Shown here: one piece after another, positions 1 to 64,000 of the stretch
Numbering within the stretch: the first letter of the stretch is position 1
Layout of the letters: each line of letters opens with the position of its first letter
Source: Daphnia carinata
Taxonomy: Eukaryota
DNA length: 64,000 nucleotides
Direction of reading: 5' to 3'
NCBI RefSeq assembly: GCF_022539665.2
Contig: NC_081331.1
Span: forward strand, 5,828,001-5,892,000
Translations under genes and position numbers: made by a program
Notes under the pieces: generated by a model
Told to the model about the DNA's origin: nothing
The model's input: the letters and a program-made list of their open reading frames with translations, nothing else
The model's database searches: none

Positions 1-129
1 GGATTTCAATCCAATCCCTTCGTTATTCAGGGTTACCCGCAAAAATTTCCAAATTATTACACTTATTCGGCCAGAAGCTCCATAACTATCAGGCAAAGGC
101 GGTACGGGTGAAGACATATGACGTCTTCT

Positions 130-380
130 TCCCCGCTTTCTCCTTCAAATATTCATTCGACAAAGCGTTATAGGGAGCTTGAATGAATCAGCTACCTTCC
201 CCCGGCATCCCGGTAGGCAATGAAACCAGGTAAAGTTGATTTGATTGTAAACAAATCCATAAACGGCAAACTTCTTTAAACACTGTACCGACTTTCATTT
301 CTCATAACTTTTTTAAATAATAGTTGAATTTTATGTCCTCGTTTGCCAATTGAACTGTGGACGGTGATGATTCCAATGTG
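130..380 (-). pseudogene. Degraded caspase small-subunit (p10) exon; remnant of a third kinase-caspase copy
   Basis: Aligns by eye with 4930-5176 (TIKSTLPGFIAYRD...FIQA). It has an extra base in a G run after RD and TGA where copy 2 has Trp (GSWF). Bases 1-105 also match the copy-2 3' flank at about 4357-4465. Confidence 0.8.
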
Positions 381-765
381 TCGGTTTCTCCCGTTTTCCG
401 TGTCCTTTCCACGTCAACTAATCATATATGCATAATATTATAAACGATTCATTTGTTTTCCTGGTATAATTAGATGTGTTAAACTAACAGTGGCTTTTAG
501 GATCATGGCTTTGAGCGGATTTGGAGGGAATACAAATTCAGTTCAATTTTATTAGTCTTTCTGAGTGGTCTTTGGCTGAAGATATCCAATGTATTGGCTA
601 GAGATGTTACAGATGACAATTTATAAATCACAGAACATTTTCAACAGACAGGATTTATCAACAGCAACTTGGATCTCCTATTGTTTTACTACTGGGAATC
701 ACGTACCAAATTCAAACTGAACCTCCAACTATAACAAACGCTAGGGTTTTACGATGAAATGGTAA

Positions 766-3248
766 TCATCCTTTCTTTGAATCTGGCTTAGGTGTAACGT
801 CTTTGCCTTTGACTGCACAGTTGCGAAATGTAATGTTTTTGCTCAGGCATGTTTCCCATTGCATGGTTTGCCAGAAGCACTGACACACACCTTGTTGCTG
901 GCCCTCACCTTGGTTCTTGCACTCAAATTGGTGCATGACATTCGCCATCTCTGCCCTTGAAAATGCATTGATTTTATCCTGAACACTCATTTTAAGTAAG
1001 TATTCCAGATGATGGGGATTATCTTTCTTCATTTCTTCGGACAAAGTATCACAGAGAGCGTTGATGAAAAAAGTACCTAGATCCTTGTTCCTGAAGGCTT
1101 CGAAGCCGGCCATAGCTGCTTTGATTGTTATGAAATCCATTAGTGGAGGATACTTCATAGCGTCTTGCCTTATTTTGCTTTCATAGTTGGGATTAATTTC
1201 CAATTTTGGCCATTTGACTTCGGTAGGTGATTGCCATTTACCTGGATAGCAGGAATACAAAGTCAAATTATTTTGCACGAAGGGTATTGATGAACTGAGA
1301 ATGTAAGTAGATGAGTTACAAACCGAGAGCAAAGGAAATGGTATCCCACATGTGGGGAAAAATGTCGCCGTTTTTACTCAATGGCACCTGACAAGCCTGG
1401 ACAATGAAAATTTTGGGTTTGCCGTACAGACTGGGGCAATTATATAAAGAGAACTCGTTCTTGAGTTCAGTATAATTAACGTATCGACCGTCGTAACACT
1501 GAATTGCGTTCTCGACTCCATGAGACAAAAGGCACACAATAAAGCATCCATAATCCTTCCAATCTCTTTTGGCCAGATTTTTGATTTTGGATATCAAATC
1601 AAACGATTCAAGATTTTCATAAACTTCAGTGTCGATACCCGATCCGTGAAACATAAGCTTTAACTTTTCTCGATCCTTGTCGCTACCTGCGCGGTTCTAG
1701 ATTAAAATAAAATAAAAGTAAATCAGTAAAAATGATGGAGTATCAACTGGCATTAAATAGGTAATAGAATTTCCATTGTGATACCTGTTCTTTATTTTTA
1801 AAAAATTGCTGGTTAAAGATAACGCAATGGCCAGGTTTCATCTCATTTCTCTTATTATATATATCATAATCTTTGACAGGGCTGAAATAAAGGCTGCAAA
1901 GGACTGCTTGTAATGTTGGACGTTCGCTTTCGTTGAACTTCAACATCAATTCCATAAGCCTTACCACGTCCTCGTTCCCATCACTGAGAACGAAGTCAAG
2001 GCCTTTGTTATAGACTGAATAATCTTTATTGTGAAGGTTTCGTATACGCAGACTGGAAGTGTCGCCGAATGGATGTTTGGGTTTTCCATCACCCGTACCT
2101 GCGGTTAGGACATAGTGATAGAAACAACCTAGGATGAAGACATCCAATGTTGTGCTGAGATCTTTTGTCACATCTGTACTTTCCGGTGCTTCCCATCCTT
2201 CTGATGCAGCAGATCCCGATAGCTTTCCAGTGTTCTCAAGGTCGTGCTTTCTGGTTAGACGAAAATCAGTTATTTTAACTACATATCGGCATAAGCTTTT
2301 CGCGGACGGATCAACTTCCTTAATAAGGAAGTTGTTTGGCTTGATGTTTCGGTGGACAAAGTTGTTTTCATGCAAGTAATTGAGTCCTCTCGTTGCCTGT
2401 CGTAGGATTTCTTTCTTTGGTAAATCCGAGAGAATTTCTTCATCCATGCAGAATTGATTATTGAGCTCTCGATCCAAAAGATCTGCCACAGAACACAGAC
2501 ACAGTTCTACTGCAAGGTACCTGCGGAAATAATCAACAAGGTTTTCAAAGCAAAGAATAAAAGAATAAACGCAGGTTGCTACTTCATACATATAGTTCTC
2601 ATCTTGTCTATGAGTGAAATAGCGGATAAAATTTTCGTGGGCTTCTAGTTCTTTCAATATTCGACACTCCCGTTCAATTTCTTTCTTCTGATCTTCGGTG
2701 TAGACCAGCAATGTCTTTACGATGGCCACTAGAACATCGCAGTTGTAGTTGTAGACCCCTTTAAAAAAATTTCTTTTTTGCTTTTTTTCTGAATTTTCTT
2801 TTTTTTTATTTCCTTGCCCTTCTGAATTATTTTTTTTTTTATTTTCTTCTTCTTCTGGATTGCCGGACAAATATTGCAAAACGGGCTTTCCATTTTTCTT
2901 TTCAGTGTAAGCATAGTAAAGATTACCATTATCCTCCTCATGTTCTGCGACAAATAGAGAAAATTTCAAACAAGTGTTTTTAGTGATTAAACGTTTTTGG
3001 TTTCCTAGAACCACGTCAGACGCAATCACGGAAATATGAGACATACCGACATTTGGAATTCTCTCCTTAAGTGGAATGCGTAGCAACGTTTTGTCGTCCG
3101 ATTTAACCAGTGTTCCATCTCCTTGGCTTGGACTGGACTCCTGGAAATTGCGCTCTAATCTTAATTGGCTGGTAGCCGTAGGAGTACTCTTGGAGTTGTC
3201 AGCCTCCGTAGATAACACTCTGTGTCTTTTGAAGGTGCTCCGTTCCAT
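766..3248 (-). CDS. IRE1-like pseudokinase-caspase fusion protein, copy 1 (exons about 3248-3047, 2944-2590, 2520-1785, 1696-1324, 1241-766)
   Basis: Kinase motifs VAIVK, EREC, HENFIRYF, YLAVELC, HRNIKPNN, DFR, GWEAPE, DVFILGC, HPFG resemble the IRE1 kinase. In the same exon the reading frame continues into caspase p20 (PGHCVIFNQ|NRAGSDKD...CLLSHG...GKPKIFIVQACQV) and then p10 (DFITIKAAMAGFEAFRN...GTFFINALC). GT-AG introns join the ORFs in phase. Confidence 0.88.
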
Positions 3249-3249
3249 T

Positions 3250-4140
3250 TTTTTGTTCCAGATGTACTAAAGCACTGTTTGGTGTCGTGGCACAGTGTTG
3301 ATAAGTAGCCTGATTCTGTCCAAGTCGTTCTTCAACCACTCGTTGTGTCCGCTCACTGAACGTCTATAATATCAGATATATCTACGCATTTACTTAAAAT
3401 TTATGTGCAGGAAGTCGTTCGTTTTACTATCACTATAGCACAATACGTTTTATCAGTTGTTAACAGATAAACCTTTTCACCTGTAGATATGAAATTATAG
3501 CTGGCGTTATCTATCCTATCGGTTAACAGCAACATTTGCTAGGTAAAAAAGCCACGTAATAGGATCACAAGCTAGCTTATGTGTGGAATCTACTAATGCG
3601 TAGAACGAAAAGCCTATACAAACTGGACAAATTTCTATCCTTCTAGCTAGACCGTACAGTCTTCAGCCCTTTTACTGTCATATAAATACCTTATGCTAAC
3701 CAACGGCACCCTTGGAAATAATCTACTAAATCCTCTCACGAGTTGGCGTGATGAGATTAGATACGATAAAAGGACGCCTTGTCTTGTCACATAAGTCAGA
3801 GGGGCTGAACTCAACCGAAATAAGAAATTCATGGTTGGAAACTAGGCTTACAAGAACGAATTCAGTTTCTCACTTGAGGTCCTTTCTTTTTTTTGCAAAT
3901 ATCTATCCTGATTGTTCTGCCTTTCACTACCTTTTCTTATTTGATATTTTCCTAGTTAACAGTTGGCTAATGTATGAACTTTCTTTGCCCTTACTTAAAC
4001 GAACTTTGCTCTCGGTTGCGGTGTTGCATTTCCTGGTGAAGAATTCCGGGACTAGTAACGGCAGCAACTAGCACATCGCTTTAATGTGCCCCTATCACCA
4101 TCAATCCTAAATACCGAAATACCTGACGAAAAAAACACCA
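3250..4140. repeat. Duplicated upstream non-coding block of kinase-caspase copy 1 (paralogous to about 7160-8010)
   Basis: Long near-identical stretches, e.g. aaaaggacgccttg...gaaataagaaattcatg...ctaggcttacaagaacgaattca at about 3770-3865 and about 7611-7707. Confidence 0.9.
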
Positions 4141-4724
4141 AAAAGGGAAACAACAAACATTTAAAAATGTTCTGGAAGTGCGCTACTATGGAGACACCTG
4201 AGCAAGTATTCTTCTCCTTTTTTTCCCCTCTTTTTCCTTATTCATTTGCTGTTGTTCTTGTTCGGCTTGTCATGTTGTTAATTTACTGTTCTGTCAGTTG
4301 ATTACACACAAAATTTTAAATCAATTTATTATCTACTTTTTCTTTATTAATAATTGGATTTCAATCCGGTCCCTGCGTTACTCAACGTTACCTGCAAAGT
4401 ATCCCACCCTGCAAATTATTACACTTATTCAGTTTAGAAACTCCAATTATCAGGCAAAGGCGGTATTATAGTAGAGGAGGTGGCCGAAACGAGGTTTTAA
4501 GTCCCCCTTCATATCTACAAATAAAATCGAAACAAATATTAAACGTTTACCGATAGTGATAATAGGGAAATAAGATGATTTCATACTGGTTGTATTTGAA
4601 GTTTCATAAATGCTCATAATGATTTTGGCTTCAAACATTCTGTTTTTCAAAGAAAACGATTTACGAACTTTAGAAGATTTGATACACGTAGAGCTCATTA
4701 AAATCAATTTGCATCTCTCAACAA

Positions 4725-7132
4725 TTATTGTTCGATGTTAAATGCGCCCATATCTTTTCTATCATTCATTGTAATGTCAGTGCCTTCGGTGACACCTTTC
4801 TGAAATCGAATGTTTTTACTTATGCTTGCTTCCCATTGCATAGTTTGCCAAAGGTCCTCTTGTGAATTTGTGTTAATTTCGTTCTGAACACATTTAAGTA
4901 AGTCTGTAAGATCCTTTTGTGATGTTCCCGCTTCCTTCTCCAAATATTCATCAGACAGAACTTCACAGAGAGCTTGAACGAACCAGCTGCCTCCCTCGGG
5001 ATCCCGGTAGGCAATGAAACCAGGTAGAGTTGATTTGATTGTAAGGAAATCCATAAGTGACGGATTTCTTTGAGCGCTGTCCTGACTTTTCTTTTCTAGT
5101 AACTCCTTTTTGTAATTGCTGGCTGTTATGTCCTCCTTTGCCAATTGAACTAGGGATCGTGATAATTCCAATGTACCTGGATAGACGGAATACAAAAAAT
5201 CTAGTTATTCTGCATGAAAGGTATCGATGAACTGAAGAAGAAGAGAAAATCAGTTCCAAACCGGTTAAATGCGAGTAAATGACACGAGGAACGGACAGTA
5301 GCTTTGAAATGAAGGTCGGTGGAGAGTAAAAAAGAACATCTCTTCCCATTTCCTGTTGTATCAGGTTTCCTTGGCAAGCCTGGGCGATGAAGATTTTGGG
5401 TTTGCCATACAGACTGGGGCACTTATACGAAGAGAACTCGTATTTTAATTCATTTATGTTAACGAATTTGCCATCGTAACATAAGATTGCATTCTCAATT
5501 CCATGAGACAAAAGGCACACAACTAGGCAACCATAATTCTTGAAATCTCTTTTGTTGGCCAGCTCGTTGATTTCAGATTTCAAATCATCCGACGTTAGAT
5601 TTTGGTGAACTTCAAAATCGAAACCAAGCTTTTTAAATGTATTCTTTAACGCTTCTTCATCCTTGTCGCTCCCTTCACGGTTCTGGTAGAAAATGAAATA
5701 AATTGATAAACAAAATCTTTGAGTATTAGGGAAAACAAGCAGTGTTTGACAAGTAAGAACTTCCGTGGTACCTGTTTCGGATCTTCAAATTCTTGCTGGT
5801 TAAAGATAACACAAAGACCGGGTTTAACATCTTGATCAGCACCTTGATCAGCATATATCTTGTAATCTTCGGAAGGTTTGAAATAAACATTATCAAGAAC
5901 ATTTTCTAATGTTGGACGTTCGTCCTCCTTGAACTTCAACATCCAATTTATAAGGTCTTCCGCCTTTTTCATGTCCTTGATATTTTCACTGGTAGCGAAC
6001 AGAAAGCCATTTTTCAATATTGAATAAAGTGGATCTTGAATGTTTGTCCGACGATTACTTTCATCGCCGAATGGATGTCTGGGCTTTTGGTCGCTCGTCC
6101 ATGCGGTTAGGACATAGTAATAAAAACAACCGAGAATGAAGACATCCAATTTTTTGCTGAGGTTTTTTGTCGTATCTCTGCTTTCCGGTGCTTCCCATCC
6201 TCCTGATGCAGCAGGTCCCGATGACGCCAAATCTTGTTGAGGATCATACTTTCTCGACAGGCGAAAATCTGTTATTTTTACCACAAATCGGCAAGAGCTT
6301 TCACCTGTTTTATTAATCTCTTTAATAAGAAAATTATTTGGCTTGATGTTGCGATGGATAAAGTGGTTTTTATGCAAGTAATTGAGTCCATTCGTTGCCT
6401 GTCGTAGGATTTCTTTCGCTGGTATTTTGAGAATATCGTCTTTCATGGGGATTTTCGTTTCGAGGGGTGGATCCAAAAGATCTGCCACAGAACACAGGCA
6501 CAGTTCTGTTGCAAGGTACCTGTGTAAATAATCAAAAAAGTTTTCAACGCAAAGCAAAGAATAAACGAAGGTTGCTGAGTCATACACATAGTATAAGTCT
6601 TTTTCCTGAGTGAAATAGCGAATAAAATTTTCATGGACCTCTAGTTCTTTCAATATTCGAAACTCCCGTTCAATTTCTTTATTCTGCTGGTCGCTGTGGA
6701 CCAGCAATGTCTTTACGATGGCTACTTGAACATCGTAGTTGTAGAACCCTTTAATAATTACTCTCGTTTTCTTTTCTGTGGAGCTATTTGCATTTTCTTT
6801 TGGCTCGCCGGCTAAATATTGAGGCTTTAGGCTTCCATTTGTTAGAATATAACCTTGGAAAAGACTACCATTACCTAAAGAGAAAATTTCAAGCAAGTTT
6901 TTTTAGTGATTAAACGTCTTTTGGTTTCCTCCACATCCAATAAAATCACAGGGAAGTGGTACGTACTGATAATTGGTTTTTTCTTCTCAAGTAAGGGTGT
7001 GTCTACGCCTTCCAATTCAACCGCTGTTCTTTCTCGTTGGGTTGGGCTGGACTCCTGGATATTGGGCACTAATAGCGGTACTGGGTTGGCCGTAGCGGTA
7101 CTCCCAGAGCTGTCAGCCTGTGTAGAAAGCAT
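4725..7132 (-). CDS. IRE1-like pseudokinase-caspase fusion protein, copy 2 (exons about 7132-6967, 6874-6586, 6519-5772, 5682-5262, 5176-4725)
   Basis: Same exon structure as copy 1. Kinase motifs HRNIKPNN, DFR, GWEAPE. Caspase motifs PGLCVIFNQ|NREGSDKD, CLLSHG, QACQG, and p10 DFLTIKSTLPGFIAYRDPEGGSWFVQALC. The start codon is uncertain because the copy-1 ATG position reads AGT here. Confidence 0.88.
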
Positions 7133-7159
7133 TCTGAGTTCTTCGAAGATACTCCGTTC

Positions 7160-8010
7160 ACTTTTTTTTTCAGATGTACTAAAGCACTATTCGGTGTAGA
7201 CTACGTGACACAGTGTTTAATAAGTAGCCTGATTCTGTCCTAGCCGTTCTTCAACCACTAGTTGTGCCGGCCAACTGAACATCGTCTAATATCAGAGATA
7301 TCTACGCATTTGTTTAAAACTTATCTGCGATTAGTCGTTCGCTTTACTATCAGTGTATTGCACAATACGTTATAGCAGTTCTTAACAGATAGATAATAGA
7401 AAAGCATCTCCTGGTCGCGATTATAATTTCCAGCAAATAGCTGGTATTATTAACCATTTTGATTTAAGTTGCATTCTCCAAGCAAAGCTCGAACTCGCGA
7501 CCTCCAACTATGCGCTAACCAACTATGCCACTAGAGATGTTATATAGCTACGCACTAAAAAAATACTACTAGATGCTTTTACGAGTTAGAATGATGAGAT
7601 TAGATACGCCAAAAGGACGCCTTGCCTTGTCGCCTAGGTCAGTGGGGCTGAACCCAATCGAAATAAGAAATTCATGCTTAGAACCTAGGCTTACAAGAAC
7701 GAATTCAATTGCTCATTCGAGGTTTTTTTGCAAATATCTATCCTGATTGTTCTGCTCTTCTCTACCTTTTCCTGTTTGATATTTTCCTAGTTAACAGTTG
7801 GTTAATGTATGAAATTTTCCCTTACCTAAACGAACTTTACTCTCGGTTGCGGTGTTGCATTTCCTGGCAAAGCGTTCCGCCGCTAGTAACAGCAGCAACT
7901 AGCACATCGCTTTGCCCTATCACATGTATGTGCCGTATCGCCATCAATCCTCTTAAATATCGAAACTTCATAAAGCTCTGACGAAGATATAGCAACAAAT
8001 GGCAACAACA
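7160..8010. repeat. Duplicated upstream non-coding block of kinase-caspase copy 2 (paralogous to about 3250-4140)
   Basis: Direct sequence match to the copy-1 upstream region. Confidence 0.9.
7474..7537 (-). pseudogene. tRNA-Ile-derived remnant lacking the anticodon arm and intron
   Basis: The reverse complement TCTCTAGTGGCATAGTTGGTTAGCGCAT-AGTTGGA-GGTCGCGAGTTCGAGCTTTGCTTGGAGAA matches both ends of the tRNA at 11172-11292. A-box-like and B-box-like sequences are retained. Confidence 0.8.
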
Positions 8011-8156
8011 AGCATGTAAAGATAAAGAAACTGAAGTTACTCAAGTACAATTGATTTATATTTTTACATTTTAAGTAGACACTATTTGGCTATGGTAAAT
8101 TTGTCACTAACGTTTCAACGCAAATTGTGTCTTAACAACATGAAAATTCGAAAACA

Positions 8157-10496
8157 TTAGCAAGTTGTTCCATACGTTTGAGTAGATTCGTCGTCTTGGA
8201 TAAGCCGTTCGCGTTCATCGTTGATGCCGATGGTTATGGAAGCCGTTTTCCCAATTTGCACAACATTGGAATCGGTTTCTTTCGGCAACAATGGCGGGGA
8301 CTGGGTAGACGAGGTTGTTTTTGACCGAGAGGCGGAAAACGTTACGTAGACTAGCAATACGAGAGCGACGGCCAAATTCAGTAATCCGATAGCTGTTATC
8401 GCGAGGGGGAAGTTATACACGTCAACTAGAATGCTGCCAATGTACGGACCTAAAACCTCCCTGTGCAAAACATAATAAAGAAAACCAACAACAATTTTAG
8501 GTTGACGTAACCTAAAAGATTTCATTTTTCTTTGTGCTTACCCTAAAGAATACATTGACGCCCACAAACCTGCAATCACGCTATATGTACTCATTTCCGT
8601 CTCACAACCTACTTGCCTGAATATTCATCGCAAAAAAATGTCAATATGCAACGTAAATTAGTAATCATTGTTTTTAACGTTACACTGCATGTTGAAGTAA
8701 AGCTTGGTATGTTGGTACATAAGCCAAGGCTACAAAAGTTCCAATCAGGACTAGGGATAAAATATTGAGCCATAACACACTGTAGGAGTGTAAATTGTAT
8801 AATTAGCAATATAAACGGATGTACTGTGCATTTGGTTCTATACTTAGGGATTTGTGGTAAGAGTGGAGATGGTCCAAGTAAAAGCAAGCCAATGGCAGTG
8901 ATTGATAACCCAATAATCATCATCATACTTCCGTGGTTATACTTGCTTACCAACCAGCCCCATATAGGACTTGAGATTGCTGAGCTGACTGAAGTGACAA
9001 GGAATAGCAGGCCAAGTTGCATTGGGCCCAACTGAAACTAAAGTACAGCAAATGACAAAGACGGCTTTAGCTGTGTACAATAAAATGGTGAAGCATGAAA
9101 CAAAACAAATAAACGTTCCTCCAGAAGAAATAACAAAACATTTATTACCTGTTCCATCCGAATAACTAGCGTGGGTTCTAAAAAACTCCACGCACATGAT
9201 GAAACAGCAATCACCACGCATATGATAGGAACAGTTGGCACTTTGAAAATTATGGCCAATACTTTAGTTCCAACGGGTTCTTTAGCATGACAATATTCTG
9301 TTTTTGGCAGAAAAATTATGCTGAACGGCAACGTCAGTAGCATTACAGAACCCATAACGTAGAAGGGAAGCTGTAATCCTCCCAATGTGAATAGAGATCC
9401 TAGAAGGAACGCAAATTAAAGCACAATGTATACAACATATAATATTTCAGATTTTTTTACCCCCCAAAAGAGGTCCAACAGAGAATCCCAAGCCAATAAA
9501 TGTCTCTAAAATTCCCTACATAGAAAAATTCATTAGATGCTTAAATTTTCATTGTAAGGGTAAGTGCTAATATTTACCATAATTATACTAATTTTATCAG
9601 GAAATAATTTGGCAACATAAGTGGTTCCTGCTGTAGAGAAAGCTGAAGCCCCAGCAGCTCCCAATCCTCTCACAACTAAACACAGGATGGTAAACTTTGT
9701 ATCATCCTTCACATGTTCGAGAGTTCCAAATAAGAGATTGCAACTCCCAAAAAGGAAAACTCCTAATGTTTTTGAAATACATAAACAAATAATGTCACCC
9801 AACTATACAGGTTACATTGCTGTTCACTTACACCATGTACTCACCTGATGTAAACATAAATTTTGGACCAATGGATGGTGTGATGTGACCAATGAAAGGA
9901 GAAGTACAAAACACTACTGCTGGATGAATACTGAAAATAAGACCTAAAAAAAAGTGGAATATAACACTGCTTACATAACTGAATATGAATATAATACCAT
10001 AAGTGCTGGTGGAAATATTGTGCAAAATGGCTATCTTGAATTAATTTGTGAATGACAAATGGAAGCCAAACTCATTACAGATACAAGCTGAAATTTTCCA
10101 AGTATTTACCTCATAAAAAAATGTAGAGAGCATGGCGATTGTGCAGAAGCAAACAAAATAGACAGTACATATAAGGGCAAGTGTCCATTTTTGGTATTGT
10201 TCTAGTTGCTTAAAAATTGCTCTATTTCTAGTAAGAATGAGGAATTTGTTTCTCATTTTCGTAACTTCTTCGTCTGAGTGCTTCAATCTTTTTTCATTGA
10301 GATTCGATACAGACATACATCTTGCTGTTTGTGCAATTTGTTTTTCCTGTGGGCGATGACATTCTTGGAAAGCATGATCTGTGATTTCGGTACCGCTGTC
10401 ATCAGTGAGTTTCAGATAGGGTAGCCCTGCTGGCGAAACAACAATCGTGTCACTCATTGTTGCAAAAAGAGGCTGGGGCGAACTTCTTCCAACCAT
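8157..10496 (-). CDS. MFS-type transporter, SLC18B1-like (multi-exon)
   Basis: Hydrophobic exons GLIFSIHPAVVFCTSPFIG..IGPKFMFTSG, CLVVRGLGAAGASAFSTAG..AKLFPDKIS, GGLQLPFYVMG, FLEPTL, GLLLLGPSPLL, EVLGPYIGSILVD match the SLC18B1/VMAT-like family pattern. Short GT-AG introns. Confidence 0.85.
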
Positions 10497-11171
10497 TGTC
10501 ACTGACCATCAACACAGACAGATTCCACAATGTTTAAATTTTTCGCGCAGGGTTTTCCTTCGTGCCCAGCATTTTACCGACGTAAACAATTCCCTCCCCT
10601 TTCGAAAACTCACTAGCGCTCATGCGGTCAGCCGTTAAAGCTTTATGGATGGGGCGGATTACAGAATTTTGTTTTGTTTTGAAGACAAATGTTTGATATA
10701 TCGACACCCTAATTAAACTGAAATTTGTAAATCGAAGATCAATATTAAACTCAAGAAACCCATACCTTAGTAAATTATTTGCTAGTGCAGGGAAGTTGTA
10801 ATGCAAATGGCTAAATATTAACAGTTTAATAACTTGAACTAACTTGAACCCTTCCCACTCAAAGTTGTCCCCCTTCTTTTTTTTTTACTCCACTGTTCAT
10901 TTTCAGAAGCATTCGTCCTTGAAAATGGCGGATCTGTGACAATTTGATAAAAAGCCAATCCATATGATGTTGTATCCTTATCTTCTAAAACAAAGGCGTA
11001 GAAAATGAACTTCCAAGAAAAGAAAATCAAATTGGAGCAGCCTTAAACATTGTTTGTCATTATCCTACAGATCATAGCATTTTCGATTGGAACATTCTTT
11101 GGCCTGACGAGTGCCAAATTAAACTTTTGCAGAGTAACTAGAACTACTGTTCTTTTATGTAAAGTATAACG

Positions 11172-11292
11172 TTCTCCAGGCGAGGCTCGAACTCGCGACC
11201 CCGGCATATCTAGGGTGAGATTTTTAATCTCATTAGCACAGTAAGTTACTGTCATATAAGTACCATGCGCTAACCAACTGCGCCACTGGAGA
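11172..11292 (-). tRNA. tRNA-Ile (anticodon TAT) with a 47-nt intron (about 11254-11208)
   Basis: Reverse complement: TCTCCAGTGGCGCAGTTGGTTAGCGCATGGTACTTATA[intron]ATGCCGGGGTCGCGAGTTCGAGCCTCGCCTGGAGAA. 7-bp acceptor stem, D arm, T-loop TTCGAG, and an intron one base after the anticodon as in eukaryotic Ile-TAT genes. U1:A72 and the lack of a nearby T4 run are atypical. Confidence 0.88.
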
Positions 11293-11743
11293 ATGTTAGT
11301 TTGTTTCAAACCAGCAATGATAACAAATGTCCTACAAATACTTAATGCAAAAAATATGTGCTCCTATGGTTCTATCGTTTTCGATCGATTTGAATGTTGT
11401 TTGCTCCCGCCCTCGTATGCGTCACCTAGTGGCTAAGCGCAGATGTAAAGTAACCCACACCGCAGACGAATTTAGAAAATAACTCGCGTTTTCTGCTATT
11501 TCCTCTGACATTTTGTCAATGTTCGTACAAATTAGAAATATAAAACAAAATATCCACCGTGGAATTCTTCTCGGTAATTTTTGTTATTCTGGGGGCTGTT
11601 AAATTTTTTAACATTTTTAATATATCCCTCTTTTAGTAAAACCAAAATAGACTGTAAGTTCATCAAAAGCCGGGCCAACAGTTGGCTTGGGATAAGCGAC
11701 AGTTCATTCTGCACTTCCCAACCGTATTGATCGTGCAAATAAA

Positions 11744-13951
11744 ATGGGTCAGTTTCAACCTGTCACTCATGTCCTCTTTGATATGGATGGCTTGCTGCTA
11801 GGTAATATTCAAAATTCTTATTTTCAGTACTTTTGTCAAAATTGACCGGGAAAAACAGTTTTATTTCAGTAGATGAATAAATAACTTTTATGCACACTTA
11901 TGTAATACCCACAGCTTGTCTTGGGAAACATTTACGTGGTGATGGGTCACCTTGACTTCACCTTGAGTTATCCTTTGATCTTGCTGATCAAGTTCTGTGA
12001 CATACTTTACAAAAATTTTGCTACATTACATGTGATATTATAGACACAGAAGACCTGTACACAATAGCAACCCAAGAGATAGTGAGTCAGTATGGAAAGG
12101 ATTACACATGGGAAATCAAGACCACAGTTATGGGGTTTATCGGAAGGGATGTGGCGGTTGCCTTAGTGGAAAAAATGGAGCTTCCCATGACACCAGATGA
12201 GTATTTATTGGCGACAAGTGAAGTTCTGTGCAAGTTATTCCCCACTTGCAAGCTGTTACCAGGTCAGCCCCTGTTTCAGACAACCAAACTCAAGCACTGA
12301 ACTTAGTTCAATATCAATCAATACCATAAGATCTTTATTTTTTTACATGGGTAGATTTTAAGAATTTAAGTTTTTCAGATGCAACCGCAACCCAAGGATC
12401 TTAAATCACATTGGCCAGGATACGATTTCATTTTTGCCATAATTTTTATTGCATAGATACGGAAGCCTTGTACACAATCACCATACAGCAGATTGCTAAT
12501 CAATATGGCGGGAAAATTTTTACATGGGAAATGAAATCTAAGCTAATGGGGATGATGGGGCGAGAGGCAGCAGTCGCCATCATTGAAACATTAGATCTCC
12601 CAATCAAGCCAGAGGAATACATGAATTCTTCTCAACAAATAATGGCTAGGATGTTCCCGTCTTGTAAATTTTTACCAGGTCAGCCAAAACGAAAAAGGCG
12701 GGATCTTTTCAAGTTTCCGTTGTAGGCTTTGCGTACGTGGCACGTTGCCATAACTTGCATATTTTAAATTATTATTTGTTTCTCTTGATTCCACAAGCGG
12801 ACGCATGATTACAGTCCAAGGCCCTTAATAATTTATTTTTCATTTATTTTATTTATCAATTTATTTTATTTTTAGTTTCTCTCCCACTCCCTCACACGAA
12901 GCTAAAGCGGCGGTGTTGTTTGTTAAGGAGACCACTCAGAATTCCTTGGTCTGTGGTTTATTCTTGTCATGTGTGCGCCTGGTACTTAATATCATCGCAT
13001 CCCCGCTTCCATTAGATTCGGAAGATATTTACTCGCGGGCCATCCAAGAGGTATCCGACCGATACGGAGGCAAGACCTTCACCTGGGAGCTCAAAGTTCG
13101 CCAAATGGGACTGGTTTCGGCCGATTTAGCTGCGTTAATCGTCAAAGAACTAGAACTTCCCATTACGGCTGACGAGTATTTGGCCGAGGTGGGGCCGGTC
13201 AACGTTAGGCTATTTCCAAGCGCCAACTTGATGCCAGGTACTTGCATGACAAGACCATCGCATCCGGCAATCAGTGTGAGGGAGAACTGTAGCACCCATT
13301 TTCGTTCCTTTATTTTCTTTTCACTAAGAAACACAACTTTTTTTTATTGTAGATCAGTGCTTGAGTTTTTTTTAGTTCTTTATTTTATATCAGTTTTGGT
13401 TGTATGCATGTCGTTGTTGAATGCTTTTATTTTTTCATGCATAAACATCATTGTACTTGTATAACGAATAGGTGCAGAACGTCTTCTACGCCATTTGCAT
13501 TCGAAGGGCGTGCACATTGCACTAGCTACAAGCAGCAGCCGCGAGAATTACGAATTAAAAACAACCCACCATGGAAGTGTGTTTCAATTGTTTCAACATA
13601 TCGTAACTGGCAGCTCTGATCCAGAAGTCAAACGTGGCAAACCTGCGCCTGATATTTTCTTGATTTGCGCGTCTCGATTTCCCGAGCCGGCCCCACACCC
13701 ATCAAGCGTACGTTACTTCAACCTGTTTTCTGTTCATTTGTCTAATTCATATTTTTGAATCCGTTCATTGACAGTGTCTAGTATTTGAGGATGCTCCAAA
13801 CGGAGTGAAAGCCGCACGAGCAGCCGGTATGCAAGTAGTGATGGTACCGGATCCTCGTATGGATCCACTTTTGACTCAAGAAGCCACACTTGTGCTCAGA
13901 TCACTAGAAGACTTCAAACCGGAACTTTTTGGCCTGCCTGCCTATGATTAA
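11744..13951 (+). CDS. HDHD1: Pseudouridine-5'-phosphatase (HAD family, HDHD1/PUDP/GS1-like); exon 1 11744-11801, one of exons 2a/2b/2c, exon 3 13472-13707, exon 4 13775-13951
   Basis: HAD motif [15 protein letters not shown], motif II ALATSS, motif [11 protein letters not shown], motif [13 protein letters not shown], and C-terminus [13 protein letters not shown]. With a single exon 2 the product is 229-230 aa, typical of the family. Confidence 0.93.
12044..12262 (+). CDS. HDHD1: HDHD1 alternative exon 2a (cap domain, 219 nt)
   Basis: tag|AC ACA GAA... [36 protein letters not shown]...FPTCKLLPG|gtcagc; phase 1-1. Confidence 0.9.
12457..12678 (+). CDS. HDHD1: HDHD1 alternative exon 2b (cap domain, 222 nt)
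   Basis: tag|AT ACG GAA... [37 protein letters not shown]...FPSCKFLPG|gtcagc; phase 1-1. Confidence 0.9.
13016..13237 (+). CDS. HDHD1: HDHD1 alternative exon 2c (cap domain, 222 nt)
   Basis: tag|AT TCG GAA... [37 protein letters not shown]...FPSANLMPG|gtactt; phase 1-1. Confidence 0.9.
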
Positions 13952-16900
13952 AAAAAAAATCAAATGGGATACTTATAGGAAACAAATTGTTTGGTGAAGT
14001 GCAATGCTTTGATGTTTCACATGTCTCTTGTGGCTTTGTTTTTCTCCCTCGGCAACTGCCAAGGTTATGTAAAGTAGCATGGTTGTTCAATCCTTTTAAG
14101 TTGAGAGCACAAAATACACGTCTATTGGATCTCCTCACCCTTCGGTCGTACTATACTTCAGAATTTTAATATTTTGCCTTCAGACACATGTCCACTAGCA
14201 AATGATATTGTATTCCTGAGAAATAAAAATTGTAGAGCAACCATGTTATGACATTGTTCTGATTGCTAACAGTAGAGCCAATTGCTACAGCCAAGGAATC
14301 AGTTAAAAGCTCATTCACCTTTTTCAAAGAATCACAAGTTGGGAGGCATTGGAGTTCCAGAAAAAACGTATGCAATATAATGAAGCTTTATTTAGCGGTG
14401 GTGAAGGACGTGTAATTCTACGAACTGACCAAGACACTCGAGATATGCATGATATACAATGTCTTTGGTTTATATACTGTATATGCAAACGGTACGCGGA
14501 AACAAGCCAAATGTATGCAGTATGACAGGAATCTTGCAATGCACTTTATTATGGAGGACCATTCTTTTCAGATTCTTATCGAATTTTGTGTCCGCGCAAT
14601 TCAGCAAACACAAATATTCATAGAGCATTGTCGTGAATTGAAATCACGGAAGATATGAACGTCCAAATTCACCTTGGTCATTATTTTGGAACACAATCTT
14701 TGGAAACGATAAGCTTGGGCTTTGAAACTGGACTGCAATGCAACCTACAAATAGGAAAATAACGATATTCAAATTTTTTAAAATCATTCGCTGCTTTGAT
14801 GTGCTGTTTTGATTAGAAAGTAAGGCTTAATGATTTCAGAACTGGTTTCTCTTCATAAAATGACTTGCCATGTACGCCATACGATATCCAAATTCTCGGC
14901 TTCTATTTCCAGGTATTAAAAAGAAGATGATCAGCCTTTGAGTCTACTGTAAATGCCACGATCTCGTCAAGTGGGATTTTTCAATCAAATTATTATTGGG
15001 CAATAGCAAAAGGCCAATGCCTTAATGAATACGGTTGAATACATTTGCAATTCCAGACCTACATAGTTTTATTATTCACAAGCCACAACAATTGAATTGA
15101 GCTCCATAGAATTGGACAAGTATCCTTTTTTAGAATGGAACTTTTACCTCCGAATTACGACGAATCAGCCCAATACTTTCCAATGAAAACTTGTCCTTAC
15201 AAACGTAGAAGTTACGGGGCCGAATTAAACTTCATTCTCGTCATTTTACACGCGAATGTAAGACACCACTTGGCGCTTCATGGAATAGCAACATCTAAGT
15301 AAATGGAAATTTTTTAGGACTAATCGATTCAGAAAAAACTGGCATGTTTAGAAGCCATGGTTATCAAACCTGTATGTGAAAGACAATCTGACTGTTCGGC
15401 GAAACGCAATGTGTTACACATTTCAGCGTGGCGTCTGTCATTAGAGCAAATCCGCTTCGGAATTACCTCTAAATTATCGTGCAATTAAAACATTGATAAG
15501 GCTGTCTGGGTGTCCTCAGTTCTCTTTTTTTGTGTATGTGTCTACGGTGAAATTATCAATTAGGGACACCATTATGTCTAAGATTTAAAATGTCGCTCTC
15601 GTCTCCTCTGCTCCAATTCAACTGCTGCGCATATTATGTACGGTTAGTTCCTTATCCAGGTGAAGGTTGTATTCTTTTCTTCATTGCCATTTTCAGTATG
15701 ACGTTATTCAAGTTTGACTGGGCCGAATGCGCTTGCTTATAACGGGCCATCCACACGCTCACGATAATGGAAGAATCGTTCATACCCCTTTTCATGAAAA
15801 TACGGAGAAAAATGTATCGGGTCACGAGACCCATTGTGAAATCACGTCACGTGGCTATGGGGACAATGTACAGAGACTATTTATTACAAGATTAAATACA
15901 TGATTCAAAATCGGTTTGTACGAGTTTCCTTATGGTAATTTTTTTTTTTTTTTAAGATGGTGAAAAAAATTTTTAATGTTAACAATGAGTTAACAAAGGG
16001 CAGCGAGTTTTGTGTTCACCGTTATTCCAAGATGCTCAATGCCGGCATTAAGAATGCCACTTCATTCCAGGGGGAGAAAAAAAAAGACTGATTCCACGAA
16101 CAAATGGCGCAACCTGTTTGATGATGACAATGATGGAAGGGTTGCGTTTCTGCGTATGCCTTTTTGTGAATAAAAGCAATATCTATGGTCCTACAGTGAA
16201 TATATATGTAAATTCTAAATTGACGATGGTATCTACTGCTCTTTCGAGTATTTGTGGAGAACCTGCTAACCAGCCTCAATAAACGTCAGCTGCGCCTCGG
16301 GTTACGAATTCTTTTCTTTCTATTTTATCATTTGAATTTAAATATTGGTTGATTTTTTTGTTTCATACCAACTTCTTGATTCCTAGTGCAACCTAGTTGA
16401 CTGACGACTTTTTTTTTTTCTTGTTTCATAGATTAATTTCAATGTCAGCAAGAGGGGGAGGAAGTCAAACACGAAATAACAAAACACGTGTGATTTAAAA
16501 TAATAATAATAATGTGTATTTTTCACATACGAAGAAGAGGAAATAAATCTAAAAATGCGAAAGACTAATGAATAGGCAATCAAAATCTCCGGGGGCTTGC
16601 TGATGGGTTTACCGAGCAGCAATCAAGCGGATTACACGATGGCCTCATACAGGGAGATTTCGGTCATATTATGTTATACATAGGCTGCACTCGAACGATT
16701 GGTTATTGCCTGTTTGACCTACAAGAGCAATCATTATATTACTTGCCATCAGTTGGATAAGCTTTTGTTGTAGTGCAACATTCCGTCTATTGGTCCAGCA
16801 GCTTTCCCTTGTAAAGGAGGCATCTGCTATGCCGTGCGCAGCGGTCATTTTCTCGCCGCGTGTAACAGGTTTAAGGGGGAAAAAGAATGGCGTTGTGCCC

Positions 16901-17974
16901 GACAGCTTTCTTCATTTCCATTGGATATCATTAAGTCTATTTATTCACGGCATCAACTTGAATTATTTGATGAATACTTAACACGTACCGGCCGTTTGTT
17001 AACATCTATATTTTTTTACGATATCTTTAGTTACTTGATCAAGAGACCACTAGATGTCAGCAGAAGTATTTTGTAATTTTTTTTTTTTTTCGTTTATCTG
17101 GGCGAGTCCCAAATTTTCACGCGGGAGTGGGGTGGAAGGAGTGTATGGGGAGGAAAAAGAAAATTTATTTTTTCTTTTAGTTCTGTTCTTATATATATAT
17201 ACATTCTCATGGGTGGGTTGAGGGGTCTGTGTGTGTCTACAGTGCGCAACCACACGATAAGAACGTCACAGCGTGGCATGTTTTTATTTTGTGCTGTCGA
17301 ATTTCCCGGACACGCTGGGTCTGCGAGGGCATAAAAATATTTAAAAGGAAAAACAAAAAAACTGGTATCACAACATAAAAAAAAAAAAAGAGAGACAAAC
17401 AAAACAGCCTTACAGAAAAACTACGTCGCAATTTGAAACGTTCTAACCCCATTTTTTTTTCCCAAGACAAAAAACAAAAATGAACGCGGGCGTTTCAAAA
17501 ACGAACGGGAGAAAATCCCTGCCTCCCCCTTTTGCAACCGAGTCGCAGCAAAACGGGGCAACCGACGAAAACAAGATATATATTTCTAGGGCGAGATTGG
17601 AATGAGAGCGCGCGCCGAGAATATAAATATACCCACTCGCTCCCGCCCCGCGTCTGTCCGTCTCTCTCTTTAGCCATGTTATATCACCGAGCGGGCCAGA
17701 TATGCTGCGGGAGGAAAAAATTTGAAAAAAATAAAATAAAATAAGCAGGCCATGGGCCATCAGACCTCCTCCCTCATCTCTAGTTTCTCTCTTCAATCTC
17801 TATATACTCATATTATAAGCTCCTTTTTTTTTTCTAAATAAATCTAAAGGCCTAATGTATACAGAGAGAGTTCGTCGACACACCCCTCTCTCTGCTATAG
17901 ACATTTTATTTTTTTAATTTCTAAAAAAAATTTTCTTGTGTGGTCTGATGTGTGAGAGAGACGAGGCCAAACCC

Positions 17975-18058
17975 TCCCTTCTCTCTCTTTTCTCTCCTTC
18001 TCCCTCGTTTCTTTCTCTCTTTTTCTCTCTCTCTCTCTCTCTCTCTTCGTCTCTCTCC
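17975..18058. repeat. CT/GA-rich microsatellite tract upstream of ttk
   Basis: (CT)n run and pyrimidine-only sequence visible directly. Confidence 0.8.
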
Positions 18059-21000
18059 CGCAAACGAACAGAGTTGGGGCTGTTTTGGATGTTCACGCAC
18101 GATGACCTTCACCGCTTCACGTTCCGCTGGAGTCCTGGCTCGAGCGTTTAAACGCCCCAGGCCTCTCTCTCTCTTTTGTACTGGTGTTGTTGTTTCGAAC
18201 CCCTTTCGTTTCTATCTTATTCCTTTTTTTTCAAATTTTTTTTTTATTCCGAACGAAGCAACGCGCGTTCCCCGTTAATGAGTTTAAAGAGCGGGTGGGA
18301 TCAGGCGAGCGAGAGAAATAAAAAGAAGGAAAAGCGAAGAAGAGAGCCATTCATTCGCCCCTAACCACTTTTACATTCCTCGTATCAAACTCATTCAAGA
18401 GATAAAAATTACATCATCCCACATACACACACACACACACTGATGTGCCAGTGTGTGCTGGTTGCGGGACCACTAAGGAGGAAGACAACAACGCCTTTAG
18501 GCTGATTCGCTTTTTTCGTTCTTGGAAAACGAAAAACGAATGCCAAGAAGAACCTTAAAAAATAATAATAATAAAGGAGAGACAAACAAGAATTCGAATC
18601 AGAGACGAGGGTGAATAAACAGTCCTTTTTTTATATATATATTTGATTTGTTTTTTTTTTAATATCAAATGCATTTCTTTTTTTGAGGTCAAATAACAAG
18701 CGTCAGCTTGAATCGAGTCAAACGAGTTGACTAGGACGCATTTTCTCCCCGAAATTTTTAGTGCTATCGCAATCATTTCGAATGATGTGGAAAATACTCA
18801 GCAATTGACGATTTGATGACGTGATTTGTTTGTTTTTTTTGCGCTAAAATAATTGCATCATTTTAGCACGCGCACGCAAAATTTATTTTGAAAAAAAAAA
18901 CAAAAAAAACAAACATATTCTTTTAAAGCGATGGTTTGGGTACGAGGACTTTGTCGAATAAGCTTGCATTCAAATGAAGAGGAATATGTTCGCAATATAA
19001 ACACCGGCATCTCTTTGAAAAAAAAAAATATTTATTTGAATAAAAAAAAAAAAAAGAAAGACTTTTTCACGCGCAAAGAGGAGGAATGGAAGGACAAAGT
19101 CCAAACGTATAGCTCGTTCGGTTCGCTCTATACCATCAAAAGGAAAAAGTGTTTTCAGTGTACGTAACACCATTTGTCGGTTAAATTACAAACGAGAGCG
19201 AGAGAAAATGTGTATAGAAGAACATCACGACCAAAAGTGGTCGGCCCCTTGAAAAAAAAAATGGGACATAGTATACGAATAGGTTTTCTTCAAAAAAAAG
19301 AGCATTATTCTTTTCCTTTTTTTTTTTTAAATAGAAAAATACCTTCCCCTCAAACTGAGCGGTTGTATAATTTTCTCGACCAATTTTGTTTCTTCCTCTT
19401 TTTTCCCGCGCACCTCGTCCGTTCCACCCACTTTAAAAAGACACGGACGAAAAGAGAGCTAGAACAGAAAAAGAACTATTATTACTCCCTCTTTTTTTTC
19501 CTCAAGAAAAGAGGAACCGAGAACGTGAAGCAAAAGGGCTAGAGTCCCGAACGATGAACAATTCTTTGCCTACAATTGTATAATACACGTACTATACTCA
19601 ACCCAAAACTCCTCAAAAAAAAAACAAAACATAATATATAACGATGCGGGTTTTTCTCTTCTTTTTTGTCAAATGTATTACGCCAGGCTTTTTTTTTTTT
19701 ATTTTCTGTTCACTACGCGTTCAAAAAAACCCACCCCGGGTACACACCGTGAGCTGAAACATCATCAACAACCCAAAAAAAGGAAACCAACATGGCATAA
19801 AATACGTATATGTGTGTTTGAAAAGAGAAAAGCAGGCCGCCTTTGGAATTTATTAAAAGTTCGGCTGGTTTTATTCTTTTCGTCTACACACACACACACA
19901 CATATAGCCAAAATGCATTATTTAATGCCCCTCTCTTTCGTCTTTCCCCCCCGTGCGCGTGATCGTCGTCGATAGAATTGTAGGTACACCTACGTTCGGT
20001 TCCATGAAAAAAAAAAAGAAATGCGCATTTTTTTTTCTTGTAAGGCATCGTGAATTTCTTGTTGCCCGACGACTATAGAAAGAAAAAGAGACGGACGAGA
20101 AATTCTTTTTTTGGCCTTCGGGAGGATGCGCTGCTGTGCCGCTTTATTCTACTACCACCACCACCACTATATATATATATATATCTATTTTATTTTTTTA
20201 CTTCCACCATCAACCCCGATATGGCCGCGGGAATTTTTCGTTTTTTTTTTTTTCTTTCTTCTTCTTCTTCCCATTTCGTCTTCTTCTTCTATTTCTGCCG
20301 CCCTCGGCAGCAACAGCGTTCACACACGCTGCAAGCCAGCGAGGACCCACACACATTAGCCCATCCCTTACGTTTTTTTTTTGTTGGATTCACGGGAACG
20401 TTGAAAATTCTCTCGTGTCATTCCATGGAAAATGAGAATAAGAAAAAAACGGGGAAAAACGGAGGAGGCAACCGGAATTGCGGATGTACGCAAATAATGT
20501 GTGGCTATAGCATCCGCCTTGTTGTGGAAAAAACACACACACACATGGAAGGGGAGGGGGGGACAAAGTCGGCTACTTTCTTATGCAATGCACATGTCAT
20601 CCCCGAATGAGAGAGCAAAAAGGTTTTTTGATCGATCCGACAGGGAATTGTATTTATTGTGCGAAATGGCAGTCGCACGCTGAATGAGAAAGGAGAGGCA
20701 AAAATGGGGAGGGAATGACAGAGAGAAAAGAGAAGTAGAAGAGGATTCAAGCCTGAGCGAATGCAAATCGCATACACCTTAACACACAGACATGCACCTA
20801 TGTGTTCAAAGTATATAGGGAAAAGAAAAGGGATAGATAATGGGAAAGAAAGAAACAACAAAATAGAAAAATAAAAGAAGCGAAGGGCGCAGTCTAGAAA
20901 GGATATGTATATACAAAATAGGAAAAAGAGAAGAGAGAAAAGAGAGAGAGAGACAGAGAGAAATAGTTGGTAAAAAAAAAAATGGTAAAAAAATGCGGCT

Positions 21001-21526
21001 GGTATTCCGAGATCTGACAACGTCTACCGTGTAGAAAAAGGGTGGGCCGGACAACATGGCGACAAGTGGTTATTGAAAAGAATATTAGGGTAAGTGCCAT
21101 TTGGGGTTGTAGGACTAGTTTTTTCTCAGGTCCCAGTGCGGTAGGATACATCTACTTCAATCTGGAACTTTGATTAAGGTAGAAATGGGTTAAAGGTCGA
21201 AGCTTATCAGGCTCTATTTGCAGCCCTCAACCCTAACGTTAGCTAACGCAGACAAGTCTCACACACACACACACTCAGTTCACCCCCCTTGGGGCGATTT
21301 GGGTTTGTTTTTCTCTTCTCGCTCTCTCCCGTTCGCTTAGTCCGCGGCCTGAAGTGGGTTGGTGAGCGCTGCTTCGTGCCAGGGTGGGGCATTCGGGTGT
21401 AAATTCGTTCTCCTTCTGAAGTTTTGCACCACAGTGATTGTGTTTAGTTTCATCTTCTCTCTCTTGCTCTCCAGGTACAGAACACTGTGACTTGTGCACG
21501 AGTCAAATGCTAGCAGCAGCAGCACC

Positions 21527-23374
21527 ATGGCCTCATCTTCTCCGTCTCCCCAGCAGCAGTTCTGCCTGCGATGGAATAATCACCAGTCTGCTCTTGTCTC
21601 AGTGTTCGACCACTTGCTCCAGAGTGAGGCCTTTGTCGATGTTACTCTGGCCGTTGAGGGTCTTCTCCTCCGGGCCCACAAATTAGTGCTCTCAGCCTGC
21701 AGCCCATATTTCCAGGCTATGTTTGCATCCCATCCGGCCAAACACCCAATCATCATTCTCAAGGATGTCCGCTACAATGACCTGCGAGCACTTTTGGATT
21801 TCATGTACAAAGGGGAAGTGGCTGTGGATCAGGATCGCCTGCCCGCATTCCTCCGACTGGCTGAAAGTCTCAAGATCCGCGGCTTGGCCGAATTCTGCGA
21901 GGAAAGCCTCTCTCAAGCCACTTCACAGCCGCCCATCTTCGATTCATTGTTGGATTCACAAAAGAGAAACCACCCGTCAGGACCTCCATCAGTTTCGCAC
22001 CAGCAATCGCAACAGCAGTCCCTCAAATGCGGCTCCCGCACCCCTGACGGCCGTAGAACTTTTGCCCGTTTCAAATCAAAGACCGCCTATCGATTTTAGC
22101 GTGCCGGCCATGGCCAGCATGTTTGGCTCTCCGGTTCCCTTGGCGAGTGCACGCAGCAGTAGCAGCATGAGCAGTTCCAACAAGCGGCCTTCCAGCCCTC
22201 AAACATACGCTCACCACAGGAGGAAGCGAGGCAGACCCCCTCGTCAATCCTACTCTGAATCGGTATTGATATTTTACACGTTAATGCCGAAAAAACAGTG
22301 ACCAAAACTCTTTGAATTTGTCTCATTTTCTCACAGGCTGGAATACTGAACAACGCTGTGGGACTGAAATCAAACGCTAGCAAGGACGTCCGAGGCTCTA
22401 GCCCTGAAGTTATGGAAATGAATGTCGATCTTCTCTCCATGGGCGTCGCGAACAACGGACCCGAAACTGCCCTCACCCCTCATGCACCGACCAATTCTAA
22501 CGCTCACGGTACGTTATTCCATTGTTCATTACGCCAAGCAATACGTTCAAGTTTCTTTTAACTCTAAATAGATTCTTCTTCCACGGCTCAAGACGATCAC
22601 ATCAAAGGGGCGTCGTCGCGGAATTCCAGCCCCGTCAACAACACCTCTGTTGCGAAACTCGAACCTTTACCTCTTCTGGAATCTGACACGCGACCGGACG
22701 GCTTAGAACCTCAAGCAGGACCTTCGTTTGAAAGCGATTTTGACAGTAGCAGGCGCGGTGGAAAATCAGGTTTAATTTCATTCCTTGACTCATCTTTTGA
22801 CTAAACTCCCGTTTCCCCTACCGTATTGCAGGTTTTTAATTATTTGTCTTATCTCTCTCTTTAAAAAAAAAAAAATAATAATAAAATAGGGAAGGGCAAC
22901 AGGAGAGCCCGTGGACGGCCGAGAGGTTACGGTCGCAACGCCAATTCGCTTGACCGTTCCCTTTTATCTGCCGATTCGTTGGATGATTTGGCTGGTCCGT
23001 CACAAAGGGAAGGTTCAAGCACGCCGGATCGGACACTGCTGGGCGGCTCCAACAGCAACTCGAACAACACCGAGCAGTTGCAGGAAATGTCCATTCGCGG
23101 ATTGAATCTCTTCCGCTACGCATCCGTCTCGGAAGAGGGCATGTACCGCTGCATACCCTGCGAGAAGGAGCACGTGACGCGGACATTCAAGAATAAGTAC
23201 AGCTTCCAACGGCACGCGTATCTTTATCACGAGGGCAATCAGCGCAAGGTGTTCCCGTGTCTTGTGTGTGGACGAGAGTTTTCGCGACCCGATAAACTCA
23301 AACACCACCTCAAGACCGTTCACGACTACGCTGTTCCGCGCGAGTATAGCAACGCCTACTACTCCCTGCCCTAG
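21527..23374 (+). CDS. ttk: Tramtrack (BTB + AT-hooks + two C2H2 zinc fingers, Ttk88/alpha-type); exons about 21527-22262 (apparent +1 shift near 22021), 22337-22508, 22572-22769, 22890-23374
   Basis: The BTB domain QFCLRWNNHQSALVSVFDHLL...HPAKHPIIILKDV...DQDRLPAFLRLAESLKIRGL is of the ttk type. The zinc fingers YRCIPCEKEHVTRTFKNKYSFQRHAYLYHEG..RKVFPCLVCGREFSRPDKLKHHLKTVH match my recollection of Drosophila Ttk88. AT-hook-like motifs RKRGRPP and RARGRPR. Confidence 0.88.
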
Positions 23375-26300
23375 TATTCGTCACGGCTTCCACTTCTCGT
23401 CACTCTCGCCTGCCCAGCTTAGGTAAAGCCGGAATTCCTCTTCCTCCTTTCACCTCCGTCAGTTCCAAAAAAAAAACAGCAAAACAAAATCCAAAGTGCT
23501 TCGTTCATTCATCATAATGTCGGCGCTCGCACTATTGTTATTATCGTTATTATTATCGTAGTTTAAGTCATCAGTAATACTTTCACCCCCTCCTTTTTTT
23601 TTGCAATCATCTCGGTTTTTCTCATCCATTATTATAACCTCCGGTGCCAATAGCTCATCAAAAAAAAAAAAAGCAAAAACCCATATCCGCTCAGCTCCTC
23701 CTGCTCCTCTTCCTCCGCCTAGGAAGAGGGGGACAAATAATTGAAACACAACTACCTTTTTTCGCACGGCCACTGCCTGAAGAAGTGGAAGCAATGTTGA
23801 GAATCTTATTGATTATTTTTTTTAAAGTTGTTTTGAGTTTGAAAGTGAGAAGAAGAAGAAGAACTTTTTTCTCTCTTTTCTTTTTCTTGTCGTTTTCTTT
23901 TTTAATGACAAGAAAAAGAAAGGGAAAAAAAATGTAGTATCGGGTCTCGGGAATGAAAAGCGGGATATCCAACGCCAAAAGCCAACAAGTTCGGAGTAAC
24001 CAACCCGATCGAGATCGATCAGGTTGCGTTTGTTTTTTATGTAACAGAAAAAAAAACAAAAACAAACCCTTATTATTCTTTAAGTATATATATTAAATAT
24101 TATACGAAAGCATTCGTTTTTTTAGGTTTATTGTGGGATCCCTGGTCTCTTTAATTTTTGTTTCTAAAAAAATTTTGTTTCGCGTTCGCAGGCAGACACT
24201 AACTTTTGTACCACCACTACACGCTTTAAGAGAAAAGATCAATTTCTTTTCGCGACATTGCGCCTCTCCCTCCCCCCGCCCCTCCTCCCCATATAGTTCA
24301 ATTGTTACAAAAAATGCGGTGAAGATTCCCGGTGATGGATCGATTCGAAATTCGTTTTTTTTTTTAAGTCTCTGGGATTGATTGATTTTTTAAAGTTCAT
24401 TTTTTTATACGAACAATCCCAGGGCGGGTTTCGAACATCCAGTGGCATTTCATTGTTGTTGATGTTTGTTTTGATTTGAATAACTCTTTTACTACAACTA
24501 CCATTAGTACCATAACTTTGATTTTTGCATAGGCCTTTATTGCGCACGAGTTTAAAAGAAAAACAGGAGTTCGGTAGAGCGCGCGCGCGCGAAAAGAAGT
24601 GAATTTAAAAACAAAAAATGAATCTTTTCGCGCCCTGCCTTTCCCTCTCTCCCCCCCAATTTTCCCTGTGTACGTATTGTTTTTTTTGCGTGTGAACGTG
24701 AGCGTGAAAGTCTTTGACACGTTTAAGGTTGTGCTCTCCAGACAAAGAAGAAGAAAAAAACACAAAAACAAAACAAAAAGAGGGGGAAAAAATTAGAAAA
24801 AATTATTTGTTGGGTTTTGTTGTTGTTTGCTGTTAAAATTGTTGTCGCAATCTAGTAAAATGGAAAAAGAAAAAAAATTAAAGAGGGAAAAATTCCCCCC
24901 CCCCCATCTAATCCCTTCCCCTTTTTTACAAACCTTTTAAGGTTTACAAAAAAAATTTTAAGAAAAGAATTAATAATAATAATAAAATAATAATAGAGTA
25001 TGGTGAATTTTTGTTTTAGTAGCATGTGCGTGAGTTGTTGATATACCCCTCCCCCCTCCCACGGCGATTCGGAAAACCCAGTGAAGCCAATCCATTTAAT
25101 GGACTTCCAAAATACAGTACACAACAACACAATGTAGTTGTAGTTAACAAAACGAAATTTTTTTTGCGCAGGTCTGAAAAACAAAAACCAAAAAATTTGT
25201 TTATTCTTTTGAATATGTAAACATACAGTACATTTTCTATTCAGTGTTTTTTTTTTTCAACTCCTGTAATCTCCGTAAAGAAAAAAAGAGAAACCCAAGT
25301 TCAAAACTCCTTTTTTTTTTGTAATCAAGTTTTTAAAAAACAAAAAACCAGAAATGAAATGATTTTTAGGAAACAATTTCAAAATTTCAAGCGAAAAATA
25401 AAACGAAACGTGTTCAGAGCTCATCTCTTCTTTCTCCGTCTCTGTCGCTCTCCGATGCCAGTGTGTTGTTTTTTTTTTTGCGTGCGTGCGTGTGCGTTTT
25501 TGTATCTATCTATTTCTATAAGCGTCTCGTTTTTTTTCCTCTGATTTTTATACGCGGGAGCAACCGATGTGTAACCAAAAACTGCCTTTTGTCCTCTTGT
25601 CTGTACGGTTTTATAATTTTTTTTCTTCTCCCGACCACACACACAAAGCAGCTTCATACCTCAGATCCCGATGTTTATTTTTCTTTTAATTTTTTTATTC
25701 TTTATTTTCTCCTTTTTACCGCAAATATTCGTACTATGACGTTTTTGTTAAATCTTTATTTTGAATTTTTTTAAACGTAATGACTGAACTTTATAAGTAA
25801 AAACAAAAAGTAACAAAAATGAAGGATATATATATAAATGAATATATATAAACTATTACAAGCACCTGCCCAAACTCCCCCCTCCCCCCCGATTCCAAAT
25901 GTGTTTTTAGAACCGAAACGGTAAAATTATTATTATTTTTTTCATCTTAAGTTTTTTTTAGTATATCCCTTGTTATCGTTTTTTTTTTTTTGCCGTTATA
26001 ACACAACACCATTCTAGAACGCACCTGTCATTTTATCCCCTACCCCCTCCCCCCATTTTTTTTTTACAACTTCTTTGCATTTGTGAAAAACCAAAAATTT
26101 ATATACTGGGTTGGGTTTATATACACATTTTTCATTTCAAAAAAAAAAAAAATGAAACTGTTGAAAATTTTTGCACAATTCGTATGCGTAACGATAGTAT
26201 TTTCTTATCTTAGTGTTTCCAACATGAAAAGAGCTGGAAATAAGGGCATTTTTTATTTCGCGTGTTGTTAAACACAGTGTGTAGCGTTTGTCCATTTGAT

Positions 26301-26686
26301 ATATCTAGAGATTTACTTTTTTATCTTACTTAAATATTACATCTCTGTCTTACCTTTTTTTTTTAATGGAAAAAAGAACATGTGTACACCTGCGCTTTGT
26401 GATGTACGCAATGTTTTATGATTTTCACGTTGCCTAATTTGGCTTTTCGCAAGATATGAAAGGAAAGATAGCGCTAGTGTTGAATGTAACACGGACGTTT
26501 CGACACGACCGTGGAACAAGATCGATAAAGATGAACGATGATAAAGTCACAACCAAAGGCAGCCGAAAAGATAAGAATGGTCATTACCTTTTTCATTTAA
26601 AAGTAAAACAAAAAGGGACGCACTGAATGAGTTCATGTTTGGCACTGGTGAATTATTTTTTAGTTAAGTTATTCGGTCGTCTCAAC

Positions 26687-28108
26687 ATGAAGGTTCTGAT
26701 TCTCGCTTGCCTCCTCACCTGCGCCACAGGTAACAATTCAATTTTTGCGTGTCTTTTTTTTCCTTTCCTTTAAATCCTTTTAATGTTGTGAATTTTTCTA
26801 TGTGACGTCATACCGTAGGCCAGCCCGTGTTCCCGCGTCTGCCAACATCGGTTCTGCTGAAGGGAGGACCGTTTTTAGCGACCGGCGAAAAAATAGTTGG
26901 TGGCACCGAAGCGGTTCCCTATGAATTTCCCTGGCAAATATCTCTACAGGTAAATTTGCTAAAATCGATTAATCAATTTTTGAAATGTTTGATTTTACAC
27001 CCAGTTTCTTGTGCGTTTATTAAGAGACGCGCGGCAATTGGCTGGTCACATAATTGCGGAGGATCCGTCTATAATGAAAATTACATCATCGATGCTGCTC
27101 ATTGCGTTGACGGGTATATCTTTGAGTTTCACCAATAGACCATTCGCTCATGTAATTAAACATTATTGGTTTAGGACTTTCCCAAGCTCATGGCGAATAG
27201 CGGCCGGTGAACATAGTTTATCTTTGACCTCCGGCTATGAACAGTACCGAAACGTATTATCCATACGGGTACATGGAAACTACAATCAAAACACATTTGC
27301 AAACGATATAGCCCTTCTCAAAGTACGAAATAATTTTTTAAATTTGTTTCTTCAATTGATATTTCTAAATAATTTTAACCACGGCAATAAAATTCTAGAT
27401 GGATCAGCCACTCAGTTTTGCCACGGGTAAAGTCGGCCCTATTAGCCTACCAATTTCAGGGTCGATTCTCAAGGCCGGAACGTCTTGCATCGTCTCAGGA
27501 TGGGGTACCACCGCTGTAATAAGTTTTGCATATTTTTAGCATTTCATACAAATTACTTGTATTTCACATTTCAAATGCTTTCCTTTTTTTAGTATAGTGG
27601 CACAGTATCTGACGTGTTACGCAAAGTTGCCCTACCTGTTGTTTCCAACAGTGATTGCGATGCAATGTACGGTATCGGTTCCATTTTGCCTTCTATGATG
27701 TGCGCTGGTTTCGTCGCAGGTAAAGTTCATATATCCATAAAATTAGTAGACAGTTAATGAATGTCACTGAATAAATCAAACTGATTTCAGGTGGAGCCGA
27801 TTCTTGCCAAGGGTAAAATATGAAATATGCGTTTATTTTGAATGGGAGATTTCGTGAATATTCTCTGATTTTTTGTAGGGATTCAGGTGGTCCGCTCGTC
27901 ATGTTAAATCCCAATATCCTGGTGGGTGTTGTTTCATGGGGGAATGGATGTGCTTATCCTGGATATCCGGTATGACCACACTGATAAAAAGAGCAGAACT
28001 GACAATTGAACGCTACTAATCTCTTTCCCATTTTTTTTTTTCATTCGCTAGGGTGTGTACACTAGAGTTTCGTCATTCGTTAACTGGATCAAGACAAACG
28101 CTGTGTAA
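26687..28108 (+). CDS. Trypsin-like serine protease 1 (secreted zymogen, multi-exon)
   Basis: Signal peptide [14 protein letters not shown], activation site GEK|IVGG, DAAHC, NDIALLK, GADSCQ|GDSGGP (S1 Asp), VSWGNGC, GVYTRVS. Confidence 0.93.
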
Positions 28109-28731
28109 GGGTACGTGAACAAAATCGATTACGCCTTACGAAAAAGAACTAGTTAAATTTTGAATTCTTCAAAACTAATTTTTGCAAATCTGGCAACACG
28201 TACATCACATGATTAACTAGTCAACATACAGTTGATTCTTGTCGAACTATACGTGTCAGTTACCCATTTACAATTACTTAGCAAGCATTACCTGCACTGC
28301 ATAGCAGCTATCTGTTAATTCTATAGTGGATTATTCGTGTAAATCTTCGTAATCAAGCATCAAATCGCTGAAGATGAAGCTCTTTACTGAGACGCGTCAA
28401 CTCAAATTCAGGTAGGAAAACGTGTAGAAATTGTTTTCAAAGCCCCTGCACCTACTCCAGCATAAACTTGACTTAAAACAAATGCTGAGTTTGTTATCGG
28501 TAAGCCCCTGTTATCATAGAACCTATGCTGGTTGACGCAGTATAATGATAGCGTATGTCACTAGCCGATAGGAAACCTGTCAGCTTTGTCCAATATTTAG
28601 CCTGATTTACTAGACTGTTAATAGCTAAACTGATACTGCACCTTTTCAAAATTTAAAAGCTGAAACCCGCCTTTTAGTATGGAACTCATATCTTGTATTG
28701 AACAGCACACCAACCAAATAATAATAAGAGT

Positions 28732-30127
28732 TCACGTTGATTGCAATGCTTTTGACAACAATTGCTTCTGGAATACTTTGAGGAAAGCAGGCTCGCTCAT
28801 CGCAAACAAGGCACATCCGTCGTGCTCCCTATACAAACGAAAACATCAGCTTGGAAATGAATTGCAGTTGAGAGAAATACTCACTCGTTGATGACGTAAC
28901 CGATAATGTTGTTGTTGGTCTCTTTAAACACTCCCGATAGCTTTTCGTTGCCGACTTCTTTGAGCACGCACAAATCGTACAGTTCGTTGTTAGCGTTTTT
29001 CAATAATTGCGTGTGCTCTCTGACATAGCCGAACTGGCCGTAGAAACCCCTTTGAGCGATCCAGTCGAAAAAGTTGGAATGTTTCCAATTGATTTCGGCC
29101 ACTCGTTCGTCGAATCGGCGAGAGAAATATTCGAAGATTTGGACATCAGCTGCCAACCAACCGGCCAGTACGTCCCGTTCGCCTCCGGTCAATGGGCTCG
29201 ACTTGTCTGGTTTTCTTCGGTTCAAATCTAGGTGAATAACATCCTTCACAGACCAGTTGAGCAAATCCATTAATAGGACAAGAGATTCATCCATCCGGTG
29301 GGCCATCATGACGAGATCGAACTCTCTGTCTAATCGTTCAATTTCCCTATTCATTGCCTCTTTGTCGTCGAAGATGTTGGGAGACAGTCCCATGTCCCAA
29401 GCCATTTGATTGCGACCGATATAATTGAGCCAGCGCTTGTTCAGCACAGGTAACGAGGGTTTTGTTTTGATTTTCTCCACCATTTCGTGGATATCCTTGA
29501 CTCCGTAAAACTCTCTGAATTTATCTTGGTAGTAAAACATGGAGATGAACACTTCCACCGGGTCACGCACTATGGTGAACGTCGGGACTCGTTCGTTTAA
29601 TAATATCATGACTTCTTCCCTATTCCAGCGGTTGTGCAATGAGAATATGTCGAAAGGCAAATTCCTCCATTTCGTGTTATTCAGTGTTTTATGATTGAAG
29701 AGCGCAGTCGTGGACAGATAGTTCCCACTTTCAGGTAACACGACGTTTAAATTATGCTTGTGCGCATATCTGTAAAATATGTTTCAGTAAATCGAAATCG
29801 AAGCTTTTGTCGATTGAACTTTACCTGAATATGATATTTTCGATTGTACTGCTACCGCATTTGTGATTTTTCATGAATGCAAATTTTCTGTGATTTGAAA
29901 AACAATAAATTATTGGGACCCATGTGAGCTGTTAGGGTTGGAATCCTGAGGTATAGCAAATAGATAATGCACAACAATCAAAACATGATTTTTTACCTGG
30001 CTGGAGTTGGGTTTTTCTGTGGCTCCGTTGTAATCCAATGGATACAGGTAACAAAAAGGGAAAAACAAATAGCAGCGATGCACCATTTGGTGAATCGACG
30101 GTTAAGCAAAACAGAAAAGCGAAACAT
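28732..30127 (-). CDS. Galactose-3-O-sulfotransferase / galactosylceramide sulfotransferase-like (type II membrane protein)
   Basis: N-terminal TM segment (KWCIAAICFSLFVTCIHW), PAPS motif FAFMKNHKCGSSTIENIIFR, TIVRDPVEVFISMFYY, RNQMAWDMG, EFDLVMMAHRMDESLVLL. Four exons with GT-AG junctions. Confidence 0.9.
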
Positions 30128-31425
30128 AGTTTCCACTGCGCCAAATTCTGTTGGATGAAATTATAATTTAACTTCGCTCACATTTGCAGAGAATCCAGTT
30201 TCGAACGATTGAACCAATACCATCAGCCAAAGTTAGTGACAAATTGCTATCGTTAATGCCTCATACCCACAAAGGGGGCTTCCTTCTGTTTATTAAATCA
30301 AAATGCTTTAAGCTTCTCGTCGATTGTTACCTTTCTCAAGAAAATTCAAATAAGGCACAAGAGCAAAGAATAGACGAAACGTTCAACTGATGGCGTTGGC
30401 TGTTTACGAGTTCTAATGTTTCGTACGTACGCATATTCTAAAGACCACGCTAGAGATAAAAAAATTTGAACGTACGGCTAGTCTGTTTGTACACTGTTAT
30501 CTTTTACGTATAGTCAGTCATTAGTCGGTTCAGTTATTTTGAAAAAAAAAAAATCCAACGAAAAAAGACGTCAACAAATGAAAGGAATGTACTTCCATTC
30601 CCCACTTTATTAAGAATGCAAATATGTGTGGTAATTTTTGAAAAAAAATAAAGAACCAATTAATGCCCTGGAAAGTCATTGGAACAGGACGAGTACCACA
30701 GGTGGACGACTGAAAGGTTGGCAATTGTATTGATTACATTTTTTATATCTTTGCTGTCGTCCTGTTAGTTATAGTTGACATATCTTGTCTTGTAATGGCC
30801 TATTGAACTGTGGTAGCCCATCAGGTGATTGCGTGCTAGATATTTATCTTTATTGACACCATTGGACGTCACTATGATTTACACGGATGTATACGTACTT
30901 TTGGTTTTACCTGCTGTTCCAACTTTGGAATTAAACAAAACATGCACGTGATTGGAACCTTCATATCAAAAGGACAATCGTTGAGTTTAACGGCTCAAAG
31001 AATGGACAAATTCAAGTGCTCATTTTGAAAACAAGAACATCTTCCAACTGCTTATCTCCCGCTCAGTGACGTCTTATTATAAATTTTTAAAAAAAGGCGA
31101 TATTACATAGGTATTTGGGTTTAATTTTCTATTTTGATGCGACCTGTATACGAGCTTTGTTTATTCTTATGCATCCTCAAATATGTTCCTTTCACAAAAA
31201 CTATGAATTTTGGTTGTCTTGTTTTTAAAAACTGAAACGTGAATGCAGGTTGGGTTATGGGGTCGTATTGGTATACGATGAGTCGAGGACAAGATAAAAT
31301 GCAGGGTGCATTGCGAGTTATTTGTTTTCCACTATTGTTTAGAGAATGATAAAAAGAAAAAACGATCAAGTCTAGTCGATTATTACGCTGTTGTGTTAAA
31401 CGCAATCAGCAATAGGGTACCTCAC

Positions 31426-31432
31426 TATAAAA
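31426..31432 (+). promoter_or_regulatory. TATA box of trypsin 2
   Basis: TATAAAA about 60 nt upstream of the ATG, with an Inr-like ATTCACT about 30 nt downstream of it. Confidence 0.6.
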
Positions 31433-31487
31433 GCTATCGTACCATTAAGGCCAGCGATTCACTTCGTCTTACGCACTGGAATCAAAC

Positions 31488-33107
31488 ATGAAATCCGTCA
31501 TCCTTTTGCTCGCCCTTGTGGCTGGCAGCATGGGTAAGTTTTAAACTATTTTATTCATTTTTAAATTTAAAATGTTAATCATCTTTATTTTCACTGGATG
31601 TTGGCATTAGCTGGAAAGCTGACGCTGCCGCGTCTGCCACTCGCTGTGCTTATGCGTGGTGGATGGCCCATGATTGATGATGACAGGATCGTCGGTGGCA
31701 CCCAGGCCAGCCCCAATGAGTTCCCATACCAGATTTCCCTTCAGGTATGTACTTTGTAGTCGCTTGTAATTCACAAGACGCATTGGAAAATGTCAGGTGA
31801 GGTTAAAATTTACTTCGTTCATGATCGTGTAGCGTTTCGGCTCCCACATCTGCGGTGCTTCCATCTACAATAGCAACTGGATCATCACCGCTGCTCACTG
31901 TACTGACGGGTGAGTAGTGATAACTGAATTGAATATTGAATTTTCAGATGCATTCGTTAATGATACAATAAATTACAATGTTGTGCGTGAAAACAGAACC
32001 GCTGTTGGATCCCTGTCCATCGTTGCTGGTGAACACAGTCTGTCCAGTAATTCCGGAAATGAACAATTCAGGGATATCTCGTCCAAAGTTGAGTTAGTAT
32101 ATCCTTATTCAATTCCAAACGTCTCAAGAATTTTGTACATAAAGTTTCTTTTTTATTGTCAAACAGACATGAACTTTACAGCTCCCGCACCCAAGAGAAC
32201 GACATCTGCCTCCTGAGAGTATGTACAATAGTTTCAGTTGCACGTCTTAGCATTTATTAACGTAATTCAAGGTGATAATTCAACATACACACCAATCTCT
32301 TTCGTCAATAGGTGAGTGCCCCACTCAATTTGAACAGCGTAGTCAATGTTGTCCGTCTCCCAGCCCAAGGCGCCGAAACTGCTGCAGGAACCAACTGCGT
32401 CGTTTCCGGCTGGGGCACTACCTCGGTAATTATTTTTCATAATATTTAATAGCTTTATATTCGCTACGTCGTAAGTTTGAAGTAAACATTTTGGATTTTT
32501 GAAACGACAGATACTTTCTCTATTTAGTATTGTTTTTTAATTTCATTTTAATGTCTAGTCCGGTGGTAGCACGATTCCCGACATTCTTCGTAAAGTCACA
32601 GTCCCCATCGTTAGCGATGCCACTTGCCGTGACAGCTACGGTGCTTCTGCCATCACCAACTCCATGATTTGCGCCGGATTCCGTCTAGGTAGGCTATCTA
32701 TCGATACATTGAAAAAACTTTCATTCATTTTCCATTAAATCTTACCCTTTTTTTCTGTCTTTCACTTTAATGATTAAGGTGGAGCTGACTCTTGCCAAGG
32801 TAAGATTCAGAAAACAATGATATTTTAATCATCAATTAAATACCTTTTAATATTACCTCACAGGTGACTCCGGTGGCCCCCTCGTCGATGAAGGAACCAA
32901 CCTCTTGATCGGTGTCGTTTCATGGGGTATTGGCTGTGCTGATCCTGGTTACTATGGTAAGACGTTATTCTTTTTCGTCTCACAGAAGACAAGCTCCAGG
33001 AAGATGTACAGTGTTATCTGATATCTGAAATCCAATTTTCTATTGTTACAGGTGTTTACACTCAGGTTTCCTACTTCCACAACTGGATCGTCGGTATTGC
33101 TGGTTAG
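31488..33107 (+). CDS. Trypsin-like serine protease 2 (secreted zymogen, multi-exon)
   Basis: Signal peptide [68 protein letters not shown] at about 33199. Intron positions match trypsin 1. Confidence 0.94.
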
Positions 33108-35048
33108 CAATCAACGAACTCTGGAACTCCCATTTCCATGAGCTATTGGTTACCTTTTTTGTATGCACTTCTTCCTCTTTTAGTGTTTTCAAAACACAAA
33201 TAAACTGTCTTAGAGCTTCACAAGCGACGAATGTTCATTTTAGTTGAATCCCACCGTAATATGAAAGATCTCTGTCATTCGCAATCGGCATAGACTTTTG
33301 ATTAAACTGGTGTTAATTAAGTAGGATGGCTTTGCTGTTCCACCTGAACACTGATTAGTTTTCTTCTGAGCAATATACGAAGAGGTGTTGAGTGTGAGTG
33401 ATAATTTCGTTTAAGTGGTGATTTTCGGCTGTGAAATGCAACTAAAACTTGGAAACTCCTTACTTAATTGACGCCATTATCTAAAAATGATCACCCACTC
33501 TCCATACTTAACGACATTTCTGCATATTATAAATATGCAAAATTTTAGAGTTGTGGAACGAAAAATTTTTGTTTTGCAGTTTATGTTCTTTCCCCTTTAT
33601 GCAAAATAATTTTCTTCCCCTGCCTCCAGAAAGTCGAGCGCCTCCAACTCCAAGTGGCGGGAAATGCTTTGTACCGCTGCTATTTTTGCAGAGGGTTGTT
33701 TTCTAACCCCATCCCCTCTCTCGATTGCAAAACAAACAGGAATGTATGCTGCTGTAATGGTATTCGCCATACACAAAAACTGCAGCGGCGCGAAAAATTT
33801 GGCGCCACGTGAAGCAGGCCTATTTTTGTGTAGTGCCATTCGCTTAAGTGCAGTAAGTGGAAGACAGGCGTATGGTGCAAGTCGATAAATTGTTCTATCA
33901 GAATTAGTAAAATTAAGGTATACATTTCGGTTAGTTCTGTGCTAAACCTGTTTCATTTTAATGGTTTCCACTTGGGTCAAAGTGAATAACTTTTCAACAG
34001 ACTTTCGTTAAGTTCCCGTAACATTTAATTAACGTTTATGTGTTATTACGGTGTGCTAAGAATTAGACTTGTGTGTGTACGTATCATGTGGTAGTTGATC
34101 AGCGGCTATCTCTGTTAGCCATCGTTTTGCCTCACGAAACCAGAAGGTATGATATGTTCCCAAAAGTAATGCAATATTTTCATAGCTAGTTTTCAATCAA
34201 ATTTTCTTTGCAGAAGCACCCTAGCTTACATCCTATGGCATTCGTGAATATGGTCAATCCAATGGTCTTGGCACCATAATTTAAAGAAGTATAGCTAAGT
34301 TTGTGTTGTACCAAGTTTTACTGTTGCTCTATTCTAATGCGGAATTATGACTCTCTAGGTAAACAACCTACCTTGATTCTCTCCAGCAAGTTCTAATCCT
34401 GGCAATAGAAAAGCTATCCTGCTTTTTCTGGTAAATCCAATTCTTGCTACATGCTTATTGGTTCTATGGCAACTTTGGTGGGATGGGTTATCTTATTGCT
34501 ACTACACAATACTGTAATATGTCTAAAATAAGAATGTAGAAAACTGTCGTGGTACAGAAGTGTATCATGCCAACAGGTATATCAGGCAGTAGTACAAAAG
34601 GCCTGTTTATTATTAGGATGTTGAACGAATAGCCTACATCAATAACACGCCCAACTTAGGAAAAGAATTGCGGTCTACCTAGTCATTGCTGTAGATGAGG
34701 TGTTGATCGGTTTCCAATGGCATGGAAATTTCGGCAAAGGTGTGGAATGTTCCACTGCGACGAAGGTGTTAAAATATTTTATTCCGATGAAGAAGAATCC
34801 GTGATGAGGTGATAGATGGACGCTTTGGGGCAGGAGTCATTTTCGGAAAAAGCGACAACGATTACAGGTGAAGGGTTATAACCAAAGTATCAGGATCGCT
34901 CATTCTTACCAAATTTGTTCTTTGGAAGTCACCTGTTCAAGAGGAGGGGTAAAAGTTTCTTTTGTAAGGAATATCTTGGCATTACAACATACTTAGATAC
35001 TTCAAAATTCTTCCGTTCTTTTTCCTCTTTTTTTTTTTTTTTTGTTTT

Positions 35049-35075
35049 TGTTGTTGTTGTTGTTGTTGTTGTTGC
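35049..35075. repeat. (GTT)n microsatellite following a poly-T tract
   Basis: Directly visible. Confidence 0.85.
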
Positions 35076-38000
35076 TTAATCAAGAGTTTCTTCGTCATAA
35101 TTTTTCTGTTACCTATAGATTTGTTTGGTTGTTATATCCAGATCTTTACATTGGTAAGGCATAACAAACCGAACTAGATCTTCTAAATGAGTCAGACGTA
35201 CGGCGCGTACCCACTAGGTTCCAGGTACACGTTGTATTTAAACTCTGGTTTTCATTGCCTTAAGTAATTTCTCTTCGACACTAGTTTTCGCACCTGTTTG
35301 TTCGGATAGTTCTGAAAAATTGCAAATATTTTATAACGTAGGAAGTTTTATCGACGCTTCGAAACCGAGGGAAGGGGTATTCTAAAATCCATGTTGGCCG
35401 AATCTATCTTTCCAACCCGTGCTTTTCGGTATCCAACCTTTAGCCTTTAGACTTACCAGTTACAGTAACTCAATTTCCTTAGCTTTACTGCTACAGTGTA
35501 TATACACCTAGGAAACAGTAAAATCCTAGTGGCATCCATTGTATAGCTTTAGTTCTAACGAGTTCTTTCCTGTTATTCTTACATTATAGATCCATTACAA
35601 CCGCATCTACAAGGGTGACAACGTTTGTAGTTGACAAAATGAAAAATCGCGTGTAGCTGCCGAAACCCATCATAAAGCTTTCCACAGAGCGGCCGTTTTC
35701 CGGTCATGGCTGTCTGTTTACATCGTCAAATTCAAAAGGAAGGGTGAAATGGCGCCGGAGCAATTTAGAAGGGTGATACCACTTCAGAAGGAAGGTCAGT
35801 GCAAAAAATGTAGATTAGCGAATGATGTGATCTAGCATAAAGTACGTATCTTTACGCATCTGTTATGAAAGAAAGGTGTCTGGATTGCACCAACTTGATC
35901 CGATATTGTTATGCCTAGCAACCGCGGATGTTAAGAGGCTCTAATTTATTTTTTCTTTACTTCGTTATAATTTTTTTTTATTAATTCCCGCGTCTGCGTC
36001 AAATTATTTTATTTTTTCTTCGTTTTTTTTGGTTCGTGAACGTTCCAGAAGTTAATTTTATCGTTCTGTAAAATTTTATCGTCCAAGATAAGAATGTTAA
36101 AATGGAATCTTCCCCATTTTCGAATTTTTTCCGTGAGAAGTACAAGGAAGTTAGTAGTTTGCAAATACGGCCACAAGATGGCGATGAGTTTGCGACAGGG
36201 TTACTTTTTCTGCTAGCAAGACGCTTCAAACCGCAATTTGCTTCGTCATCACCAAAGTAACGGGCAACGAATAACATTAAACAGGGAATTGGCAAAAAAC
36301 ATTCGAACAATAACCTTAATCATTATTTACTCCAAAATTAGTGGAATCTCTACCCAACGTCATGCGAATTCTCTCCGCGAGTTTGTCACAGCTTTGACCA
36401 AGTTTTGCTTCCTCACTTCTCGTGAGATTTACTTGTTTTGATTTTGGCTAGAGTTCTAGGAGCTTCTTGATATGCGGAAGATCGTTTGACTTGATTAGAC
36501 AAGGGGCATGCGGTTACTTTAAATCTCATTTCCATGTCGCAGAAAAATAGTTTGCTACACAAGTAATGTTGGATTGTGGCGAAGGGTGTATTGTTACTTC
36601 ATAACTTGCCAATTATTTGGAATGTTTTAATGCAGAACAATGTGACGGGGAAGTTTAATTTGCGGATTAAGGATATTCTCACACGCGTACTGACCTGCTG
36701 ACCATGTCCTAACATTTTCAAGTACAAAAGCTTTGTTTTTTGTGTTATCTTTTTTCCGAAAATGACTAATGCGTAAACTTTACAACTGTCTTAAGCCGTT
36801 TCTTGCGTATCACCCGTAGTAAAAAGTCTGATGCACTGTAACTTACGCCGCCACCATTCACGAAATCGCGAGTGATTCATCGGGTTGCCATTTTACTGGG
36901 CACGGTTGACAGTAGGAATTCCCAACTTTTGACAGTCGGAAGTTGCTATGGCGTGCATTTGGTCGAGTTGACTCGCGAACCCCATGTTAAAAAAAATTCA
37001 ATCTTGAATATCTTCTTTGGACCCCCTTCTCCCGTTTCGTTCACACTTGAACCGCCGCAAGTCCCGGAAGCGTGTTAATCCATAATCGAAAGAAGAAAAA
37101 AAAACCGCGACTTGGACGAATAAAAGTGAAAACCAAAACCAAACTTACAAACACAAATGTCTTTGGTTTCCGATAGATGATAGTAGAAAAAAGAAGTTGA
37201 AATGTAGTAAAAAAAATTTAACCCAAAATGTGAACGCCCCGTGTGTATTTAGATGTTTTCATCACTGTAGCAACTCGTTTGAGCATTAGGAATTGACATG
37301 AATTTTTTCACGATTTGCGAAGGTCATTTAAAAATCGTATGCGTTTTGCGTGGGGTTTTGAATCTCTCGGCGTGACGACATCTTTCAACAAAGTCACGAA
37401 GAAAATATGCGCCGGCTTATTATACAGAAAGTATGGACACTGCCAGTGGGTGTGTGAACAAAGAGTCAAGCAACGTTTGCTTTCTCTCTTGGCGTGACTC
37501 AGTCTAGGACTTCAGCTTGACTTAATCGCCCCAGCCAATTCTATTTGTATTCTTCCTACAGAGTCCGCTAGTATCGCTATCGAATAGATTCCAAGAAAAC
37601 AGGAATTTTATTGACTACCTGTAAAAAAAAAAAAAAATGAAGAAAACCAGTTTTAAATAACTTCCGTTCGTTTCCTTACACGTCTCGCGTTTTCTTCGCA
37701 TTGGCAAATAACACGCTTCCGAGTATTGGACGAAAAATTAATGCCCGAACAACAAATGTATTCTCACGGGCCGAAAGTCACTTGCTCGGGGAGAATACAC
37801 CTGTGTTACGCTCAGAAAATCAAGGTTGAAATTCGTAGAATTATTTTTATTTTCATGTATAAGCTTTCTAGGAATTGAATAGGCATAATGGCACATAATT
37901 TTTTTTTTTCTTTTAACTGGACACTAAAAATTTAATAGCTTCTTGAAAGAAGATGTTGGCAAAGCGAGACGTTCCAATTGAACTGTGGTGATCAAGTTCA

Positions 38001-38283
38001 AGGATTTAGACGGCTGGTGAACGCCAACACGCCCACGAATCTCCGCCGAAGCAGAATTCCTGCCGGATGTCCTCCTCGAAAAAAAAAACCGGAAGAAAGA
38101 AACTCGTATTCCCTTTAATAATTTTTCAAGTACAGATGAACTAACGAGGTCAAACGTTGACACAAAGGGAAGCTGTAGTTTCCTTGGTGATGATTTGCTT
38201 TCCTCAAGAATGACTTGAAACAAAGAATGCTCAATTCCGTAATACTAGTCCAGAAACCCCGCCTTCTTCCGTAGACCGAACGA

Positions 38284-38526
38284 TGAGTCACGCCGAAATT
38301 CCGTTCTTTTAAAACACGTTCGAGCGGGACGTTGAAGGAATCTCCCAGGTTTTTTTTTTTTTTTTTTCCCGATGACTAAGGCCCTCTGGCGGTTCAAGAC
38401 TCCGTTAGCGTTCCGGTCTTTGCGGCTGGCGTTTCCGAGTCACGTGACCTGTCGTGAAAGCGTGCATGCACGAGAGAGCCCCTCCCATAAATTTTCATGT
38501 TCCCGCGCACGGCAATCGTATATAAG
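38284..38526 (+). promoter_or_regulatory. MMP proximal promoter: AP-1 site, kB-like site, TATA-like box
   Basis: TGAGTCA at 38284-38290, GGAATCTCCC at 38337-38346 (reverse complement GGGAGATTCC), TATATAAG at 38519-38526. Confidence 0.5.
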
Positions 38527-38812
38527 TAAGCATTCGACGGGTTGACGGAGCCGGACTCATTCATTTCTCTGCCACCGACCAATATCCATTGCACTTCGCT
38601 CACGTTTTCTTTTTCTTTCTTCCAATTTCAATTTTTTTTATCGCCTTTCCGTTTCTTCGTTTCGTATTTTTCGAACGACATAAACATCTATCCTCCATGT
38701 GCGACATACATCGGCGAGAGATTCGTTTTTATTACTACACCAGTGCCGTCTAGGAGTAGTTTTTCGATTGATGTACATTGTGATATTAAACTTTGTTGGG
38801 TGTTCTACAAAA

Positions 38813-46623
<7,811 letters not shown>

Positions 46624-49600
46624 TAAAGCAGTTTTTCGTTTTGAGTCTGCCTCTTGTGTTTGCCCTCACCACAAGTTTTGCGTTAGCGTGTGAATACGAA
46701 AGTGAACCGATAGCGCTGCACACACGTCCATAGACTGGGCTGTTGTGCGCTGTCTTGCAGAGACGATAGAAGAGATGAACTGTCTCTTGTGTTTTGCTCC
46801 TTGTGTATATTCAATGATGCCTATTGTGTGTCTATTTTAGGGACCAGTGCTATACACACAGACGCTTGATCTACCGAGTGTCTGTCCGCATTACGATTGT
46901 TCTCTCATAAATGATCGATCGACTCCCCCTTTTTTTTTTTTTTTTTTTTATACAGTACCGATTGAGTGCGCGCGTGTGTGTATACGTCTCGTGTTTTTGT
47001 TTTGGGTAGTTGCTTTCATTTTTCCCTCTTGTGTGTCTCGCGCACTTGTATCTCGAATGTATTGTGTATAGAACTGTATAGAACGTCTGCGAATGATCGA
47101 GCATCTCTATTTACACGGCTGTCTAGCCCCCTGCAGTGCGCAATCCTTTAAAGGTTAAGTGAGGTACGTTAGGAGCGCCAGAAAAATAAGAGAACAGGGT
47201 TAAAGCTTTGTATTGTGTAAACGTGTCGATGACTTCATATTTTTGACCCCACAAAGAACTCAAGTTATTTTTTTTTGTTTGTTATGAGAGGCGCCATTTT
47301 TATTGAGTAGATTGTTTTTTTTTTTTTTTTTTAAATAACGTATATGTGTATGCTATAAGGAAATGGAACGACCGCCCGTTTTTATCAAAGTCACATGTTT
47401 TGTTGGGTCCGTGTGGTTTGAATGTTGCGCCGGAAGTTTGGGATGAAATGTACTCTCGTTTGTATTTCCGTTCTTGTCTATTTTTTTTCTTTTCAATCTT
47501 TTTTTCTGTTAACAAAAAAAGAGAAAAGGTCGCAATGGATTCATTGAGTTGGAATCCGTCGCTTGTAACCGTGACGATGATGATGTCATACGAAAATACA
47601 TGAAAAGAACGAAAATTTATACATTCAACTACATCACCATACACTATATACGCGCATGTATATATAGTAGTATATACACAGTCTATCAAAAGCATTCACC
47701 CTGAACAACAACAGCCTTTCCCCTCGTCCTACCAGAAGGGACTTAAAAAAAAAAAGGAAGAGAATCAAGAGTTGTGTCTATTGATTGCGGTGTGACGGTG
47801 ACAGATGCACACAGCATCGCCCCCTTCTCTTGTACATATATTTCTCTCTCTCTGAAAAAAAAAAAAAAAAAAAAGAGAGAACCCTCTACTTATTCAATTC
47901 GTCGTCTTTTTATCCTCTCCCCCCCCCCCGACTTGCATCTCGAATGTTTTGAAAAAGGATTTATATCGTCAGCCGAGCATCACATACTGTTGTGCCCATT
48001 AGTCTGGTAGTGTGTGTGTGTATGTGCATACTCAGAGTCATCCATCTGTCTATTATTTTAGAGAGTAAAGATAGCGAAGGCGGCGCATAAATCAATGCAC
48101 GGTCCAGAAGCTTTGATTCACGAAGCAAATCGTGATTAAAACGCAGCAATTTGCCATCGGATATACACCAGCCTTGCAGAGTCCAGTGTTGTTTTTATCG
48201 ATGTTTCTCGAGAGGCCGGGGACGCAATCGGTCGACACTGAGCTGGAATTAATTGACATTGGGCCGCGCTCAGCTATTCCACTGTCCTTGGCAGTGATAC
48301 GGTCGAATTGCACTTTGCCTATGGGAGCGCTAAGCAACGGGCAAAAGAAAAAAAAAAAAGGGGGAAATAGACGATCGGATTTAAAATCCTTTTGCTGTTT
48401 GGAGAACTGCTAGAAAAGTAATATTAGGAAAGAGATCAACTATCATCGTATAAAAGAGAGGCAGAGAGTCTTTGCACAGTCTGAGCGTTTGCACATGCAG
48501 TCCTTTTCCAACAAGGACGAAAACTTGAGCTTTAACTCGTCCGGAATGTACGAGGCGCTTTAACAAACAACTTCCCGTTTTTCCTTTTTTTTTTTGTACA
48601 TTCGCATATGTATATAGAAGGCGAACGAATAGAACTTCTCTCGATATGCTATAGTATCAACTGTAGTGCCAGTTGCTTTTATGGCAATATTTTTTTTTTC
48701 TTTCTTGGACGATCCGGAAAACAGCCATCAAGGAGGTTGGATTGAAAGAAAAAAGGATTTGCCAAACATCGGACGGGCGGCAACATGTGAGCAGCACTCT
48801 CTCTCTCTCTCTCTCTCTTTTTGATGGATCAATATTGATACAGTCATACGTTATATTATTGTTCGGTTGATGGTGCGTAGACTCCGTGTATAAATAAGAA
48901 AGAAAAGAAAAAAAAAGGAGGGGAAAGAGTGGCGGATAAAACACGATATGATCCATCAACAGCAGCCTTATAGAACAGCTCTCTTAGCACCACTTTGAAG
49001 AGAGAGATGGAAACTGTTGTTGACACTTGGTGACTTTCACTAGACCGTGGCTACCCTCTTGTATTTGAATATTTCATCAATGTATGCATAAAATTTCACT
49101 ATTTTTCATCCCCCCCCCCACACTTTATTTCTTTTCGTGTACAGAATATTTGTTCGTGACGTGCGTGATTTTTTCTATCAATATTTGAAAGGACAATCCC
49201 TTGTAGATCCGTCTGAACTGCCCTTTTTTTTTTCTAGACAGCCATGATAAACATAAGGCTGAACTTATCATGTCCGACACTTAAACGTGTAACACTTGAC
49301 AAAATAGTCTGACTCACATTTTTATTAAAATTATTATTTATTTCTCTTTTTCCGGTTCACGTATTCAACAGTTTTCAGGACGCTCTACTTTCAACAATTC
49401 ATTCGAGTCGAACTCTTGTGTCTACCTTTCTCTCTTTCAATCTTTCAGACACCAATTCGCATTTCTCCGAAATGTTTCTCATTTCTTGCCTTCTTTTTTT
49501 TTTTGGTTTAAAAATTTTTTATTGCAAAAAATGTGAGACGTATTAAAATAACTGGGGCGGACCCAATTTCTCCGAAACCCCCCTCCAGTCGTTCAAAAAA

Positions 49601-52600
49601 CACAGACGAATAGAACTGGAGGCGCTTCACGATTTATGGCCCCAATATATTCAAAAAAAGAGATCCGGGTTTGCCCTGTTTATTTGGCAAATCTGTAGTC
49701 ACTGTGTTGGCTATAAATATACACATGTACAAGGCATATCACGGTACAATAACTTAAACAAAAAAAAAAAAAAAAAAAAAAAAAATAAATAAAGGATATT
49801 ATTCAGAGAGTAACCCGACGAACAAGATCGGGAGAGAGAACGAGATTGGGCTAAAAGAGCGGCGCAAGGGCGGGCGGGCTGACGGCCGAAAGCAATCCCC
49901 TTGATATTCGCAGCCGTCATTACTTATTCTGTCCGCCGCTTTGTACATAAGCTTTTTACTTGTAACAAGACGGACGGACACGAGCAGTGAATTCAATTAG
50001 AAAAGAAAGATCCGCCAGCAGCAGCAGCCGTTTTCCATTATCATTGAAAGTGAGGAATACATTACACGGTCTTGTAACGATATAAATGCGTAAATAAATA
50101 GGGCACGCTCCTACACGCGGCTCGCCTTATTTCTCTTGTTTGGTCGCTTATAATGTGAACGCAATCCATCTGTGCTGCCAACTTCCCTTCTTCCTTCTCC
50201 CCCCCCCCCTTTTTTTTCCCCTTCTTCTTCTTTTCTTTTTGTACCCCCTCCCCCCTTACTATACCATACAGACAGAGAACTGCAATCCAAGTTGGTGTTG
50301 ACCCGAACTTTTTTTTTTCGATCCGGCTGGCAGTCTGTTCCAGGCCCCCACGCCTTTTTCCCACCTCCGCAAAAGTCTCAGCCACATATGTTGTTTTTAT
50401 GTATATATATATAGCGTGATGTTGGATCATCATTTATATGAACCCTCTCCATTTTGTCCACCCCTCCCAATGCATATCGCTGAATAGACATAATGGCTGA
50501 TTCATCAGCTGTGATAATCCCACCGGCCTTTCAAAGCTCCGCCCTAACGGATCCGTCCGTTTATTGGTGCTGTTTTTGTCTGCGTGTCAATAATTAGGGC
50601 TGATCCCTCTACATCCCGTCTGTCGTCAGAATTCATCCGAGCATTTAAACAAAATAAATGTTGATTGCAATTCAGCGATGCTTTTAATCGCAAACGAACG
50701 ACGCAATAAAAAAGAGGGAAGAAACTTTTCTTATTTTACATTCGAGATAATAGATGTTAATGTACACAGGGACTAATAAAAGTGTTTTTTTTTTTTTTTT
50801 TGTTAAAGAAAAAAACTTTTATTTTATTTTATTTTTTTTTTTTTTTGAGTCGGCTACTTGTGTAACCCGAGTTGATTGACTCGTTTCAGTTTGACTTGTT
50901 TAACACTGCGCGCAGCCGGCACAGCATGTAGACACATCACTACGCTTTTGGGTCCCCCCCCCAGAAAGTTCACTTTGACAAGTCTTGTTATACGACGATG
51001 CTGACTCGAGGGAGGTCTGATTATGCAAATTGTTTCTTATACGCAAAAAAGAAACTTTTGTTGAACTTTTCGAAAAAAAATAAAAGATGGGGGCGAATGG
51101 GGTCGGCCATCAAGTCGGCGGTAGAACACGGCTTAATCAAGTCACATTCGTCACGAAGGTCAGGAAGTTGTCGCCCACTTTGCCTTTCCCCCCCTTTTTT
51201 TTTTTCTTTTTCAATCCCTTCCTATTTTATTCACGTCGACTAGATATAGTCAATCTGCGGCCACCTTCTCCCCTCCCCCCCTTCTGATTTTTAAATATTC
51301 TATCCGCGCTGGTGGTTTAAAACGAAGGGCTGGGATTCAATCATTCAAAAGGCCCCACACACACACCCTACGACATTCGAGCAGGGTAATGAACTCCTTG
51401 GCTGCGAGGGACCCTTCCCTATAAGATGTATACTAGCGTGTGTCTCTCTTCTGATGAATAGAATCTTCAATAAGATGCTAATATCACCAAGGCCCCAACA
51501 ATTTATGGGGAAACTGCCCTTTTGAATCGATCGAGGCTTTTAAAGAGTTATAACGCAGCGCCAATATTACACGATTGGATGCTATCCTCAATTGTCAATT
51601 TTTGCATGTGAAAGAAATTCTTTATGATCACTTTTTTTTTGTTGTTGTTCAGACATCTCTGTTACTGCGGCGGTAAAAAAAAAGAAGGGAAAATGCCTTC
51701 ACGAAAAAAAAAAAAGCCGTGCACGTTGAGAAAAAAATCGAATTTGAAATGTTGGGGCCAAATACAAAAAAAAAAAAAAGGGGGACCATTCATTCGGTTG
51801 AATTGCAACACAAAATTCGATAGCTGTCTTGTATGTGTATAGAAATGACGCATTCCTTCGATTTAAAAAAAAAGAAAAAAAAAAAGAAAAGTGATGCCCA
51901 AATTGAAAGGCAGCTTGATGGGACTTTTATAGGAACTCAAGCGGAAACAAGAAGATTACAACACAAAAAAAAAGGAGGGAGAAAGAAATCAATGTGTGAA
52001 TGTTATATACGTATATATATATATTTAAAAAAAAAAAAAAAGGATAGGGAACATCCAATTATATTCGACTGCTCTATTGGTTTCGACAGCGTTCAAAACC
52101 ATTTGATTCCCACTTTGATTCACATTTCAATTGGTAGGCTGTCAACCGTCTCTTCAAAGGCGCAAAAAAAAAATTGTTCTTTGTATATGCTATTCTTTTT
52201 TATTCTTCTTTATTGCTACTTTAACCTACAAAGAGGTTACACTCTGTTGTATATATAAATGTCTGTATCATGCTTATCACAAGTAACGTGACGCCAATCA
52301 ACTTTAATCTATAGACGTAAAATGGGAAGACAACAAAAGATCTATACTCGTCACATGTCCGCACAGTTCATCGAAGAACGTCCTAATTGGACGAGATATC
52401 GAGTTCGCCAGAAAGACTGTGCGGACGTTTCCCGAAAACAAGGGCGAGACAAACAACAATTTGTTTCGCAGTTCTTGCTGATTGTGCCCTACTGTACTTG
52501 AGGATCAATGTTGTTTGTTGTCTTTTAGCTCTCCCCCCCCCCCCTCACGTCCCCAGATTCTTCTTGTTATAGTAACTAACTTCGAAAGGCGACACCCAGT

Positions 52601-55600
52601 CATCAATGGCCCCTGTAAATTTAGCTGATCAAAAAAAAAAAAAAAGTGTCATGATTTCAACAAAAATCAATAAAGACTTTTATAATGAGACGCCTCGGCA
52701 AAATCAAGCGTGTATTGTTTGATTCAATATTTTCGTTTTGAGCATTTAGAATTGATTGAATGATTGGATTAGTTTCACTGCTCGAAATTGAACTAATTGT
52801 ATAGGGGGACGTGTAATGCACCCAGCCGCTGTTTACAGTTTTAGAGGATCTCGTTGTTTGACAAGCGCAGTCAGCAGCCATGATAAAGTGAAGCGAAAAG
52901 ACGTACGTAATGTTTCCGCTGACTGATTCTTCGAACCGAACGTGATTTCATCACAATTCGTCCAGTCGTCAGAGTGTGTGTGTGTACATTGTACATAAAG
53001 AGCTAATTAAATAGAGTTGCATTTGACGTAGGACCTTTCTTCATACGGATGTACATCTTGAAACGTCGCCCTCCTCCCCCTCCTCCTTCCATTTTATTTT
53101 TCTGTTCCTCCTCTCCCATTTTCGCAAATAATTTCAAACTTTCATTACGGTGAAAGGTTCGCTAGAAAATTAACGCACCCCTTCAAGCAAAAATTGGACT
53201 TCAAAAGGCAAAGAGTCTCGTCCTACGTTACAAGCGCGTGCCATTTTTTTTCATTTTTTTCGTCTTAGTACAGCACTCCAGATGATGCCTGACGTACGTA
53301 GGTAAAACTTACATTTCACGACGTGCTCTGTATGAGCATAGTTTCACCGAACTAAAAAGTTTAAAGTGCAGATTTTCAACAGGTTCTCTAGTACACGATG
53401 GGCTATGAACGTACATGTTATAGGCAGCAGGTTTAGTCAGCCGTTGCTAACCTTCTTGATTAATATTTGGCTGATTTGCGTTACATGGAAACGTTTAGCA
53501 GAGCTAAATCGCACTGTGGTGCACGCTGGCATTTGCATTAAGGCAATAATTAGCGAGTTACGAAGGCTCCTCGTGTAACTTGAATATTCAATTGCCTTTA
53601 CATGTTTAGGTGTTTCATTGTAGCTTAAGATTTTGTATGCGTGTTTCGAAATTGATGTTCGAAAAGCTATCGAGTGTTATGCGTGGGCGGTATAATTTCT
53701 CGACTGATGTCAATCCCGAGAGATGACCAGCGCACTCATTAAGCCTTTTGTCTATGCAATTGCAACTAGCACTGCATCGATAAAGCAAAATGAATCCATC
53801 CCGTTAGTGTGTCGCAATTTGGTAGTTGATAAAATGACGAAAGGTAAGACAGGATAAGAGTTGCATAACAAACGCAATCAAGGGATTGCCAAATGTTCGT
53901 GAGAAAATTTTTAATTACATGTCAAAGTGAAAAGAGAAAAGAAAATGCGGGTATCCCTATTTAAATTTCGCAGTGTAACGAGAAGAAAAAAAAAATTAAG
54001 CAAGAAAAGAAGGTTATAATGGCTATTAACAAGTTGATATGGCTTAATAACAAACAGAAAAACAAAAATCGTTTTTTCTTAGTTCTTCTGGCGGGAACAC
54101 TTGAGAAATTTGAAATGTACGGTAGAAACCAAGTCGTATATTCCGGCCTTACGGTGAACGGTCGGATCATTAGCCGTTCCGGCTTGTTCGTATTCAACTC
54201 ATCTGTTTCATTCACTATCGGACTTGGTAGAAATGTTTATATTTCGAGGGACACACCCAGTTGATTCGCACATATTGGGATCTTTGCCAATAAAGAAACG
54301 GTGAACCACGTCGCTTTCTATTAGTAACGCAACAACATTCGAATATATAGAACAACCGACTGATTTTGCAACGCTGGGAACCGCGAACGGCAAAATTTAC
54401 TTCCAAAAAAGAAATCGGTACTTTACGCAAAAGAAATTGGCAAACATTTCTTGGGAACGATTGTAAATCGCTGTACGACATGCACGACCGAATTGTTTAT
54501 CTCTGCTTCCAGGCTCAACAGGTGGTATGTCCATGTTTTTACCACACGGAATTGGGCTACATTTTTTCCAACGAAATAAGATGACAATTTAAGAAAAAGA
54601 AAAATGATGCAATTTTTTTTTTTCTTCAACCGCGGAAGCAGATAAAAAGACTCTGACTTTATCGCTTCATTTCAATAGTAATCTTATCTTGTGACAGCAC
54701 AAACTGGAACAACAGCAATGTCTTCAGTGCCAAGGGCAACTTGCATTTCAATACGGTACCGTCCCGGACGTTTTCTGATAAGATTTATGCGGAACGCTTC
54801 TGTATGTAGATAACCTTTGTGTACATCGACGTGAAATAAGACACCTTACAAGTGCTCTAGCCCCGAGCGTCAAGAGTTAAAGGGAAGACACTGAAAAGTA
54901 TAAAGTTCGGTTACAGATTGCGCACACAAAACATTGCGTCATATGTTGGGTGTTATTCCAAATGAGCTGAGAAATTAGAAATCTCAAACAAGGACACTAT
55001 GAGAGTCATTTTTCTATGTGACGTGTGCATACATACCACCATTTGTAAATGGTTTCCCTTTTCGGGAAAAACGCAATGATCTAATAGTCTGTTTAGTGCC
55101 AACAATTTTCGCTTAGCGATTAGACACCCAGACAAACACCGCCCATCATTTTCAACGTGTCACGTATAATTTTTTCCTGTTCTTAATCGATGGAATTTGA
55201 CATTTTGATTACACGCGTTTATTTACTAAAACAAGAGATTGCATTGTCACGTCTTTGTCCGCCATCATTAGTAGTCCAGCAACCAAACTAAATCACCTTG
55301 CGTTTTTGTTTGAGAAACGGCTCATTAAGATAATACAGTAGCTGCATTTTTAATCTGGCCACTGTAAAGGGACAAAAAAAAAAAATGAAACCGTGAAGCC
55401 GGTTGTCAAGGTGACCTAGATTCTTCATAGTGGGGCACACAATCGCCAATCAGCATATGTTGTTTTCGAATGCCAAAACAACCACGAAAAAGCAGCAGTG
55501 CATCAACAAACATTCCGAATAACAGCTAAAACTTATACTACGTCTTTTGCAATTATCAGGCATTTTAGATCTCTAATGCGCCTCGATATAAAGTCCGCCC

Positions 55601-58600
55601 ACGAAAATGTATATCAACTTCCCACTCTGCTAAAGTCTATCTAAAGCTCTCACATTCACAATAAGCCCCAGCGTTTTCTTCTGCATCTGCAAACTACATC
55701 CACCATCGAAAAAGCAAAGGACTTCTTTACCAAAAAAGATCACGTACAAAAGACGTTTTTTTTTTCCAAATTCATAACAAGACTGTGCAAGCTGATCGTG
55801 TACGTAGTACTTTGCACTTGTGAAGGATATATATATAGCCGGTGAGCCGTCCTTTGTAAAAACAACAGTTAGTGTGTGTGTGTGTGTGTCCTCCGTGTGC
55901 GTGCGCATCGTGCATATAGAAAAGCGCTTCAACGTCCAATTAATTCCCGAAAAGGGGGCTTATGTATGTATACGAGTTATTATATGCCAGCCAAGTTGGG
56001 CAAAAAGCATCCAAGGATTCTTCTTTGTGTACATGCACCCCGCACTAGAAATCCGAGGGGGGTCGTTGATGTCTCTGGAGTTCAAACATGCATAGTCTCT
56101 AGCCAATAATCCACCAGCAACAGTTTGATAAGTGTAAATCAAGCCTCATTATCCTTTGTATACACGTAATTAAAAACGGATAGCATGTCATTCAACTGTA
56201 CGAAGACTAGGCTTACACGCATTTTGATTAACGGGACTGACACATCGGCAAGTAAGCCTCTTGTTTTACCATAATCGTACGTGCAAACCTTAATAAGAAT
56301 ACAGGCCTCCATTTGTTTTGTTTTTTTGTTAGAGACATTGTAAATCATAACCAACGCAAAGGACTTCTATCCCGCCCTGTTCATAGCGTAGGCAGCCGGT
56401 GATGACCACACACACTGTCCCACACGCCAAGTAATGAATAATTAGTCCCGTTTCCCTCCCAAGAATCTTGATTGCTTGTGACGAGCAAGGTTGGAGGGGG
56501 ATAATGTTTTTATTTCGTCCATGTGTTGGCTATAGTTGCCCCGAGTTGAGGACAAATTTTGGCTTGTAAGCTTCGTACATCAAGCGAGACTTGGGGCAAC
56601 TCCAGATAGAACTTCCGTTTTCCTCTTTCCGGCCATGATTTTCCAGTAGGAACCACCACATTTCGTTTTGGACGTGCATGAAGCTGTGAAGTATCAGCTT
56701 CTGAATCTGTTCGTCCTTCAAATTATCGACTTTTGGTTTGGCTGAAAAAAAAACTTCAAGAAAGAAATCGACATTTTCTTCTTCGTTTTAACGTCGTCTG
56801 CACAATTTTGGTAATTGGCCATCATTCTGGTCAATCTCCAGTTTAACATTCAAATCTTGTCACAGTATTTACCATTAGAAGTCGACGTGCCATCACAAAC
56901 GATGAATCGATTTATTTTGACGAAATACATCACATGCCATCCTTTTTGGCCTAGTATATAAAGACCCTTTGTTATTCAGGTCGGTACCAGGACATCACAT
57001 TTAGATTCATGAAAAATCTACAGAAATAAGTTGATTATGGTAATACAATGCTTTCTGGAATACAATTTTAAAAAATAATAACGAAACAGAAAAAGGAAAT
57101 TCTCGTGAACGAGGATGCCACCAATTTCATCATCTCGCATATTTTTGTCTGTCTTTCTCTCTCCCCCCCCCCCCCCCTTCCTTTTTTTTTCTTTTCATTT
57201 TTAGCCATTTTCTTATTTCCAACGCACCACGTACGCGCCAGCGCAGACGACGTTTTCATTTCCCACCAGGCGCCGCCAGTGTCGCCGCAACCTGGAGGCA
57301 TTGTTCTGTTCGAGGCGCCCAACTTCGGCGGGCATTCCATAGTTGGACGGCAGAGGGTCAACAACACGCGTTGCAACTGCTCCCACAGCCGTAGCTCCCA
57401 TCGTGGTTTTTTCTCTCAACCAAAAACGACTCGTTCTATTTCACAGCGCCAGACAAATCGAAACTTGCTGCTCAAATGCACGTGTTTTGTTTTTTTCTCC
57501 ATTTCCTTCGACTGTGGTTTTCGACTCATCGTTTCGTTGTCTCGAGGTCGTGTGTTTGTGACAAGAGTGAAAGTGTGAATCACCAGTAGTTACGAACAAA
57601 ACGAAAGTCCAATTGTGTGGTCACCAGGGGAGAAAGGTACTTTCTGTGCTAAACATTTCGTTATCAGCCATAACGAAACACACACACACACACACACAAG
57701 AAAACAGACTCGAAACGACTCAAACTTCATCAACACTTACCTGGTTCGAAGCGTTTTGAACATTAAAGGAAATTATGATATCGTTTTTGTGGTGAGTGAG
57801 TCTACGACAAGTCGTTTGGGAAGTTATTATTACTATTCCCCTCCAACGGTTACATTATTGTGTTTTTCTTGGCCCGGAAGGTGTTTTTTTCTTCTTGTTG
57901 CTCAAAACGACAACAACAAACAGCACAGAAAAAGGAAAAAAAATCTTGTTTTGTGACTCTACCAAAAAACTTCAGTGTGGTCTGTGTGTTGGCCGAAAGC
58001 CTGGATCATCGCTCACGGTCAGTAAAAATCCATTTCTCATTTCTATAATACATTATTCTTTCGATTGTTTCCACCAAAAAAAAAAAATCTTATTCTCTCG
58101 TACCACGTTCAATGATGGATGAGATTTTTTTCGATTCAGTTGCGTTTCGCCCTTCTTGTGAAATCCGCCAACAATTCAAGGCTAATGAACCGGTCCCCCA
58201 CCTTTTTTTTTCAAATTCCCCTTTTAACTGAACCAGGAACCGATAGACACCGCCATTTAAAAATGTTAGTTTTGTCTTATCAGTCGCTCGCACGATTTGC
58301 AAAATGCACATGAATTGTTTTTCGTTTTTATCGGTTGAACGATGAAAAAAAAAACAAAAAACTTATCGTACCGGCGTGACACGTTTGACGACAAATGAGT
58401 TGCACCAGTTGTCTGTGCCATTTTCGCTTTTGGTTTTTTATTTTTTACGACAACGATGTGGGCGGGCGAATGGGAAACCCCGGCAGCAAACGACGCGAAG
58501 GATTTCCGTCTTTCTTGTTTGAACGAACAGCATTTTTTTTTTGTTCCTTTCCTTTTCGATTGGCGTTGCTCTCATGTTTTATGAGCCGTATTGGAATTGA

Positions 58601-61600
58601 TGCATCCGAATTCAGAGAACTTTTGTCGTCTGTCGAAGAAGAACAGAAAGGGCTATAACTTTGAAAAAAAAAAAAAAGAAAAACGACTTGATCTCCATAT
58701 TGTACGTGCGAACTCTATTGTCTGCTCTGACCGTCGTACAAAATCCTTTACAAAGGCATTTTCTATCGTATTGGATTTCGTCCAACTTCTTTTTTTTTTT
58801 TTTTTCGAGGGAGTTCTCGAATGACTTAAAATTTCTTGCGCTTGTCCAGTCAGCTGGAAAGAGAGCCGCCGCTTCTGCCCGTACCTATCGTTTTCTCTTG
58901 TTATGAAGAAGAGGACCCCCTCCCTGACATTTGCTTCTCGTTTCAAAAAAAAAAACACGAAACAAAATAACAAAAAGGTTCGAAACAGCGTCGCGTCCTT
59001 CAACAAAACAAACCTACTACTTACCTTTTTATCTGTTAAAAAATTTTTTTTTTTTTTTTTTTACCTTTTTTTTGCCCCTCTTTCTCCATACGACGATTTC
59101 TAAATTGTGTTTTTTTTTTTTTTCCTCTTCAACTGGAAAAACAGAACATGGTAGGAGTCACTGGTCGGCAAGCAAATGATTATTGAAAGGGAATGGGCGT
59201 AACATTATTTTTCCAATGCTATTCTAACCGCTGCCCTCCTGCTACGAAAGAACAAAAAGGAACACAAAAAAAAAAAAAAAAATGCTTAGGTCTCTCATAA
59301 CAGATGGTCAGCTTGTCAGGTTTCTTTCACTGATTCCCCTCCGCCATTGCCTCTCTTGCTTGTGTGTGTCTACGAAAAGGGAAATGGGTATTTAAGTTGG
59401 AAAGCGAAAGACCGACAACTACTACTAGTTGACTGGCTGGCATAATAATAACTGCCAACATTAAGCAGAAGGTTTAGTCGACGTTTTTCTTTTCTTTTTT
59501 TTTTTTTAAACTTGTAATTGACTTGCGTGTCACGCGAATCGACTTGAGCCACGCCCGTGCTTATCGCCGCTCACGATCTGCCAAGGTGGGGTGGTTACGT
59601 GCTTGTATTTTAAGGTTCCCCACGTCGTTGTATTTATAAAGAAATCATTGGATTAAAAGAAGAAAAAAAAAGAATTCCGATTGGTCAACACACACAAAAA
59701 AATCGTAACAAAGGAGAGTTTCATTTTTCACGGCGAGCCAGAATTCGTTAATATAAACAAAAGGCTTCGGGTTACATTGTTTTATTTTTTTTTAAAAGAA
59801 AAAAAAAATGTAAGGATCTCGTGGTTTAATTCTGGGATTGGCGATCCGCCTGATTCTTAATAACGAAAACACTGGCCAATGGATCGAAAATGTAAAAAAA
59901 AAAAACAAAAACAAAAGGGCAGAGTCGGGCGCAGTGAAAGTGGGATGGGCAAAGAAGGATGGGACAGGTGATTAACATTCAACCGGTTTTTTTTTTTTTT
60001 TCGTGCCTCACCCCAGGTCTTCCTTTTCGGCTGTCCAAACCGAAAAAACCGGTTCATATAGTCAGTTGATCTGTACTGCCGCTCTACACAGCCTCGTGTT
60101 GTTCTATAGTTTCCAGTGGTTTTTCTTTTTTTTTTTTTTTTTTCTTTCTGATTATGCGATCACAAACAATCAACCATTTTCGTTTTATGCTAAAGGCGAT
60201 TCGAAGAAGAAGAACCGAAGGGAGGACGAAACGAGTTTCATGTGGAGGGGGTTTTTGATTTTTTTTTTTTTTTTTTTTTCTTTTATTCGGTGGGGCAAAT
60301 TTGAATAGAGAGCACGTTGAAGCCGTTTGGTCGGTTGGACACGAAATCACGGGAGCCAAAACCGATCATGCTGCGCGTTTTATGTGCCAGCTGTCGGTTA
60401 GAATTTGTTTGTTCAACTGCGAGAAATGATTCATGAGCGGACCCGAATTCTATTCAACTTATCGCGTGTGGAAAAGCATTTTCTCCATTCTCCATTTTTT
60501 TCTTTTTGCCCTCATCCGAAATAATCAATTCCATTGCTTTCTTTTTCTTGGTAAATGAAGTCGTCATCCTCTTTTATATAGCCATACTTTTTTTTTTTTT
60601 TTTAGCCTGAGTAAACAAACGGCCTTTTTCAAATGCTCAAACTCGTTGACACACACACACACACACACGTTGGCCACTGCTTTTTGCGGCTGGCCGAATA
60701 AATAATACCTTTAAGAGGGAAAAGGGTGGTAGGGGAGGGTGGAGGCGAGAGCTGCACGAGCGGAACCCTATTGTTGCCTGGCCCCGCCCGTCGCGCGGAA
60801 TTGAAATCATTCATCATCACACGGCCAAACCTGATTGCTTCTTATTTTATTCAACGTCATGGCTGTCGGATACGAGAACAAGGCAAACGAGGAGGAGCCT
60901 CTCTCCTTGTCGTCGCCTTCACCCAAACCACCAGCCCGCAATAATTATTGCGTCCCCCTCCCCCCTTTTTTTTCCTTTGTAATTTAAATAATGCGAAAAG
61001 AATCGTGATTTTTCCCAGGGTATCGTTTGTTTTGTTTGAAAAAAAAAAATAATTCATGTTCATTCTTTTTTGTTTTCGCACATTCTTTCGAAATCACGTC
61101 ACGCGCCAGTTCTTTGTAACGGAGAGGGAAAAAACAATATCGGGAATGATACGTTCGTTATTATACACACACACGAAAAAAAAAATATTTGGCAACCGCG
61201 GAGGGATAAAAAAAAAATAAATATGATCGGGCAGGAATGAGTGAGAAAAAAAAAAAGAAAAAGGATGTGTGTGTGTGTATATACAGAGCCGTATAGTGTT
61301 GGAGGCTGCAGCGCGTGACGTGAATCCTTAATGAGATGGCGCTGAGAGAGGTACAGTCAAGATCCGTTTCGTTTGGATGATGATGAGGCATCTTGTAGAT
61401 GTAAACTCACTCGACACTTCTTTTTTTTTTCTTCTTCTTCTTCTTTCCTCCCCGCCCTTTCTGAAGGGGGCAAAGATGTGGCCCTCTTCATTTTTCTCTT
61501 TATGTACCTGAGGTAAAAAAAAAAAAAAAAAAAAACCTCGGGTTACCTGGAAAGGTGTTGAATATCCGTCTGTTAGATTAGGACATCAACCCTTTAAAGA

Positions 61601-64000
61601 AGAAAAAAGAAAGAAAACTTTTAACACACTCGAATGCTGCATCGCATTGACGGGCATTACATTTCGACCAATATAAAATCTAAGTTGACTGGAGTTTGCC
61701 TTACTTTTTTGCAGCTGCAGCTGATCGATGATGCTTTGTAAGGTTCGCTGTGTTCCATTAAACAACACGGGGCGCAATCGGCTTTTTCTTGGGGGGGGGG
61801 GGGGTGGCGTCCCGCGAGAGCTAGACAATAGCTCATCTGCCGATGACATTAGCCAAGACTCTTAAAAGCAAAAGTAGTCGACAGGGACGTCATTTATCTC
61901 TCTTTTTTTTTTGTTTTGTTTTGTTTTTTAAAACGACAACCAAAAATATAAAAAGTCCGAGTCTCGTTGATCATGTCGCATAAGAATCTTGCCAGACCCC
62001 CCGATCTCAGCCTTCTTTTTATTTTTGTTTTGTTTTTAATGTGGGAAGAAGAGATCAGAAACGAGTCGGGAGCCGAAATGAAGAAGCTAAACAACAGAAG
62101 AAAAAAGCTGATGCATCCATTTCACGACTGGTTTCTCTCTCTCTTTCTCCTTTGGCCGTTGAGAATCTCTGGCATGATTGTTGGCAGCTCCAATCAGGAC
62201 ATCCATCACGCAAGCTTGGGGGTCTTGTTTGTCTCTTCCATCTCGTCCGAAAATCACTTTATTGATCCATTACAAAACTATATGACCAAACAATATATAT
62301 ATTCGACTGGCCCCGGTTCCCTTCCCCCCCCCCGCCCTTGTTTTCCCTCTTCACGATCACGTACAGCGTTCAAAAGCGGTCGGGAAAAAAAAATGGGTGT
62401 TTTTTTTTTGTTCATTTCCAGGTCACTGTTTGGGGTTTTTGAGTTGAATCCAATATGAGCCCCTGCGGTACTGTGGTTGGACTTGTACAACAGCTGCCGG
62501 TCTGGGGCGTGTTTTTTAAAAAAAATATTATTATTAAGAACGGGCGTTAAAATTTGTGTTGTTTTCCCTTTTTATTTATTTATTTATTTATTTTTTTGAA
62601 ATTTGAAATTGAGGGGGGAAAGAAAATGAGAATTTTTTCTTGGATGGTCTAACGGTTTCTAGTGGCCACGCTAAAGAGCGGATTGAGTTTCTCCTGTTCA
62701 AATGGAAAAGAGCTATTTATTAATTAATTTCTTTTTTTTTTTTTTTTTTTTTTTTTTTGTTGGTCATCCACTAGTGAATGGGGCGTTCTGATACAATAGC
62801 GTCGTAAGGTTAAGAATTTTCAATTTGGATTCGGGTCATCTTTTTTTTTTTTTTGAAAGAGATGCAGGTGTTTTCATTGTCATCGATTCCTTCCTGTCCC
62901 CCTCCATCCGGCAAACCGTTGCCGATTATTATCGTGTTTTGGTATGTCGCCTTGGACATCGTTTCGCGTTGTTGTTCGGTACAACAAACCGTCACCTACT
63001 TATCTTTTCGTGGTCCGGACTGGAATGTTGTTGACATTCACCAACTGTTATTGTCTTTTTTTTCGCTGAAAGGAATTTGTTTTGGTTCGTGGGATCGTCC
63101 TTGAGCAAAGTAAAGCCTTAAATAGGCAGAGCGTGGCAATCCTGTAGGCATACGAACTTTTCTTTTTTTTTTTTTACATCACGATGCTGCAGGTAAACAG
63201 AGTCGAGGCGCCATCTATTCAAATGAGAGGGACGTTTGAGCACGGAGGGAAAAGAAAAGAACTTTCAATAGGCGGACGATCCGACTCCTGTCCATGTAAG
63301 GACTGAATTAGACAAAAAAAAAAAAAAAATGCAAAAGAGGAAAAAAGAAAAATAATAAATTTGAATCTCTCTATTCGATTATTTTTTCTTCTACCTACCA
63401 TCGTGACTCATCTGCATGTCAAATTTAAACCAGCGTTTACCATATAGCCCCCCGCATCAAGCATTTTTCTTTAATACTCTTTTTTGGGAGGGAGGGAGGG
63501 GGGAGGATCGAGGCATTTGGGGTCGTAGGGTATTTGTCAAATAGAGAGGCAGAAAACAATCTTGTGCTGAAAGGCAGGGGGGGGGGCAATGAAATGGCGG
63601 ATTTTTTTTTTTTTTTTTTAATGAATTCCATGTAGGCCAAAAAGAGTCGGAAAGGCCATTAGACCATCAAGTTTGACAGTGACAAATTTCGTCCCAAGTA
63701 AAAAGAGAGAGAAAGCCCTCACTTCAATGAGGTCTGCTGCAAAATTGTACTTCTCCCTTTTTAAACAACGAACTGAAATTCCTTAGTGATCCTAATGTCT
63801 GATTCTAAGGGGATTTTTTTGTTTTTCAATTATAGATATACAAAAGTATTTGTATTTTTTTTGTTTTTTCTTGTCCAGACGGCGGTAGCTCTACGGTTGA
63901 GGGAAGCTCACGCGTCAGCGCACACAACTTGTTAATGACATCGACGTTCCCTCACGATCTTTGATGATACAACTCTCCAATAAAAAAATAAAAAAATAAA

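Follow-up and report, generated by a model that had tools for sequence, protein, structure and literature searches.

The window, the whole stretch of 64,000 nucleotides of Daphnia carinata DNA that was analysed, contains two tandem genes on the minus strand, for which splicing of the open reading frames gave five exons each. Copy 1 (LOC130691332, 766..3248, minus strand), with exons at 3248-3047, 2944-2590, 2520-1785, 1696-1324 and 1241-766, is identical to P0001 / XP_057370245.1, and copy 2 (LOC130691333, 4725..7132, minus strand), with exons at 7132-6967, 6874-6586, 6519-5772, 5682-5262 and 5176-4725, is identical to P0011 / XP_057370247.1. Removal of the four GT-AG introns of each copy, which are 66-102 nt long and located at homologous positions, leaves open frames of 713 aa (copy 1) and 691 aa (copy 2), and both spliced models match the D. 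carinata RefSeq proteins letter for letter. Introns with GA donors were dropped, because canonical GT donors fit upstream. The original prediction had placed the pair at 766-7132, and these limits are correct, 766 being the end of the copy 1 stop codon and 7132 the ATG of copy 2.

Outside that range, at about 125..421 on the minus strand, lies the degenerate p10 exon of another paralogue resembling copy 2, interrupted by stops and frameshifts; this relic gave a 79.5% blastn match to 4927-5174 and was recovered by tblastn in two frames with stops. Upstream of copy 1 lies a conserved non-coding block (3716..4168, minus strand), a candidate promoter or 5' UTR, which is 79.5% identical to a matching block upstream of copy 2 (7558..8023, minus strand). 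Rfam gave zero matches within positions 1-9000 of the window, and searches with crude patterns found no exact kappaB, DRE or ERSE/UPRE motifs upstream of the copies. A STAT-like motif was seen by such a search in the copy 2 region only.

A kinase and a caspase in one chain

In both proteins an IRE1-type kinase is joined without a linker to a caspase with an intact-looking active site. The Pfam Pkinase model matched the two copies with 92 and 108 bits, and Peptidase_C14 matched with 79 and 104 bits for p20 and 27 and 50 bits for p10, all above the curated cut-offs. The pseudokinase core of copy 1 (aa 128-400; 1878..2765, minus strand), is followed by the caspase (aa 403-695; 823..1871, minus strand). 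In copy 2, aa 367 is the last residue of the pseudokinase with its N-terminal strands (aa 46-367; 5874..6997, minus strand), and the alignment to the caspase fold starts at aa 368 (aa 368-668; 4797..5873, minus strand). Exon 3 of copy 1 (1785..2520, minus strand) extends from the kinase hinge to the end of the C-lobe and the first caspase strand, with the junction at 1892-1815, and exon 3 of copy 2 (5772..6519, minus strand) likewise carries the junction, at 5888-5802. The prediction of a true fusion was therefore borne out. The shared exon, together with the same layout in metagenome loci L001-L006 and L008, excluded an annotation artefact as well as a pair of adjacent genes, and contamination was ruled out by the introns and the Daphnia-type neighbours. 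Furthermore, full-length contigs without introns, from a D. magna-type relative, suggest a single transcript.

In the alignment the caspase begins where the KEN domain begins in IRE1, in agreement with the proposal that it occupies the position of the RNase. The proposed absence of signal peptide, transmembrane, death-fold and KEN domains also stood. Pfam matched neither CARD, DED nor Ribonuc_2-5A among the 7 ORF pieces scanned, and the ankyrin repeats and KEN nuclease characteristic of RNase L were likewise absent from the Pfam scan. The most hydrophobic 19-mers (maxima 1.24 in copy 1 and 1.52 in copy 2) lie inside domain cores, and Pfam and hydropathy gave no luminal domain. No sensor domain was seen in the short N-terminus, of which ~45 aa are predicted to be disordered in the AlphaFold2 model of copy 2. 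This model, built from 74 sequences, has a pLDDT of 81 and a pTM of 0.82 over 691 aa, with 83-94 in the junction blocks, and supersedes a poor one from 19 sequences (pTM 0.48). Kinase and caspase are thus predicted to form a rigid two-domain unit.

Ancestry and motifs of the kinase domain

The closest solved structure is IRE1, by sequence and by fold. A profile of the family kinases alone, searched against the PDB, scored 142-150 bits for 16 IRE1 sequences and 96 bits for the next kinase, and in the kinase tree the family forms one clade, grouped with canonical IRE1 at 86/86 (not starred) on a long branch of 0.89. The suspected IRE1 ancestry is supported by both results. The family kinases are apart from the 11 fish RNase L-type kinases by which alone RNase L was represented in this tree.

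Motifs were counted over 46 family kinase rows. The HRD Asp is replaced by Asn in 45/46 and the DFG Gly by Arg in 41/46, and the HRD Arg (46/46), the DFG Asp (46/46) and the catalytic-loop Asn (36/46) are kept. A Ser matching IRE1 S729, the third activation-loop site, is present in 43/46, a correspondence based on S-x-S-x-x-S spacing; 44/46 rows have a gap at the first site, and the second varies. Both copies have the HRN, the DFR, the alphaC Glu and the missing Gly loop originally described (HRN244, DFR 271-273 and activation-loop S287 in copy 1, within 1878..2765; HRN209, DFR 236-238 and S252 in copy 2, within 5874..6997; minus strand). The beta3 Lys, which had been listed among the kept residues, is probably lost as well. 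In a gap-free register with VAVKR of IRE1, VAIKR of fish and VAIRK/VCVRR/VAIER of other family members, the Lys of VAIVK falls at +1, on the Arg of IRE1, and Val (V143 in copy 1, V109 in copy 2) occupies the Lys site; because HMMER favours an alternative register with an insertion inside beta3, this loss is likely but not certain. When a pseudokinase is taken as a kinase that lacks at least one catalytic residue, the HRD Asp is that residue here, and the domain is likely to be catalytically dead. The loss of the Gly loop and the probable loss of the beta3 Lys argue against ordinary ATP binding. E134/R141 of copy 2 correspond to what we take to be the acid/Arg pair of the IRE1 back-to-back salt bridge; at this putative interface, Arg is present in 15 of the 20 rows having that column and an acid (Glu/Asp) in only 12/20.

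The caspase domain

The caspase motifs named in the original prediction (SHG, QAC and the Arg/Gln/Arg Asp pocket) are present in both copies. The His-Cys dyad is H490/C533 in copy 1 and H461/C504 in copy 2, and the P1 Asp pocket is R433/Q531/R606 and R403/Q502/R599, respectively, with the p10 Arg aligned with caspase-7. SHG and Q.C occur in 19/19 full-length members and QACQG in 13/19, copy 1 having QACQV. With dyad and pocket complete, the site looks like that of an intact Asp-specific caspase. The predicted caspase half has the p20-linker-p10 fold (Z 31.4, rmsd 1.8 over 222 residues against caspase-8, tied with caspase-3). An Asp just before p10, in one of two adjacent columns, is found in 18/19 full-length members (Asp582 in copy 1, Asp574 in copy 2); in the D. 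galeata member no such Asp is evident. Glu occupies the middle of the dimer strand in 22/27 rows (E657 in copy 2, within 4797..5873). In the caspase tree, the base of which lacks resolution, the family forms its own clade (93 with P0087, 99 without it) outside the supported short-prodomain clade. For P0087 itself, the metagenome scan was empty and the Atlas gave no match at 0.9.

Extent and evolution of the family

The tandem family is real, and it goes beyond the two copies first noticed in both size and age, with members in six named Daphnia species and many diverged relatives. Among the 19 full-length members, conservation of the kinase matches that of the caspase (kinase 62%, p20 67%, p10 56%, N-terminus 34%, linker 37%). 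D. carinata paralogues are 44-72% identical to one another, and the P0022 cluster, a single-lineage paralogue group, is conserved in magna, sinensis and carinata. P0075 is a pseudokinase-pseudocaspase, an inactive paralogue that, by analogy, fits a regulated, cFLIP-like system, as expected. Between copies 1 and 2, dN/dS was 0.73 (0.49-1.06) for the C-lobe and 0.90 (0.36-2.93) for the N-lobe, against 0.40 and 0.46 for the caspase, a difference that gene conversion, diversifying selection or weak constraint might explain. In D. pulex, the RefSeq orthologue is broken by an apparent frameshift at the kinase-caspase junction, so that one member is either dispensable there or mis-assembled. The automatic names of the family genes (MAPK4, DUN1, caspase-8, Dronc, ire-1) are misleading, and a survey of D. 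pulex immune genes omitted caspase prodomains.

Comparison with known systems

The family shares with IRE1 (ERN1) the kinase type, an effector directly after the last kinase helix, and the kept activation-loop Ser and HRD Arg. It differs in having no luminal domain, transmembrane segment or KEN domain, in its protease effector, in being multi-copy, and in the loss of the HRD Asp, DFG Gly, Gly loop and probably beta3 Lys. RNase L (ANK-pseudokinase-KEN) is also cytosolic. It has an IRE1-family pseudokinase ahead of an effector that needs dimerisation, according to PMC10942766; the family has neither the ankyrin sensor nor the nuclease. Initiator caspases (caspase-8/Dredd, caspase-9/Dronc) have in common with the family a long prodomain, the full dyad and Asp pocket, and the caspase fold, whereas the prodomain of the family is a pseudokinase, predicted to be rigidly attached, instead of CARD/DED, and Glu stands at the dimer-strand centre. 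In MLKL, phosphorylation of the pseudokinase activation loop by another kinase frees a death effector; here only the logic would be shared, since MLKL belongs to another kinase family and its effector is an N-terminal helical bundle.

Kinase and caspase were both present in only 1 among the 120 matches listed, alewife LOC143121611, in which a single polypeptide carries PYD, a kinase of the RNase L type and a caspase. Its HRD, DFG and Lys are intact, a linker of ~55 aa separates the domains, and its caspase belongs to the fish DED-caspase group. A common origin with the Daphnia family was therefore rejected, and the alewife fusion has a separate origin. A bacterial cluster of 91 kinase-caspase-like members, mostly Actinomycetota, also places Peptidase_C14 after a kinase within a single chain and can be likened by domain order. 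No paper describing the pseudokinase-caspase architecture was found in the literature searched, and the original prediction knew of no description either; the arrangement is present in database entries and is apparently undescribed in that literature.

Proposed mechanism and alternative explanations

The explanation that we prefer, with a probability of about one half, is that the IRE1-derived, likely dead kinase acts as a prodomain and switch for the caspase, which it would dimerise and turn on during an immune or stress response in the cytosol. The trigger would be phosphorylation by another kinase or nucleotide loading of the pseudokinase. In the first case, another kinase would phosphorylate the Ser matching S729, and the kept HRD Arg would read the phosphate. 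S729 was reportedly not phosphorylated during in vitro autophosphorylation of IRE1, and another kinase was suggested (PMC3988810). The pseudokinases would then pair in the back-to-back manner of IRE1 and RNase L, both of which require ATP binding at the kinase domain (PMC10942766), and pairing would make the caspases dimerise and be cut at the linker Asp, with cell death or immune signalling as the output. The logic would be that of RNase L, in which an effector is under the control of a pseudokinase, except that a protease takes the place of the nuclease. Such a switch is favoured by the kept HRD Arg, DFG Asp and S729-type Ser, the conservation level of the kinase, the E134/R141 pair, the linker Asp, P0075 and the independent alewife fusion. 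Against it count the lack of a visible sensor domain, the acid in only 12/20 rows at the putative interface, the linker Asp not evident in D. galeata, the split D. pulex orthologue and the near-neutral dN/dS of both lobes between the window copies; furthermore, structural needs alone may account for the conserved S-G motif and HRD Arg.

Alternatively, the pseudokinase could be an integrated decoy that mimics IRE1 or another host kinase under parasite attack, so that a parasite effector, by modifying or binding it, trips the caspase. The plant pseudokinases ZED1/RKS1 follow the same decoy logic. The tandem expansion into strongly diverged D. carinata paralogues, the relics and split members, and the kinase dN/dS near 1 would all fit an arms race, and the kept activation-loop Ser could serve as bait. 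However, conservation of the motifs across very diverged relatives and of the P0022 cluster across three species suggests a core function, and the infection literature checked did not mention caspases. We regard the decoy as unlikely, although it is partly compatible with the switch, from which it differs in the trigger. A docking adaptor of the unfolded protein response, by which the pseudokinase would join canonical IRE1 oligomers at the ER and bring the caspase, so that unresolved ER stress leads to proteolysis, is more doubtful still. Descent from canonical IRE1, the kept alphaC-beta4 surface (KELE.HENFIRYF) and an activation-loop Ser within reach of IRE1 would suit such an adaptor, but the long branch and the large paralogue expansion are unexpected if the family were the constant partner of a housekeeping sensor present in a single copy, exact ERSE/UPRE motifs were absent upstream by the crude patterns, and S729 is reported not to be a target of IRE1 itself in vitro (PMC3988810).

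Least probable of the three alternatives, in our judgement, is that the kinase serves as a prodomain, inhibitory or passive, which is cut off, or as a weakly active kinase, and that the caspase is one of the ordinary effector type. HER3 is a weakly active pseudokinase that keeps residues such as the DFG Asp and the catalytic-loop Lys and Asn, which are kept here too, and both copies have an Asp at the junction (KDY, EDY). Nevertheless, that Asp is predicted to lie inside a joint modelled with confidence and without a linker, the caspases are placed outside the short-prodomain clade, and residues of the signalling type are conserved family-wide.

If the switch is taken further, the family may tentatively be viewed as a new caspase class with a phospho-gated pseudokinase switch, although we consider this broader statement doubtful. 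The dimerising kinase module of IRE1 would have been taken, its RNase swapped for a caspase, its catalysis killed and one externally written activation-loop site kept, yielding a single-chain converter of a kinase signal into caspase activity. Neither a death-fold adaptor nor an apoptosome would be required, the family would include decoys beside active paralogues, and a fish would have reached the same solution separately.

Known animal initiator caspases are turned on via death-fold prodomains and adaptor platforms. If the proposed switch is true, a rigid IRE1-type pseudokinase would be another way of controlling a caspase, in a conserved and expanded family. The proteins are soluble, about 650-750 aa long and directly assayable, and they come from Daphnia, a main model for host-parasite coevolution and ecotoxicology. 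The family would also be a natural test of whether the kinase module of IRE1 and RNase L is a portable dimer switch.

Gene models and evidence for the fusion

Two tandem genes, both on the minus strand and in the same orientation (head-to-tail), encode proteins in which an IRE1-type pseudokinase is joined directly to a caspase. Copy 1 (LOC130691332, 713 aa; exons 3248-3047, 2944-2590, 2520-1785, 1696-1324 and 1241-766) and copy 2 (LOC130691333, 691 aa; exons 7132-6967, 6874-6586, 6519-5772, 5682-5262 and 5176-4725) are spliced models whose translations agree letter-for-letter with XP_057370245.1 and XP_057370247.1, D. carinata proteins annotated as "uncharacterized". They are 49% identical, and their introns (8/8 GT-AG, 66-102 nt) lie at homologous positions. 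When seven ORF pieces were scanned, Pfam Pkinase and Peptidase_C14 passed the cut-off. CARD, DED, ankyrin and KEN (the RNase domain of IRE1 and RNase L) had no match in these pieces, as the original prediction had stated for CARD/DED and KEN. Another paralogue has left a broken p10 exon (~125-421, minus strand) and 3' flank (1-104, minus strand), ~79% and ~77% identical to their copy 2 counterparts, and the array probably extends left of the window start; no additional family copy was found right of 7300 within the window. Upstream non-coding blocks (3716-4168 versus 7558-8023, and also ~3270-3470 versus ~7190-7390) share ~80% of their bases between copies 1 and 2, including long, almost unchanged stretches; this similarity, above what synonymous sites suggest, could reflect either shared regulatory sequence or gene conversion; these blocks had no Rfam match. 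The neighbours, read by eye from ORF translations, are ordinary: an MFS-type transporter (8100-10500, minus), a HAD-type hydrolase (11800-13500, plus), a BTB zinc-finger gene (21491-23374, plus), a sulfotransferase-like gene (28881-29783, minus) and a matrix metalloproteinase (39117-42340, plus).

In both copies exon 3 contains the kinase end together with the first caspase strand, which bears out the earlier claim of a true fusion. This layout, with one intron before Y.A.ELC and another after CVIFNQ, is repeated in metagenome loci; 43 were returned, 11 of them from the family, and kinase is followed by caspase sequence in nine of the 11, the remaining two ending within the kinase. In the cluster belonging to a relative of D. 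magna, two Logan contigs (2381 and 2376 nt) contain an entire 745-aa frame, 98-99% identical to RefSeq XP_032793888.2, and other Logan contigs contain only a 261-aa exon-3 frame reading on into the intron; we infer that the two full-frame contigs represent spliced transcripts. The D. pulex RefSeq orthologue (P0080/P0218/P0222) has separate kinase-only and caspase-only isoforms, which counts against universality of the fusion. The kinase-only tail matches the D. pulicaria junction shifted one base out of frame (11/11 residues; shuffled tails, 0/1000), so the split reads as a frameshift allele or an assembly error and not as a separate gene.

Extent of the family

Of the 30 proteins retrieved by a first search, 20 have both Pfam domains, and the named sources are D. 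carinata, D. magna and D. sinensis; D. carinata has six two-domain proteins and a partial one on a single scaffold, plus two more on a second scaffold. A profile search of 1.84 billion representatives added members from D. pulex, D. pulicaria and D. galeata, as well as many proteins from ENA, JGI and Logan that have 32-50% identity to copy 2 and are presumed to come from other cladocerans. In the ESM Atlas, an arthropod cluster of 92 members carries both domain families throughout. One partial protein (P0087, ENA contig of 4051 nt) is fused at the family's junction, its C-lobe scores higher against canonical IRE1 (81 bits) than against the family (65 bits), and its caspase is sister to the family caspases (support 93); it is probably a less derived relic of the family fusion and possibly an early form. 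A D. sinensis model (P0065, 1194 aa) reads kinase-partial caspase-kinase-caspase, probably two adjoining genes joined by annotation. A family gene at metagenome locus L008 has a second, different IRE1-like kinase (2546-3160, minus) immediately upstream, encoded on the opposite strand. The matches also included further unusual architectures (P0088, P0109, P0183, P0119, P0187): LRR-kinase-kinase-KEN, LRR-caspase, ankyrin-caspase and Ras-caspase.

The kinase half

A kinase-only family profile ranked all 16 IRE1 sequences in the PDB first (142-150 bits; next kinase, 96), and Foldseek concurred. In a tree of 88 kinase domains, the 46 family rows (17 full-length and 29 exon-type or partial, from ~90 after exclusion of near-duplicates and short fragments) formed one group (SH-aLRT 99) and 11 fish RNase L-type rows another (100), the base not being resolved. 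In a more careful 43-row tree, rooted on six kinases taken from metagenome loci, the family was represented by 15 rows (100/99), which joined 11 IRE1 rows (labelled from kinase plus Ribonuc_2-5A matches, P0176 by motif only) and two LRR-kinase-KEN rows at 86/86, a value below the starred level and accompanied by a long-branch warning at the root; the predicted IRE1 affinity holds at that level. KEN begins directly after HP.FW in IRE1 and the caspase after the corresponding YF.P, and therefore the caspase occupies the place of the RNase, as had been proposed.

The kinase is likely to be catalytically dead, yet its residues do not look like those of a decaying domain. The predicted HRN and DFR are general (HRD Asp to Asn in 45/46 rows, DFG Gly to Arg in 41/46), and a charged insert stands where the Gly loop was reported absent. 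The beta3 Lys had been read as kept, but a gap-free register puts that Lys one residue on, and HMMER instead aligns it to the Lys position by way of an insertion; the 17 rows reaching the position have V (9), L (3), E (2), R (2) and K (1), the last being P0075. The alphaC Glu noted earlier is present in 16/18 rows, and the HRD His and Arg, DFG Asp and alphaF Asp (46/46 each), catalytic-loop Lys (41/46) and catalytic-loop Asn (36/46) are retained. The Ser of an activation-loop S-G motif, retained in 43/46 rows, aligns to the third site of IRE1 S-x-S-x-x-S, and the sites matching S724 and S726 are lost or variable. In the part of PMC3988810 covered here, the IRE1 sites are named S724, S726 and S729, only the first two were autophosphorylated in vitro, and another kinase was suggested for S729.

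The caspase half

The caspase looks active, judging from its residues: SHG, Q.C (QAC in the original prediction) and both pocket Arg are intact in 19/19 full-length members. The model matches caspase-8 and caspase-3 (Z 31.4, rmsd 1.8). An Asp just ahead of p10, present in 18/19 full-length members and not evident in D. galeata, is likely where maturation cleavage occurs, as in caspase-8 and -9. At the centre of the dimer strand 22/27 rows have Glu; by the end-to-end range of the structural match, this position corresponds to caspase-3 V266, a known allosteric position. The family caspases fall in a clade of their own, apart from the short-prodomain group, in a tree that does not separate CARD from DED ancestry. 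P0075 (Logan contig, 2202 nt) joins a pseudokinase to a caspase lacking both His and Cys, making it a candidate cFLIP-like regulator.

Discussion

The kinase-caspase fusion is real and family-wide, built from known parts, visible in automatic annotation and apparently undescribed. No description in Daphnia or other animals was found in the full-text literature searched; subscription journals and most supplements, outside that scope, could hold a domain census that mentions the pairing. In the portions of the texts covered, a survey that counts eight caspases in D. pulex leaves out prodomains and nowhere has the word "kinase" (PMC2685406), KEN-kinase architectures are catalogued without "caspase" (PMC3710099), and PMC3482391 and PMC7768685 have no bearing on the fusion. 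"Caspase" is absent from the main text of PMC10375369 and PMC3170911, and five supplementary files of PMC11193740 gave no match.

The profile search also found PYRIN + Pkinase + Peptidase_C14 in alewife LOC143121611 (P0094), the one protein with both domains among the best 120 of 523 matches. Its kinase has intact motifs and falls among fish RNase L-type kinases, and its caspase falls among fish DED-type caspases. This fusion is independent of the Daphnia one and apparently recent, and a single genome annotation shows it. A near-identical piece of this kinase occurs inside an NLR-like alewife protein (P0274), and carps, characins and catfish have proteins with CARD and an RNase L-type kinase. 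Bacteria also carry kinase plus caspase-like fusions (ESM Atlas).

AlphaFold2, given 74 family sequences, modelled all 691 residues of copy 2 with mean pLDDT 81 and pTM 0.82, with confident junction blocks and disorder limited to the two termini and the p20-p10 linker; so high a whole-chain pTM would imply that kinase and caspase are held at a fixed orientation. On average, the 19 full-length members are 62% identical to one another in each kinase lobe, 67% in p20 and 56% in p10; the corresponding means are 34% for the N-terminus and 37% for the linker. Between copies 1 and 2, dN/dS is 0.73-0.90 for the kinase (intervals include 1) versus 0.40-0.46 for the caspase, which counts against strong constraint on the kinase. 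That the kinase is a passive or weakly active prodomain seems improbable, and an adaptor docking on canonical IRE1 is only marginally less so. A decoy tripped by parasite effectors is somewhat easier to entertain, if still unlikely. The decoy and adaptor readings have their architecture in common with a conformational switch, and differ from it in the trigger.

Initiator caspases are activated by dimerisation. According to the part of PMC10942766 covered, the nucleases of IRE1 and RNase L become active by way of back-to-back dimers and of ATP bound at the kinase domain. From these two precedents we propose, with a probability of about 0.5, that the pseudokinase acts as a conformational switch. 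It would be set by another kinase phosphorylating S287 (copy 1) or S252 (copy 2), or alternatively by a metal-nucleotide bound through the retained Asp and Asn; once set, it would pair the chains and the caspase would fire, in an immune or stress response.
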